Shown here piece after piece: positions 1 to 64,000 of a stretch of DNA of 64,000 nt. The position numbers were made by a program, and so were the translations under genes. Position 1 is the stretch's first letter; each line of letters begins with the position of its first letter. The notes beneath the pieces are model-generated. The model did not search any database and had not been told where the DNA came from. It worked only from the letters and a program-made list of their open reading frames with translations. Where the stretch lies: contig CAWFAK010000017.1 of NCBI GenBank assembly GCA_963813715.1, positions 640,001 through 704,000 on the forward strand, given 5' to 3'. Source of the DNA: an uncultured Planctomycetaceae bacterium. Lineage in GTDB: Bacteria; Planctomycetota; Planctomycetia; Planctomycetales; Planctomycetaceae.

Positions 1-39
1 CCGGTCACTAGTCGCGTTTGAGTTCCGCAAGGTCCGACC

Positions 40-384
40 ATGAACCGTCCGCCCGAAGCCAAGTCGCAGCCGCTGGGATTGGGAGTGGCGTCGGTGGTGT
101 TGGGGGTGATCAGCACGCTCTTATTTTTCCTGCCGATTCTGGCGACACCCATCGCTCTGATCGCGCTGACGCTGGCGGTGATTGGCTGCGCCCTGGGCAT
201 GACATCGGGACGCACGAGCTTGCGCTGGTCGGCCGTCGGGCTGGTCGTTTCCGGATTGGCGCTGACCATCAACCTGGCGATCGCCTACGCGCCGAGCGGA
301 TTCGAGCACACACCGCCGTCCCCGCCCACCGAGCCGGTCCCGGGCGTACCTTACGCGCCGCCACCCGCTCGTTCCGTCAGCTAA
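40..384 (+). CDS. Small membrane protein (DUF4190-like) with Pro-rich tail
   Basis: 114 aa; hydrophobic helices (GLGVASVVLGVIS..., WSAVGLVVSGLALTI). Confidence 0.6.
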   Translation: MNRPPEAKSQPLGLGVASVVLGVISTLLFFLPILATPIALIALTLAVIGCALGMTSGRTSLRWSAVGLVVSGLALTINLAIAYAPSGFEHTPPSPPTEPVPGVPYAPPPARSVS

Positions 385-403
385 GTCGCCCCGCCGTCGC
401 TTA

Positions 404-2953
404 CTACTTGCCAGCCGCCTGGTTGACGGGCATCTCGAAGCTGTCGGAAGTCGTGGGGGCGCCCGCCGGCATCTCTTCGCTCGGCGGTACGACGCGCGGC
501 ACCGCGGCGCGATTGACCTGCGGCATACTCCAGGCGTCCGGCTGCACCGGTGTGGCCGGCGTAACAAAGTTCGACGTCGGCGTGGGAGCGGGAGCCTCGA
601 AAAATGCGGGAGCAGCTGCAGCCGCCGCGATTCGGTTCTTGGAGTCGCCCGAACGGCCCGCGGCGCCATCGCCTAATTCCGGTGAGAAGAACGAGGCTGG
701 CACGACTGAGCCGGAGGGCGCGAAGTACCCGTTCGCTTGTGGTGCGTTCGGGCCGAGACCGATGGCCGACTGCGGCCCCAGGCTCGACAGGTTTTGCGGG
801 CTGGCCGACGCACTGTGCGACGGCACCGGGACGGGTGTCGGGATCGGTTTTGGTGCCGGCGTGTTAGTCGGGCCCGGCGGACTCACTGACGGGCTGGTCG
901 CGGGCGTCGTCGGGCCGGTACTTTGTGGCACCGTCGATCCCAACCCGAACGGCAGCAGGCTTGCCGGCACACTCGGCAGCGAGCTCGTCGGCTGGCCGGG
1001 CGGCACCACGAACTCCGCAGGCTCGGTGTGCGTGAACGGATTGGGCACTCCGTGACTGCGGGCCCACGCTTCACGCAGCGCGTCCGAGTAGGCCTTCGGG
1101 CCTTCCCAGAGGCTTTCGGCGACGGTGATGTTGCTTTCCTCGAGGATGGTCCCCGTGCGGTAGTAGAAGTCGGTGATCGCCTGGTTGTACTGAATGATCG
1201 CCTGATCGTAGGAAACCTCGGCCTGCACGAGGCTTTGCTGGGCTCGCAACAGCGGATCGGCCGTAGTGCCGCGCAGCTCGTATTGGGCCTTGTAGGCCTG
1301 CACGCGCTCAGCGGCCGCGATGCGGCGATTGAGGGCCGATTGGGCGACCGCGTACGAGCGGTCCAGCACTTGAAATGCGTTGCGAATTTCGTGGCTGATG
1401 TCGAGTTCCTGGGCCGCCAGAGCCGTACGGGCCCGGGTCAGCCGCAGCTCGAAGTTCCGCTCCTGCGAGTGAGCATTGCGGAAGCCGATCGGGATCGAAG
1501 CTTCGAAACCGATGTCCCAGCCCGTTTGACCGGCTTCGACCAGCGAAGCGAAGGCGCTCGAGCCGGGCTGGTTGAGTGTCGATTGCTGGCTGATCAGCCG
1601 ATCGCCGAAAGCATTGATCTGCGCACCGGCGACCAGGTCGAACCGTGGCATGAGCAGGCTCTTCGAGGCGTCCAGCTGCATCTCGATGCTCTTGATGTTC
1701 CACTTCTGCCGGCGAATTTCCGGACGCCGGGTAACGCCTTCGGCGACGGCGATGTGCCAGTCGGGTACGAATTCGGCGACGGATGGCTCGTCACAAGGAC
1801 GAATGATTCGGCCATCGTTCACGGTCAATCCCAGCAGGCGGCGGAACTGCCCCTCGGTCGTGTAGAGGTTGGAGAGCGACTGCTCGGCCTGGGCCTTGGC
1901 GTCGAAGTAGTTTTCGCGGGCCTGCGATTCGTCGGGCGTTGTGCCGCCAGTGAGCCCCTTAAGGCGCTTTGCGTCGATCTGTTCCCACGTCTTGAGCGCG
2001 CTCTTCCAGTAGATCACCTGCGCATGATACGTCTGGTAGGCCAGCGACAGGTCCCAGTAGCTGCTCTGCACGTCGCGGATCAGCTGCTGCACGGAGCCCT
2101 CGAAGTCGGCAATGGCAATGTCGCTGTTGATCCGCGCAATGACCACGCCTTGCCCCACGCCGGCCGGGTTTTTGCCGATCGGGCCGGCAATGCGGGTGTA
2201 GTCGGTGCCGCCACCGGCCAACAACGGGCGGCGGAACTCGGCCCGCACAAAGCCGGTATAGACTTGCGGGAGCAGGTTGCCGACGACGTTGTTCTGCGTG
2301 TAGTCCCATTCGTTGATGAACGAGAGCTGACTCGAGTCGGCGAACGTCTTATCGAGCCGCGTGCGAAACTGAGCCGTGTCTTGGATCAAGGTCGGCAGCC
2401 CGTTGATCGTCGGCACGCCCGACAGGCCGGCGTTGTTTTCGGCCATCGTGTTGTCGTTGAACGTCAGGTTGGACGAGAGCGTGGCATCGAAATCGGAGAG
2501 GGCTGCTTCCACGCCCCTCTGTCCGAAGAGGATGCCCGTTTCCTGCACGGCCGGATCGAAGACCGAGGGGATCTGCTCGGGGTTCGTGACGAGCGGGTTC
2601 CGCGGCAGCACGAACTGGTCGCGCGTGCGGATGATCTTGTTGTTCATGAGCGCAATGCGCATCGCCTGCCCCAGCGACATGTCCCACAATTGGTCCTTGC
2701 GGGGATGCCGTAGCAATGGCGGCTCGAGTGAGGCGAGGGCACCCGGATTGTCGGGGCCCGTTTTGCTCGGGTAGTCGATCTTGGTCGACAGCCCCTTGTA
2801 ATACTCCAGGTCCGCATGGCCGAAATACGTCAGCGGCTTGGGCGAGGCGGAGCATCCCCCTAAGACGGCAATCAAAATTGCCGCCATCCGAGGCAGTGCT
2901 CTGCGAAGAGACCACATCGCTGAGGGTGTCCTGCACCTTGGCCGGGGCCGCAA
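404..2953 (-). CDS. TolC-family outer membrane efflux protein, Planctomycete type, long Pro/Ser-rich C-terminal tail
   Basis: Lipoprotein-like N-terminus (LGGC), OEP-type helical repeats (RRPEIRRQ, LMPRFDL, YNQAITDF); true start may be ~2887. Confidence 0.8.
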   Translation of the reverse strand: MRPRPRCRTPSAMWSLRRALPRMAAILIAVLGGCSASPKPLTYFGHADLEYYKGLSTKIDYPSKTGPDNPGALASLEPPLLRHPRKDQLWDMSLGQAMRIALMNNKIIRTRDQFVLPRNPLVTNPEQIPSVFDPAVQETGILFGQRGVEAALSDFDATLSSNLTFNDNTMAENNAGLSGVPTINGLPTLIQDTAQFRTRLDKTFADSSQLSFINEWDYTQNNVVGNLLPQVYTGFVRAEFRRPLLAGGGTDYTRIAGPIGKNPAGVGQGVVIARINSDIAIADFEGSVQQLIRDVQSSYWDLSLAYQTYHAQVIYWKSALKTWEQIDAKRLKGLTGGTTPDESQARENYFDAKAQAEQSLSNLYTTEGQFRRLLGLTVNDGRIIRPCDEPSVAEFVPDWHIAVAEGVTRRPEIRRQKWNIKSIEMQLDASKSLLMPRFDLVAGAQINAFGDRLISQQSTLNQPGSSAFASLVEAGQTGWDIGFEASIPIGFRNAHSQERNFELRLTRARTALAAQELDISHEIRNAFQVLDRSYAVAQSALNRRIAAAERVQAYKAQYELRGTTADPLLRAQQSLVQAEVSYDQAIIQYNQAITDFYYRTGTILEESNITVAESLWEGPKAYSDALREAWARSHGVPNPFTHTEPAEFVVPPGQPTSSLPSVPASLLPFGLGSTVPQSTGPTTPATSPSVSPPGPTNTPAPKPIPTPVPVPSHSASASPQNLSSLGPQSAIGLGPNAPQANGYFAPSGSVVPASFFSPELGDGAAGRSGDSKNRIAAAAAAPAFFEAPAPTPTSNFVTPATPVQPDAWSMPQVNRAAVPRVVPPSEEMPAGAPTTSDSFEMPVNQAAGK

Positions 2954-3468
2954 TGCATCAGCCGAAGCTGAGATCAGATTGGAAGTTGAGGCGTGAAAAC
3001 GAACGAGGCGAGCGGAGGCGAGCGGACGGGAACGGTCGGTTCGGAGAGGTCGATTAGTCGGGGAGACAGGTTGGCGAGTGAGGCTAGGTAGGATGCGAAT
3101 CGACAGGTAGACTTTGGACGGATCCCAGGCCGGGATGTCGCTATCTTCGTTATCGTCCAGCTAATCAGAAAACTTTGAGCAAACTCCAGGAATTCACAAA
3201 ACCGCCTCAGAACTTGTTTCAAGATGGGATGACTGGGATGGACGGGTCATTCCAGCACCATGGCCAGCGGTATGTATGGAAATCCCTTTTCAGAGTGAAT
3301 CCGGCGGCAAAGATTAGGAGAATCGGGCTGAAATCTCAGACCCCGGCCGCTGCTCCGATGTGCAGGCTCGCATTCGACTTTTGCACGTCGGCCTGCCTAT
3401 CATTTGGAGCCCGTGGGTTGGGCCGCTTCCTCGCCGTACATCCCCGTTGACGAAACTTCAGAGCACAA

Positions 3469-4488
3469 ATGCCGACGATCGATCATTCGAGTTCGGAACC
3501 CTTGTATCTGGGCATCGACGTCGGCGGGACGAACATCAAGGCGGGCATCGTCACGGGCGACGGAAAGCCAGTGGCGAAGGCCAGCTTGCCCACGCACGCC
3601 GAACGGGGCATCGAACACGGACTGGGCGTGATTTATGCGACGGCCGAAGCGGTGCTCGCGAGCGCGGGTCTCACGCTTGAGCAGATCCAGGCCGTCGGGC
3701 TTGCAACGCCAGGAACGATGGACATTCCGGGCGGCTGGCTGCTCGAACCGCCGAACCTCCCCGGCTGGTGGCACGTGCCGATTCGCGACAAGGTCGGGGC
3801 ACATTTTCAAAAGCCGACCGTTCTGCAGAACGACGCCAACGCGGCCGCGTACGGCGAATTCTGGGTCGGGGCCGCCCGCGACGCGCACAGCCTGGTCTTT
3901 TGGACGCTGGGCACCGGGATCGGCTGCGGGATTATTGTCGATCACGTGATCATTGAAGGCGAACACTCGCACGGTTCCGAGTGTGGCCACATCATCATCG
4001 ACATGGACAGCTCGCGCAAATCGGCCGCCGGCCAGAACGGCACGCTCGAGGCGTTCTGCGGCGCCAGGGCGGTGGTGCAGCGCTGCGAGGAAGCGCTCGC
4101 TTCAGGCCGCGATTCGGTGCTGCACGCGAGGATCAAAAACGGCGAGGAACTGACTCCGCTATTGATCGCCGAGGCGGCCGAGGCCGGCGACCGTGTGGCA
4201 GACGGCGTGGTGATGGATACGGCCCGCTATCTCGGGATCGGCACCACCACGCTGATGCACACAATCAATCCGTCCATGTTTCTGTTCGGTGGCGCGATGA
4301 CCTTCGGCCGCAATGACTCGCCGCTTGGCCGCCGCTTTCTGCAGGCGATCAAGGACGAAGTCAAAAAGCGGGCGTTTCACGTCCCGTACGAGCGGACGAT
4401 CATTGATTTCGCCACCCTTGGGGGAGACGCCGGTTACATCGGCGCGGCCGGCTGTGCGCGGCTCAAGTTCCCGCCCGCCTCGCCTTAA
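3469..4488 (+). CDS. ROK-family sugar kinase (glucokinase-like)
   Basis: GIDVGGT, LQNDANAAAYGE, TLGTGIGCG, GSECGH motifs. Confidence 0.9.
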   Translation: MPTIDHSSSEPLYLGIDVGGTNIKAGIVTGDGKPVAKASLPTHAERGIEHGLGVIYATAEAVLASAGLTLEQIQAVGLATPGTMDIPGGWLLEPPNLPGWWHVPIRDKVGAHFQKPTVLQNDANAAAYGEFWVGAARDAHSLVFWTLGTGIGCGIIVDHVIIEGEHSHGSECGHIIIDMDSSRKSAAGQNGTLEAFCGARAVVQRCEEALASGRDSVLHARIKNGEELTPLLIAEAAEAGDRVADGVVMDTARYLGIGTTTLMHTINPSMFLFGGAMTFGRNDSPLGRRFLQAIKDEVKKRAFHVPYERTIIDFATLGGDAGYIGAAGCARLKFPPASP

Positions 4489-4557
4489 GCCTGAGCTTCA
4501 GCCGGCGCGGCTACCCAGATTAGCATCGGTGGGGGGCCGAGTGGCGGGCTCTCTCTG

Positions 4558-5466
4558 CTAAAAAGAGAGCGGTTTTGACTCGGCCGGCCAGCGGCTTTGT
4601 TCGGCAGCGAGATCCTGGGACGTGCCCGCGCCGACCCGAGCCAACAGCAGAATCCCAATCAGGATGCCGCCGAAACCCGAAAGACGGGCCGCAAACGGAA
4701 AACTCTCTTGCGGGAAGCTTTCGCCCAAGCAGACAAGGCCGCCCGCAACGACTAACACCTGGTTTGTCACCAGGTTGACCGCTGTCACGATTAGCGCCCG
4801 GCCAAACCGCAGCCCCAGTTGCAAAGCGACGAGCCCGCCTACCAACCCGATAGCCATCAAACAACCAGCGGCGATTGCCAAGAGCAGGTTCCGGTCTTGG
4901 ATGGCCAAAGCCAAGGCCTTTGTGTTGAGATAGCCCGTGCCAAACAGCAAACCGGAAAGAATCCCCAAGAGCAGCTCGGCACGGCCGGGAATTCGCAGTG
5001 CCGCCCACGACACGGTGATCACGAAGGCAACGACAACCGCAAAAAAGGCCAAGTAGCGTCCCGTCTCAATGCCGGTCGAGGCTAGCTGTGAACCACGCGC
5101 ACTTAGTCCCAGCGAGATCACACCCGCCAACAAAATGCCGACACCCACCCATTCCGACAGATCGAACCGCTCGTTCAAGTAGAAGACGGCAAGCAGCGCC
5201 ACGACGAGCAATCCGGAAGCCGACAGTGGCTGCAACAGGGAGATCGGGGCGACGCGCGCACTAACGGCAACCGCGTAGACCCCATAGCCGGCGATCATCA
5301 ACGCCATCCCGCAGTACCAGATTGGCGTGTGCCGGCTGAGACGGGTCGAGCCCGGTCGGCCGAGCCAGGCATCGCGCGGTACGATCCCCCTTTTTTGCAA
5401 AACCAGCCCCAAATTCATACAGGCGCTGGCGCTGACCGTGAGGGCGATGGCGGCCCAAACCGACAT
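4558..5466 (-). CDS. DMT/EamA (NIPA-like) membrane transporter
   Basis: Multiple TM helices; NLGLVLQK and APISLLQPL motifs. Confidence 0.75.
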   Translation of the reverse strand: MSVWAAIALTVSASACMNLGLVLQKRGIVPRDAWLGRPGSTRLSRHTPIWYCGMALMIAGYGVYAVAVSARVAPISLLQPLSASGLLVVALLAVFYLNERFDLSEWVGVGILLAGVISLGLSARGSQLASTGIETGRYLAFFAVVVAFVITVSWAALRIPGRAELLLGILSGLLFGTGYLNTKALALAIQDRNLLLAIAAGCLMAIGLVGGLVALQLGLRFGRALIVTAVNLVTNQVLVVAGGLVCLGESFPQESFPFAARLSGFGGILIGILLLARVGAGTSQDLAAEQSRWPAESKPLSF

Positions 5467-6021
5467 GGTCGAGGGTTTCCGGTTGCAAATCTGGGAGGTG
5501 CGAACCCGCGGTCAGGCCGCCGGATTGCTGTCGATGTCTACGGGACGGCCTATTCCCAATGTATCACGGGCGTCGCCCCTACGCTCGACGCCAACCGACC
5601 TTGCGTCGAGCGGTTCTCGCGAGCCCACGGTACGAGCGTGCGAACTGCATCCGCCCGTATAAATGGGCATTCGTTCCACCCGGCAGCGGTGGCGCCACCC
5701 GCACGAAATGCTGGATCGCAATTTGCGGTAGCAATCGGTCCCGCTCGCCATGATCTGTTCGTTTTGCCAGGTGCCGGAACGCGGCAGAGGTCTACCATTC
5801 CCGACTGAGCTAGATTTTCCGAACCCCTCGGAAAGGCACGGTTCGCTCCCCGGCGAAAGTTCGTTTCGCTGCACAGTTTTGGATCGAAGATCGGCCGATA
5901 AAAGGAGCCCCGGTTTCGTGCGATGACGGCTTGCCGCGTTCGTCCACGGAAAGGGTCGTGACTCCTTTATCAGCCAGGCGAACTGCTTCAACCAGGATCC
6001 GACATCTCTAGACGTCAACTC

Positions 6022-7401
6022 ATGGTCAGCCGCGGGAAGACAGCTATCCGACTTTTCCAATCGCCTGGCCGTTCGCTCAGCGCCGTATCTCACGTGACGG
6101 CTGCGGGAGTGGTGCGGGCGGTGTTGGCGGCGCTGTGTCTTGTCGGATTGGTCACTGCGACCGCGTTCGATGTTCGCGCGGGTGAGCCGGCTGTTGCTGC
6201 CGCCGCGACCTCCGAAGCCGCTCCGCCGGACTCGTCGGGCGGCCCGCAGCTGCTGCCTCCAGAAGCAGTGGACAGTCCCCCTTCGCCGGCTGCGCCGAGC
6301 GTGCCTTCCAGTCCGGCACCCGCTCCGGCCGCAACCCCCGACGCGAATGCTGCTCCGATTTCGAGTGGGGCGATGCGCCTCCAAACGCCTCCCGCGCCGA
6401 CGCCCGATCTCACGGGGCCGCCCCCGGTGGTCAGTGCTGTTCCGTGCGAAGACGAATATTGGATCGCCAGCAGCTGGCGGTGTCGGCAAATGGCACCGCA
6501 TGGCTGTGCCTGCGGCGACCTGGATTTCTATCACGTTGGCGGCGGCACCGGGACGCAGCTGCTCAATCGTGCGGCATTCGCTGCCTCGCTCACTCCGGGC
6601 GTACCCGTGTGCATTGTCGTTCACGGCAGCTTCACCAACTGGAGGAGCCTCTGCGATGATTGCGCGCCGGTCCTCCGTTGGATTCGTAGCGGGGCTCCGC
6701 AGCGGCCGTTGCACGTGCTCTTCTATACCTGGCCCAGCGAAGGGGGCATCACTTACGAGCCGCACATCGACGTTGGCATCCTGGGAGCGCGTGCGAGCTT
6801 TAACAGCATCTATCTCGCCGAACTGGTCGCGCGGATCCCGCCCGGTCATCCGGTTTGCTTGGTGGGGCACAGCCATGGAGCACGGCTGGTGGCGGCCGCA
6901 TTGCACGTGCTGGGCGGCGGCGAAGTCGACAACGTCCGGTTGACCTGGCCGGCACCGCCCGATCTGCGCATTCGCGGTGTGCTCGTGGCCGGAGCGCTCG
7001 ACCATCATTGGCTCGATCCTGGGAAGCGGTTTGAGATGGCCCTCTGCCGCACCGAGTGCCTGTTGATCCTCCGCAACGATCACGACATCGTGCTCACGTT
7101 TTATCCGTTGCGAAAGCCGTTCTCGAAGCGGGCGATCGGAGAACGAGGCCTCAGTAACCGCGATCTGTGTCGGCTTGGTCCGCTGGCCTCGAAGGTCGCC
7201 GTGCTCGACGTTACGCGACTCGTAGAGAGCGGCCACATGTGGCAGCACTACTACAACTGTCCGCAGATCGCCGGGGCCGTCGCGCCGTACGTCTACTATT
7301 TGGACGGCGGACAGCCAACGATGGTCATGCCCCCTTCGCCCGGCGTTCCCCTCGCTCCCGCAGTCAGCGAATCGCCGTCGCTCGAGCGCGCGGCCAACTG
7401 A
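6022..7401 (+). CDS. Secreted alpha/beta hydrolase (DUF900-like)
   Basis: Signal peptide, Pro/Ala linker, VHG, YTWPS and GHSHG nucleophile elbow. Confidence 0.7.
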   Translation: MVSRGKTAIRLFQSPGRSLSAVSHVTAAGVVRAVLAALCLVGLVTATAFDVRAGEPAVAAAATSEAAPPDSSGGPQLLPPEAVDSPPSPAAPSVPSSPAPAPAATPDANAAPISSGAMRLQTPPAPTPDLTGPPPVVSAVPCEDEYWIASSWRCRQMAPHGCACGDLDFYHVGGGTGTQLLNRAAFAASLTPGVPVCIVVHGSFTNWRSLCDDCAPVLRWIRSGAPQRPLHVLFYTWPSEGGITYEPHIDVGILGARASFNSIYLAELVARIPPGHPVCLVGHSHGARLVAAALHVLGGGEVDNVRLTWPAPPDLRIRGVLVAGALDHHWLDPGKRFEMALCRTECLLILRNDHDIVLTFYPLRKPFSKRAIGERGLSNRDLCRLGPLASKVAVLDVTRLVESGHMWQHYYNCPQIAGAVAPYVYYLDGGQPTMVMPPSPGVPLAPAVSESPSLERAAN

Positions 7402-7590
7402 GCGCAGAATCGCGTTGGCGAACGCTTGCTGACCCTCGCGATTCCTTGCCGCGACGACGCTGCGAACTGACCGTCGCCGGTTTCTGGACAGGCCCCCGGG
7501 CATCTGCGACAGTAGAGACGGCAGACCGCTATGCGGCGTGCCCTCGCCTGACGTCGTCCTCCCCCGCCCAACCGTCCTCTCGTACCACAC

Positions 7591-9332
7591 GTGAATCCGG
7601 TCATGTTTGTCCGATGCGGCCTGATGCAGTACTTGCTCGTGGCCATCACGGCCGGTGCCCTCGGACTGATTCACTCTCCGGGACAACGAATCGAGGCGGC
7701 CGGTCCCATCAATCCCCACGCGCGAAAGACATCCGCACGCGGCAGCACGGGATTGCCCAACGTCGAGTTGACGCCGATCAAGCTGCCGGCGGCGCCGCCC
7801 GATTCCAAGCTCACGAATCCGATCGACGTGCTGCTGGCCGCGCATCTTCGCTCGGAAAAGGTTGACCTGATCCACGTCGTTCCGGATCGCGTTTTCGCTC
7901 GTCGCGTCTTTCTCGACCTGATCGGCCTGTTGCCCACCCCGGCCGACCTCGATGCGTTCGTCCGTAATCCGGCGGCCGACAAGCGATCCGCGCTCGTGCG
8001 ACAACTGCTCGCCCGCCGCGAGGACTACGCCGTCCACTGGCTAGCGTTTTGGAACGACCTGCTCCGAAACGAGTATCGCGGGACGGGTTTCATCGACGAC
8101 GGCCGTCGGCAAATCACCGGCTGGCTGTTTCGTTCCCTGTACGAAAATCGGCCGTACAACCGTTTCGTGCACGAGCTGATCAGCCCGGTCAACGGCTCCG
8201 AAGGATTCGTGAAGGGAATCGAGTGGCGGGGCGTCGTCAACGCCAGCCAGCGGCGCGAGCTGCAGGCCGCCCAGACAACGGCGCAGGTGTTTCTCGGCAC
8301 CAACCTCAAGTGCGCGAGTTGCCACGACAGCTTCACGAACCAGTGGTTGCTGTCCGATTCGCACGGGCTGGCCGCCGTCTTTGCGAATGGCCCGCTCGAC
8401 GTTTATCGATGCGATAAGGCGACCGGCGATCAAGCCCGCGCGAGCTTTCTGTTTCCCGAAATCGGCGCGATCGATGCCGACGCTCCGCGCGAGAAGCGGA
8501 TGCGGCAGCTGGCCGACCTCATCACCGATCCGCGTGACGGCCGGCTGGCAAAAACCGTGGTCAACCGTTATTGGGCCCGGCTGTTTGGCCGCGGTCTGGT
8601 CGAGCCGCTCGACAACATGGACCAGGATGCGTGGGATCCCGATCTGCTCGGCTGGCTCGCCAGCGACCTGGTGCACCACGACTACGATCTCAAGCACCTG
8701 CTCGAAGTGATCTGCACTTCGCAGACTGTACCAGCTGCCGGCGCAGGGCGAGCCCAAGCCGAACGAGCCGGTCGGCCCGTTTCGTGGGCCGATCAGCCGG
8801 CGAATGACTGCCGAGCAGTTTTTGGATGCCGCGGCCGAAGTCACTGGCGTGTGGCCCAAGCCGAGCCGCGACTTGCTCCGAGTCGACGGCCGCGGACAAG
8901 GCGGGCAACTCGGCGCCGTGCAGAAAGTATTGGCCGACGATACTTCGCGACACGACTCGGCCGCACCGGAAAAGGTCCGAGCCGCGTTGTTGATGGACGG
9001 CGCATTGTCGCGGGCGCTGGGCCGTCCGAATCGCGAGCAGGTGGTCACCCGCCGTGATTCGCTGGCGACGATGCTGCAGGCGCTCGAACTGACCAACGGC
9101 ACCAGCCTCGACGCGATTCTCAAGTCCGCCGGCGAGCGCTGGGTCGCTCGTCAAGCCGGCCGAGCCTCGAGCGATTGTCGCGCGCGTCTACCGCGTGGCC
9201 CTCGGCCGCGAACCGACGCCGGCCGAAAGCCAAACGGCGACGGACATCGTGGGCACGCCCGCGTCGCCTCAAGGAACGGCCGATTTTTTGTGGATGGTGG
9301 TGATGCTGCCGGAGTTTCAGTTAATCGATTGA
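7591..9332 (+). CDS. DUF1549/DUF1553 (PSCyt2/PSD1) Planctomycete protein, 2 frameshifts
   Basis: NPID, RRVFLDLIGLLPT, CASCHD, VNRYWARLFGRGLVEP, RRMTAEQFLDA, LQALELTNG; frames switch near 8727 and 9170; ends ...LPEFQLID*. Confidence 0.85.
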
Positions 9333-9390
9333 TCGATTGCAAACAATGGCAATTGATCGAACGGGCAATGATCGACAAGACAGGAAACGC

Positions 9391-10843
9391 ATGACCCTCG
9401 ACACTCGCTCCAATCGTCGCGAATTCCTGGCGACTGCCGGCGCGGCCGCACTCGGCTCTCTCGTCGTCCCCCGCGCCTGTCGGCCAAGCCGGCCGCAGGG
9501 ACGCATAAAGGCGAAAAGCCCGAAGAAAAGATCGTCCCCACCGCCGACGCCGTCGTTGTCCTCTGGATGGCCGGCGGGATGGCACACACAGAGACATTTG
9601 ACCCCAAGCGGTATACGCCATTTGAGAGGGGGCTCGAGTCCAACGCCGTGCTTGAGCACGTTCCCCTCGATTCCGACGGCAATCGACGGCGTGCATATCT
9701 CCAAGGGGCTCGAACAGATTGCGTCTGTGCTCGACCGGGGGACGCTGATTCGCACGCACGTCGCGGCCGACCTCGGCAAGATTCTGCATTCGCGGCACCA
9801 GTACCACTGGCACACCGGCTATGAGCCGCCGCAGACGGTGGCCGCCCCGCACATCGGCGCCTGGATTGCCCAAGCGAAGGGTCCGCAAAACCCGGCGCTC
9901 CCGGCCTTCATCGACATCGGCCAGCGTTACGACGGCAACGGCGAGGCGGAAGAACTCAAGGCTTTTCAGACGGGGGGCTGCCTCGGCGCCCAGTACGGCC
10001 CGTTTCGTGTGCCCGATCCCGAGCAGGCGGTGCTCACCGTGCGTCCGCCGGCCGGCATGAGCCAAAAGCGGTTCCGCCGCCGCTTCGAGGCGTACAAAAA
10101 GTTGATCGAAGAAAGCCCCGTCGCCCGCTCGAGCGATTTTCAGCGCGAGTCGCTGCTCGAATCGCTGGCAAGCGCCCACCGCCTGATGAACGCGCCGGCC
10201 GCCAAGGCCTTCGACCTGTCGCTGGAGCCTGAGAAGTCGCGCAAGCTCTACGATACGGGGCGGTTTGGCCTGGGCTGTTTGCTTGCCCGCCGGCTGGTCG
10301 AGGAGGGGGCGCGATTCATCGAGGTGTCGACCGAATACGTTCCGTTCCTGGGCTGGGACACGCACGACAACGGCCACACGCGGACGGCCGACTCTCAAGC
10401 AGATGATCGACGCGCCGATTGCCCAGTTGGTCCGCGATCTCGAATCCCGCGGGATGCTCGATCGCACGTTGATCGTGCTGGCCAGCGAGTTCAGCCGCGA
10501 CGTGATGATGGAAGGCAAGCCCGACAAGCCCGTTCCCGACCAGGTCGCCCAGCCCGACAAGATGACCGAGCTCAAGCACTACGGCATGCACCGTCACTTC
10601 ACCGGAGCGGGGTCCGTGCTGCTCTTCGGCGGCGGTGCCAAGCGAGGGTTCCTCTTTGGCAAGACGGCCGACGAACGCCCCTGCACATCGTTGACACGCA
10701 AGGTCACGGTGAGCGATCTGCACGCCACGATTTTCCGCACGGTGGGCATTTCACCGCGCTACGGCGTCGAGATCGAGGAACGGCCGTTTTACGTCACGAA
10801 AGACGGCAAAGGGCAGGCGGTGCGCGAAGTGCTGCGAAGTTAG
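9391..10843 (+). CDS. DUF1501 protein with Tat signal, frameshifted
   Basis: NRREFL, LWMAGGMAHTETFDPK, CLLARRLVEEG, GWDTH, SEFSR; frame switches near 9490, 9655, 10390. Confidence 0.85.
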
Positions 10844-10877
10844 CTCTGGTCAATCGCACACGCTCAGGCCGCTGTGC

Positions 10878-11863
10878 TCACGCAAATCCCGACACCGCGT
10901 GCGGCATGTAGGGTTCTTCGAGCCGGCCGATTTCCTCGGTCGAGAGCTTGAGCGCGAGCGCGGCGATCGCGTCGTCCAAGTGCTGCCGCTTGGTCGCCCC
11001 GATGATCGGTGAAGTCACGTAAGGCTTGCTGAGCATCCACGCCAGTGCGATCTGCGCCGGGGTACCTTGCGGGCAGCGGCAATCTCGCCCACCCGATCGA
11101 TCACCTGCCGATCCGAATCGACCGACTTGGTATAGAGCGTCTTGCCGAACTCGTCTTTGCCGGCCCGATCGCTGGCAGATTGCTCTTCCCACGGACGGGC
11201 CAGCCGGCCGCGAGCCAGCGGGCTCCAGGGAATCACGCCGATGTGCTCGCTCGCACACAGGCCCATCATCTCCCGCTCTTCCTCGCGGTAGATCAGGTTG
11301 TAGTGGTTCTGCATCGAGATGAATCGGGTCCAGCCATTGAGATCGGCCAGATACAGGGCCTTGCAGAACTGCCAGCCGTGCATCGACGAGGCGCCGATAT
11401 AGCGTGCCTTGCCCGCTTTGACGACGTCGTGCAGGGCCTCGAGCGTTTCTTCGATCGGCGTTTCATGGTCGAAGCGATGGATCTGGTAGAGGTCGACATA
11501 GTCCATGCCCAACCGTTTGAGGCTGGCGTCCACCTCGGTAAGGATGGCTTTGCGCGACAGACCGCGACCGTTGGGCCCCGGCCGCATCCGTCCGTGGACT
11601 TTTGTCGCCACCACGATTTCCTCGCGCTTGGCGAAATCACGGAGCGCGCGGCCGGTGATTTCTTCGCACGTGCCGTCGGAGTAGACGTTGGCCGTGTCGA
11701 AGAAATTGATTCCCAGCTCGAGGGCTTTTTGGAAAAACGGCCGGCTCGCTTCTTCCGGCAACGTCCAGGGATGCGGACCCCGTTCGGGCACGCCATAGCT
11801 CATGCAGCCCAGACAGATGCGGGAAACTTTGAGGCCGGTTTTTCCCAAGCTCACGTAGTCCAT
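10878..11863 (-). CDS. Aldo/keto reductase (YajO-like), frameshift near 11070
   Basis: LGCMSYG, FFDTANVY, DLYQIHRFD, PWSPLARG; C-terminus TPAQIALAW in a second frame. Confidence 0.9.
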
Positions 11864-11902
11864 CGGTTACTTCCTCAGGATGAATCGCGAAGACAGGAGC
11901 GA

Positions 11903-13292
11903 TTAACGCGCGGCACTGACGGCGGCCGTCTGATGGGCGGCCGGCGCGGGGGCCGAGTCACGCGGTTTGAACTTGCCCAGCATCGTGTAGAGGTTGATCA
12001 AAGCGCGGTTCATAACCTGCTCGCCGGCGCCGACCTCCGCGGGCGAAACCGTGGCGTCGCCACCGTAGCCCCCTTCGGAGGCCGCCTCGATCGTGGGAAA
12101 ATACATGCTGTGCCCGTCGCAATACCCGAAGAAGAACGTGTGCGGCACGTAGGACCGCTGCTTCAGGCGATTGGAGTGATTGCAGAAGAACTCGCCCGAG
12201 GCGCCGACGAGGGCCACGTCGCCGTTGAGCAGGATCGTGTTGAGCTCAGTCGGCACGCCGTCGCGGAATTCCTCGACAAAGTTCCGCATGATCTCCGGGA
12301 AAAAGGCCCGCGAATAGGCGAGCAGCACGATTGGGCTGGTAAAGTCGGTCCGCGAGTGGAAGAGAAAGTCGTCGACTTTACCTTGAATCCGCGGGTGCGC
12401 GGGCTCTGTCGAGTGAGCCGACTTGGCCAACTCGACCACGACATCGCCGAGGTGCTCGCCGAACGCCTGCGGCCCGTGGTGCGCACCGGCGTTTACGCTC
12501 ATGTCGCCGGCCGCCCCCTGCATGAACAGGCAGTTGGTCTTGAGCAAATCCTCCACGCGCCGCTGCATAAAGCCGGGATAGTCGGCCGAGTATTTCATGA
12601 TCTTGGTGTCGGTCATCACGGCGTGCGCGGCGAAATTAACGAGCACGGCGATCGGCTTGCCGGCCGCGTCGTCGAACCGCAGCACGGCCAGCATCGGGTC
12701 GGTGGGCTTCGGCGTGTGCTTGGTGTGGCGATTGCGGTTGAGGTCGACGTCCCGCGTCGCGATTCCCAGGCGGCACGGCATGGCGTTCCGGTCGGCTGCC
12801 AGGATCGCCTCGATGATCAGGTCGGGGAGTTTTTTGCTGTAGGCGACCGCCTTGTCGAACTTGCCTTTGCCGAAGCCGGGACGGTCCGTGAGTTCGATCA
12901 CCGGTCCATGATGCGTATGGCTGCCGCTGATCAGCACATTGTCGATCTTGGCCTTTTCGGCGATCGCGCGGCGGATTTTCTCCATCATCGGCGCGGTCGG
13001 GCCGCGACCGAGATCCAAGCCGACGAGCGCGAGCTTGGAATCGCCTGCGCAGGATCACGACGGCCTTGGCCCACAACGTGTCGAGCGCCCCTTCTGAAAG
13101 AGCGTCGTGCCGGGCACCATAGCCCCACATCGGCAAGCCGGGGGGCGGCGTGATATCGCTCTTGCCAAATCCGGCGGTGAACTGATCGGTCGCCGGCTGA
13201 TCAGCGGCGGGCGAGGTCCGGAGCGGGACTGCGAGCGCCAGCGTGCAGGCAAAAACACAGCAGAGTGCCCTAGGCGAACGTCGTAGTATCAT
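11903..13292 (-). CDS. Neutral/alkaline ceramidase-like secreted protein, frameshift near 13045
   Basis: Signal peptide, DITPPPGLPMWGYG, SHTHHGP, NFAAH, FMQGAAGD, EGGYG. Confidence 0.75.
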
Positions 13293-13475
13293 CGGTGAAT
13301 GTGCCTCTGAGCGGGAAGGGTGCAACGCGGCGGATCGCGGCATAAAATGACTGCCGCCTCGTTGATCGTGCAGCATCGGGCGAAAGAACGCAAGCGCACG
13401 GCGGGCGCTCGTCTCGAGCGGCAGGTCCGCGCAGAATTCAGCAGATAGCGACGGGTTCATTTCTCGAGCGTGGGA

Positions 13476-14358
13476 ATGTCGAACGCGTCCGAAGAAACAC
13501 TGCATTGCATGGAAATCCTAGGGGGCAATCGCCGAGGCCCGACGGTTCGTGCACGCGCCCGGCGTCGATGTTTGGATCGACAGCCGCCCTTTGGACGCGG
13601 GCGCCGGCGGCGGCGACGTGCATTATGTGTCGACCTGTGGCGGCGGACAGGTGACACGATTGGCTCTGGCGGATGTTGCCGGCCACGGCGGATCGGTCGA
13701 CAGCCTGGCGGTCTTCTTGCGCAAGTTGATGCGCAAATACATCAACACGCTCAATCAAACCCGATTCGCCCAGGCTCTCAACAAAGAATTCGCGGTCGCG
13801 GCCGAGTCCGGCCGCTTTGCGACCGCCCTCTTACTCACCTACTTTACGCCGACCGGCCATTTGATTGTGTGCAACGCAGGGCACGGGCGGCCGCTCCGCT
13901 ACTCAGCCAGGCGGGACGCGTGGGAATCGCTCGACCTGGACAAAGCCGGCGATTGTTCCTCGGTCAAAACGTCGAAGGTCCGCTACCACTTCGAGCGAGT
14001 TGCCAACCTGCCGTTGGGCGTACTTGATCCGATCGAATACGAGCAGTTTGCAATCGACTTCGAGGGGGGTGACCTCGTGTTGCTCTACACGGACGCCGTC
14101 GTCGAAGGTGAGGATACCGGCGGACGCCAGCTCGGCGAAAGCGGCCTGCTGGCGCTCTTGGCGGAAGTGGGCTCAGTCGACATTCAGGACCTGGGCGAGC
14201 GCTTGCTCGAGGCACTGGCGGCACGCCGAGGTGCGCGACTCCCGGCGGATGACCAGACGTTGATCTTGCTCAAGCGGACGGACGCCCCGGCCCCTGGACT
14301 GGCTGTCCTGCGGACGGTCAGCACGGTGGCCAAGATGTTGGGGCTGCGCCGCGTCTGA
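13476..14358 (+). CDS. SpoIIE/PP2C-family phosphatase, frameshift near 13535
   Basis: CMEILGGN N-terminus, GGGDVH, LADVAGHG, NAGH, LYTDA, DDQT. Confidence 0.85.
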
Positions 14359-14382
14359 TAAAAGTACTCCGACGCCGTCGCT

Positions 14383-14715
14383 TCACTTCGACTCGGCATC
14401 GGGAAGCACTTCGACAAGCTGGTTTAGCCGGGTGACTTTGAGCACATCCCGCACGTGCTCGGAGGCGTTTTGAATCTGGATGTCGACGTTCGCCTTGCGA
14501 ATCGAGACCAGCAGCCCGAGGATGCCGCTGGCGAGAAAAGGAATCCCTTCGATGTCGAAGCGCACTACAATGCAGCCGGCCTTCGTCAGGATCGTCACAA
14601 GCTCGTCGCGGCACTGCTCGAAGCGCTCGAAATCGGTAACACCTTCAGGATTGACGCGGACGAGAGTCAACCGACCCGTCTCGCGGACCTGAAACACGTC
14701 TGAAATCCGGCTCAT
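14383..14715 (-). CDS. STAS-domain anti-sigma-factor antagonist
   Basis: 110 aa; FLASGILGLL and VRDVLKVTRLNQL. Confidence 0.85.
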   Translation of the reverse strand: MSRISDVFQVRETGRLTLVRVNPEGVTDFERFEQCRDELVTILTKAGCIVVRFDIEGIPFLASGILGLLVSIRKANVDIQIQNASEHVRDVLKVTRLNQLVEVLPDAESK

Positions 14716-15463
14716 GGTTGCCTCGCGAATTCGGGATTCGGTCGTTGCTCGAGGGTTTCCAGCGCGTGAGTGTCGCGGCAGAGCAGGCCGTTGCGGCCGC
14801 CGAGTTTGACGGTAAACATCAGCGCGTCGGCCTGGGCGAGTAATTGCTCGGCGGTGGCGATCGAATCGGGGCTGGATTGGGCTGAGAGACCGATGCTGAA
14901 AGTCATCGGTCGGCCGCGCTCGCTCATTCGCAATTCGAGCCGGGCTTTCGCCTCCTCCAACAACCCCCGCGCCGAGGGCAGCGGAACGCCCGGCAGCAAA
15001 ATGCCGAACGCATCACCCCAGAGTCGGGCGACGGTTCCGTTCGGAGTGAGCTGTTTCCGCAAGATATCGGCCACCTCGATCAGGATCTCGTCGCCGACCT
15101 GGTGGCCGAACCGCTCGTTGACGCGCTTGAAATCATCGCAATCCAGTACTGCCAGGGCGACGGGGCGGCCGGACCGGGCGCAATCACGAAGGGCTCGTTG
15201 CGTGACCCGCGCGAAATAGGCGCGGCTACCCGCGCCGGTCAGCGCGTCCCGATCGGCTAGCTCGCGCCCCGCACCACCAGCGCCACAATCTCCCACCCAA
15301 AGACGACCAGGCAGAACAGGCTGTACCAGACGGCCTTCGCGGGCGAGAACCACCAATAGACAGTCAGCACGAAAGAAGCCGCGACGATGTCGATGAGCAA
15401 CACCGTCGCGGCGTGGTCTGCCAGCCCAGTCCGGGCGCGCTTCAGGATCGCGGCGGCGTACAT
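14712..15463 (-). CDS. Membrane-anchored GGDEF-domain protein with degenerate active site, frameshifted
   Basis: DALTG, DCDDFKRVNERFGHQVGD, RLWGDAF in place of GGDEF; N-terminal TM segment in another frame. Confidence 0.7.
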
Positions 15464-15507
15464 CGGTCTGTTCCGGTGAAATCCGTCCGATCCGTTCGAT
15501 GTCCGGC

Positions 15508-16881
15508 CTACGCGTATTCGCGGTGCTTGTTCATGCCGGGCATCGGGACCGGGTACTTGCCGTCCGCACCAGCTTGGAGCGGTGCCGACGAACCGCGAGT
15601 CAGGTGCTCCAGATCGGGCGCGAATTCGTGGTCGCTGTCCAGAATCTCGTCGTAGGTAACTTTCCGACCGATGTGGCACGACATGCGCCCCATCGCCGTC
15701 ACCAGGCTCGCCTGCGCTCCGCGTTCGACTTCGTTGTACGGGCGATCCTGCCGAATGGCGTCGACCAGGTCGTCCCATTCGACCTGGTACGGGTTCGGCT
15801 CGTGCTTGTCATAGTGCCAGTTCATATCGGCCGAAACAAGGTTTTGTCCCTTGTACGTGCGGCAATGTGCCGGGCTGTGCCCGTCGCGTGAAATCTGGGC
15901 TGAGCCCTTCGTGCCATGGGCGTAGCTGGCGAACTCACCGTCGGTCCCCAGCATGTAACGGCCGTCGAGCATCAGCTTGGCGCCGTCGGGGAACGTGTAT
16001 TCGACGGAGTAGACGTCGAAGTTCTGGTCGACGGCATCCATCCGGTAGTGCCGGCCGCCGTAACCCTTGGCGGAAATCGGGAAGGTGTCCTTCATCCAAC
16101 AGCACTCGTCGATGTTGTGGATCAGGAAGTCGCTATAGAGGCCACCGCTGGCCCACAAGAAGGCGTGGAACTTGCGAATCTGGTAGTCGAGCTCGCTCAT
16201 GTCGGCCGGGTGCGGCGGCACGAACGAATCGTAATTCCCCTGATGCACGCGGTAGGCCCGCATCAGCACGATGTCGCCGATCTTGCCGTCGCGAATGCGA
16301 TCATGCAGCTCCTTCCGCGCGACGCAGTGGCGACACATCAGACCCACTCCCACCTTGAGATTCTTCTTCATCGACTTTTCGCCGAGCGCCAGCATTCTTT
16401 TGCCGGTGGGGCCGTCGACGCAGACCGGCTTCTCCATAAAGACGTTGAGCCCCTTCTCGATTGCGTAGGTGAAATGGACCCAGCGAAACGCGGGAGGCGT
16501 CGCCAGAATCACAACGTCGCCCGGCTTGAGGCAGTCCATCGCCTTCTTGTAGGCGTCGAAGCCGACGAACTGCCGCTCCTTCGGGACGTCCACCTGCGAG
16601 GTGAATTTGTGCTTGATGCTGGGCAGGCTCTGGTTGAGGCGGTCCTCGAAGACGTCGGCCACTGCTACGAGCTTGATCGGCCCGTTCTTCACTCCCAGCG
16701 CGTCACAGGCGGCGCCCGTGCCCCGTCCGCCGCAGCCGACGAGCGCCAGGCGGATGGTGCTGTCCTGGGCCGCGAAGGCACGCGGGTTGATAGCGGCTGT
16801 GGCCAGTGCGGTCGCAGCGGCCACGCGGCCCGTAGTTTGAAGAAGTTCGCGGCGCGACACGGCTTCTTGGAATTCGCTCAC
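15508..16881 (-). CDS. Gfo/Idh/MocA oxidoreductase with Tat signal
   Basis: SRRELL, LVGCGGRGTGA, VFMEKP, IHNID. Confidence 0.9.
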   Translation of the reverse strand: MSEFQEAVSRRELLQTTGRVAAATALATAAINPRAFAAQDSTIRLALVGCGGRGTGAACDALGVKNGPIKLVAVADVFEDRLNQSLPSIKHKFTSQVDVPKERQFVGFDAYKKAMDCLKPGDVVILATPPAFRWVHFTYAIEKGLNVFMEKPVCVDGPTGKRMLALGEKSMKKNLKVGVGLMCRHCVARKELHDRIRDGKIGDIVLMRAYRVHQGNYDSFVPPHPADMSELDYQIRKFHAFLWASGGLYSDFLIHNIDECCWMKDTFPISAKGYGGRHYRMDAVDQNFDVYSVEYTFPDGAKLMLDGRYMLGTDGEFASYAHGTKGSAQISRDGHSPAHCRTYKGQNLVSADMNWHYDKHEPNPYQVEWDDLVDAIRQDRPYNEVERGAQASLVTAMGRMSCHIGRKVTYDEILDSDHEFAPDLEHLTRGSSAPLQAGADGKYPVPMPGMNKHREYA

Positions 16882-17100
16882 GGATAATTCTCCGTTCGGT
16901 GGGAAGGATCGAATGGGGCGAGCTGGAATCGGAAACGCGGCACTCGGACGGTCGAGTCGCTTGGCTCTAGGTGGGACGGCGGCCCGAATCCGTCGGGAAC
17001 GCACGTCCTGAGTTTAACGCAGCCCGGGTGCGAATTGCAAAACAGGCGACGACGGGCACTAGCGGCGGCAAAGCGGTCACTTTCGACCGCAATTCGACGT

Positions 17101-19246
17101 TCAGGCAATCTCGAACGGCAGACCCTCGCGCAAACTGCGGACGGCCAGGAGCGATGCCAGCGTCGTCGCGCGGATTTCGTCCCAGGGAATCGGGGGCGGG
17201 CCGCCTTCACAGAGCGCCTCGGCAAAGGCCGCAATTTCGGCCGCATGTCCCTTATCCTGTCCACTCAGCTTGCGGCGGTGTGTGCGCCCGTTCTTGCACG
17301 TGGTGACCGTCCGAAAATCATCGATGACGGCGATCCGGCCGCCGCCGATGACTTCGATCCGCTCCTTGGGAAACGCCTTGTCACCGCCGGCGAGATAGGC
17401 GACGCTCGAAACGCTGCCGTTGGCATGGCGAAGCGTAATGAAACATTGATCGTCCGTAATCTCCGCCGCATGTCGCGAGCCGACCGACTCGGCGAACACT
17501 CGGACCGGCGGCGAGCCGACCAGGAAGGTGGCCAGATCAATGGCGTGACACGCTTCGCCGATGATGCGACCGCCCCCTTCGATCTCGTCCTGCACCCAGT
17601 GATCGACGGGAATTTGCCCCGCATTGAAGCGCACCGAAACCGTCAGCGGGACTGCAATCGCGGCGAAGAAATCGCGCGTCAGCCGGGCCGCGGCGGAAAA
17701 CCGCCGATTGAACCCCACCATCACCAACGGCGGGATTTCGCCGCTGCGTTCTCGGGCTTGCTCGATTTCGCTCAATTCCTCGACCGTGAGGCACAATGGC
17801 TTTTCGACGAACACCGCTTTGCCCGCGTCCAGTGCCCGCACCACGTGCCGCGCGTGCAGGTCGTGTCGCGTGACCGAAACGACGGCGTCAATGGCCGGGT
17901 TGTCGAAGACGGCGTCCTCGTCGGTCGTCGCCTGCTCAAACTCGAGGTTGCGCCCAGTGGCGACCGCCGACAAGCCGCCCGCCGTGCAGAGAGTGGCCAG
18001 TCGGAGGCGGCCGCAGTCACGAAGCGCCGGCAGCAACACGAGCCGCGCGAAATTGCCGGCTCCCAACACGCCAACGGCCGGCCGCTCGGACCGCTTCGTC
18101 GGCGCGAGACGCACGCTGCGCGCGGCGGGCGAATCGGGTTGCTCTTGCTGATAGTTCAACAAGCACACCGAGGTAGGGCTGCCCGGTGCCTTGGATCAGC
18201 TCATACGCGGCCGAGGCATTTTCGATGGCAAAGCGGTGCGTGATCAGCGGCCGCACGTCGAGCTTCCCGCGGGCCATCAGATCGAGCACGGCCTGAATAT
18301 TTCGTTGCTCGGTCCAGCGGACGTAGGGGGCAGGATAGTCGTGTCCGCGGTCCTCGTAGTTGGGATCGTAGCGTCCGGGGCCGTAAGAACAGGAAACAAC
18401 GAACTCGGCCTCCTTGAAATAAAACGGCCGGCGATCGAGCTCCAGGCCGACGACGCCGACGAGAACGATTCGTCCTTTCTTGCGGACCGCCGCCGCCGCC
18501 AGGTCGATCGGCGCGTTGGAAGAAGTGGATGCGGTGATCAAAACGGCATCGGCACCCAAGCCACCGGTCGCCGCCTCGATCTGGGCGGCGCGGAAATCGG
18601 GTCGTGCTCGTTCGGCCCCCATCTTGAGGGCCAGCTCGCATTTGGCGGAATCGGGATCGGTGCCGATCACGCGACAACCGGCCGCCGCGAGCAGCGAGAC
18701 GGCGATCTGGCCGATTAGCCCCAAGCCGATGACGAGCACAGTTTCGCCCAACTCGGAGTGGGCCAAACGCACTCCCTGAAGGGCGATCGCTCCAAGCACG
18801 GCAAAGGCCGCCTGGTCGAAGTCGACTTCTTCTGGAATCGTCGCGCATAAATGCTTGCCGACCGAAACGATGTCCGCATGCGGGCCGTTCGAGGCGACGC
18901 GGTCCCCCGGCTTGATGTTTTGCACGCCGGCTCCGCAGGCCAAGACGACGCCTGCCGAGCTGTAACCCATCGGCATGGGAGTATCGAGACGTTCGCGCAC
19001 CTGGCGGAGCGTCGTCAGCACGCCCTCGTTGCGGCACTTCTCCAACACACGGCGAACGAGATCGGGTCGTTGGCGGGCTTTGCCGAGGAGCGATTTTTTC
19101 GCCAGGTCGATCGCCATCCGCTCGGTGCCTGCCGAGATCACGGAAGCGACGTTGGCGATCAGCACTTCCCCCGGCTGCGCGAGGGGGGCCGGTATTTCGG
19201 CGACGACCAGCTTTCCGCTGCGGACGTCCTGAATGACTTGATGCAC
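17101..19246 (-). CDS. Bi-domain oxidoreductase (Zn-ADH-like + Gfo/Idh/MocA), frameshift near 18150
   Basis: ISAGTE, GYSSAG, GLGLIG, SYGPGRYD...WTEQRN; second domain GAGNFA, FVEKPL, GFNRRF, GEACH. Confidence 0.85.
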
Positions 19247-19812
19247 GTCGTGTGCCTGGCGGAGCGGCTCAACGAGCGAGCAGCGGTGTGATTCGCACCA
19301 AAGCTCGCCCCCCGCCGCGGGCACTCCGTTTGACCGAGCGGGCCCCAGGTCAATCGATTGAACCGCCACCTTTATATGAGATCGAGCCCGTTTCGGGAAT
19401 CAAAACGTCGTCTGACCGCCGGACCGATTCGACGGCGGGAGTCAGAATTCGAGTTCCGGATCACGCACGGCCGTGTGGCCAATTTGGGACGCCACACGTT
19501 TGTCATTTCTCAGACAACGAGCTCCGGCTCAAATCGGGCGATCCATTCATTGCCCGAAGATCGGCGGAAAAACTTTCCCAGAGCTCCCAGGCTGACTGCC
19601 AAACGAACAATCACGACCTAAGTGCGAATATTGCACTGGTTTGCAACTACGCCCCACGTCCATTTCGACTCAATCGACATTAGCGGTTTTGCCGATCGTA
19701 CTCACAGCACCGCTCGGGGTGACTTTGCCGGCAGCGCCCGCTGGCAATGGGGGTAGTTTGAGCGGTTCTTGCAGGCAGATGCCAAAACAAATCTGTGCTG
19801 GGTGGGGTGATT

Positions 19813-21499
19813 ATGCGGCTGGGTGCGCGACAAAACCGATATCTCGCGGGCTCGTGGAAACTGTGCAGCGTACTGGGTGCGATCGCGGCAGTCGCGGTCT
19901 CGACGAGTTCCGTAAGAGCTCAATCCGGCAGTAGCAGTCCGGCTCTGTCGGAGGCGCCTGCATTCGTCGACCTGACGGATGGTGCGACGTCGGCGGCACT
20001 CCCCGCTCCAATTTCAACGGCAGCCGGAACCGCCGTGCCCGCTCCAGCCGCCGCCGCGCCAGCCGATCCAGCCAATCTCGAACTTCGAGTCCGCGAACTC
20101 GAAGACGTCATTCGGCAGATGCAGGCGCAACAATCGCCGAACATCGCGGTCCCTGCGTCGGCGACAGCCCAGGATCCGCTTGCTCCTCCCGACAGTGCCT
20201 TGCCTCCCGAACCTGCGCCGGCGTTCAACCCGATCGGCAGTGAGGGGCAGGCGAACCAAATCATTTCGCAGTCTCTGGGGCCGGGCGGATTCGCCGGCTG
20301 GCGAGACAACGGAATTTACATCGAGTCGGGCGATAAGAATTTTCTCTTTCGCATCACCGGCCAGATTCAGGAAGACTACCGGGAGTTTCTGCGGACCAAG
20401 GACCGCACGGATATCGACACCTTCCTGCTGCGGCGGGCCCGTTTCGGTCTCGAGGCCACGCTCTACAAGTATTACGAGTTCCGCTTTCTCCCCGACTTCG
20501 GTCAGAACTCTCCGATCATTCAGGACGCCTATTTGAACGTCCATTATTGCGATGAGCTTCAGTTCGAGATCGGCCGCTTCAAGCAGCCGATCAGCTACGA
20601 ACAGCTGATTCAGGACCGGTACGTGCCGACGCTGGAACGCTCACTGATTGACCAGCTCGTCCCGGCGCGTGATCTCGGCGCCATGGTCCACGGTGAGAAT
20701 ATGTTCGCCAACCGGTTCGACTACGCCGCGTCGATCTCGAACGGCGAGATCAACGGCGACAACACCGACCTCAACAACCATAAGGATTTCGATGCCCGCA
20801 TTTCCGCGCGTCCGCTGAACGATCCGGACAATTACGAATGGCTGCGGTATTTTGGCATCGGCGTGTCGGGTGGCTTCGGCATCGAGCAGGAGCCGATCAA
20901 TCCGTCGACCTTGCGGACGCCGGACACGGTCCCGTTTTTGGTCTACAACTCGACGGTGCGGGCGAACGGCTTGCGGACGCGGCTCTGCCCGGAGCTAACG
21001 TACTTTTACGGTCCGTTTGGCTTCCTGGCACAGTACTACGACGAGCACCAGGACATGAGCCCGGTTGCCAGCGGTCACGGCTCAGGGATCGTCGAGGACG
21101 TGCCGATGACCGGCTACGTCTTCTCTGGGGACGGCCTTCCTGACGGGCGAAACTCGCACCACGTACAGCCAACAGATTGCCCCCGTGCGCAACTTCGATC
21201 CGCGACACCCCATCTCCTGCCCGGGCGCCTGGGAGTTGGTCGGCCGCGTCTCGCATTTGGACGTCGGCGACATTATCTACTCCAAAGGGATCGCCGACCT
21301 GGCCAATCCGGCGACGACGGCGAACGTCGCGACCGAATACACGTTGGGCTTCAACTGGTATTTCAACGCCTTCGTCCGCATGCAGTTCAACTACGAGCAC
21401 GACATGTTCAATCGCTCGGTGCTCCTGGGCAGCTCGACAGCGGCCAACGAGCTGCGCAGCCAGGACAGCCTGTTCACGCGGTTCCAGGTGATCTTCTAA
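19813..21499 (+). CDS. OprO/OprP-family phosphate-selective porin, frameshift near 21128
   Basis: LRRARFG, IQDAY, GRFKQP, GAWELVGR, LGFNWYFN, C-terminal Phe. Confidence 0.85.
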
Positions 21500-21550
21500 A
21501 ATAACGATGCCGGCATCGCGATTGCCCGACGAGCGCTCTGAACGACCGTC

Positions 21551-23240
21551 TCATCGAGCGATGGTCGGGCCCGTGTTAGCCGCCGTCTCGCCGTCGCTTC
21601 GCGTTCCGCGGCCCTCGAAGTAGCCGCTGAGCACGCGGACGCGGTACGCCTGATAGCCGCAAACCAGGCCGATCACCGCCAGTGCCGCGGCGTACAACAG
21701 CGTGTACTGCGGTTTGACGACCGGGTCGCGGCCGACCAGCACCAGCAAACCGTACGCCGTCAGACAGGCGATGGTCATAAACGTGACGAGCCGCACGCGG
21801 AAAAATAGCCCGGACGCTACGATTAACAGCGGATAGCCGATCAAAAGCGGACCGAGCGGATTGTCAGCGATATAGAGCATCGCCGTCAGCAGGTAGGCGT
21901 CGGCGAAGGCCCACAAGTAGCGGGGCCCATTTTTCTCACCGCTGCGCCGCAGCAGGAACTGGCACATGAGCGCCACGCCGGCCCAGGCGCCGAACAAGAG
22001 CATTACCACGAGGTGATAGGGCAGGTCGTAGCCGCTGATCATGTACTTGATCTGCACGATAAAGGCGCAGACGAAAATTGCCCCCAGATGCATCGCCAGC
22101 GTCGGTTCGCGCCGCGCCCAACGGAGCACCCGATGGACGACGCCCGCCGGCGTGACATCGAGCGGCTCGCCGCGGAGAAAATGCTCGAGGTCCGCGACCA
22201 GCGCGGCAGCTGACGGGTAACGTCGGCGCGGATCCTTTTCCAGGCACCGCAGGCAGACCAGCTCGAGCGCGATGCGGAATGTTGCGGTTGAGTTGTCGCG
22301 GCCGCGGCGGCTCGCCTTCGATCACTTCGAGCAGCGTGTCGATCGGGCTGGCGTTCTGAAACGGCGGCCGCCCGGTTAGCAACTCGAACAGGATCGCTCC
22401 CAGGCTATAAATGTCGCTCAGCGGCGAGTGGGCGGGCGCGTGACCTGTCGCCTGCTCGGGAGACATGTAGCCGATCGTCCCCACGATCAGGCCGGACTGA
22501 GTGTGCACGGAGTTGCCGCCCAAGGTTTTGGCCAGCCCGAAATCGGTGACGTAGGGCGTGCCGTCGGGGGCCAGCAAAATGTTCGATGGCTTGAGATCCC
22601 GGTGGATCATGTGGTGCTCGTGCAGGTACTGCACCGCCCGCGCGACGGCCGCCACGCATTCCGCGGCCCGCCCCGGGTCGAACGGCCCGCCCGCCAGCTC
22701 CTGGGCCAGCGAGCGGCCTTCGATGAAATCCATCGCGAAGAAATGCTGGCCGTGCACCTCTCCCGCTTCGTGGATGCCGACGATGTTCGGATGTCGCAGG
22801 CTGCCAGCGGCGCGGGCCTCGGCGTAGAAGCGGCGGACGTCGTCCGGGGAAGCGAGCCGGCTCGACAGAATCATCTTGAGCGCGACGGAGCGATCGAGGT
22901 CGGTTTGATGGGCCCGATAGACAACGCCCATTCCGCCTCGGCCGATTTCTTCGAGCAATTGGTATTTGCCGAACGGCTGCGGAGTCATTTCCGTAACGGC
23001 GGGCACACGTTCGGATGAGGCGGCGTCCACCGCCGTGCGGTCGGGCGCCAGCCGATCCAGCAGTTCCAGGTACCGCATCCACTTGGCCAAGGCCGGATTG
23101 CCGTCGATCATCACGCTCCGCGAAAGCAGATCGCCCTGATGCAGCGAGCTCATGTAGTGCTCGAGCATGGCGAAGAGCGCGGCATCGTCCGGCGATAACG
23201 CTTCGTCGGGCGCGGGATCGGAGACGGGTTCGCGTGTCAT
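21551..23240 (-). CDS. Hanks-type Ser/Thr kinase with C-terminal membrane domain, frameshift near 22270
   Basis: IGRGGMG, VALK, HRDLKPSN, DFGLAK, YMSPEQ; TM domain in ORF 21551-22129. Confidence 0.9.
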
Positions 23241-23872
23241 GGCTCGAGGCTTTCATGCAGCTTCTTCAAGGCCCGCATCCACAACATTTGCACAGCCGGG
23301 CGCGAGCGTCCCATCCGCTCGGCAATTTCGTCGAACGGCAGCCGTTCCAGGTTGCGGAGGATGATGACCTCCTGATAGTCGGGTGGCAGCTGGCCGACGG
23401 CGTGGGAGATTTCCATCTGCTCTTCTGAGCGGAGCACAATCTGGCTGGGGGTTTGGCCGGGGTCGCTGGGATCGCGCGTCGGCCCGCTGGAGTCGTTGTT
23501 GCGGGGCGCATCGAGCGAAACCTCGCGGCCGGCCTTGCGCCGCTGGGCCATTCCATAGCGACGGACGAAGTCGGCCGCATTGTGGTGCACGATCTGCTTG
23601 AGCCAGGCGAGCCATTCGCCGTCGGTCGTGCCGCGGAATTGATCGAGCGCGCGATGCGCTTCCAGCAGCGATTGCTGCACGAGGTCGGAGTGATCGACCT
23701 TGGCCTGGAGCCAGCTGCCGACTTGCGCCCGGGCGATCAAGCTGACGTAGGCCCGGCAGTGCTCGAACAGCTCGTTTCGGGCATCACGGTCGCCTTGGCG
23801 GGCCCGCTCCAAGAGGGGAACGAGCGGATCGACGGGAAAGGCGTCGGAATCGTTCGTGCTGGTCTGATTCAT
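23237..23872 (-). CDS. ECF sigma-70 factor (Planctomycete kinase-associated type)
   Basis: DHSDLVQQSLLEAH, WLAWLKQI, TPSQ, region-4 HTH; overlaps kinase start. Confidence 0.9.
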   Translation of the reverse strand: MNQTSTNDSDAFPVDPLVPLLERARQGDRDARNELFEHCRAYVSLIARAQVGSWLQAKVDHSDLVQQSLLEAHRALDQFRGTTDGEWLAWLKQIVHHNAADFVRRYGMAQRRKAGREVSLDAPRNNDSSGPTRDPSDPGQTPSQIVLRSEEQMEISHAVGQLPPDYQEVIILRNLERLPFDEIAERMGRSRPAVQMLWMRALKKLHESLEP

Positions 23873-23932
23873 GAGCACCGATTCCGGCCACCTAGGTCGC
23901 GGGCACCGCCAGCAAGGACTCGCCCGCGCTTG

Positions 23933-24886
23933 TCAGGAGTGGCGCTGATTCGATTTGTAGCGCTCGCTGGCCTTGCGCAGAGTTTCACGCTCCTGTTCGG
24001 TGAGGCTGGCTTCGCCCTGAGCGTGGATCTTATCGAGGATCGCGTCAACCTTGACGTCGAAGCTCTGCGGGGCCTCTTCCGGCGGCTGATAAACCTTGAC
24101 GTGGCGTGGGCGGTTCCAGGTCCGCCGGCTCCACGTCCGTAGGTTGAAAACCGACGGGAGATTGCTGCCCAAGCTCGTGATCCGCCAGCCGAAGCGGTAG
24201 TAGAGGAAGCCGAACGCCAGGCCGCCCAAATGGGCCACGTGGGCCACGCCGTCGGCGTTTCCGCCGCCACTGAACGACTGCAGCACAGGGACGAGATCGA
24301 TCACCAGGTAGGCCAAAACGACAAACCGAATCTGTACGCGCAGCAGGAAGAACAGGTAGATCTCATCGCGCGGAAAAAAGATCGCGTAGAGGGCCATGAT
24401 GGCCATCACCGCGCCCGACGCGCCGACCATCGGCGTCGGATCTTGCTGGAGCCAGGCCAATCCCAAAAACGCCAGGCCGCCGGCGAACGCGGCCGTGAGG
24501 TAGAACGAGACGAACTCGCGCGTGCCGTACATCCGCTCCAGCGTGGGGCCCCACCACCAGACGAAGAGCATGTTGAACAACAGGTGCCAGACGAACTCCT
24601 GGCCCTCAGCTCGCGTGGCAGAAGGCATACGTCACCACCCGCCACATCTCGCCATGCAAGACACGCTCGGGCTTGAGGGACAGCACTTCGGTGACGGTGC
24701 TCACGTGCGGCGGAAGGCCGTGTCGCCGCGGACGACCAGCTCCGTATGCGTGGTGATGACCTGGAGCACGAAGACCGCGACCGTGGCGATGATGATCCAT
24801 TTGCAGCCGGGCGTGCCGAACGATCCCGACGACGGCGACCAGCCGCGGCGGTCGTCACGCAGATAATCGCGGCTGTAGATTCCCAT
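23933..24886 (-). CDS. Rhomboid intramembrane serine protease with C-terminal DUF6576-like tail, frameshifted
   Basis: MGIYSRDY, WHLLFNM, GASG, AHLGG, VDAILDKIH...SLT. Confidence 0.85.
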
Positions 24887-25148
24887 GCGAGACCTTTGGA
24901 TCGTCGAACGGCTCAAAGCGACCGAACGCGGGGTCCGGCCGATCGCGCGAATCCAGCACCGTTCGGTCTACGATGGTACGGCTTTCCCGATTTGGGGAAT
25001 AGTCCGACCGAATGGCCCTCGCGAGCGACAGTGAGCCGCGTCATCCCTCGTTTCCCCCGCGATGCGCGCCAGGGCCGAGGGACGAATTGGTTGTTGCTGC
25101 GACGACGGCCCGACTGGGGGCGACAGCCAGACCGGAGGTCGTGGCCGT

Positions 25149-25994
25149 TTATTTGCTCGCGCCCGCTTCGGCCTGTTCCTTCGGCGGCTGGCCGGGCAAG
25201 GAAGACGCCAGGTTGTTATTCACCTGAATCAGTCCCGTGACGCGGGTCTTGGCGTCACTGATTTTGCGTCGCAGTTCGTCGACCCGCATGAGCGAGGCAT
25301 TGCGATCGTCATCGGCCTTGTTGATTTCTGCCACCAGGCCCGTCGTAATCCCCGCGCCGCCGCCGAGCAGCTCGGCCATCCGCGTATCGCGCTGGTCGCG
25401 GGCGGCGGTCACTAACTCGCCCTGCGTGGCCAGGTTCTTTTCCTGTTTCTTCAAAAGCTCGTCGCGATTGACCAGCTCGGTCTGCAAGGCGGCGATTCGC
25501 GACACAAAGGCTGAGGGAATCGTCGTGCGGAGCCGGAAATTCGCCCCAGCGCTCCAGGCGGGAACGTCCGCGGCCCGGACGGGGAAGGTTGCCTTCAGAG
25601 CCGCTTCGTTGGCGGCAACTTCGGTCGCGTTGAAGGAGCCCATGTAGGTCGAGGTGCCGTTGTCGAGCATGAAGGAGTAGAACTCGGTGTTCGGTTGGAT
25701 GCCGAGCGTCTTGCCGCCGTTGGCGACGATGGCGCTGTTTTGCGCGTCAAAGACCCCTTTAACCGTGTAGTAGCGGTCCCAGCGCAACATCTCGCGTTCG
25801 AGGTTGGCGCGGGCTTCCTCGAAATCAGCGCGGGCCGTTTCGAGCTTCTTGGCCGCGTCTTCGTCGTGCAGCTTGGCTCTCTGCACCTGGTCCATCCACT
25901 GCCCACGGGTGTTGACGAGCCGCGCCGCGATGATGAATCCGAATGCGGCCGAAACCGCCAGCAACACAATCAGGATCTTGCCGACAATGTGCAT
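25149..25994 (-). CDS. Hypothetical N-terminally anchored coiled-coil protein
   Basis: MHIVGKIL TM start, heptad-rich segments. Confidence 0.65.
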   Translation of the reverse strand: MHIVGKILIVLLAVSAAFGFIIAARLVNTRGQWMDQVQRAKLHDEDAAKKLETARADFEEARANLEREMLRWDRYYTVKGVFDAQNSAIVANGGKTLGIQPNTEFYSFMLDNGTSTYMGSFNATEVAANEAALKATFPVRAADVPAWSAGANFRLRTTIPSAFVSRIAALQTELVNRDELLKKQEKNLATQGELVTAARDQRDTRMAELLGGGAGITTGLVAEINKADDDRNASLMRVDELRRKISDAKTRVTGLIQVNNNLASSLPGQPPKEQAEAGASK

Positions 25995-26259
25995 CGAATC
26001 GTTCCCTTTCAGAGAGCACCTTTATCATAGGCCCGTTTTCACGGCACGGTCAATAAGCTGGTCGGCTGCGGGCTGCTAGGCGGCTCGAGCTCGGGTCGGG
26101 GCCGTTTCGGGGCATCCGACTGCCCGGGCGGGGCGATTGGCACCCGCAGAATCGGCGTAATCGATTCGCCCGTCCGGTCGCGGTCGCTACAATGGCGTCC
26201 CGGATGGGGCGTCCCAACTCATGGAGACCGCCGTTTTTCAGGACCGCGCGGAGTCGCGA

Positions 26260-26712
26260 ATGATGCCTTTGCCCGTCAAGAAATTTCCCCGCGAGAAGCT
26301 CAAGCCGGGGGAGTGTCTCTGCAGCTACTGCACGGCCAAATGTTGCCGGTATTTCGCCCTTCCGATCGAGGAGCCGACCACCTGGAAGGAATTCGACTAC
26401 CTGCGCTGGTTCATGATGCACGGCCGGGTGTCGCTCTTCGTCGAAGAGAAGGTCTGGTACCTGATGGTCCACGCAGACTGTCAGCATCTCTTGCCTGATA
26501 ATCGCTGCGGCACGTACGACACACGGCCGCAGGTCTGTCGCGAGTACTCGATCACCAACTGCGAATATGAAGACGACGCGGTCTACGAAAAGTTCTTCGA
26601 GACGCCAGAACAGATTTGGGAATATGCCGAAGCCGTGATGCCGCCGCGACGCAAACGCCGCCGCGCGGGTACGCCGCCGATTTCCCTGCCGGTGCTCACG
26701 AGCGTCGGCTGA
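26260..26712 (+). CDS. YkgJ/CxxCxxCC cysteine-cluster protein
   Basis: CSYCTAKCC, C...C...RPQVCREY. Confidence 0.85.
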   Translation: MMPLPVKKFPREKLKPGECLCSYCTAKCCRYFALPIEEPTTWKEFDYLRWFMMHGRVSLFVEEKVWYLMVHADCQHLLPDNRCGTYDTRPQVCREYSITNCEYEDDAVYEKFFETPEQIWEYAEAVMPPRRKRRRAGTPPISLPVLTSVG

Positions 26713-26784
26713 AAAATCTTCGACAAATCGGCGACGAGCCGACACGCACACGAGCCAGTTCGCAAAGGAGGCACTGACCGACTC

Positions 26785-28116
26785 ATGTCGAAGCCCGTGA
26801 TCAAGCCGCAAACGCTCAAGGGATTCCGCGACTATCTTCCGGGGCCGATGATGGCCCGCGAGCACCTGATCGATACGGCCCGCCGGGTCTACCGCGGGTT
26901 CGGCTTTTCCCCCATCGACACGCCGGCGCTCGAATACAGCGAAATCCTCCTGGGCAAAGGAGGCGACGAGACCGACAAGCAGCTCTTTCGCTTCACTGAT
27001 GCCGGCGAACGCGACGTCGCCATGCGGTTCGACCTCACGGTCCCACTGGCACGTTTCGCCGCCCAGCACTTGCAGGAGATCGGCACGCCCTTCAAGCGCT
27101 ACCACATCGCCACCGTTTGGCGGGCGGAAAAGCCGCAGAAAGGCCGCTTTCGCGAGTTCATCCAGTGCGACTTCGACACGCTGGGGACCGATTCGAACAT
27201 TGCCGACGCCGAGACGCTGCTCGTGATCCACGACTTGATGGAACGGCTCGGCTTCACGAAGTTCACAATCCGCATCAACAACCGGCTCGTTTTGAACGGC
27301 CTGCTCGAGCACCTGGGCCTCACCGGCCAGACGGTCGGTGTGCTGCGGACGCTTGACAAGCTGCCCAAGATCGGGCGCGAGGCTGTCATCGCCGAAATGA
27401 CTGAAAAAGTCGGCACGACGGCCGCCCAGGCGGACTCGGTGCTAAAAATGACCGAGCTCTCCGGGTCGTCAGCCGAGATCCTGGCGCAAGTCGAGACCCT
27501 GCTCGCGGGGAACGAGCAAGGGCTGACGGGTGTCGGCCGGCTCCGCGAATTGTTCACCTGGTCCGAAGCTGCCGGAGTTCCCCAAGAGCGGATTTCGCTC
27601 GATCTGTCGATCGCCCGCGGCCTCGACTACTACACGGGCACGATTTACGAGACCTTCTTGAACGATCTGCCCGGCATCGGCAGCGTTTGCTCGGGCGGTC
27701 GTTACGACAACCTGGCTGGCCTGTTCACGAGCCAAAAGCTGCCGGGCGTCGGTGCGAGCCTGGGCTTGGATCGTTTGCTGGCGGCGATGGAAGAGATGGG
27801 CATGCTGGCCGCCGCGTCGACGCCGGCCCCGGTCCTGATCCTGCTCTTTGACGCCGGGCACACGGGCGATTACTTGCGGATCGCTCGTAAGCTGCGGGCT
27901 GAGGGGATCGACACCGAAGTCTTCTGCGATGCCCGCAATATCGGCAAACAACTGAGCTACGCCAGTCGCAAAGGCTTCAAAGCAGCCGTCATTGCCGGCC
28001 AGACCGAGTTCGCACAAGGCAACTGGCAGGTGAAAGATTTGCAGGCGGGCCAGCAAACAACGGTGACCGAAGCCGATCTTGTGGGCGAGCTGAAACGGAT
28101 CGTCGCCGGCCGCTGA
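26785..28116 (+). CDS. hisS: Histidine--tRNA ligase
   Basis: KGFRD, RFDLTVP, REFIQCDFD, RGLDYYTG, GGRYD. Confidence 0.97.
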   Translation: MSKPVIKPQTLKGFRDYLPGPMMAREHLIDTARRVYRGFGFSPIDTPALEYSEILLGKGGDETDKQLFRFTDAGERDVAMRFDLTVPLARFAAQHLQEIGTPFKRYHIATVWRAEKPQKGRFREFIQCDFDTLGTDSNIADAETLLVIHDLMERLGFTKFTIRINNRLVLNGLLEHLGLTGQTVGVLRTLDKLPKIGREAVIAEMTEKVGTTAAQADSVLKMTELSGSSAEILAQVETLLAGNEQGLTGVGRLRELFTWSEAAGVPQERISLDLSIARGLDYYTGTIYETFLNDLPGIGSVCSGGRYDNLAGLFTSQKLPGVGASLGLDRLLAAMEEMGMLAAASTPAPVLILLFDAGHTGDYLRIARKLRAEGIDTEVFCDARNIGKQLSYASRKGFKAAVIAGQTEFAQGNWQVKDLQAGQQTTVTEADLVGELKRIVAGR

Positions 28117-28161
28117 TGGGCTGCCTGAATTGCGCACGGTACAGCGTAAGCGGGGTGCTCC

Positions 28162-28644
28162 TTACCGGCGTCGTAGCGTCGCGTTCCGCATCTCGCGCGT
28201 GTCCTCTTTACGTTTGAGCGCCTCGCGCTTGTCGTGCAGCTGGCGGCCCTTGGCGACGGCCACGGTGACTTTCACGATCCCCCGCGAGAAAAAGACCGCC
28301 AGCGGCACGAGCGTCAGCCCTTTTTGCGCGGCCGACTCGGCGACTTTCCGCAGCTCTTGCTTGCGAATGAGCAATTTGCGGGTCCGCTTGGGCTCGTGAT
28401 TCATCACAGTCGCCTGCGGGTATACCGCAATGTCGGCCCCGACCAGCCACAGCTCCCCGTCGCGGATGCGGGCGTAGGCTTCCTCGATCGAAATCTTGCT
28501 GTTGCGGATGCTCTTCACTTCGCTGCCGGTGAGCACGATCCCACACTGCAACTCGTCGAGGATGTCGTACTCGTACCGCGCGCGGCGGTTGCGGCAGACC
28601 GTCTGCGAGTTTGGGTCGTTTTTTTCCGGCTTCTTCGCGGCCAT
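28162..28644 (-). CDS. smpB: SsrA-binding protein
   Basis: NRRARYEY, GIVLTGSEVKS, RKLL, HDKRE. Confidence 0.97.
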   Translation of the reverse strand: MAAKKPEKNDPNSQTVCRNRRARYEYDILDELQCGIVLTGSEVKSIRNSKISIEEAYARIRDGELWLVGADIAVYPQATVMNHEPKRTRKLLIRKQELRKVAESAAQKGLTLVPLAVFFSRGIVKVTVAVAKGRQLHDKREALKRKEDTREMRNATLRRR

Positions 28645-28700
28645 GCGAGCGGTTTTCCTAAGGGACGGGGAACGTCGCGGAGCGGGGACGTCGTGAGCGG

Positions 28701-29699
28701 TCAGCTGAGCAGGCTGCGACGTACGACCTCGGCGGCTTTGCCGAAAAAGGGCTCCCATCCGATTTCCGGGCGACCCAGCTTGAGGCAATTGCGAACGCTG
28801 GCCAGCGTGTTGCGGGCCATATGCGGGCAACGGTTGCAGGCGCACGTTTCGCCCGAGGAGGTCATGATTCCCGGCACCGGAATGTATTCGTGCTGTGGGG
28901 CGGTCTTCTTCAGCGGGTGGATCATATTGGCTTCGGTCGCGACGAGAAACTTCGTCGGCGTGGCGATCGAGGCGACGTATTTTCGCATCTTCTCCGTCCC
29001 GCCGATGACGTCGCTGACTTCCAGGATGTTCTGGGGGCACTCGGGGTGCGCGATGACCACGCAGCCCGGGTTATTCCTCTTGGCCCGCAGCAGGTCCTGC
29101 AGGCTGAAGATTTCGTGCACCATGCAGGAGCCCGGCCACAGAATCATTTTGCGGCCGGTGACTTCTTCCAGGTAGCGGCCCAAGTGCTGGTCGGGAACGA
29201 ACAAGATTTCCTTGTCTTGCGGGATCTGTTCGATCCGTTCGCGAGCGTTGCCGCTGGTCACGATCCAGTCGCACAGGCTCTTCACCGCGGCCGACGTGTT
29301 GATATAGGCGACGGTGACGAAGTCATGGCCCTCCGCCCGCAGCTTGCGCTGGAACGCTTCCAGCTTGTCGTAGGGGCAACTTTCCGCGAGCGAGCACCCG
29401 GCCAGCAGGTCGGGAATCAGCACCTTTTTATCCGGGTTGAGCATCTTGGCCGACTCGGCCATGAAGTGCACGCCGGCAAACACGATCACCGACGACTGCA
29501 CGCCGGCCGCGTCGCGACACAGCTTGAGGCTGTCGCCCGTGAAGTCGGCCACGTCCTGGATCTCGCCGTCGACGTAGTAGTGCGCCAGGATCGTGGCGTC
29601 CTTTTCCTTCTTGAGCGATTCGATCTCGTCCATCAGGTCGAGAGGATCTTCGTATCGCTGCGACGGCGTTGCCGTTGCTTCCACCACAGGCAGTTGCAT
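28701..29699 (-). CDS. nadA: Quinolinate synthase
   Basis: ILAHYY, GVHFMAE, AGCSLA, CMVH, AHPEC, CPHM. Confidence 0.95.
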
Positions 29700-29992
29700 G
29701 CTTCACCCGGACTCACTGTCCAAATCTTGCTGGCAAATCTTGCTATCAAACTCTGCCGAAGTCGCTCACTCGGTCTTCGATCAATTATAGGTCGACAGGT
29801 CGACCCTCCGACATGACCGGCGGTGGTCGCGTCGATTTGGCGGCAACGCCTATAATCGCCGGCGGCAAGCTGTTGCGCGAGTTTTCGCGATTGTACAGCG
29901 ATTGACCCGACGTCGGACAACTCCGGCCCCATGACAGGCCGGAAATCCGCGACGCGCCTCCACCCAAACTCCATCGATCGACACATCTCTCC

Positions 29993-31963
29993 ATGTCTGA
30001 GCGACTTGACGATCTCCTCGACATCCGCGACGCCGACGTCTTCGATGTGCCCACGCGGGCGGCCGGGCCTGCGGGGCGGCTGCCCCTCACCGACGAGTTG
30101 CTGCTCAACAGCCCCAGTGGCGACCTGTTCGGCATGACGCAAAGTGCCGGGATGGGCTGGAACCCTCAGCAGCTGCTGCGGGACCAGGTGCTGATCGTGA
30201 GCACGCAAGGGGGCTTGCGAGCCGAAGACGGACGGCCGATCGCCCTCGGCTATCACACGGGACACTGGGAGGTGGGGCTGCTCGTGAAGGCGGCGGCCGA
30301 AGAGCTGGATCGGCTCGAGCGGCTGCCGTTTGCCGCGGCCGTCAGTGATCCGTGCGATGGCCGCTCGCAGGGCACGACCGCGATGATGGACAGTTTGCCG
30401 TATCGCAACGATGCGGCCGTCGTGATGAAGCGGCTGATCCGTTCGCTGCCGCTGCGTAAGGGCGTCATCGGCGTCGCCACCTGCGACAAGGGGCTGCCGG
30501 CCGCAATGATGGCCTTGGCCGCCCAGCACGATCTGCCGACCGTCATCGTTCCCGGCGGCGTGACGCTGCCCGCGGCCGATGCCGAGGACGCCGGAAAGGT
30601 CCAATCGATCGGAGCGCGATTCGCTGAGGGCGACATCACGCTCGAATACGCGGCCGACATGGGCTGTCGCGCTTGCGGTTCGGCCGGCGGCGGCTGCCAG
30701 TTCTTGGGGACGGCGGCCACGTCGCAGGTCGTCGCCGAGGCACTCGGCCTCGCCCTGCCCCATACGGCACTTGCTCCGTCGGGACAGCCGATCTGGCTGG
30801 CCGCCGCGCGGCAGGCGGCCCGCGCCGTCGTCGCTCTCGCCGAGAAAAAGCTGGCGACGCGCGACATTCTGACGGCCGACGCGCTCGAAAACGCGTTGGC
30901 GGTGCATGCGGCCTGCGGCGGGTCAACCAACCTCCTGCTCCACATCCCGGCCATTGCCTTCGAGGCCGGGCTGCGACGGCCCACGGTCGAGGATTGGCAT
31001 CGGGTCAATCTGAGCGTTCCACGGCTGGTCGACGTCCTACCCAACGGTCCCGTCGGACATCCGACTGTCCGTTTTTTCCTCGCCGGCGGCGTGCCCGAGT
31101 TGATGCTGCATCTGCGTTCGCTCGGCTTGCTGCGGCTTGACGCTTTGACGACCGCCGGCGAGCGACTGGGCGACGTGCTCGAGTGGTGGGAGCGGTCCGA
31201 TCGGCGGCAACGGTTGCGAGAAGTGCTCCGCGAGCGCGACGGAGTTGACCCCGACGACGTGATCCTCCCGCCGCCCCGGGCGAAACAGCGCGGCTTGACC
31301 AGCACGGTCACCTTTCCCCGCGGCAACATCGCGCCGGAAGGCTCGGTCATCAAGAGCACAGCCATCGATCCGAGCGTGGTCGACGGCGATGGCATCTACC
31401 GCAAGCTCGGGCCGGCCCGCGTCTTCACCAGCGAGCGCGAGGCGGTGGCCGCCATTAAGGGGCGATCCGAGCACAAGATTCAGGCGGGCGACGTGATCGT
31501 GCTGATGTGCCGTGGGCCGCTCGGCGCGGGGATGGAGGAGATCTACCAGATCACGTCCGCCCTGCGCTATTTGAAGTGGGGCAAGGAGGTCGCCGTGATC
31601 ACCGACGCCCGTTTTTCGGGCGTTTCCACCGGGGCCTGCATCGGCCACGTCGGCCCCGAGGCACTCGCCGGCGGTCCGATCGGCAAAGTCCGTGACGGTG
31701 ACCTGATCGAGATCGTGATCGACCGCCACAACCTCGAGGGCTCGATCAATTTCGTCGGCACCGTGGAGAAACAACTCCAACCGGAGGCCGCGGCCCGCGT
31801 GCTCGCCGAGCGGGAGCCCGCCCTGCCCCTCGAGCCCGATCCCCATCTGCCTGCCGATACGCGACTTTGGGCCCTCCTCCAGCAGGTCGGCGGCGGCACT
31901 TGGGGCGGCTGCGTCTACGACGCGGCGGCCATCGAGACGGCACTGCGCCCAGGTTCGCGATAG
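29993..31963 (+). CDS. IlvD/Edd-family sugar-acid dehydratase (YjhG/YagF xylonate dehydratase type)
   Basis: [43 protein letters not shown]. Confidence 0.9.
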
Positions 31964-32092
31964 CCGAAACTGCCAGAAATTCCGATCGTCCTGCATAAAT
32001 TTGGCGGCCTGCGTCGTGGTTACTGTGGCAGCGTGACATGGTTATTGTGGGAGCGTGACGCAGTGTCCGCGTGACGCAATTCCAACGGATGG

Positions 32093-32590
32093 ATGGCGAT
32101 GGCTGGTCCGACGTGGCTGGACGAACTGTACCGGCAATATCGGCAGCCGTTGTTCCTGACGGCGTGGAACATCCTGCGCTGCTCCAGCCTGGCCGAAGAT
32201 GCGGTCCATTGCGCGTTTGTCCGCCTGGCTGAGCTACGAAAAGTTCCGCGCGGGCCCAAGCTCTACGCCTTTCGCGCCGTGCGCAATGCGGCCGTCGACC
32301 TGTCCCGCAACCGTGCCCGGCGCCGCGAAGAGCCAATCGGCGTCGAGGGGACTTCGGAGAGCGTCGGACCGGTGTCGGGCGACAAGGAATTGTCGATTGC
32401 GGTGTCGGCCGCGTTAAACCAGCTCGATGACGCGGCACGCGAGATTGTCGAGCTGCATCTGCACTCGGGCCTGACCTTTCGCGAGATTGCCTCGGTGGTC
32501 GAGGAGCCGCTGCAGACGGTCGCGTCCCGGTATCGGCGGGCATTGGAGAAACTGCGCCAGTTGCTGGAGGTGTGTGGTGAACGATCCTGA
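32093..32590 (+). CDS. ECF sigma-70 factor
   Basis: AEDAVH, FRAVRNAAVD, GLTFREIA, TVASRYRRAL. Confidence 0.85.
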   Translation: MAMAGPTWLDELYRQYRQPLFLTAWNILRCSSLAEDAVHCAFVRLAELRKVPRGPKLYAFRAVRNAAVDLSRNRARRREEPIGVEGTSESVGPVSGDKELSIAVSAALNQLDDAAREIVELHLHSGLTFREIASVVEEPLQTVASRYRRALEKLRQLLEVCGERS

Positions 32591-32978
32591 CATTGAACGA
32601 CTTATTTCGCGACTGGAGCGTCCCTCGCCGAGTCCGGAACTCGACGATCGGATCGCGGAAATCACCAGCCGGGCGCGTCCCCCGGGAACTGGCTCGTCCG
32701 TTCGGAACCTCGTCCAAATCGGGGCCGCGTTGGCCTGTGCGGGGCTCGTTGGTTTCGTGCTGGGGCGGCAATCCGTGGCGACTCCGTCCGCGACGCCAAA
32801 TGTTCCTCAGGTTCGGGGCCAAATTGCCGCGACGGTGCGGGAGCCGACACCAGAAGTCCGCGCCGTGGTTCCGGCCAGCGCTGCCTTCGTGCGACTCGTG
32901 ACGAAACCCAAATCGTTTGTAAGCGTCTTTGGCGGCCAGTCGCTCGAAAAACGGGCTGGCGCCCTGGAAATCCAATAA
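32577..32978 (+). CDS. Putative single-TM anti-sigma factor
   Basis: Overlaps ECF stop; PSPELDDRI N-terminus followed by one TM helix. Confidence 0.6.
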   Translation: MNDPDIERLISRLERPSPSPELDDRIAEITSRARPPGTGSSVRNLVQIGAALACAGLVGFVLGRQSVATPSATPNVPQVRGQIAATVREPTPEVRAVVPASAAFVRLVTKPKSFVSVFGGQSLEKRAGALEIQ

Positions 32979-33002
32979 GACTGTCCCCCTGAGGAGAGTT
33001 CG

Positions 33003-33824
33003 ATGAAACTGTGGTTTATCGCCTGTCTAGGGCTCCTCTTTGCCATTTCACCGGGCACCGCGCGGAGCGACCAACCGAAAGAGGGAGCAGCGTCGAAGGC
33101 GCGTCCGATCCCTCCCGCTCCCGCTGGCGTCCCGGACGGTCCCGATACGGTTGAGGTCGATTTGCAGATCTGGCAAGTCTTTGGTGACGAACAGCGGGCG
33201 CTCAAGGAGGCCGGCTTCCGTGAAGTCGGCGGACTGCTGCGGTTGGGAGGCGGCGACGAGCGGAAGCACAACGGCATCCCCAATACCGTCGACCGCCAGC
33301 TTCAATTGATGAGGCCGCACGCCGAAAGACTCACCGGCGTGATGAGTCCGGGCATGAAGCTGCGTTTGGGGCACGTGGCTGGGCTGCAGATGGGCCTGGG
33401 CGTGACTAACACTCAGTTGTCCTACTTGGTGCGGACCGGTGAGAAGACGTTTGAACTGCAACATTTGTCCGCAGACGCGCAAAACACGCTCGGCCTCAAA
33501 GTCGATCTGACTCCCCGGGCCGTGCCGAGCGACCCCGAACTGATCAACATCGCGCCGCTCAAGATCTCGTTCACGACGGTCGACGGACGCGAACCGATTC
33601 CCGGCGTCGACTTGGAAATTGGCAAGCCGGTGATCTCCACTCGCACGTTGGAAACCTCGTTCACGTTGGTCGATGGGGGCGATGCCATCGGGATCGTGCT
33701 CCCGGGTCCTGAAGGGCGACAGCCGATTCTGTTCCTCACTGTGCACCGGGTTGCGGCAGCACAGCCAAGTGCTGCGACTCGTGGGCTCGCCACACCGGGT
33801 TCGTTCGCCAAAGGCCTGAAATAA
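33003..33824 (+). CDS. Hypothetical secreted protein
   Basis: Signal peptide, RBS GAGGAG, co-oriented with the ECF pair. Confidence 0.6.
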   Translation: MKLWFIACLGLLFAISPGTARSDQPKEGAASKARPIPPAPAGVPDGPDTVEVDLQIWQVFGDEQRALKEAGFREVGGLLRLGGGDERKHNGIPNTVDRQLQLMRPHAERLTGVMSPGMKLRLGHVAGLQMGLGVTNTQLSYLVRTGEKTFELQHLSADAQNTLGLKVDLTPRAVPSDPELINIAPLKISFTTVDGREPIPGVDLEIGKPVISTRTLETSFTLVDGGDAIGIVLPGPEGRQPILFLTVHRVAAAQPSAATRGLATPGSFAKGLK

Positions 33825-33866
33825 CCTCGCGATGCAGAGGGCTGTCCGGTCGGCTAAAATGGGACG

Positions 33867-35005
33867 ATGCCCGGCAACTCTTTCGGACAGGCCTTTTGCA
33901 TCACCACAGCCGGTGAGAGTCACGGGCCCGCGAACGTGGTGATCATCGACGGCGTGCCGCCCGGCATCGAGCTGTCGGTCGACGATCTGATGGTCGACCT
34001 CAATCGCCGGCGGCCCGGCCAGAGCAAAATCGTCACGCAGCGTGACGAAGGCGACGTGCCCGAGATTCTCTCGGGCGTCTTCGAGGGGCGCACAACGGGC
34101 ACCGCGCTGGCCATTCTGATTCGCAACAACGACCAGCGCAGCCGCGACTACGAAGACATCAAGCACGTCTATCGCCCCGGGCATGCCGACTACACCTACG
34201 ACGCGAAATACGGCTTCCGCGATTATCGGGGTGGCGGCCGCTCGAGTGCTCGCGAGACAACAGTCCGCGTGGCGGCCGGCGTCGTCGCCAAAAAGCTGAT
34301 TCGCGCGGCCTTCGGCGGACTGGTCGTCGGATACGTCAAGCAGGTGGGCGACGTCGTCGCGGATGTGCCCGAGCCGGCCGCCGTCACGCTCGAGCAAGTT
34401 GAAAAGCTGCCGGACGGCGAACCGAACATCGTCCGCTGCCCCGATCCGCACGCCGCCGCTCGCATGGTCTCGCTCATCGAAAGTCTCCGCGGCCAAGGGG
34501 ACTCGATTGGCGGAGCGGCCGAGATCGTTGCGACGGGCGTGCCCCCGGGGCTTGGCGAGCCCGTGTTCGACAAGATCAAGGCCGACCTGGCCAAAGCCCT
34601 CTTCAGCCTGCCCGCGGTCCTCGGCGTCGAGTATGGGATCGGTTTCGGCTGCGTGACACTGCGCGGCAGCCAGAACAACGACCTGTTCCGCCCTGCGGAA
34701 AACTTGGCTCCGCGAAAGTCGGGCCAGCCGGCCGTCACCACGGAGACTAACCGCCACGGCGGCATGCTGGGCGGCATCACCAGCGGAATGCCGCTGGTCC
34801 TCCGCGCGGCGGTCAAGCCGACCAGCAGCCTGCCGATCGAGCAGAAGACTGTCACGGACGAAGGACAGCCGACGACGATTCGCACGAAGGGCCGGCACGA
34901 TCCGTGCCTGTTGCCCCGCTTCGTGCCGATGGCCGAGGCGATGGTGGCCATTGTGCTCGCCGACCATTGGCTGCGCTGGAAGGCCCAGATTGGGGACCCG
35001 ACCGC

Positions 35006-35009
<4 letters not shown>
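33867..35009 (+). CDS. aroC: Chorismate synthase
   Basis: GESHG, RRRPGQS, RPGHAD, GGRSSARET, KPTSS, GRHDPC. Confidence 0.97.
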
Positions 35010-35425
<416 letters not shown>

Positions 35426-35554
35426 GTGCCCGCCGGTTGGCCCTGAAGTTCGCCGGATCCCTGCTATAATCGGGCGGAATTCGATCGAGCTGGCAGCACT
35501 GTTCGGCTGAACATCTGGCGAGAGGTTCTCGACACGACCAATGGGTGAGATTGC

Positions 35555-36830
35555 ATGCGGATCACACTCGACTACGGCAAAACGGGCATGGAAGTGGAAG
35601 TCCCGGACCGAAATTTGGTCGGTCCGCTGGGACTGCGGCCGGTCGAGCCGCTGGCCGATCCGGCCGGTAAATTGGCCGAGTCACTCGCCCACCCGATCGG
35701 GTCGGCGCCGCTGGTGGAATTGGCCCGCGGACGGAAGTCGGCGTGCGTCCTAATCTGCGACATTACGCGGCCCGTGCCGAATGAATTTCTGTTGCGCCAG
35801 ATCCTGCCCACGCTCGAGCGCGGCGGCATCCCGCGGGAAAATATCCTGATCCTGATCGCCACCGGCTTGCACCGGCCCAACGAGGGCGATGAGCTCGTCG
35901 AGTTGGTCGGAGCGGAAATCGCCGCCAATTATCGCGTCGAAAATCATGACGGTCGCAACCTGTGCCGAGCATGCCAACCTGGGCATGTCGCCGCGCGGCG
36001 TCCCCGTGTGGATCGATCGCCGCTATGTCGAAGCCGATCTCAAAATCGCCACCGGCCTGATCGAACCGCACCTGATGGCCGGTTACTCCGGCGGCCGCAA
36101 GCTGATCTGCCCGGGCATCGCGGCCCTCGAAACGGTGCAGTGCTGGCACGGTCCCGCTTTCCTCGAGCATCCACGGGCCGACTGCGGCATCCTCGAAGGG
36201 AATCCCGTCCACGAAGAGAACACGCGAATCGCCCGCATGGCTGGCTGCGATTTCATTGTGAACGTCTCGCTCGACAACGATCGCCGCGTGACCTCGCTCG
36301 TAGCCGGCGACATGGAGGCCGCCTTCGCCAAGGGAGTCGAGTTCGTCGAGTCGGTCTGCAAGGCACCCGTTCCCGAGGCGTGCGACGTGGTGGTCACCTC
36401 GAGCGCCGGCTATCCGCTCGACACGACGTTTTACCAGGCGATCAAAGGGCTCACCGGCGTGCTGCCCATCGTCAAACAGGGCGGCACCATCGTGATCGCC
36501 GCAGCCCTCGATCAGGGGATCGGCAGCCCAGAATTTCGCAGCCTGTTTAGCGAGAATGCCGATCTCGACACCTTCATGCGGCGAATCATGGGGAAAGACT
36601 ATTTCGTGCTCGACCAGTGGCAGCTGGAAAAGCTGGGCCACGTCTGCCGCAAGGCTCGTCCGCGGTTCGTCACGCAGGGCCTCAATCCCGCAACGATGAA
36701 GGGCCTCTTCGTCGACTCTGTCCCCAGCGTCGAGCAGGCGATTGCCGAGGCGCTGACGGAATACGGCCCGAACGCCCGCATCGCAGTGGTGCCGAAGGGC
36801 CCGTACGTGCTGCCGGTCGTGGCGGCGTGA
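35555..36830 (+). CDS. larA: LarA-family nickel-pincer racemase/epimerase, frameshift near 35960
   Basis: [46 protein letters not shown]. Confidence 0.85.
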
Positions 36831-36999
36831 ACCGAGCACCAAGCTCCCGCGCCTGAGCTGCCGGGGATCTTTCTCTCCCTATTGCGCAAACGGATCCCCA
36901 TCACCGCCGGGGATCCATTTTTCATCCCCGGCGAGTTCAGGGGTTTAATATCCTCTAAATCGTCCAACGTGCTCGCGGTCGGCGCTTGCAAGGGATGAT

Positions 37000-37077
37000 G
37001 AAAACGCCCCGGTGACGTGGTTGCACACGGCAACGGGGCTGACCAAAACCTCGCTTAATAGGAGCAAGGCATGGCTA
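37000..37077 (-). ncRNA. Predicted cis-antisense RNA covering the recombinase RBS and start codon
   Basis: Minus-strand promoter TCGACA(37111-37106)-17bp-CAGAAT(37088-37083); hairpin 37006-37039 followed by T-run on minus strand. Confidence 0.45.
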
Positions 37078-38177
37078 CGGCCATTCTGGGGGCTGCTCGC
37101 CCCACTGTCGAGCGGTCACGCTCGCCCCAATTCGTTCGCGTGCGGTGTTGTGCCCGATTGCTTGGGGTCTGTGTCCAAACGGTGCGAAATTACGCTGACG
37201 ACCCGTCGAATAGGGTTGAGGTACGCCGCACCCCCGGTGGTCATCGATTGGTTAACCTCGCACAGATTGCCGAGTGCTTTGGGGTGGACCTGGCCACCGA
37301 TGAAACGCCGACAGAGACCGCGCGGAGGCGCCTGATAATCGGGTACTGCCGTGTGAGCACATCCAAGCAAAAAACGGCAGGGAATTTGGCTCGCCAAGCC
37401 GAGCGGGTGAAAGCCTACATCGAAGAAAACTGGCCGGGAGAAAAGTACATCATCCTTTGCGAGCAACGTTCGGGAATCTCCACTGACCGGCCGGGCTTGT
37501 TAAAAGTGCTGGACCTATCGTTGGCGTCGAAGTGCAAAATTCTGTGTGCCGAGCATCCCTGTCGGGTCAGCCGTGGGAGTTTTGCCCTAATCTCGCGCGT
37601 TCTGCAACGGTGCGGCGTGGAAATTGTGTTGACCAAAACCGGCGAGAAAGAGAACGACGCAAAATCGCAGGAAGAAGAGACGCTCCACGACGCCATGAGC
37701 ATGATTTATTGCATGCAGGCGCGGGCGTGTGGTCGCCGTGCCCACGACAAAACCCGGTTCGTCCCCACCCAAGCCTTCCGCGACCGCGTTGCTGCTCTCC
37801 ACGGGCAGGGAATGCCGGTCGCCGCAATCTTCGCGGCGATTGCTGCGGAGGGGCACCGCTGTACCAACACGGGCCGGGAAGCGACCCTGAAATCGGTGTG
37901 GCGTGTGGTCAAGGATATCGAGAGGGGTGCGCTCAACGGGGTGCCGGAATCGGTGCGGCGGTTTGTGGGGGAAGCTTGTAGGCTGTCGCCGGGGTCAACT
38001 GTCCTCACTCGTTACGTCTGGCGGGCCTTCCAAGAGTTTTGCACCACGCACGGTCTATCCCCGGTAAGCCGGAATCGGCTGCCCGCCTTCATTCGGTCGG
38101 CGGCTCCATCGGTCCAAACCCGGCTAGCGCGTCATCATGCGGACGGATTTGAATTTGTGGGGCTGGCATTGGCTTAA
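37071..38177 (+). CDS. IS607-TnpA-like serine recombinase (MerR HTH + resolvase) with C-terminal extension
   Basis: LLGVCVQTVRNY...RTPGGHR HTH, GYCRVST catalytic motif, SG...RPGL, RVSR; ~140 extra C-terminal residues. Confidence 0.85.
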   Translation: MATAILGAARPTVERSRSPQFVRVRCCARLLGVCVQTVRNYADDPSNRVEVRRTPGGHRLVNLAQIAECFGVDLATDETPTETARRRLIIGYCRVSTSKQKTAGNLARQAERVKAYIEENWPGEKYIILCEQRSGISTDRPGLLKVLDLSLASKCKILCAEHPCRVSRGSFALISRVLQRCGVEIVLTKTGEKENDAKSQEEETLHDAMSMIYCMQARACGRRAHDKTRFVPTQAFRDRVAALHGQGMPVAAIFAAIAAEGHRCTNTGREATLKSVWRVVKDIERGALNGVPESVRRFVGEACRLSPGSTVLTRYVWRAFQEFCTTHGLSPVSRNRLPAFIRSAAPSVQTRLARHHADGFEFVGLALA

Positions 38178-38201
38178 ACCCAACAATCCCTTGCCTAACC
38201 C

Positions 38202-38227
38202 GAGCCGGCTTGCTGCCGGCTCTTTTT
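38202..38227 (+). terminator. Rho-independent terminator
   Basis: gagccggc-ttgct-gccggctc followed by ttttt. Confidence 0.8.
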
Positions 38228-38332
38228 ATGGCCGCCATCGTTTAGACGATTTAGAGGTTCCACTTGACCCGGCGGGGATCCGACCCCCACCGGCCAAGTA
38301 TTGTCCGAGCCACTTGGATGCCGGAAACGTCG

Positions 38333-38430
38333 GGTCCCGTCCCGCTTCAATCCCGTCCCGTCCCAGGCAAACGGACAATCGAAGTCTGGACGAATCTGTC
38401 GGGATCCGCTCGATAAAACAACGTGTCCCG
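38333..38430. repeat. GTCCC-rich repeat, copy 1 (left part, interrupted by transposon)
   Basis: Tandem gtcccgtccc units, caaacgga, then tcgggatccgctcgataaaacaacgtgtcccg. Confidence 0.8.
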
Positions 38431-38453
38431 GGCTTTGCACAACGGAACGCATT

Positions 38454-39740
38454 TTAGCCGATCTGTTGTGCAATCCTCAGACTCGTTGTGCAGACCGGGG
38501 CGGATGCGAAGTCGGGCTGAATCCCAAGCTCGTGCATGGCGTGGATCAGTACGCTCAGATTGTGGCAGAGGATTTTCGCCAGCACTTCGTTCTTCATGGC
38601 GAGTTTGGTGCGGCTGCGAACCGCGTCCCCGAACTTGGCCTTAATTGCTCCGATTGCCGCCTCAATGTTGCTCCGCTTGTGGTAATGCCGCAGGAACTCT
38701 TCGCGGTGCAGGCTGAAGTAGTGGAAAGCCTTGGCGTACAGTCCGCCTACTGCCCCGGTTGTGCCTTGTCGAAACGGGATGTAGGTGCTCGCGTTGTGCT
38801 TGGCGATTGCCTCAAAGTTTGCCGTGCTGGCGTACTGCCGGTCTGCTGAGATTTCCGACACGTCGAAGTTCTTGGCGGTCGCGTCTAAGAGCACCGGCAA
38901 GAGCGGGCTGTCATTCGTGCAGCGCTCGTGAATCTCCACCGCTGTCACGACGTGGGTGGTCACGCCGATCATCAGGTGCGCTTTTACCCAGTCGGTTTCC
39001 TTCCGCTCGCCACCGCACGGGCCGTACTTGTGGTCATACCAGCGATAGAAGCGGCTGGCCGTGAAGCCAGTCGAGTCAGCCGCGAAGTCGCATTCAATCG
39101 CGGTCAGCGGCAGGCTGCTTTTGACGATTAGTTCGCGGAGAACTTCCGTCATGCGTTCGTCGTCAAGGTGATTGAAGATTGAGTTGAAGTGCGGAACGCA
39201 GCCGATGTGCCCCTTGGCGTGCGCGTTGCGTAGGTCCGACATAAAGCGCCGCCCCGACAACGTGCTGTAGACCTTGAAGCAGCAAGCGAACACTGCGTCA
39301 CACAACGGAATGCGGTGCTGTCCGCGACCCTTTTGCGGTTCTTCTACGATCCCCTCGCACAACGCAGCCAAGAGCGATTGGAATGTATCCTTCTCGCTGG
39401 TCTGGGCGCGGTTGTACGCGGGCCACTGCTGCGGATAGCTCTTGCGGACGATCCTCTCTTCGACCGTCACGCTTTCCGTAACGGTCTCCGACCCATCCGC
39501 GAACAATTCCCTTTGTCGCACGATTCGCACGGCCAAAATGTGTTTGCAGGTGCAGCCGCGAAGCTCGAAATCGGGGCAGGTGCAGTGAGGCGACTGATCG
39601 TCAGGATCGACCTTGTATCGCTTCTCGCCCGGCAACGATTGAGACGAGACGTACCACTGGTGTCCGATCTGCACGATCTTTTGCGTTGCCGCCAAGATCA
39701 TTGCCCGGTTTTCACGGTCCAGCAATTTCCAGTCTGTCAT
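38454..39740 (-). CDS. DDE transposase (IS903-like) with N-terminal SWIM zinc finger
   Basis: CTCPDF...CKH SWIM; WPAYN, ADSTG, SADRQY, YHKRSNIE...K.KFG motifs. Confidence 0.85.
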   Translation of the reverse strand: MTDWKLLDRENRAMILAATQKIVQIGHQWYVSSQSLPGEKRYKVDPDDQSPHCTCPDFELRGCTCKHILAVRIVRQRELFADGSETVTESVTVEERIVRKSYPQQWPAYNRAQTSEKDTFQSLLAALCEGIVEEPQKGRGQHRIPLCDAVFACCFKVYSTLSGRRFMSDLRNAHAKGHIGCVPHFNSIFNHLDDERMTEVLRELIVKSSLPLTAIECDFAADSTGFTASRFYRWYDHKYGPCGGERKETDWVKAHLMIGVTTHVVTAVEIHERCTNDSPLLPVLLDATAKNFDVSEISADRQYASTANFEAIAKHNASTYIPFRQGTTGAVGGLYAKAFHYFSLHREEFLRHYHKRSNIEAAIGAIKAKFGDAVRSRTKLAMKNEVLAKILCHNLSVLIHAMHELGIQPDFASAPVCTTSLRIAQQIG

Positions 39741-39783
39741 GGCCGTATCTCGTTAGTGGTGCCGTTGACTCAGCACCGTTATT

Positions 39784-39846
39784 GTAGCAATATTATTGCT
39801 ACCAACAAGAGTCGGGTTGACAGTCTCCGAATAATTTTGCTACAAA
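39784..39846. promoter_or_regulatory. Divergent promoter/operator region between transposase and small regulator
   Basis: Palindrome gtagcaat-att-attgctac (39784-39802), extra ttgctac half-site at ~39836; TTGACA (39817-39822) and TGn-TACAAA (39841-39846). Confidence 0.6.
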
Positions 39847-39853
39847 AATTCAA

Positions 39854-40060
39854 ATGGCTGGACGCCCACCAAAAGACCCGGCACAACGGATGACCACGGA
39901 TCTTCGGATTCCGGTCACTCCTGAGCAGAAGCAGCTCATCGCAGAGGCGATGGCGGCGGAAGAACGCGAATTCGCGGGATGGGCGAGAGAAGTGCTCCTG
40001 AAGCACGCCCATGCGATCGTGGATGCCCCTATAGGCAGGAAACGCCGCAAATCTACTTAG
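39854..40060 (+). CDS. Small DNA-binding protein (ribbon-helix-helix/DUF1778-like)
   Basis: 68 aa; GRPPK, LRIPVTPEQKQLIAEA, FAGWAREVLL. Confidence 0.75.
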   Translation: MAGRPPKDPAQRMTTDLRIPVTPEQKQLIAEAMAAEEREFAGWAREVLLKHAHAIVDAPIGRKRRKST

Positions 40061-40151
40061 CTTGCTAAGGATTGCGAGTTGTGGTGCATTGCGTGTGCGC
40101 ATCGGCGTTTTTGTATTTGACTGCCTCTAAACAGGACGATACAGTTCGTGT

Positions 40152-40217
40152 GGAGTTGGAGTGGGGCCTGCCCGGTCCCAATTAGACGCCTGCCCGGCGT
40201 TGCCCAACTCTTTTTTT
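40152..40217 (+). ncRNA. Predicted ~65-nt three-way-junction sRNA convergent on the DUF3800 gene
   Basis: TTGACT(40117-40122)-17bp-TACAGT(40140-40145) promoter; closing stem gagttgg/ccaactc; two hairpins each with a UGCCC loop; U7 tail. Confidence 0.6.
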
Positions 40218-40975
40218 ATTTCGAACTTTGGCAGACGACCAGTTTTCCCGAGCCGTCGTCCAACTGCCACTTTTGGATCCCAAACCGCTGGTAGCCGTTG
40301 ACCGTGCCGGACCATTCCAACGGCCGCAGCAGGTCGGTCCAAGTGCTGAATTTTTCGTCTCCGACTGCCCGCCTACCGAGAATGAACGCGCAGATATCTG
40401 CAAGCTGAATTCCGGGGGTCACGTGCGACACACCGACCAGCGGATAATGCGAAACGTTCGGCAGCCGCACGCCTGAAACAAATCTCTTGACGGCCGTCGC
40501 CATCCGTGGCTCTTGGCCACAAATCTGGCTGTCAAAGACAAGGTTAACGCGCCGTACGGGCTGACCTTGCAGGCACACGCTGACACCTTGTCGAGCACGT
40601 CGGCGAACGGACTGGCAAGCCTCTTCGTTCCGAGCCGGCTGAAGATTCCTTGCTCGCCGCGTACGATCGCTCCAAACAGCCAGATCGGATGCTTTCGGCG
40701 GTATCCCAGCAAAGTCTCGAATACGTGCTTGGTCAGGTCGTGATTTGTGGTGCTACCGAACTTCTGTGCTTGTCGGAACGATCCGTTTGATAGCAGGCGC
40801 TTCCCTTCAGCTCCTTAGTCATGTCCCTGGCGTGCTCGACCCCGAAAAACTGATACGCGCGCCTTGTAGAGCGTTAAGGCGAGCGCCGGACTGACCGGTC
40901 GTGCATGAGGCACCCGGCAATCGCCGTCGCCCCGCCGTTGCTGTCTTGGTAGGACTCATCGAAGAAACACCACAC
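40216..40975 (-). CDS. DUF3800-family (RNase H-like fold) protein, split by ~4 indels
   Basis: Reconstructed MWCFFDES...KELKG...NLVFDS...PGIQLADICAF; GTG start at 40975 with GGAG RBS. Confidence 0.75.
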
Positions 40976-41048
40976 AACTTGGACTCCGCCTTAGATGGTT
41001 TCGCAATCCCTGCCGACCAAATCACCGCGGTCACAGTTGCCGATCTCC

Positions 41049-41082
41049 AAAAACAAAAAAGCCCAGAGCCGATGCTCCGGGC
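41049..41082 (-). terminator. Rho-independent terminator upstream of the DUF3800 gene
   Basis: Minus strand gcccggagc-atcg-gctctgggc (one G-U pair) then ttttttgttttt. Confidence 0.75.
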
Positions 41083-41159
41083 GAATATGAGTCGCGTTCG
41101 GATGTGGCAATCATGCCACGTGCATCATGCACGGCCGCCTTCCTTGGCTCCTTAAATGA

Positions 41160-41260
41160 ACTCGACCGCCCTGGCTGACTGCGAGATCAAGCGGGGGCGG
41201 TCGAATCGGCCCGAGGGCCGAATGCGCATACAACAGGTTGTGTCCGCCTGATCTCGCTAT
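41160..41260 (-). ncRNA. Predicted pseudoknotted structured RNA
   Basis: 10-bp stem 41162-41171/41195-41204; its loop (gcgagatca 41181-41189) is complementary to 41249-41257; two further hairpins; promoter TTGCCA-16bp-GATAAT at 41292-41265. Confidence 0.5.
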
Positions 41261-41316
41261 CACAATTATCTCGGACAAAACCTATCTGGCAATATCTTTT
41301 TGTTCACACGCGACGA

Positions 41317-41658
41317 TTACTTTTTGTACACAAATCGTAGGCGGGGCGACTTAAGAATCTGTTCCGACAGGACGATCAGGCCAAGTGTCAGCGAGCCAGT
41401 CGAGGCTTCCCGTTCAATCCAAAATGATGTGTCCTCGGGTTTCACCTGAAGAACTACCAGACCGGTCCTCGGTGAGACCTTGGCTCTAATTCGCTCAGAC
41501 CATTCTGCTGCGGATCGTCCGGCAGGGTCATTAATGAGCCATGCGAAATTGAACCAGTGCCACCATTCCACTCGGGGTTCATCTTCCAACATTTTGGTGA
41601 TGGCGTCGCGCTCTTCTGTGGGCGCTGTGTCGTCAACGAGAACCACGAACTTACGCAC
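41317..41658 (-). CDS. Small hypothetical protein, probable ferredoxin-like fold
   Basis: KFVVLVD...EWWHWFNFAWLI...SAAEWSERI...LVVLQV; GTG start overlaps upstream stop; possible indel near 41408 giving ...DWLADTW. Confidence 0.6.
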   Translation of the reverse strand: MRKFVVLVDDTAPTEERDAITKMLEDEPRVEWWHWFNFAWLINDPAGRSAAEWSERIRAKVSPRTGLVVLQVKPEDTSFWIEREASTGSLTLGLIVLSEQILKSPRLRFVYKK

Positions 41659-42024
41659 TGGTTGCGCTCCTGTTTCGCGATTTTTCATTGACCTTTTTGC
41701 CGGCACTCTTGCGCCGCCCCTCGGTGGCCTCGCGAGTTCCGTGGAGATTGTCCCCGACCCTTGAGTTGTCTATTTCCCGAGCGCGGATCGAATGCCGATC
41801 GGACCCAGGGCGTCGCGATCGTAAATCAGCAGGTAGGCGGCCCATGCCGAGAAAAATACGACATACGCCGTGAATAGGGCGACAATCCAGATTTTAATGC
41901 TTAGTTCCGCACCCGAGACGGCAACAACCCCGGTCAGGACTGCGAGCACCGCTCCGAACCAAATCGTGGGGCTAAGCACGCTTGATCGCGGTGGATGCTT
42001 AAGAATGTCCGTAATGTTGCTCAC
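41651..42024 (-). CDS. Two-TM membrane protein, frameshift near 41805
   Basis: RSSVLSPTIW, two TM helices, YDRDAL then SDRHSI...VGDN in the next frame; start uncertain. Confidence 0.55.
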
Positions 42025-42180
42025 GGATTGTCCGACCCATTCGGCAGGCTTTCTTGTGATCGAGCGGACACGATCGTACAGCGCGGAGCGGGCGGACTGT
42101 AGTGCATCGGCGATATTGAGAATCCCCGCCCGACGTTCCGTGTGCAGCGGGGTCGGGCAGAACCGTCCCGTGGCAAAGCC

Positions 42181-42374
42181 ACGTGTCCCGTCCCAGTCCC
42201 GTCTCACCTGCGCCCGTCCAGTCTGGCGTCGAGCGCTCGGTTTGGCGTCGAATGTCCCGTCCCAATCCCGTCCCAATGTCCCGTCCCGAACAAACGGAGT
42301 CCGGACCGGCCGCGTCATCGCACCTCGCGTAGGGTTTCTCGGGATTCGCTCGACAAAACAATGTGTCCCGTCCC
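42181..42374. repeat. GTCCC-rich repeat: end of copy 1 plus copy 2
   Basis: Multiple (t)gtcccgtccc units, caaacgga, tcgggattcgctcgacaaaacaatgtgtcccgtccc. Confidence 0.8.
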
Positions 42375-43885
42375 GAATGGCACTAACTTAAGGCGTTACT
42401 TGTTTGTGGATCAGGGCTTGTTGAAGTTGGCGACGTGGTTTGTTCATGAGATCGTATTGTTTTGGTCGTCGCTTAGAGGCGCGTGGCTCGCAACGACCTG
42501 GGCGGTGGGGAACAACGATCAGATTTCTGGGGGCCGCGTTGAGCGGGGCATGGCAGAGTCGTCGTTGGGCGTCGATGAAGCTGGTCCGAGTCACCGGCAC
42601 GCGCTGGCGTTTTGCCGAACGCAGCATCACGCAGCGCACCAGATTGTAAACGATGGCGAACATGGCCAGCTCTTTGTGAATCCCGTCGACTGTTTTGGTG
42701 CGCAGCACGTCCATGCGGAGCGTTTGTTTCAGATGCCTGAGATTCGTCTCGATCTGCCAGCGATTCAGATAGAGGTTGGCCAGTTCGACGGCCGGGTAAC
42801 GTCGTTGATCCAAGAGCGTCGTCACGAGGGTCACCTGGCGGACTCGAAACCCCCGTTGAGTGATGCGATAGCGCAGCTCCCGTAGGAGCAGGGATTCGGG
42901 CAGCCGTGCGAAGTCTTCCGGGGTGATCCACGATGGCCGTTGGGTCGGTTTGAACGCCTCGACGATTTGATCGTGTCGGCCCAGCGACTGGACCCAGCGG
43001 GACGTCGGTTGTCCCTTCACGCGTGGGACATTCTTCGCACGCTTCTGCGGCGAGTAAGGCCGCCTTTTTTGGAAGTTGACGATCGTCGCTTGATGGATGC
43101 GAAACACAGCAAAAACGCCGGCTAAATTGAGCAGTGCCAGATGTGCGTAGGAGCAGAATCCCCGATCGCCGACGACCACGTCGTTCGGCTGAAAGGCCTC
43201 GTGCACGCGCTGAACCCGCGACAGGTCATGCGACCGCAAAGGAGCTGGCAGCACCCGCAAGAGAAAGCCAGTGCTGGCATCAAACAGTGTCAGGAGACGG
43301 GCCACCGGAAATCCACAGCCGGGCCGCTGAGCCCCCGATTGCCCGAAGGCCTCCTGCAGCGAGGGTGTGTCGGGCATCGAACAGGCAGAACCATCCACGT
43401 GCCAAAGACGATGACCTCGCCAGCAGTTAGGCACTTGCGCACCAACAGCACGCGCCACCCCCTCCATCAGCCGTTGGAAGAGTTCCAGCGGCAATCGCGC
43501 GCGGGCCTTGCAGTAGGCCTCGCCGGTGACATCCAGATCCAGGAGATGGGGCACGTGATCACAGGCGATGTTGCCCGCCAAGACCTGCCGCAGGAACGCA
43601 TAGACGGTGGTGATCGGATTGAGTGTGCAGTCGCGCCACACGTGATTGAGTTCGCGACAGATCTGCTCGATCCGCTCGGGCGAAAGCGCCTCGGTCACAT
43701 CCCCCTTGACCTGCTCCAAAACAGACTCGATAAATGGCGCCATCCTTGGCCTCCTGTGGAAATGAGTCGTTTAGCAACCTCATTCTCGCAGGAGGCCGGG
43801 ATTCCTCAGAGACGCATTCCGTCACGCTCCTCACCCGACATAAACTTCCAACTGCCAACTCCTTCCGGCTTGAGTTAGTGCATTC
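42375..43885 (-). mobile_element. IS4-family insertion sequence
   Basis: TIRs gaatggcactaacttaag / cttgagttagtgcattc; 11-bp duplication tgtcccgtccc at 42364-42374 and 43886-43896. Confidence 0.92.
42388..43743 (-). CDS. IS4-family DDE transposase
   Basis: AYCKARARL, VDGS, GDRGF, Y..RWQIE...R.LK (YREK) motif. Confidence 0.93.
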   Translation of the reverse strand: MAPFIESVLEQVKGDVTEALSPERIEQICRELNHVWRDCTLNPITTVYAFLRQVLAGNIACDHVPHLLDLDVTGEAYCKARARLPLELFQRLMEGVARAVGAQVPNCWRGHRLWHVDGSACSMPDTPSLQEAFGQSGAQRPGCGFPVARLLTLFDASTGFLLRVLPAPLRSHDLSRVQRVHEAFQPNDVVVGDRGFCSYAHLALLNLAGVFAVFRIHQATIVNFQKRRPYSPQKRAKNVPRVKGQPTSRWVQSLGRHDQIVEAFKPTQRPSWITPEDFARLPESLLLRELRYRITQRGFRVRQVTLVTTLLDQRRYPAVELANLYLNRWQIETNLRHLKQTLRMDVLRTKTVDGIHKELAMFAIVYNLVRCVMLRSAKRQRVPVTRTSFIDAQRRLCHAPLNAAPRNLIVVPHRPGRCEPRASKRRPKQYDLMNKPRRQLQQALIHKQVTP

Positions 43886-44272
43886 TGTCCCGTCCCAACC
43901 TCAAGGGGTCAGGTCCCAACCTCGAAGCCCCGTCTCGGCTTGCTGGGGATCCTGCGACTCCCTATGTGAAAAAGGATCCCCACCACCAGCAAACCGTCCC
44001 CTTCTTGTCCCGGCTCGCGTTTTTTGCCGGCGGACCGTCGGTGACCACGGTCCAGCTGCTGGCGGGGACATCCGCTCTTCGAGGTCGTGACTCGGACTAG
44101 GCCGCCAGCGCGCTCCGGGAGCGCGAGCGGAGGAGGTCCGCTTCACTCGATTCTGACAGGGTCGGCCAACGGGAAGAAGATCGCGTTTCTAGATCCGTAG
44201 AAACAACGCGCGAAATTGTCGGGCGGGGATTCAGGGAAGCGTCGTCGAGTCCGCAGGCCTGCGGTCGCGAAT

Positions 44273-45928
44273 TCAGTAGGCGTCCGGCACGGGTTCCGAC
44301 TTCTTGCGGTATTGACGCGTCGGCTTGTATTTGGCGTCGGGCAGCGTTTCGTAATCGACGACTCCGACGCGATTGGCCCACGCTTGCCACATGGCCTTCA
44401 GGCGGCGCACGTCATCCGGGCGCTGGGCGGCCAGGTCGTGCGTCTCCGGGCGATCGGCCTTCAGGTCGTAGAGCTGCCATGGCTGGCGGAACTGGGCGAC
44501 GAGTTTCAGATCGCCGTCGCGGATCGCACGGTTTCCCTCGTGCTCCCAGGCGAGCGTGCGAGGGACCGGCGCACGGCCTTCGAGCACAGGCACAAGGCTC
44601 ACTCCCTCCAGCGGCTTCAGCGTGCGTTCCTGAAAAACCTTCGGATATTCGACGTGCGCCAGCTCCAGACAGGTGGGCATCAGGTCGATGACGTGCCCGA
44701 CTTGTGACGTCCACGAACCCGGGTGCTTGATCATCCCGGGCCACGAGATGATCAACGGAGTCGAGATGCCCCCTTCGTGGACCCACATCTTGTGCTCGCG
44801 AAACGGCGTGTTGGCCGCGTTGGCCCAGCCGACTTCGAGGCAACGGTGCGATTCGGCGGTGCCGGTGACGCTTCCCGGTTTGTGCCCGCGCTTGGGATCG
44901 GGATAGGAGTCGAGCGCCTCGGCGCTAGCCCCGTTATCGGAGAAAAAAATCACGACCGTGTTCTCCGTCAGACCGGCTTGCCGAATCTCGTCCAGCACGC
45001 GGGCGATCCCGCGGTCGAGGCATTCGATCATTGCGGCATACACCGACATCCGCAGGTCCCACTCGTTCCGGTCGGCGGCCGGCGTCGCGTCCCAGGCCTT
45101 GGCGATCGGATCGCGCGGCGACAGATTCCATTGCGGATCGATCAGGCCCAACGATTTTTCCCGCGCGAATCGCTGCTTGCGCAATTCGTCCCAACCGGTT
45201 TTGTAGGTGCCGCGATGGCGATCGATGTCCGTCGGGTGCGCCTGCAACGGAAAATGCGGCGCCGTGAAACACAGGTGCAAGAAGAACGGGCGCCCGGCGT
45301 TTTCGCGCTGGTGCTGCCGGATCGCTTCCACGCCCCAATTTGCAAAGACGTCGGTGGCGTAGAAGCCGGGCCACGGCTGAATTTCTGTCAAATCGTCGTA
45401 GAGGGGATAGAGCTTGAAATAGTTGCCCCCGCCTCCCGTGCCGTGCGCATGATCGAAACCGCGATGGATCGGGTGGTTCCGCTGATCCTTCTGACCCACG
45501 CCTCCCACGTGCCATTTCCCGACGTGATACGTGCGATAGCCGTTCGCTTTAAGCAGTTCGGCGATCGTGGCACACTCTTCGTTGAGCCCGTGCGTGTAGC
45601 CGGGCGGGTGCCAGTCTTCGAGCATATGCCCAACACCCGCTTCGTGCGGATAAAGTCCGGTGAGGATCGCCGCCCGGCTCGGGCAGCAGCGGGCACAGTT
45701 GTAAAACTGCTTGAAGCGAATGCCGTTTTCCGCCAGGCGATCGAGCTCGCGCGTGCTGACCTCAGAGCCGTAGCAGCCGAGGTCGGAGAACCCCATGTCG
45801 TCCGCCACGATCATCACGATGTTGGGCCGCGGCTTGACCGGCTGCTCCTTGATCTGGGTCGTGCCGTTCAGCACGGCCAGCGCCATCACGCCGCCGGAGA
45901 TGACACGCAGCAAATAGGTCGGTAACAC
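44273..45928 (-). CDS. Arylsulfatase (Cys-type, formylglycine dependent)
   Basis: RPNIV.IVADDMG, CCPSRAAILTG, GKWH, APHFP, SDNG. Confidence 0.93.
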   Translation of the reverse strand: MLPTYLLRVISGGVMALAVLNGTTQIKEQPVKPRPNIVMIVADDMGFSDLGCYGSEVSTRELDRLAENGIRFKQFYNCARCCPSRAAILTGLYPHEAGVGHMLEDWHPPGYTHGLNEECATIAELLKANGYRTYHVGKWHVGGVGQKDQRNHPIHRGFDHAHGTGGGGNYFKLYPLYDDLTEIQPWPGFYATDVFANWGVEAIRQHQRENAGRPFFLHLCFTAPHFPLQAHPTDIDRHRGTYKTGWDELRKQRFAREKSLGLIDPQWNLSPRDPIAKAWDATPAADRNEWDLRMSVYAAMIECLDRGIARVLDEIRQAGLTENTVVIFFSDNGASAEALDSYPDPKRGHKPGSVTGTAESHRCLEVGWANAANTPFREHKMWVHEGGISTPLIISWPGMIKHPGSWTSQVGHVIDLMPTCLELAHVEYPKVFQERTLKPLEGVSLVPVLEGRAPVPRTLAWEHEGNRAIRDGDLKLVAQFRQPWQLYDLKADRPETHDLAAQRPDDVRRLKAMWQAWANRVGVVDYETLPDAKYKPTRQYRKKSEPVPDAY

Positions 45929-46293
45929 CGTTCTTCTCCCGCGCCTGCGGTGGGGTTGAGGGCACGCGCAAGTCTGGTGGCATTTTTCACGCGTCTCGTG
46001 TTTGGGATATCCCGTCCGCTTGCGGCTGTCCAGTCGCAGCCTGCGGACGCACGGTGAAATGTGCGTCTTTTAACGACTACTCGAATCGCGGCTTTGTGCA
46101 TCCCGCGGATTGCCGGCAGCGTTGACGTGCGCGGCCGGCCGTATGCGATCAGCGTCAGGCTTTTCCGCACGCGCGGGGATCGTACAATCAGGCCATCGCC
46201 GAGCGGCGCGTCCCGTGCCCTGCGGCAGAGACTGGTCGACGTCGACGACGTCCGGGGCCAGCGCAACCCCACTCCAGATGAGAGACTTTGACG

Positions 46294-48571
46294 ATGCACC
46301 GCCGTTTTCGTTTCAGCCTGATCGCCTTACTGGTCGGTTTTGGCGTCGCTCCGGCGCGGGGGGCCGACAAAGTGCGGCTGGAGAATCTGCTCCCGCAGAT
46401 GACCGACTTGTCGCTTTTGAGCGAATATCCCGATCCGCCCTACGTCACCAAACAGTTCAGCAGCTACGACCGGGCCAGCGAACATCCCGGGGTGGAAAGC
46501 TGGTTCGCGAACGGCGATCGCGGCTTCATGCTCTACGACGGCACGATCAACACGGATGTCCCGTTCTTCCATCGCCGTCCGGTGCCGGGGCTGCCCGAAG
46601 CTGGTCGCTTTACGAAGGGCACACGGGTCGGCATTGCGCCAACGCACAAGCCGGTTGATGGTTATGTGTGGGCCTACACGACCACCGCGGACGGCCGCGC
46701 GCAGGACGGCAAGATTCCGCAGGGTTACGTCGTGCGGTCCGCGATCGAGATGGATCGGCAGGGGCACGTGCTGGCTGAGATGGACGGGCCCGGTTGCGTC
46801 GTACGCATCTGGTCCGCCAACCCGAAAGACGCCGGCAGGATTCGCATCTATCTCGACGGGGCCGAGCAGCCGGTGATCGAGGCGAAACTGGAAGCGCTCC
46901 TGGCCGGCAAGTGGCAGACCACGATCGATGGCAAGGAGACGACCCCCTTCCCGGACCCGGTCGCCTGCGAGCGCTCGCGCGGCTTCACGCTCTACTTCCC
47001 GATCGCCTACGCCCGCCACTGCAAGATCACGGTCGACCGCCCGAACATCTACTACCACGTCGACTACCGGACGTATCCGCAGGAGACCGAGGTCGAAACG
47101 TTTACCCTCGAAGGATTGGCTGCGAGAATCCCGCCAAGTGCATGAGGTTGTCGAAGAAGCTACGCCGGCCTGCCCGCAAGGAGCCACCGGTGCTGCAGAC
47201 ATTCGGGCCCGCCACTCTCAAGCCCGGTGATTCAATGCGTCTCGGGCCCTCGAATGCGGACAGTCTTCAAGCGATCAGAATGATTGGGGCGCGGCTCAAC
47301 GCTGCCGGGCCTCCTGCAGAAGCCTGGCGCGGGGTCGTGCTCACGATGACGTTCGACGGAGCCCAAAAGCCCCAGATTTCGTGTCCGCTTGGTGATTTCT
47401 TTGCGACCAGTCCCGGTTTGCAACCGTATACATCGCTTCCGTTCGACGTGGGCGGATCGGGCTCGCACGACCTGATGAAGTCGTGGTGGACGATGCCGTT
47501 CGAGAAGTCCGTGGACATCGAGCTGCGAAATCTTGGCAAAGAGCCGGTCAAAATTGAATTCCAACTCGGGATTAGCCCGCTACCACTGGACCGATCGCTC
47601 CATGCACTTTCACGCGAAGTGGCGGACCGAGACGCTGCACACCCGCCCGTTTCGCGATTGGACGTATTGCGACATCAAGGGCAAAGGGGTCTTTGTCGGC
47701 GACATGCTGACCCTCGTCAATTCGGTGCGCGACTGGTGGGGCGAAGGCGACGAGAAGATTTTCGTCGACGGCGAATCGTTCCCGAGCTGGTTTGGCACCG
47801 GCAGCGAGGACTATTACAGCTACGCCTGGAGCGATCCGAAGCCGTTCCAGCATCCCTACCATAACCAGACCCGCTGCGACGGGCCGGGCAACCGCGGTTG
47901 GACGAGCGTCAACCGCTTTCACATTCTCGACAATATCCCGTTCGAGAAGTCGTTCCGCTTCGACATGGAGTTCTGGCACTGGAAGCCGAACATCGACGTG
48001 CCCTACGCCGCGACGAGCTATTGGTACGCGCAGACCGGGCGCCAAGGACGATTTTCACGAGCCCGATGCCAAAACGCTGCAATCGCTGCCCAAGGCCCCT
48101 CCGCCCGCTCAGGCGTATCGCATCAAAGGAGCGCTCGAAGGCGAGAAGCTACGAATCGCGAAGAAGAGCAGCGATTTCGACATCGATCCGCAGAACATGA
48201 CCGCCTTTGGCGACGGCAACTGGAGCGGCGCGAGCCACTTGTGGGGCCGCCCCGGCAAGGCCGGTGAGTGGGTGGACCTCGAACTGCCCGTGAAGGCGAC
48301 GGGTCGCTATGGCGTTGTCGTCTATCTGACGAAGGCTCGCGACTACGGTATTGTGCAGTTCGACGTGAATGGCAAGCCGCTCGGTGAGAAGGTCGACTGC
48401 TGCCACGCGAACGGCGTCGTCGCCACGGGAGCGATCGACCTGGGCACCGTCGAGCTGCAGAAAGGGACGGCCACGCTCCGAGTTCAAGTCGTGGGCACCA
48501 ATCCCAAGTCCGATGGCCTGCGTTACATGTGGGGTCTCGATTGCGTAGTCCTCAAGCCGGCCGAGCAGTAA
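46294..48571 (+). CDS. DUF2961/GH172-like secreted protein, 3 frameshifts
   Basis: Signal peptide, SSYDR, GPGCVVRIW, PLGDFF, WWGEGDEK, GTGSEDY; frames change near 47130, 47580, 48033. Confidence 0.8.
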
Positions 48572-48692
48572 CGGCGGTAGGTTTGGGCGATCAGGCTCGA
48601 ATGATTCACCCTCGATAGGTGTTAATCCGTCACACGGTTCGCGGTCGTGATTGAGGGCGCACTTCGCGACGTTTGACGTGAGGGAACTTTGG

Positions 48693-49735
48693 ATGCCTGG
48701 TGCACACTCTGGCTCGATTGTGATTGCCGGAGGGAGTGGGTTTCTGGGCGTCTCGCTGGCGACCTGGCTTGCGAACCGTGGCCGGTCGATCGTGATCCTG
48801 TCGCGCCGACCGCCCGCGCTTGATGGTCCGTGGCGGCACGTGCGCTGGGATGCGCGTCGCCTGGGAGATTGGGGTCGAGAACTCTCGGGCGCTGCGGGAC
48901 TGGTGAACCTCGTCGGTCGTAGCGTCGACTGTGCGAAAACTCCCGAACATTGCGATGAAATCCTCCGATCTCGTGTGGAGGCGACGCGCGTACTCGGGCA
49001 GGCTCTCCGCACCGTCGAGGATCCGCCGCCCGTTTGGGTGCAAATGAGCACGGCTCACATCTACGGCGATCCGCCGAAAATCACTTGCACCGAAGATTCA
49101 CCGTTCGGCTATGGGCTTGCGCGCCGTTCGTTGCTCAGGCATGGGAAGACGAATTTCGGGCCGGGCTCTTGCCGACGCAGCGCGGCGTGGTGCTGCGAGC
49201 GGGCTTCGTGCTCGGGCGGAATCGGGGAGTGGGCGACGGGGCCCTGGGCCGTTTACAAATGGTCGTGCGGCTGGGCCTCGGGGGACGCATCGGACTCGGC
49301 ACGCAAGGCATGAGCTGGATCCACGAAGCCGACTTGAACCGCCTATTCGAGCGAGGCCTGGACGATCCCGCCATGCAGGGAGCCTACGTCGCCTCGGGCC
49401 CCAATCCGGTTTCACAGCAGATTTTCATGGAAATCTTGCGGCGAGCGCTCGGCCGGCGTTTAGGTTTGCCTGCTCCCGCATGGCTCGTCCGCTTCGGCGC
49501 CCGGTGGGTTTTGAGGACCGATCCGGAGTTGGCGCTTTCTGGGCGCTATGTCGTCTCAAAGCGCCTGCAGGACGAAGGGTTCGCGTTTCAGTTTCCGCAC
49601 CTGAGCGGTGCGCTTGCCGACCTGTTGATGCAAACGCAGCCTTCGCCGTCGCCGGAACCTGTTGCACGGCACGATTTCCGCGACGAATCGCCCCGGAGCG
49701 GATCAGTTGATGGTTCGCTCCAGCGGCTCGGCTAG
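48693..49735 (+). CDS. TIGR01777/DUF1731 NAD-dependent epimerase family, frameshift near 49120
   Basis: [31 protein letters not shown]. Confidence 0.85.
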
Positions 49736-50725
49736 TTTGTGGAGTGAGGCGAGCAGCCGGTCGAAGCCGGCGAAGTCGAGAGATTGGGCTCCATCGGACA
49801 TCGCTCGATCGGGTTCGGGGTGAACTTCGATCAAGAGTCCGTCGGCGCCTGCCGCGAGGGAGGCGCGGGCCATCGCGGGGACATAGTCGCGCTTGCCCGT
49901 GCCATGACTGGGGTCGACCAGGATCGGCAGGTGCGAGAGGGCCTTGGCCGGGGGCACGACCGAGAGGTCGAGCGTGTTGCGGCTGTGATCCGAAAACGTG
50001 CGCACGCCCCGCTCGCAGAGGATGACTTCTTTGTTGCCGCCCGCCATGACGTACTCGGCGGCCATCAGCCATTCCTCCAACGTGGCGGCCATCCCCCGCT
50101 TCAGCAGCACCGGCTTGCGGGCCAGCCCCACCCTCTTGAGCAGGCTGAAGTTCTGCATGTTGCGGGTGCCGATCTGAATGATGTCGGCCGCTTGCTCGAC
50201 CGCGTCGGCGTTTTCGGTGTCCATCAACTCGGTGACGATGCCGATCCCTGTTTTCTTCCGCACTTTGGCCAGGATCTCGAGCCCTTCGACACCCAGGCCT
50301 TGAAAGGCATACGGGCTCGAGCGCGGCTTGAAGGCGCCGGCTCGAAGCAGGTTGACTCCGTGGCCGCGGAGAAACTCGGCCGTGCGTAGGATCATGTCCT
50401 CGTTTTCGACCGAGCACGGGCCGGCAATCATCGTGAAGGTGCCCGGGCCGATCGTCGTCTTCGTGTGGGGAATCTGAACATACGTGTCGGCCTCGTGCAT
50501 TTCGCGACTGGCCAGCTTGTACGGCTTCGTGACGCGGACGAGATCCTCGACGCCCGGCAGGACCTCCAGCGAGCGGGCGTCGATCGCCGTGTTGTTGCCC
50601 GTGATGCCGATGGCCGTCCGCGTCGGGCCGGGCATCGGATGCGGCTGCAGCTTCATCCGCTGAATCGCGGCGATCACCCGATCGATTTCTTCCGGGGTGG
50701 CATGGCTGCTCATCACGACAAGCAT
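49703..50725 (-). CDS. aroF: DAHP synthase (type I-beta, N-terminal regulatory domain)
   Basis: IAGPCSVE, GAFKPRSSPY, LCERG, DPSHGTG, IEVH, SDG. Confidence 0.95.
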   Translation of the reverse strand: MLVVMSSHATPEEIDRVIAAIQRMKLQPHPMPGPTRTAIGITGNNTAIDARSLEVLPGVEDLVRVTKPYKLASREMHEADTYVQIPHTKTTIGPGTFTMIAGPCSVENEDMILRTAEFLRGHGVNLLRAGAFKPRSSPYAFQGLGVEGLEILAKVRKKTGIGIVTELMDTENADAVEQAADIIQIGTRNMQNFSLLKRVGLARKPVLLKRGMAATLEEWLMAAEYVMAGGNKEVILCERGVRTFSDHSRNTLDLSVVPPAKALSHLPILVDPSHGTGKRDYVPAMARASLAAGADGLLIEVHPEPDRAMSDGAQSLDFAGFDRLLASLHKLAEPLERTIN

Positions 50726-50839
50726 GGCGATCGCTCCGGGCCGCGGGCGTGCGATGTGCGTCACCGCGGCTCGGCATTCAGAATACACGGCCGACGGAGG
50801 CCTTTGCAGTCGCCGCGAGATGCAACCGGTCGAATGGGA

Positions 50840-53800
50840 TCAAAACCGGGCGACGGCCAGCTTCCGACGCAGTTGGAGGACATACGCGTCGGGATCCATG
50901 AAGACGCGGTCGGGCTTGAAGGAGCAGTGAATCTTCACGTCTTTGGCCTCGCCGGCTCCCAGGTTCACAGTCGTGCGGGCATCCTTATAGTCCGGGTTCT
51001 CTTTGCCGTCCTTCTCGTCGAACCGCTCACCGGTTGCCGCGGCGACTTCGACCGTCATCCGACCGCTGCCGGAGTTCTCGACATGCGCGGTGACGTCCCA
51101 GACATCTTGATCGCCGGACTGCTTGCGCTCGGCGTTGGTCACGTGGTACTCGGGGACGACGACCTCGTAGAACCACTGCTTGACGAAGGCGTCGAAGGCG
51201 GGCTTGTCGGGGGCATAACGGCGCATGACCTCGATAAAGTCCTGCAGCACAGGGAAGTCCGGGCCATTGCGATATTCCTTGATGAAGGCCTGCAATCCGG
51301 CAAGCGCCTCCTTTCGGCCCATCTGATGCAACAGCATCCAGAAGACCCAGCCCCCCTTGTCGTAGGTGACGGTCGTGTCTCCGTTCTGCGTACCGTCGAC
51401 TTTCACCATCGGACGTTCGGAGTCCATGCGGCGGCTGGTTTCGTAGCTGTGCTCGATGCCTTTCAAGAATTCGATGCGCCCGCGCGGACCTTTGACCTGG
51501 TCGAAGAGCAAAGCGGTCGAGAAATGGGCCATGCCCTCGGAGAGGATATTGCCGCCGGGCCCCTTACCCGGCGTGAGGATATTGCCCCACCACTGGTGAG
51601 CCGATTCGTGAGCTGTGACCAAAAACGCGACCTGCGATACCGTGTCGCTCTTGGCCAGGAAGCCGATCCCTTCGGAAAACGTGATATCGGTCGCGAATCC
51701 CTGGGCGTAGCCGGCGATGTTGGGAAATTCACTGAGCTTCATTTCCTTCCACGGGTAGGGACAGAACCATTCGGAGTAATACTTGCGGGCCGCGTCGAGC
51801 GCCTCGGAGATCTCGTCGATGTTGTAGCCGTGGGCCGGATGATAGAAGACGGCCGTGTCGTGCCCGCGGCGCACGTCCCACTTGCCCGCGACGACGTTGA
51901 AGAAGCGCACCGGCTCGTCGCTGCGCCATTCGACGGTCCGTTTGCCGTCGGTCACTTCGTCTTTCACGAGCACGCCGATCGAATTGATCGTGTAGGCCTC
52001 GGGCGCGGTGATCCGCAAGTCCGTCTTGAAGGGGGCGCCATCGCCGAAGGCGGGATCGGTCTGTCCGACGTAGAAGTCGTCGGGATACTCCTTCGATTCA
52101 TAGCGGTTCTCCTTCTCGATTCCGACCTCCTCCAGGTAGCCCAGGACCGGGGCAATGCTGGGCGTAAAGCTAGTCAGCACGATGCCCGACGGGAGGATGA
52201 ACTCCATCCGGCCTTTGCCGTTCTCCGAGTTGCCCTTGGGGAATCGCCCCTCGCAAGAGAAGCCGATCCGCACCTTGCCGCCGGGGGGCAGCGCGGGCGA
52301 GAGCGTGAAGACGTAGAGCAACGAGCGGTTTTCGGGAGTGTACTCCTTCCCGTTCATCGTCCAATTGACATGTTCCCAATGATCGCCGGCCGTCAGCGGC
52401 ACCTGGCGCAGCGGCGTCTGCCGCTGGTTGACGATTTCGTAAGTGCCGGCCGAATGGAAATAATGACGTTCGGGATCGAGCGTCAGGTCGAGGTCGACGG
52501 CCGAGAGCGCCGGCTTCGGGATGTCCTTCCACGTCGCCAGATTCTTCCGCCAATAATCCTTCTGCGCCTTCTTCGCGGCCGCTCCCTCGAAGCCCTGATA
52601 AACCTGGGCATAGAGCGCCACGCCGGCGATCACGGGAACCGCGGCGTAGGGCAAGAGCTTGAGCCCGTACTTCAGCAGGGCGACCGGGTAGAGCCGCGTC
52701 CAAACCCGGCCCGGATCGACGTCGCGGCGGCGAAACAAGCCGACCGCGAGCACCGTGAAGAACACCGACAGCCCCAGAGACCATCACGCGGTTGAGGATG
52801 AGGGCCCAGCGGTCGAACTCCAGCACGCCCATGTCGGTCCAGTGGACGGAGCTCCAGATGAGCCAGTTGCCGACCCAGTTCATCTGCGTCGTCATCTGCC
52901 GATAGCCGGTGAAGATCAACACCCCCAGGCCGATTCCGTAGGTCGCTTCCCGGTTGTTGGTGAGCGAAAAGGCCGCAGTGACGAACGACGTCCACAAGAG
53001 AAACGTCGGCAAGAGCAAGACACCCCAGATCAGGGCAAACGGCCACAGCTGAAGCTGCACCTTTCCCTGCACCGCAATCACGATCAGACAGCCCACCAGC
53101 GTGGCCAGCACAATTGCCAAACCCACCAGGCTGTTGGCGAGCGCCTTGCCAAAAAGCAGCGCCGAGGTGCGAATCGGCGTCGCGTAATGGATCGACGCCA
53201 GGCCGGTCCCCTGCTCGCGCCGCACCGACTCGACGGTGTAGAACATGAGCAAGAGGCAAATCAAAAGTGTCAACGTGTTCATCGTGGCGACGGCCATCAT
53301 GCCGGGCGTCTGCAAGATCGGCGTGCCGAACGCCCCTTCCGCCAGGGTCGAGGTCCCAATGGTCTGCAAGAGAATCAACGGGACAAACAGGTAGAGCCCG
53401 GGCTGCGAGCGCAGCTCCCGTAGCTCGGTGCGGGCTACGAGCCAGAGGCTGCGCCAAAACGAGGGGACGCCCGAGCCCATGCCCAGAACGGCGACGGAGG
53501 CGGGGGCCGGTGCCGCGGCCGAGGGAACGGTCGACTCGGGCGCGGATCCTTTGCGCCGGCGCAAGACTTCGAGCCAGCTGCGAGCGGGACCGGCGGAGCC
53601 GCGGATCGTCCGGGTCAGGTGAAATTGCGCGAGGGCCACGGACCCGATCCCCACGGCGAAAAACACGATGCGGCTGGCGATCAGGCCGGCATCGAAGGGA
53701 ATGTGGGCCGTGTTATAGAAGTTGACTCCCCGATCGCCTTTGAGCCAGGTCTCGTTCAGCCACCGAAATCCGGACGGATCGATCAGCATCAGCACGCGGT

Positions 53801-54449
53801 TAATCCGCGGATCGAGCCACACGGGAGACCAGTCCCAGAGGAAAAAGCCGCACACGAGCAGCCCCGCGACCGGCAGCAGAAACAACAGGATGGGCCGCCG
53901 CGTCCACTCGCCGACCACGAACGACACGCCGGTAATGAACACGATCGTCGGCAGGGCAAAGACGACGGTCGGAATCAGATAATTAGTCAGCACGAAGGGT
54001 CCGCGAATTTCGAGCGACTTCTCGTTGGGCACGAAGTGGTTGCAAATGATCATGAACACGACGTGCGCGCCGAACACGACCAGAAACGCGGCGAGCACGG
54101 CCCCGAACTTGGCCCACACGTATTCGCCCACGGTCAGCGAGGAGGAGCGGAGCAAGTCGGTGATCTTCAACTCGTCGTCGCGGATCAGCGGCATGCCGGC
54201 CGCAACGGCGAGAAAGAATCCGTACCAGAGAAAAACCACGATGATCAGCATCTCGCCGACGGCGAATTCGGAGGTGACCCACGCCTTGGTGCCGCCCACT
54301 CGGCTGTCACCCGTGGCGATCTGCAGCGTCCCACTCGACAGCCCATACGAGGTGAATCCCAAGACCAGGATCAGGATCCAGAAGAGGGGCCGACGAAAGC
54401 TGTAGAGAAAGTCGAGCCGAAAGACCCGATACCAGCGAGCTGCGCTCAT
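50840..54449 (-). CDS. ABC-2 permease / M1 aminopeptidase fusion, frameshift near 52770
   Basis: Two multi-TM permease halves, then HESAHQWWG...SEG zinc motif and YDKG. Confidence 0.85.
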
Positions 54450-54532
54450 ATGTGCTTTTCGATTCGTGACTCGGGAGGCGGAGGGAACCGGTCAATTCAT
54501 CGTGGCGGCGATCAGGGCGGAACGCGGACCCT

Positions 54533-55447
54533 TCAATACGCCACGGGAGCGGGCGTACCGTTTGCCAGTTCGCCTCGCATGGTGAGCAAGTAAGCGTCTT
54601 CGAGCGTCGGTTCTGCCGGCGAAAATCCCGCGGGGGGATCGCCGTCGGGCTCGTAGATCCGGACGCGATTCTTTCCCTCGAAGAGCACGGCCTGCGTCAC
54701 GAACCGCGACCGGCGCAGGTTCTCGAGCTCCTCGGCGCTCACGCTGGCTTCATAGATCGTGTCGGCAAGACGATTGAGAGCCTCGCTCGGCGACGTCTGG
54801 GCGACGAGGCGTCCGTGGCGGATCACGGCAAACCGCGTGCAGAGTACGGCCACGTCCTCGACGATATGGGTCGACAACAGGACGATCCGGTCCTGGGCCA
54901 GGGCCGCCAGCAGATAATAGAAGCGGAGCCGTTCCTCGGGGTCGAGGCCGGCCGTGGGCTCGTCGACGATAATCAGCCGCGGATTGCCGGCAATCGCCTG
55001 GGCGAGTCCCAGCCGTTGCCGCATGCCGCCCGAATAGCCTTTCACTTTGCGCTTGGCGGCAAAGGTGAGATTTACCCGTTCAAGCAATTCGCCGCATAGG
55101 GCCTTGATCCCCTGCGGCGCCTGCACTCCTTTCAGCTGCAGCAGGTAGGCGAGCATTTTCTCGCCCGTCAGGTGCGGATAGAAGCCAAAATCCTGCGGCA
55201 GGTATCCGAGCTGCTTCCACAGCTGCTGGGGATTGTTGAGCACGTCCTGGCCATCGAGCAGGACTTGGCCGGACGTCGGTTCCAACAGCCCGGAGAGAAT
55301 CCGCATCAGGGTGGTCTTGCCGGCCCCATTGGGCCCCAGCAGCCCGAACATGCCGTTGGGCAGATCGAGGCTGACCCCCTGTAACGCCGTGACCGGACCG
55401 GGATAGACCTTTACGAGATCGCGAATAGAGAGCACGGGATGGCCCAA
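54533..55447 (-). CDS. ABC transporter ATP-binding protein
   Basis: GPNGAGKT, YSGGM, VDEPT, STH. Confidence 0.95.
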   Translation of the reverse strand: MGHPVLSIRDLVKVYPGPVTALQGVSLDLPNGMFGLLGPNGAGKTTLMRILSGLLEPTSGQVLLDGQDVLNNPQQLWKQLGYLPQDFGFYPHLTGEKMLAYLLQLKGVQAPQGIKALCGELLERVNLTFAAKRKVKGYSGGMRQRLGLAQAIAGNPRLIIVDEPTAGLDPEERLRFYYLLAALAQDRIVLLSTHIVEDVAVLCTRFAVIRHGRLVAQTSPSEALNRLADTIYEASVSAEELENLRRSRFVTQAVLFEGKNRVRIYEPDGDPPAGFSPAEPTLEDAYLLTMRGELANGTPAPVAY

Positions 55448-55923
55448 TTTTAAGGTTACGGCTGATCGGAACAGCCTGCGGGTCGCGAGCGAACGTATTT
55501 CGTTTGTCAGCGAATGTTCTTAGCTGATTCGGGTCGAAAATGCGAGATTTGCCGCGTTCTTGGCGGTCTCATCGTCACAGCCTCGCACGCTCGCCGAGCG
55601 GGAGTCGCTTGACCCAGTCACCGGGCGGCTGCCTGCCGCAGGCCAAAATCTGTGCAAACTCCCTTTGGTACATCGCTTGCACACCGTGGTGGGAATTCCC
55701 ACGTCGCCCGTGCGAAATGCACCAAACGGATGCTGCAACGAGTGGAGCACCAACCTCAGACCCGGCCATCTGCAAGTCAAGGTGGTTCAGCAGCACACAG
55801 CTCCGAGGGCCTGTCCTGAATTGCGGTCACAGGCGGAAGCGTTGGGGAACGGAGTGGCAAGCTGCGACCTCGCTGAACTGAGGAGAGTCGCAAAAGTCGA
55901 ACGACACCCGAGGATGATCAATC

Positions 55924-57558
55924 ATGGACGCGCGATTGGCGGAAGCGACCACGCCGGCGAGCCGGAATTCCAGTCGGCCTTCCGACCAACTTAGCCGCGA
56001 AAGCGAAGACGTCCTGACTCCGGAACCAACGCCCGTTCCCCGCAGCGCCCTTCACGACGGCAAGGCCAAGATCCTGCTCGTCGACGATCGCCCGGCTAAT
56101 CTCCTGGCCTACCAAGTTATCCTGGAAGAGCTGGGCGAAGAGCTGATTTTGGTGCAATCGGGCGAAGAGGCTCTCGAACAACTGCTTACCCACGATTTTG
56201 CCGTCATCCTGCTCGACGTCACCATGCCCGGCATGGACGGATTCGAGACCGCCAAGGCCATCCGTGCCCGGGAAACCCAGGCGCACACGCCGATCATTTT
56301 CCTGACGGCCTTTAGCGACGATTTGAAATCATCCGAGGCCTACGCCCACGGGGCCGTCGACTACATTCAGACTCCGGTCGTGCCGAACATCCTGCGGGCC
56401 AAGGTCAAGGTCTTTGCCGACTTTGTCCGGATGACCGAAGAGCTCAATCGTCGGCGCCATCAGGAAGTCGTGCAGGAGGGGGCCGAGCGGCTGAGGCTGA
56501 TCCTCGATTCGTCGCTCGATGCCGTCGTCTCAATGGACGAACAGGGCAAAATCACCGGCTGGAATCCCCAGGCGGAAGCCGTTTTTGGCTGGCCCCGCGA
56601 CGCCGTCATCGGCGAAAGCCTCGCCGATCTGATCATTCCCGAACCGTATCGGTTCGCTATGCAGCGGGGGCTTGACCTCTTCCGCACAACGGGCGAAGGT
56701 CCCCTGCTCCGCCGACGGCTGGAGCTGACGGCCCTCCGCAAGCTGGGCGTCGAATTCCCGGTCGAGCTGACGATCTCGCCGCTCCGGGTCGGGGACCACT
56801 ACGAGTTCTGCGCCTTCGTCCGCGACATCAGCCAGCGCAAGGCGGCCGAAGAGCAGATTCGCCGCTACGCGACGGAGCTGGAGCGGAGCAATCGGGAGCT
56901 CAACGATTTCGCCTATTCCGCCTCGCACGACCTGCGTTCCCCGCTGCGGGCGGTTGCCCAGATCGCCAGCTGGATCGCCGAGGATCATGCGACCGAACTC
57001 TCCGAGGAGGTCCGCAACGATCTGGACCTGATGCAGCGCCGCGTGCAGCGGATGCAGGCACTGCTCGACGACATGCTCGAATATGCCCGCGTCGGCCGGA
57101 GCGACGGGGATTTGAGCCACGTCGATTGCGAGGAGCTGGCGCGTGAAATTGTCGAGTCGCTGCCGTTGCCGCCGGGGTTCACGATCACGGTCGAGCCCTT
57201 GCCGACGCTCCTGACCCATCGCACACCCCTGCATCAGGTGCTGCGGAACCTGATCAGCAACGCGGTCAAGCATCACAACCGCCCCGACGGGCGGGTTGAG
57301 ATCCTCGCTCGCGATCACGGCGACCACATCGAATTCATCGTGCAAGACGACGGGCCCGGAATTGCGCAAGACTACCACGACCAGATCTTCCGGATGTTCA
57401 CGACGCTCAAGCCGCGCGACTCCGTCGAGGGGAGCGGCATGGGCCTCGCGCTCGTTAAGAAGATCGTCGAGGGCCGCGGCGGGACTATCACCCTGGAGTC
57501 CGCCGAGGGGAGAGGGGCGAAATTCCGCTTCACGTGGCCCCGGGGTGCCGAAGGATAA
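55924..57558 (+). CDS. Hybrid sensor kinase (REC-PAS-HisKA-HATPase)
   Basis: LLVDD/LLDV receiver, PAS (WNPQAE, FPVEL), SHDLRSPL, NLISNA, DDGPG, GMGL. Confidence 0.93.
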   Translation: MDARLAEATTPASRNSSRPSDQLSRESEDVLTPEPTPVPRSALHDGKAKILLVDDRPANLLAYQVILEELGEELILVQSGEEALEQLLTHDFAVILLDVTMPGMDGFETAKAIRARETQAHTPIIFLTAFSDDLKSSEAYAHGAVDYIQTPVVPNILRAKVKVFADFVRMTEELNRRRHQEVVQEGAERLRLILDSSLDAVVSMDEQGKITGWNPQAEAVFGWPRDAVIGESLADLIIPEPYRFAMQRGLDLFRTTGEGPLLRRRLELTALRKLGVEFPVELTISPLRVGDHYEFCAFVRDISQRKAAEEQIRRYATELERSNRELNDFAYSASHDLRSPLRAVAQIASWIAEDHATELSEEVRNDLDLMQRRVQRMQALLDDMLEYARVGRSDGDLSHVDCEELAREIVESLPLPPGFTITVEPLPTLLTHRTPLHQVLRNLISNAVKHHNRPDGRVEILARDHGDHIEFIVQDDGPGIAQDYHDQIFRMFTTLKPRDSVEGSGMGLALVKKIVEGRGGTITLESAEGRGAKFRFTWPRGAEG

Positions 57559-57580
57559 CGTTGCGCGGAGGGTTGAAACC

Positions 57581-58018
57581 GTGTTCAGCGAGACGGTCAG
57601 CATCATGATCGTCGACGACGATGAAGTCGACGTGCGGGCCATCCAGCGTGGATTGAGGCAACAACGAATCGTCAACCCGGTCTTTGTCGCCAGCGATGGC
57701 CAACAAGGACTGGACATGCTCCGCGGAGAACAGGGGCACGAGAAAATCCCGCAGCCGGCGTTGATCGTGCTCGACCTCAATATGCCGCGGATGACGGGGC
57801 TGAAATTCTTGGAAGCGCTGCGGGGCGACGACAACCTGGCCAACAGCATCGTGTTCATCCTCACGTCGTCGAACGCCGACGAGGACAAGATTGCCGCCTA
57901 CAAGCACCACATCGCCGGATACGTCGTCAAGTCGGATGCCGGCGTCAGTTTTTTGAAAGCCGTCCAGATGGTGCAGAAATACGTGCTGTGCGTCCAATTC
58001 CCTCCGGAACACGGGTGA
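57581..58018 (+). CDS. Single-domain response regulator (Rcp-like)
   Basis: IVDDD, LDLNMP, LTSS, GYVVK. Confidence 0.9.
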   Translation: MFSETVSIMIVDDDEVDVRAIQRGLRQQRIVNPVFVASDGQQGLDMLRGEQGHEKIPQPALIVLDLNMPRMTGLKFLEALRGDDNLANSIVFILTSSNADEDKIAAYKHHIAGYVVKSDAGVSFLKAVQMVQKYVLCVQFPPEHG

Positions 58019-58022
58019 CTCG

Positions 58023-59195
58023 ATGAACCAGGGCCAAGAAAGACTCTTGCAAATCTTGATGGTGGATGACGACCAAATCGATCGACGCAATGTGCAACGG
58101 GCGCTGGGCGGCGCGTATGGGCTGGTGGAGGCGGAAAACGGCCGCGAGGCGCGCCGCCTGGCCGACGCACATCAGCCCGATTGCATTTTGCTCGACTACA
58201 ACATCCCGGGAACCGACGCACTCGAACTGCTTGACGACTTGCGCTTGCATGCGCCCGTGGTGATGCTCACCGGCGCGGGGGACGAGGCCGTGGCCGTGGC
58301 GGCGATGAAGGCCGGAGCCCTCGATTACCTCAGCAAGAACGACTTTTCGGCCGACTCGCTCGACCTGGCAATCCGCGGGTCGATCGAAAAAGCCGATCGG
58401 CACCGCCGCCAGGTCGAATCGCGGGCGCGCTTGCAGAAGGAATATCGCTACGAGAAAGAGCGGCGGTTGGAGCTGGAGGGGGCGATGCAGGTCGCCCGCG
58501 ACATCCAACAGAATCTGCTCCCCGCCTCGGCCCCCCAAGTCAAAGGGTTCGACATCAGCGGCGTCTGCCTGCCGGCCGAGTCAGCCAGCGGCGACTTCTA
58601 CGATTACCTCCCTGCACCGGACGGAACGTTGGCGATTGTTGTGGGAGACGTTTCGGGGCACGGCGTCGGGCCGGCCCTTTTGGCGGCCGAAGCCCGCGCG
58701 TATATCCGCGCGCTCACTCGCATCGGCACGGATGTGGGACAGATCACCACGACCGTCAATCGCCTGCTCTGGGAAGATACGTCCGGCGGACGCTTCGCGA
58801 CGCTCGTGCTGACGCGGATCGATCCCGAACGCCGGACGCTGACTTACGCGGCCGCCGGCCACTGCGCGTACGTCGTGCACGATTCGGGCGAATTCACGCT
58901 GCTCAACAGCCAGTGCCCTCCGCTGGGCGTGTTGGAATCGACGGTGGTCCAAACCAGCGAGCCGTTCTTCCTGCGCCACGGCGATATCGTGCTCATCGCC
59001 ACGGACGGACTGTTCGACATTCGCTCGCCTGACAAAGCGGCCTTCGGCAAGGAACGGGTGATCGGCTTGATGCATGCCTTTCGGCATCAGCCGGCCGAAA
59101 AGATCATCGACGCGGTGCTGCTCTCCGCGCGGACGTTCGCCGAGAACGCGCCGCTGCCCGACGATGTGACGCTTGTTCTCGTCAAAGTGCTCTAG
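58023..59195 (+). CDS. REC-PP2C/SpoIIE phosphatase (RsbU/RsbP-like)
   Basis: Receiver domain, IQQNLLP, GDFYD, GDVSGHG, TDG, DDVT. Confidence 0.9.
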   Translation: MNQGQERLLQILMVDDDQIDRRNVQRALGGAYGLVEAENGREARRLADAHQPDCILLDYNIPGTDALELLDDLRLHAPVVMLTGAGDEAVAVAAMKAGALDYLSKNDFSADSLDLAIRGSIEKADRHRRQVESRARLQKEYRYEKERRLELEGAMQVARDIQQNLLPASAPQVKGFDISGVCLPAESASGDFYDYLPAPDGTLAIVVGDVSGHGVGPALLAAEARAYIRALTRIGTDVGQITTTVNRLLWEDTSGGRFATLVLTRIDPERRTLTYAAAGHCAYVVHDSGEFTLLNSQCPPLGVLESTVVQTSEPFFLRHGDIVLIATDGLFDIRSPDKAAFGKERVIGLMHAFRHQPAEKIIDAVLLSARTFAENAPLPDDVTLVLVKVL

Positions 59196-59232
59196 AGGGC
59201 ACAAGCCTTCGACATCGCCTTAAGCGACGACG

Positions 59233-60792
59233 TTACGTCGAAGAGACGGCGGCCGGAGCGTCGACGGACTCGGCGTCGGCCGGCTGCACGCCGACCGAGT
59301 GTGGCTGCGACGCTGCCGCAACCGCGACGTCGTCTCCTCCCTTGGAGAAGACCATCGAGCCATCGTCGATCGCGCCGTAGCGCATCGTGAGCAGATCGCG
59401 CACGTAGTTCTGCCGCATGAGCCAGGGTGCTTTCGTGCCTTGCTTCGGAAACTGGTCGACGCCCCGCTGCACGTAGCCGGACGTCAGGCCCAACAGCGGT
59501 CCTGCTTGAACCTGCGCATCTGCGGCGCGGGGGACGCACTGTTTGTAGCCGCCCCGATCCATGAAGTTGAGCAGTCGGCAGACATAGGTCGAAGCCAGGT
59601 CGGCCCGCAACGTCCACGACGCCGTCGTATAGCCGACGCACGCAGCGCAATTCGGCACGTCGCTCAGCATCAGGCCTTTATAGGTGAGCGAACGGCCCGG
59701 CTCGACCGCCTTGCCGTCCACGGACAGTCGAATCCCACCGCACGAGAGCATCTTGAGCCCCGTGGCGGTGACAACGATGTCCGCTGGCAACTCTTTCCCG
59801 GATTCGAGCAGAATGCCCTGCTTCGTGAATTTGGCGATCTGGTCTGTCACAACCGAGACGCGTCCCGTTTTGATTCCCTGGAACAAGTCGGCATTGGGCA
59901 CCAGGCAGACCCGCTGGTCCCAGGGCTGATAGCGGGGCTTGAAGTGCGTGTCGATGTCGAAGTCCGGCGGCAGCTCCCTGGCGATGCCTTTCCGCAAGAG
60001 TCGCTTGGCTAGTCCCGGCGCCCGTCGGCAGAGCTGGTAGAAGTAAATGCCCAAGAGCACGTTGCGCCAGCGGAGCGCCCGGTGGGCCGTCCGCTCGGGC
60101 AAAATGCGGCGGATGAAATTCGCCATGCGATCCTCCGAGGGCATCGAGACGATGTACGAGGGGGATCGCTGCAGCATCGTCACGTGGGCGGCTTGCTCGG
60201 CCATCGCGGGAACGAGCGTCACGGCCGTGGCACCGCTGCCGATCACGACCACCCGCTTGTCACGATAGTCGAGATCCTTGGGCCAGTGCTGCGGATGCAC
60301 CAGGCGGCCCTCGAAGTCCTCGGTGCCGGCAAAGACCGGCTGATGACCGGCTTCGTAGTCGTAGTAGCCGCTGCAGAGGTACAGGAAATTGCCGGTGTAG
60401 CGAACGGGCTGTTTCTCCGGCCCGACCTCCGCATCGACCGTCCACAGCGAATTCTCGCTCGACCAGGACGCCGACTTCACGCGGTGGTTGAAGCGGAAGT
60501 GGCGATCGATGCCGAAGTCGTGGGCCGTTTCTCGCAGGTAGGCCAGAATGTCCGGGCCGTCCGCGATGGCCTTGGCCGCCTTCCACGGACGGAACGAATA
60601 ACCCAGCGTGAACATGTCGGAGTCGGAGCGGATTCCCGGATAGCGAAACAAATCCCAGGTGCCGCCGATATCGCTGCGTCCTTCGAGGATCGCATAGCTC
60701 TTGCCGGGGCAATGAGTCTGCAGATGGTAACCGGCCCCGATGCCGGAAATGCCCGCACCGACGATCAAAACGTCGAAATTCTGGACCGACAC
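59233..60792 (-). CDS. Baeyer-Villiger/flavin monooxygenase (EthA-like)
   Basis: GAGISG, GGTWDLFRYPG, FEGRLVHPQHW fingerprint, GSGATA. Confidence 0.92.
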   Translation of the reverse strand: MSVQNFDVLIVGAGISGIGAGYHLQTHCPGKSYAILEGRSDIGGTWDLFRYPGIRSDSDMFTLGYSFRPWKAAKAIADGPDILAYLRETAHDFGIDRHFRFNHRVKSASWSSENSLWTVDAEVGPEKQPVRYTGNFLYLCSGYYDYEAGHQPVFAGTEDFEGRLVHPQHWPKDLDYRDKRVVVIGSGATAVTLVPAMAEQAAHVTMLQRSPSYIVSMPSEDRMANFIRRILPERTAHRALRWRNVLLGIYFYQLCRRAPGLAKRLLRKGIARELPPDFDIDTHFKPRYQPWDQRVCLVPNADLFQGIKTGRVSVVTDQIAKFTKQGILLESGKELPADIVVTATGLKMLSCGGIRLSVDGKAVEPGRSLTYKGLMLSDVPNCAACVGYTTASWTLRADLASTYVCRLLNFMDRGGYKQCVPRAADAQVQAGPLLGLTSGYVQRGVDQFPKQGTKAPWLMRQNYVRDLLTMRYGAIDDGSMVFSKGGDDVAVAAASQPHSVGVQPADAESVDAPAAVSST

Positions 60793-61010
60793 GTTGTCCG
60801 CTCCCTGGGGAAAGACCGGTGCCGCTGCCGTTGAGATTCGGGGAGGCTCGTTCGCCCGCGTCTGTGCGCCGAGTGGCGACCCTCGAACTGAGGATCCGCG
60901 AGCTAGTGTGTATTGTCCAGCGAAGACGGGGACTTGGCGACCCCGGGGCCGCAAAAAGTCGGCCGCGAACCGATTTTGCCGCCGAACCGAGGTCTTCGCG
61001 TCGCCGCGGT

Positions 61011-61499
61011 TCAGTTCCCCGATGGCGTGCCGAACTGCGTTTCGAGCAGCTTCCGCATGCCGCGGAGAGAGGGGCGGATGCCAATCGAGATGGCCATGCC
61101 CGTGTGGCCGTTCACGACGGCCGTCACTTTGATCGTGACGCGGGTGGCTTCGCCCTCGCGCTGCACCTGAATCTCGGTTTCCTGCGAGACGAGATTCTCC
61201 TTGTCGCTCTTCAGCAGCACGGTCCGGATGAGGCCGTTGCGTTCCGGGTCGTGCTCGACGATGAAGGTGAAGGGCCCTTCTTTCGTCTCTTTGTGGAGCT
61301 TCGACTGTCGACCCTGGACGGCCAGCACTTCGGCGCCGGTGCTCTCGTCGATGGCGCTCGCGTTCTGCTCGATCCAGCGGCAGACGGTGCGTTCATCGGC
61401 GGCGAGCAGAAACGTGGTCTGCTGCCGGCCGGTGCCCGCCAAAACCGGATGCGCAACAACCAAAAGGCAGAGCAGCATCGCGTAGCGCGCCACGTTCAT
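61011..61499 (-). CDS. Hypothetical secreted protein (possible SRPBCC-like fold)
   Basis: Signal peptide, beta-rich core, C-terminal helix. Confidence 0.55.
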   Translation of the reverse strand: MNVARYAMLLCLLVVAHPVLAGTGRQQTTFLLAADERTVCRWIEQNASAIDESTGAEVLAVQGRQSKLHKETKEGPFTFIVEHDPERNGLIRTVLLKSDKENLVSQETEIQVQREGEATRVTIKVTAVVNGHTGMAISIGIRPSLRGMRKLLETQFGTPSGN

Positions 61500-61812
61500 T
61501 GGGTGATCCGTTTTGAAATCGCCGACACGAGCCGCGCTCCTCCGGAGATGTCCGCGGAGGTCACTCCCGTGTCAAATGCTAGGTTTCCGACCGCTTCTCC
61601 ACCAGTGGCCCCGCAACGATTCCAGCAGGATTGCCGGCGATCGCCGGTCGGACAGGAGCCGACCGCAAGAAAAGTGTCCGGAATTTGATTTGCCGGAGAA
61701 AAAACGACAAGACCAGTTTGGGGTAAAAATCGCTGTTAGCTGAAGACGGGATTGGTTTTCTCGCAGGCTCACGGACGTTCAACGGCCGCGTGTTGCAATT
61801 GTTTCTGCGAGT

Positions 61813-63493
61813 TCAGGAGGTCGGCGAGAGCAGGGACTGCACCGACCGTCCGAGTCCGTGAAGCGCCTCTTCCGCGGCACGCACGCCGTGATATACGGCC
61901 TCCTCGCAGAGCGCGATGCCGCTGAGGTCGGTGCCGGCGAAATGAATTGAGCCGAAGGGTTCAGCCGCGCTCCGGCGGGCGGCGCTCCACACAAAACCGG
62001 GACGCGGTCGGACCATGGCGTGGCCCCACTTCATCACGTCGAGCCGCTCGACCAGCGACCGAATCTCGGGATGGGCCGGCTCGAGATCGCTCAGCACCAG
62101 CTCCGCGGCCTCGGTCCAGGTCATGTCGAGCAACCGCTGCCGGGCGGCGGTCATTTGTCGCGACCGCGTCGCCGGGAGGGCCGTCGCACAACGCGGTGTA
62201 CCAGGTGAGCACAGTCGGACCGTAATCGAGGCCCGCTTGATGCGTGGCCGTCACGTACCCGAGCGAGCGACTGTCGTAGAGCACGTTGTCCCAGGCGAGC
62301 GGGAAGTCCCGTTCGGCCGGCCGCGCGCGAAGGTGCAGATTGGCGACCAGCCACGGGCTGTACTGGAACTCACGCGCGTGCCGTTTGCGTTCGTCGGGCA
62401 GATCGCGAATTAAGTACGGGGCGAGAAACTGCGAGCCGGCGAAGATCGCGCGCTGGGCCCGCACGCCGACGACCTCGCCGGTCGTCACGTCGAGGGCGGT
62501 CACCTCGACTCGCCCGGCGTCGTGAATCCTGGTCTGGGCCACGTCGACCACGGCCATCCCGCAGCGCAGCTGGCTGCGAACGCGGTCGGCGAGATAGCGC
62601 ACGATCCGGCCGTTGCCCTCCGGCCAGGTGATGAGCGGCTGCGCTTCGCTCGCCGGCCCGCGGACCCGCGACGCGAAATAAAACAATCCGGCCCAGGCGC
62701 TCGTTTGTTCGCTCGTCGCTCCGTAGTCGTCCCGGCACGAATAATCGATCAGCCACAACAGCCGTGCCGAAGTCCAACCGTGCCGCCGCACCCACTCCGC
62801 CATTGAGAGCCCATCGAGGGCGGTCACCTCCGGATCGTCCGAGCCGTGGGGAACGGGGATCGCAAAAGCGCGGCGCCCTTTGCCGTCACGCCACTGAACC
62901 CAGCGGGCGATCTCGGCCCGAAAATCGCGGAGTTCGTCGAAATCGCGCGGCGTCGCCCCGGCCGAGGGATAAAGTCCCTCGTACCACGTCCCGTCGACAA
63001 ACACGCGTTCGCCAGGGTCGCGACACAAATACTGCTCGGCGACGACCGGGACTCCGGCGGCGTCGACTCGCTCGATCACTCCCATTTCGCGCAAGAGGGC
63101 GATCAGCGAGCGATTCTCCGGCAGCGGCACGGGGACATAGTGCGCACCCCAGGGATAGGCCGTGAGCGGCGACTGCCCGGAGCGCGACGTGCCCCCCGGC
63201 GCGCTTCCAACTCCAAGATCAGAAAGCGCTCGAGGCCGCTGCGCTTCAAGGCCCAGGCGGCCGCGAGTCCCGACATGCCGCCCCCGATGACGACGACGTC
63301 GCGTCTCTTGCCAGCGGTTGTTTGCCGGTCGAGGCCGAAAGCCGTCGCGGATTCGATGGCCGACGGCATAGTTCGGCGCGAGAATTTCCCCGGCCGGTGG
63401 CAGCGATGCGGCGCGTCCTTCGCAGCCGGCCAAGAGCCCGGCCGACGTGCCGAGCAATCCGGCCAGCAATTCGCGGCGACTCAGTCGGGGCAT
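61813..63493 (-). CDS. Tat-exported FAD-dependent oxidoreductase, frameshifted
   Basis: SRRELL, VVIGGGMSGL, PWGAHY, DDYG, WGHAM; frame changes near 63300, 63205, 62157. Confidence 0.8.
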
Positions 63494-63570
63494 GGCTGTT
63501 TTGTGCCGAGAGATTTCGCGGGCTTTTCGATCGTCGACGACCGGTTTGCGTTAGACGGTGCCGAGCGCGG

Positions 63571-64000
63571 TTAGTCCCACTTCCGCCATTCGGCGTCGTA
63601 GTAGCGGACCAGCGCCTGGTTATCCAGGCGGTTGATTTCGGTCTCGACCCGCTTGAGGTCCGTAGGAAATTCGAACAGCCCGGCGAGGGCCCCGCGATCG
63701 AGGAATCGGAGCTGCGGCGCGAGCGAGGCGGGGATTTCCGTGGGCGCGGTCGCGGGCTGCGGTGTCGCCAGGGCGAAGCCCCAAATCCCGAATGCCGGCA
63801 CCGTGACCTGAAACGGATGGACCCAGAAGCCGGCAGCCTCGAGCGTGCGAATGATGCACCAATACGACTTCGGCGCCACCAGCGGCGACGTGCACTGCAC
63901 GGCGACCGCTCCGCCCGGCGCGAGACGCGCCTGCAAAAGTCGGAAGAACCGAGTCGTGTAGAGCTTGCCGATCGAAAACGTGCCCGGATCGGGGAAGTCG
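63571..64000 (-). CDS. speE: Polyamine aminopropyltransferase (membrane-type spermidine synthase), C-terminal part; truncated by window end
   Basis: DFPDP...GKLY, Q.TSP, VPAFGIWGF, EINRLDNQ.LVRYY. Confidence 0.85.
   Translation of the reverse strand, partial: DFPDPGTFSIGKLYTTRFFRLLQARLAPGGAVAVQCTSPLVAPKSYWCIIRTLEAAGFWVHPFQVTVPAFGIWGFALATPQPATAPTEIPASLAPQLRFLDRGALAGLFEFPTDLKRVETEINRLDNQALVRYYDAEWRKWD

Follow-up and report, generated by a model that had tools for sequence, protein, structure and literature searches.

A 3,750-bp cargo-carrying element of a planctomycete probably belongs to a large, seemingly undescribed family of IS903-related transposons

In a 64-kb stretch of planctomycete DNA (hereafter the window), the segment 38431-42180 is very probably a unit transposon, that is, an insertion sequence with passenger genes, and a member of a very large family akin to the IS903 group within the IS5 family. 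This copy is a partly decayed family member, of little interest in itself. What is new here is where such elements lie: within a repeat that this genome has ~100 times, insertion has occurred at a single base and in a single orientation, and sister genomes are occupied likewise at their own repeats.

RESULTS

The original prediction, made from the sequence alone, had placed a cargo transposon between two copies of a 10-bp duplication. Indeed, ACGTGTCCCG was present at 38421-38430 and 42181-42190, and directly abutting it were the inverted tips GGCTTTGC (38431-38438) and GCAAAGCC (42173-42180), all exactly where they had been predicted. The 10-mer occurred exactly twice in the window, a count of two or more being reached in 0 of 100 shuffles. 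Taken alone, it is nevertheless weaker evidence than it appears within the window, because it is part of a genome repeat of ~100 copies. The proposed subterminal motif, GTTGTGCA, was recovered at 38436-38443 (minus strand) and at both inner positions (Table 1), and its near match cgttccgtgtgca at 42134-42146. All three window occurrences of GTTGTGCA lay within 57 bp of the left end; the count by itself was not above chance (at least three in 22 of 100 shuffles), and the clustering is the notable part. The left flank showed a 91% match to 42339-42370. Both neighbours of the element are mobile elements themselves.

Table 1. Positions of the element, its ends, its genes and its flanks in the window
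Feature	Position	Strand	Description
Left flank	38399..38430	+	Last 32 bp of a copy of the ~45-bp genome-wide repeat (..TCGGGATCCGCTCGATAAAACAACGTGTCCCG); final 10 bp are the left duplication
Element	38431-42180		3,750 bp; tips GGCTTTGC/GCAAAGCC, exact ACGTGTCCCG on either side
Near (left) end	38431..38492	+	Terminal box GGCTTTGCACAACGGAACG 38431-38449; GTTGTGCA boxes 38465-38472 and 38485-38492
Transposase, 428 aa, intact	38454..39740	-	N-terminal SWIM, disordered linker (~residues 84-103), IS903-like DDE core
SWIM zinc finger coding stretch	39528..39617	-	Residues 42-71
Divergent intergenic region	39741..39853	.	TTGTAGCAA/TTGCTAC half-site repeats; inverted pair 39779-39797 / 39830-39848
RHH-like gene, 68 aa, putative regulator	39854..40060	+	Sub-threshold Pfam: NikA-like E 0.029, TacA1 E 0.05
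DUF3800-family gene, probable pseudogene	40216..40990	-	Read in three frames
Terminator-like hairpin, then T run	41061..41082	-	Pattern match only
129-aa ORF, putative coding	41317..41706	-	Near-orphan
Small ORF	41770..42024	-	84 aa from the first in-element GTG at 42024
Far (right) end, degenerate	42134..42180	+	Only GCAAAGCC 42173-42180 intact
Right duplication copy ACGTGTCCCG	42181..42190	+	Then TCCC, continuing the target repeat

A second copy, on contig C5 of the same genome, had the same ACGTGTCCCG on both sides. It was 86.7% identical to the window copy over a shared chassis, made of the near end and transposase (1,315 bp) plus 47 bp of the far end. Homology between the two copies ended at 39745, and the C5 cargo was unrelated: it comprised an nSTAND/AAA ATPase and small ORFs with hydrophobic stretches, and tblastn found no match between the two cargoes. 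Because the C5 copy pairs the same chassis with unrelated cargo, everything between the chassis parts is exchangeable cargo. Passengers between inverted repeats, which define a unit transposon, were seen here in two copies with the same ends and different contents. The C5 far end carried the full three boxes, 2.6 kb past the C5 transposase, and a third far end, on contig C4, abutted the same 10-mer, ACGTGTCCCG.

Comparison with relatives revealed an asymmetric set of boxes at the ends, internal control segments being boxless in 88/90 cases. In the family, near-end boxes lie at about positions 6, 35 and 55, with mostly inverted inner boxes after a direct first one, while far-end boxes lie at about 6, 24 and 44, all direct. 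The window near end had boxes at 6, 34 and 54 (direct, inverted, inverted), a pattern found in 12 of 45 elements; the two inner boxes, inverted relative to the terminal one, are both inside the last transposase codons. The three boxes of the window far end were shorter than those of C5 and C4, by 7 bp, 2 bp and 1 bp. It is because of this degenerate right end that the window tips match each other over just 8 terminal bases. Since the right end lacks its repeated boxes, the window copy, with an intact enzyme and a damaged far end, can probably not move in cis. The opposite holds for the C5 copy, whose ends are good and whose enzyme is broken, and the window enzyme might move that copy in trans.

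The transposase had been described as an IS903-group-like enzyme with an extra N-terminal SWIM part of ~95 aa, and both descriptions fitted. Pfam recognized DDE_Tnp_1 (E 2.2e-19, residues 218-395) and SWIM (E 4.5e-6, 26.5 bits vs a cut-off of 19.6, residues 42-71). The enzyme aligned to the IS17 transposase from WPAYNRA onward (23% identity, E 6e-15), with IS17 residue 14 facing residue 106, that is, with ~92 extra residues. The predicted WxxYN, DSTG and YHxRS motifs were present as WPAYN, DSTG and YHKRS and are common to the IS17 transposase. The catalytic triad is D222, D300 and E360, within the signature Y353-R356-E360-K367 (Y-2-R-3-E-6-K). In 66 aligned relatives, D222, D300, E360, Y353, R356 and K367 were invariant, as were C53, C55, C65 and H67 of the SWIM domain. 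The best NCBIfam model was transpos_IS5_2 (NF033579), with 106.6 bits, below its cut-off of 140. A structure model (pLDDT 80.8) had the Tn5 transposase as its top TM-score match (TMq 0.41).

The family is large: 5,735 of 8,000 scored proteins fell at E<=1e-5, and 537 loci were confirmed in species genomes. Its thousands of members spread over at least six bacterial phyla. We kept 80 related loci and called a locus bounded when tips GGCTTTGC/GCAAAGCC, with at most one mismatch, were accompanied by a 9-bp repeat. Bounded in this way were 43/80 loci, 41 of them with an exact duplication, against 0-2/80 for displaced or cross-paired controls. These elements measured 2,667-6,514 bp, and relatives reduced to a transposase with close ends and no cargo were absent from the 43. 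Ends far from the transposase, as predicted for the unit transposon of the window, are thus found among its relatives as well. The duplication here is 10 bp and exact, vs a family norm of 9 bp; it may reflect a 9-bp cut and one chance base, or one extra terminal base. Family cargo was highly variable and included DNA methylases, toxin-antitoxin parts, STAND/AAA ATPases, RloB with AAA_21 and many unknowns. The family had been thought poorly described, and the literature that we searched yielded no description; it seems to be undescribed.

The passengers proposed for the window copy were partly confirmed. There are ~2.4 kb of cargo with an RHH-like gene, a DUF3800 gene and two small ORFs, but the DUF3800 gene is spread over three frames and the small ORFs are near-orphans. 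The RHH-like protein was 36% identical over 50 aa to a NikA-like gene product encoded next to the transposase at another locus (L032), and the divergent region upstream, with its half-site repeats, is a putative operator and promoter region. By tblastn, the DUF3800 gene was read in frame -1 (40975-40784), frame -3 (40883-40569) and frame -2 (40554-40231). Its homologues (P0121-P0149) were 48-74% identical and 106-312 aa long, with PF12686 in 5/29, and Pfam gave the window fragment only E 0.023. Because a nearby LarA-like gene is also split, the frameshifts called in this copy could partly be assembly indels. A search with the 129-aa ORF returned only the window's own protein and no relatives. 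The 84-aa ORF, with two hydrophobic stretches judged by eye from the translation, matched itself, two fragments and one 79-aa relative (37%, E 2e-4); its frame is open across the right end up to 42318. Defence-like cargo, also predicted, fits the family (methylases, toxin-antitoxin parts, RloB with AAA_21) and hardly this copy, since PADLOC assigned no family to its five cargo sequences at E<=0.01, the DUF3800 gene is split over frames and the two small ORFs are near-orphans. The ncRNAs that had been proposed did not hold up: no Rfam match was found inside the element at E<=1.

An empty site should carry the 10-mer once, and a single 10-mer was seen at a paralogous position and on two short metagenome contigs. 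The paralogous uninterrupted site (C17:620693-621022) reads ..CGATAAAACAACGTGTCCCGTCCCAGTC.., with both flanks joined directly. Contig 18 of X3 joins the last 14 left-flank bases to 42181-42374, and contig 22 of X6 joins 38397-38430 to TCCCAGTC. A 473-nt contig of X3 matches 38268-38430 exactly, but past that point it has other DNA (TCCCGTGTCCCGCCCGCG..) in place of the window's right flank. Because this contig diverges, a simple join of left and right flanks is limited to a 42-nt contig and to the contig with 14 left-flank bases.

The target is a repeat of ~45 bp and ~100 copies, mostly in same-orientation arrays: the 10-mer had 104 exact copies, and a 16-mer 118 copies within 2 mismatches. 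In this genome, 3/3 ends shared one phosphodiester bond, that between ..AAAACA and ACGTGTCCC(G)TCCC, and one orientation. For the adjoining IS4-like element, the duplication is a separate one of 11 bp, TGTCCCGTCCC, which lies in another register of that ~45-bp repeat. Among sister genomes, G007 had 2/2 insertions at the same repeat position and orientation, and G002 had one insertion at that position. In G008 another repeat, of 162 copies, had two insertions at one position, and some element copies of that genome lay outside the repeat. A target sequence common to the whole family did not emerge.

DISCUSSION

The 10-mer belongs to a ~100-copy repeat, and therefore the picture in the window could in principle come from recombination at that repeat. 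The flanking ACGTGTCCCG would then be the shared core of a host repeat, and site-specific recombination at a fixed core, or homologous recombination between copies, would have put the segment there or rearranged its flanks. The abundance and mostly common orientation of the repeat (104 and 118 copies, as above) fit this reading, as do the single flank shared by all three ends in the genome, the passage of the left flank into different DNA in X3, and a duplication of 10 bp when the family has 9. However, there is no gap between the duplication and the GGCTTTGC/GCAAAGCC tips, 41/43 bounded relatives are flanked by exact 9-mers whose sequences are unrelated, and the 11-bp duplication of the IS4-like neighbour, in another register, fits two transposases and not one recombinase core. 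We thus consider recombination quite unlikely. A second possibility was an ordinary insertion sequence of ~1.4 kb with nearby ends, in which case GCAAAGCC at 42173-42180 would be a chance match or a solo end left by a different copy, and the 2.4 kb host DNA. The right end does match the left over 8 bases only and lacks boxes, and the cargo ORFs are orphan or broken. Yet, no end-like sequence was present near the transposase start, the C5 copy has its full three-box far end 2.6 kb past the transposase and at the same 10-mer, the 43 bounded relatives (of 80) measure 2.7-6.5 kb with none at ~1.5 kb, and the paralogous site has both flanks directly joined. This makes an ordinary insertion sequence extremely improbable.

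The use of one site might also reflect survival instead of targeting, with random insertions persisting only in harmless intergenic repeats. The lack of a family-wide target sequence and the G008 copies outside the repeat point that way, but survival alone would scatter insertions over repeats and other intergenic DNA, whereas they sit at one bond and orientation here (3/3), at the same position in G007 (2/2) and G002 (one), and at one position in G008 (two). Survival on its own is therefore unlikely. Coming back to the unit transposon, we tentatively propose, as a possibility that may well need revision, that a one-protein, SWIM-enlarged IS903-type transposase with six-box asymmetric ends selects its target. 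Across a single planctomycete genus, it would use one exact position, in one orientation per genome, of the species' high-copy repeat (three species have the ~45-bp GAAACAAnGTGnCCCG repeat, and a fourth has an unrelated one of 162 copies); the repeats would serve as safe landing pads, and cargo would be freely swapped on a constant 1.36-kb chassis. By analogy with IS903 and Tn5, movement would be cut-and-paste: the transposase would bind the end boxes, cut at the GGC tips and insert with a 9-bp (here apparently 10-bp) staggered cut. The RHH-like gene and the palindromic site in the divergent promoter region probably regulate the transposase.

IS903-type elements are textbook one-gene insertion sequences of ~1-1.1 kb, with a transposase of ~300 aa and no passengers. 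Among IS17, ISAba13 and ISVa2, which we take to be members of the group, IS17 from an Acinetobacter plasmid is ~1,040 bp long and has a 310-aa enzyme, ends GGCTTTGTTGCACAAA and GGTTTTGTTGCACAAA, and a 9-bp duplication, gttggaaag. It shares with the window element the GGCTTTG tips followed by a TGCACAA-type box, a single DDE_Tnp_1 enzyme, the WPAYN, DSTG and YH(K/R)RS motifs and the Y-2-R-3-E-6-K signature. The terminal repeat of the group (~18-20 bp from GGCTTTG) was also found, the left end being identical to the C5 far end at 17/20 positions by our own count. In contrast to IS17, the window element extends over 3,750 bp, encodes a 428-aa enzyme with SWIM, and adds two boxes to each end as well as 2.4 kb of cargo; with at least four ORFs beside the transposase it departs from the size and single gene of the group. 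None of 1,230 matching plasmid records covered the SWIM part. IS903-like families that regularly carry cargo are not known to us. ISfinder and TnCentral do catalogue insertion sequences with passengers ("transporter IS") and unit transposons (10.1101/2021.05.26.445724), and these resemble the present element in having one transposase, terminal inverted repeats, a target duplication and passengers inside the ends.

In this family, an enzyme of the IS903 kind, with an added zinc finger and additional boxes at the ends, routinely carries 1-5 kb of variable genes, and many of these are parts of restriction-modification or toxin-antitoxin systems. The family is thus a probable vehicle by which accessory and defence genes travel in soil bacteria, and one that seems not to have been catalogued. 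Should the target be chosen by the SWIM domain, or by a host factor on the repeat, the element would amount to a minimal targeted cargo transposon. Target choice by a transposon with one protein can be tested directly, owing to the precise and orientation-specific way in which species-specific repeats are used.

MuDR/MULE elements have subterminal repeats and 9-11-bp duplications. In these eukaryotic Mutator-like elements, and in the domesticated FAR1/FHY3, a DDE transposase is joined to a SWIM zinc finger (PMC8599713). MULE enzymes have a Mutator/IS256-type catalytic domain followed by SWIM, whereas here DDE_Tnp_1 is preceded by an N-terminal SWIM. Membership was rejected, as Pfam gave DDE_Tnp_1 and not Transposase_mut or MULE, with SWIM at residues 42-71; judging from domain order, the two look like independent fusions.

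IS1397 and ISKpn1 insert in REP palindromes. Tn7-like transposons carry defence cargo and have dedicated target selectors (PMC8649781, PMC10293859), and the family resembles them in its variable cargo rich in defence and conflict genes, its chosen sites and its one orientation. Tn7 uses several proteins (TnsABC and a selector), whereas the conserved chassis here encodes one, and the ends, duplication length and enzyme family differ too. The IS1202 family inserts at dif sites (PMC10132070). As with IS1202 and IS1397/ISKpn1, a short host sequence is entered repeatedly at one fixed position; those elements have other transposase families, whereas here congeneric species offer different repeats, each of which is used.

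Anatomy of the element and its transposase

The element at positions 38431-42180 of the window belongs to a large family of IS903-like cargo transposons; it is genuine but decayed. On re-reading the sequence, all coordinates of the original prediction proved correct; they are collected in the table below. The duplicated ACGTGTCCCG occurred twice in the window, a count of two or more being reached in 0 of 100 shuffles. The box motif occurred three times in the 64 kb, every time inside the left 62 bp of the element, its count alone not being above chance (22 of 100 shuffles).

Features of the element and its surroundings (window positions)
Feature	Position	Strand	Remarks
LarA (lactate racemase)-like gene	35555-36830		two overlapping frames
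Match to R1162-like antisense RNA	37005-37078		sub-threshold
IS607-like serine recombinase gene	37071-38177	+
~45-bp host repeat	38333-38430, 42181-42375, 43886-43916
Duplication ACGTGTCCCG	38421-38430, 42181-42190		directly outside element tips
Left tip GGCTTTGC	38431-38438
GTTGTGCA box	38436-38443	-
GTTGTGCA boxes	38465-38472, 38485-38492
Transposase ORF	38454-39740	-	428 aa
Near match to box motif	42134-42146		right end
Right tip GCAAAGCC	42173-42180
IS4-family element	42375-43885		451-aa transposase (NF033592, 188 bits); ends GAATG(G)CACTAAC
Duplication of IS4-family element, TGTCCCGTCCC	42364-42374, 43886-43896		11 bp

The transposase matched Pfam DDE_Tnp_1 (E 2.2e-19) and SWIM (E 4.5e-6, exceeding its cut-off). 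Its predicted structure (pLDDT 80.8) showed a compact domain at residues 1-80, joined by a disordered linker (84-103) to a DDE core. With this model, Foldseek gave the lowest E-values for the ISCth4 transposase and the best TM-score for the Tn5 transposase (TMq 0.41); the matches were generic DDE transposases only and uninformative on SWIM. We also observed that the two inner end boxes encode the last transposase codons (..CTTSLRIAQQ.., 38457-38495). Since relatives retain the C-terminal C-T...A-Q pattern in the alignment, the box sequence and the transposase tail constrain each other.

The best NCBIfam model for the enzyme was an IS5-family one, scoring 106.6, below its cut-off of 140. Among 72,556 plasmids, no transposase match was found at E<=1e-10. 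At E<=0.01 there were 1,230 records, all below 60% identity (23-32% among the 30 listed), and the matches were all to IS5-family genes (IS17, ISAba13, ISVa2, ISEc28, ISEc35); none of the 1,230 covered residues 1-104 of the window transposase. IS17, from an Acinetobacter plasmid, measures ~1,040 bp, with ends GGCTTTGTTGCACAAA.. and a 9-bp duplication, and the alignment of its 310-aa enzyme begins at WPAYNRA (residue 14 in IS17, 106 in the window transposase) and extends over DSTG and YH(R/K)RS. This alignment start makes the SWIM part an N-terminal addition of ~92 residues, in agreement with the extra domain that had been proposed on an IS903-like enzyme.

A large family with conserved ends

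Relatives of the transposase numbered 5,735 at E<=1e-5 among 8,000 candidates scored. Among the 120 matches listed, most were ~400-460 aa long, plus a few shorter partials, and their sources used no name more specific than "transposase" or "SWIM zinc finger". When one genome per species was scanned, 537 loci were confirmed, of which 80 were kept; these came from Planctomycetota, Acidobacteriota, Alphaproteobacteria, Verrucomicrobiota, Chloroflexota, Deinococcota and others. Boundaries were called by a script that looked for GGCTTTGC upstream and GCAAAGCC downstream, with at most one mismatch, and a matching 9-mer outside. In this way, 43 of the 80 loci were bounded, 41 with an exact 9-mer, and the elements spanned 2,667-6,514 bp. 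Control runs with a displaced 9-mer yielded 1, 0 and 0 of 80, and those with cross-paired loci 2, 0 and 1 of 80. Contig ends, divergent tips or 10-bp cases (e.g., L044, L072, L106) account for the 37 unbounded loci. None of the 43 bounded elements consisted of a transposase only.

The end architecture is conserved across the family. At the far end, direct boxes occupied positions 6, 24 and 44, with three present in 13 and two in 12 of 45 elements. Near-end boxes stood at 6 (direct), ~35 (inverted) and ~55 (inverted or direct), with three in 18 and two in 9 of the 45. Boxes were absent from 88 of 90 internal control segments. The full-text literature searched, mostly from outside subscription journals, yielded no description of SWIM joined to an IS5/IS903-type prokaryotic transposase or of such cargo elements, and this large family is apparently uncatalogued.

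Cargo in the relatives and in the window

The 43 bounded elements carried 187 ORFs of at least 60 aa. Grouping by blastp gave 156 clusters, of which the largest had five members. Pfam named 31/144, 7/30 and 10/22 cargo ORFs in three batches. Named cargo included Eco57I/MmeI-type and other N6 methylases (L036, L047, L068, L072, L098), a C5 methylase with Vsr (L099), RloB with AAA_21 (L027), SocA/Panacea antitoxins at five loci and an IrrE-type peptidase with HTH at three, as well as HipA, RelE, a protein kinase and nested insertion sequences. A small ORF (<=160 aa) lay within 300 bp upstream of the transposase in 28 of the 43 elements; it was DUF6471 in five and ribbon-helix-helix (RHH) in others. 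The 68-aa gene of the window is RHH-like by a below-threshold match only, and shares 36% identity over 50 aa with a NikA-like neighbor of the transposase at locus L032.

The window itself carries modest cargo. The DUF3800 assignment stood as to family, by homology (listed relatives at 48-74% identity, 5 of 29 with PF12686), but the gene is split over three frames. No relative was found for the 129-aa ORF and a single weak one for the small hydrophobic ORF, neither of which matched Pfam or NCBIfam; PADLOC gave no match on the window cargo. The ncRNAs placed inside the element by the original prediction were not supported, as Rfam on 37000-44500 (E<=1) returned two sub-threshold matches, both outside it.

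The LarA-like gene nearby is split too, with Lar_N in one frame and the remaining Lar_N plus LarA_C in the other, by a frameshift or an assembly indel. Thus, some frameshifts in the window, like other "pseudogenes" of this assembly, may be assembly indels.

Copies with one chassis and different cargo in the same genome

Searching the genome of origin (G000) at the DNA level revealed a second copy, located on contig C5. The near end and transposase (window 38431-39745) are 86.7% identical between the two, and the final 47 bp of the far end are also common to both. The DNA in between is unrelated (2,388 bp in the window, ~2,600 bp in C5): the cargoes gave no blastn match to each other, and the window cargo proteins had no tblastn match. 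The C5 copy carries a 417-aa nSTAND/AAA ATPase and small ORFs with hydrophobic stretches, and is bordered on either side by ACGTGTCCCG. What the window adds is two copies with one chassis (near end, transposase and far end) and differing cargo, together with exact homing into species-specific repeats.

The C5 far end has three direct TGCACAAC boxes, and its transposase shows four indels relative to the window enzyme and stops in its reading. A third far end, on contig C4 (C4:50560-50618), has three boxes and a flank identical to that of the other copies; a search over 12 kb turned up no near end for it. Relative to the C5 and C4 far ends, that of the window copy has boxes short by 7, 2 and 1 bp, and an assembly indel is an unlikely source of the 7-bp loss. 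The window copy thus combines a whole enzyme with a damaged end, and the C5 copy the reverse.

Ends of this type without a transposase were seen repeatedly in G000 (C4:50560-50618; C8:666445; C9:18024, 18843 and 19145; C16:110694). Among them are the solo C4 far end, which shares the target of the other copies, and a second end subfamily (GGCTTTGCACAAAAACGCCCGTTTGCACAA..) that lies in other repeats. Such ends could represent remnants or else non-autonomous elements.

The flanking duplication and the empty site

ACGTGTCCCG belongs to a ~45-bp host repeat with the consensus ..TTTCTCGGTGAAACAACGTGTCCCGTCCC; in the genome, the 10-mer has 104 exact copies and the 16-mer 118 matches at up to two mismatches. 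Because the 10-mer lies inside a high-copy repeat, the window-level shuffle statistic makes the case look stronger than it is. A true insertion is nonetheless supported in four ways. At C17:620693-621022, an uninterrupted paralogous pair of repeat units aligns contiguously with both flanks (left 79%, right 73%) and has a single ACGTGTCCCG then TCCCAGTC, precisely as expected of the empty site that had been predicted. In soil metagenomes, record 18 of run X3 (219 nt) reads CGCTCGATAAAACA then 42181-42374, and record 22 of run X6 (42 nt) reads 38397-38430 then TCCCAGTC. Relatives elsewhere have 9-bp duplications with unrelated sequences, and the adjacent IS4-like element has its own 11-bp duplication in a different register of the same repeat.

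One result was contrary. Record 12 of X3 carries 38268-38430 exactly and then runs into other DNA, so the two flanks are not simply adjacent in that population. The metagenome contigs, drawn from mixed communities, are short, and most runs hold short parts only. A joint 38430>42356 in run X1 was rejected as an empty site, since it reflects the repeat.

Target choice

In G000, all three ends sit at one bond and in one orientation of the repeat, with the near end facing the AAAACA side. Sister genomes of the genus show similar behavior: G007 has two different elements after ..GAAACAATGTGACC, with the duplication CGACCCGGT, and G002 has one at the same position. The two elements in G008 share a position (TTGCGCCGC; TAACGCCGC/TAGCGCCGC) within a different repeat. 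Copies of GAAACAANGTGNCCCGNCCC numbered 97 in G000, 65 in G002, 13 in G007 and 0 in both G008 and G011; the G008 repeat has 162 copies in G008 and 0 in the other four genomes. The target repeats are lineage-specific. The G008 repeat (..TTTTTTGCGCCGCAGAAAAACCAGAAAAATC) is part of a hairpin-like unit and hosts different SWIM transposons at loci L126 and L135.

No shared target consensus was found across the 43 bounded sites. Homing into repeats was rejected as a family-wide rule, since CCTAAATATAGCGGCG, the target in Xanthobacteraceae, occurs once per genome. There, in three genomes (L051, L054, L056), the elements adjoin CCTAAATATAGCGGCG(T/A)TATCCGC, and this common target reflects inheritance of an insertion or else recurrent insertion at a single locus. 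At five other loci (L034, L036, L062, L078, L029), insertions lie at palindrome centers, e.g., tcccctcc-CCACAAGGG-ggagggga, which makes the 9-bp duplication the middle of a hairpin-forming site.

The host repeat and neighboring elements

The ~45-bp repeat has ~100-190 copies in G000, mostly in same-orientation arrays and with a variant ..GAAACAAAGTGTCCCGACCC, and the sequence diverges immediately beyond GTCCCGTCCC. A role as a gene-start module was considered and rejected: ORFs starting at its GTG were no longer than those of the two remaining frames (median 50 vs 42.5 and 38.5 codons, n=124) and resembled low-complexity translations.

The IS607-like recombinase gene scored 92 bits with NF033518, below the cut-off of 110, and has weak P4-primase/D5 C-terminal matches; the R1162-like antisense RNA match just before it reached 33.9 bits against a threshold of 55. 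At least eight ends of the IS4-family element elsewhere in G000 adjoin the same host repeat, and one copy on C8 is bordered by inverted repeat copies.
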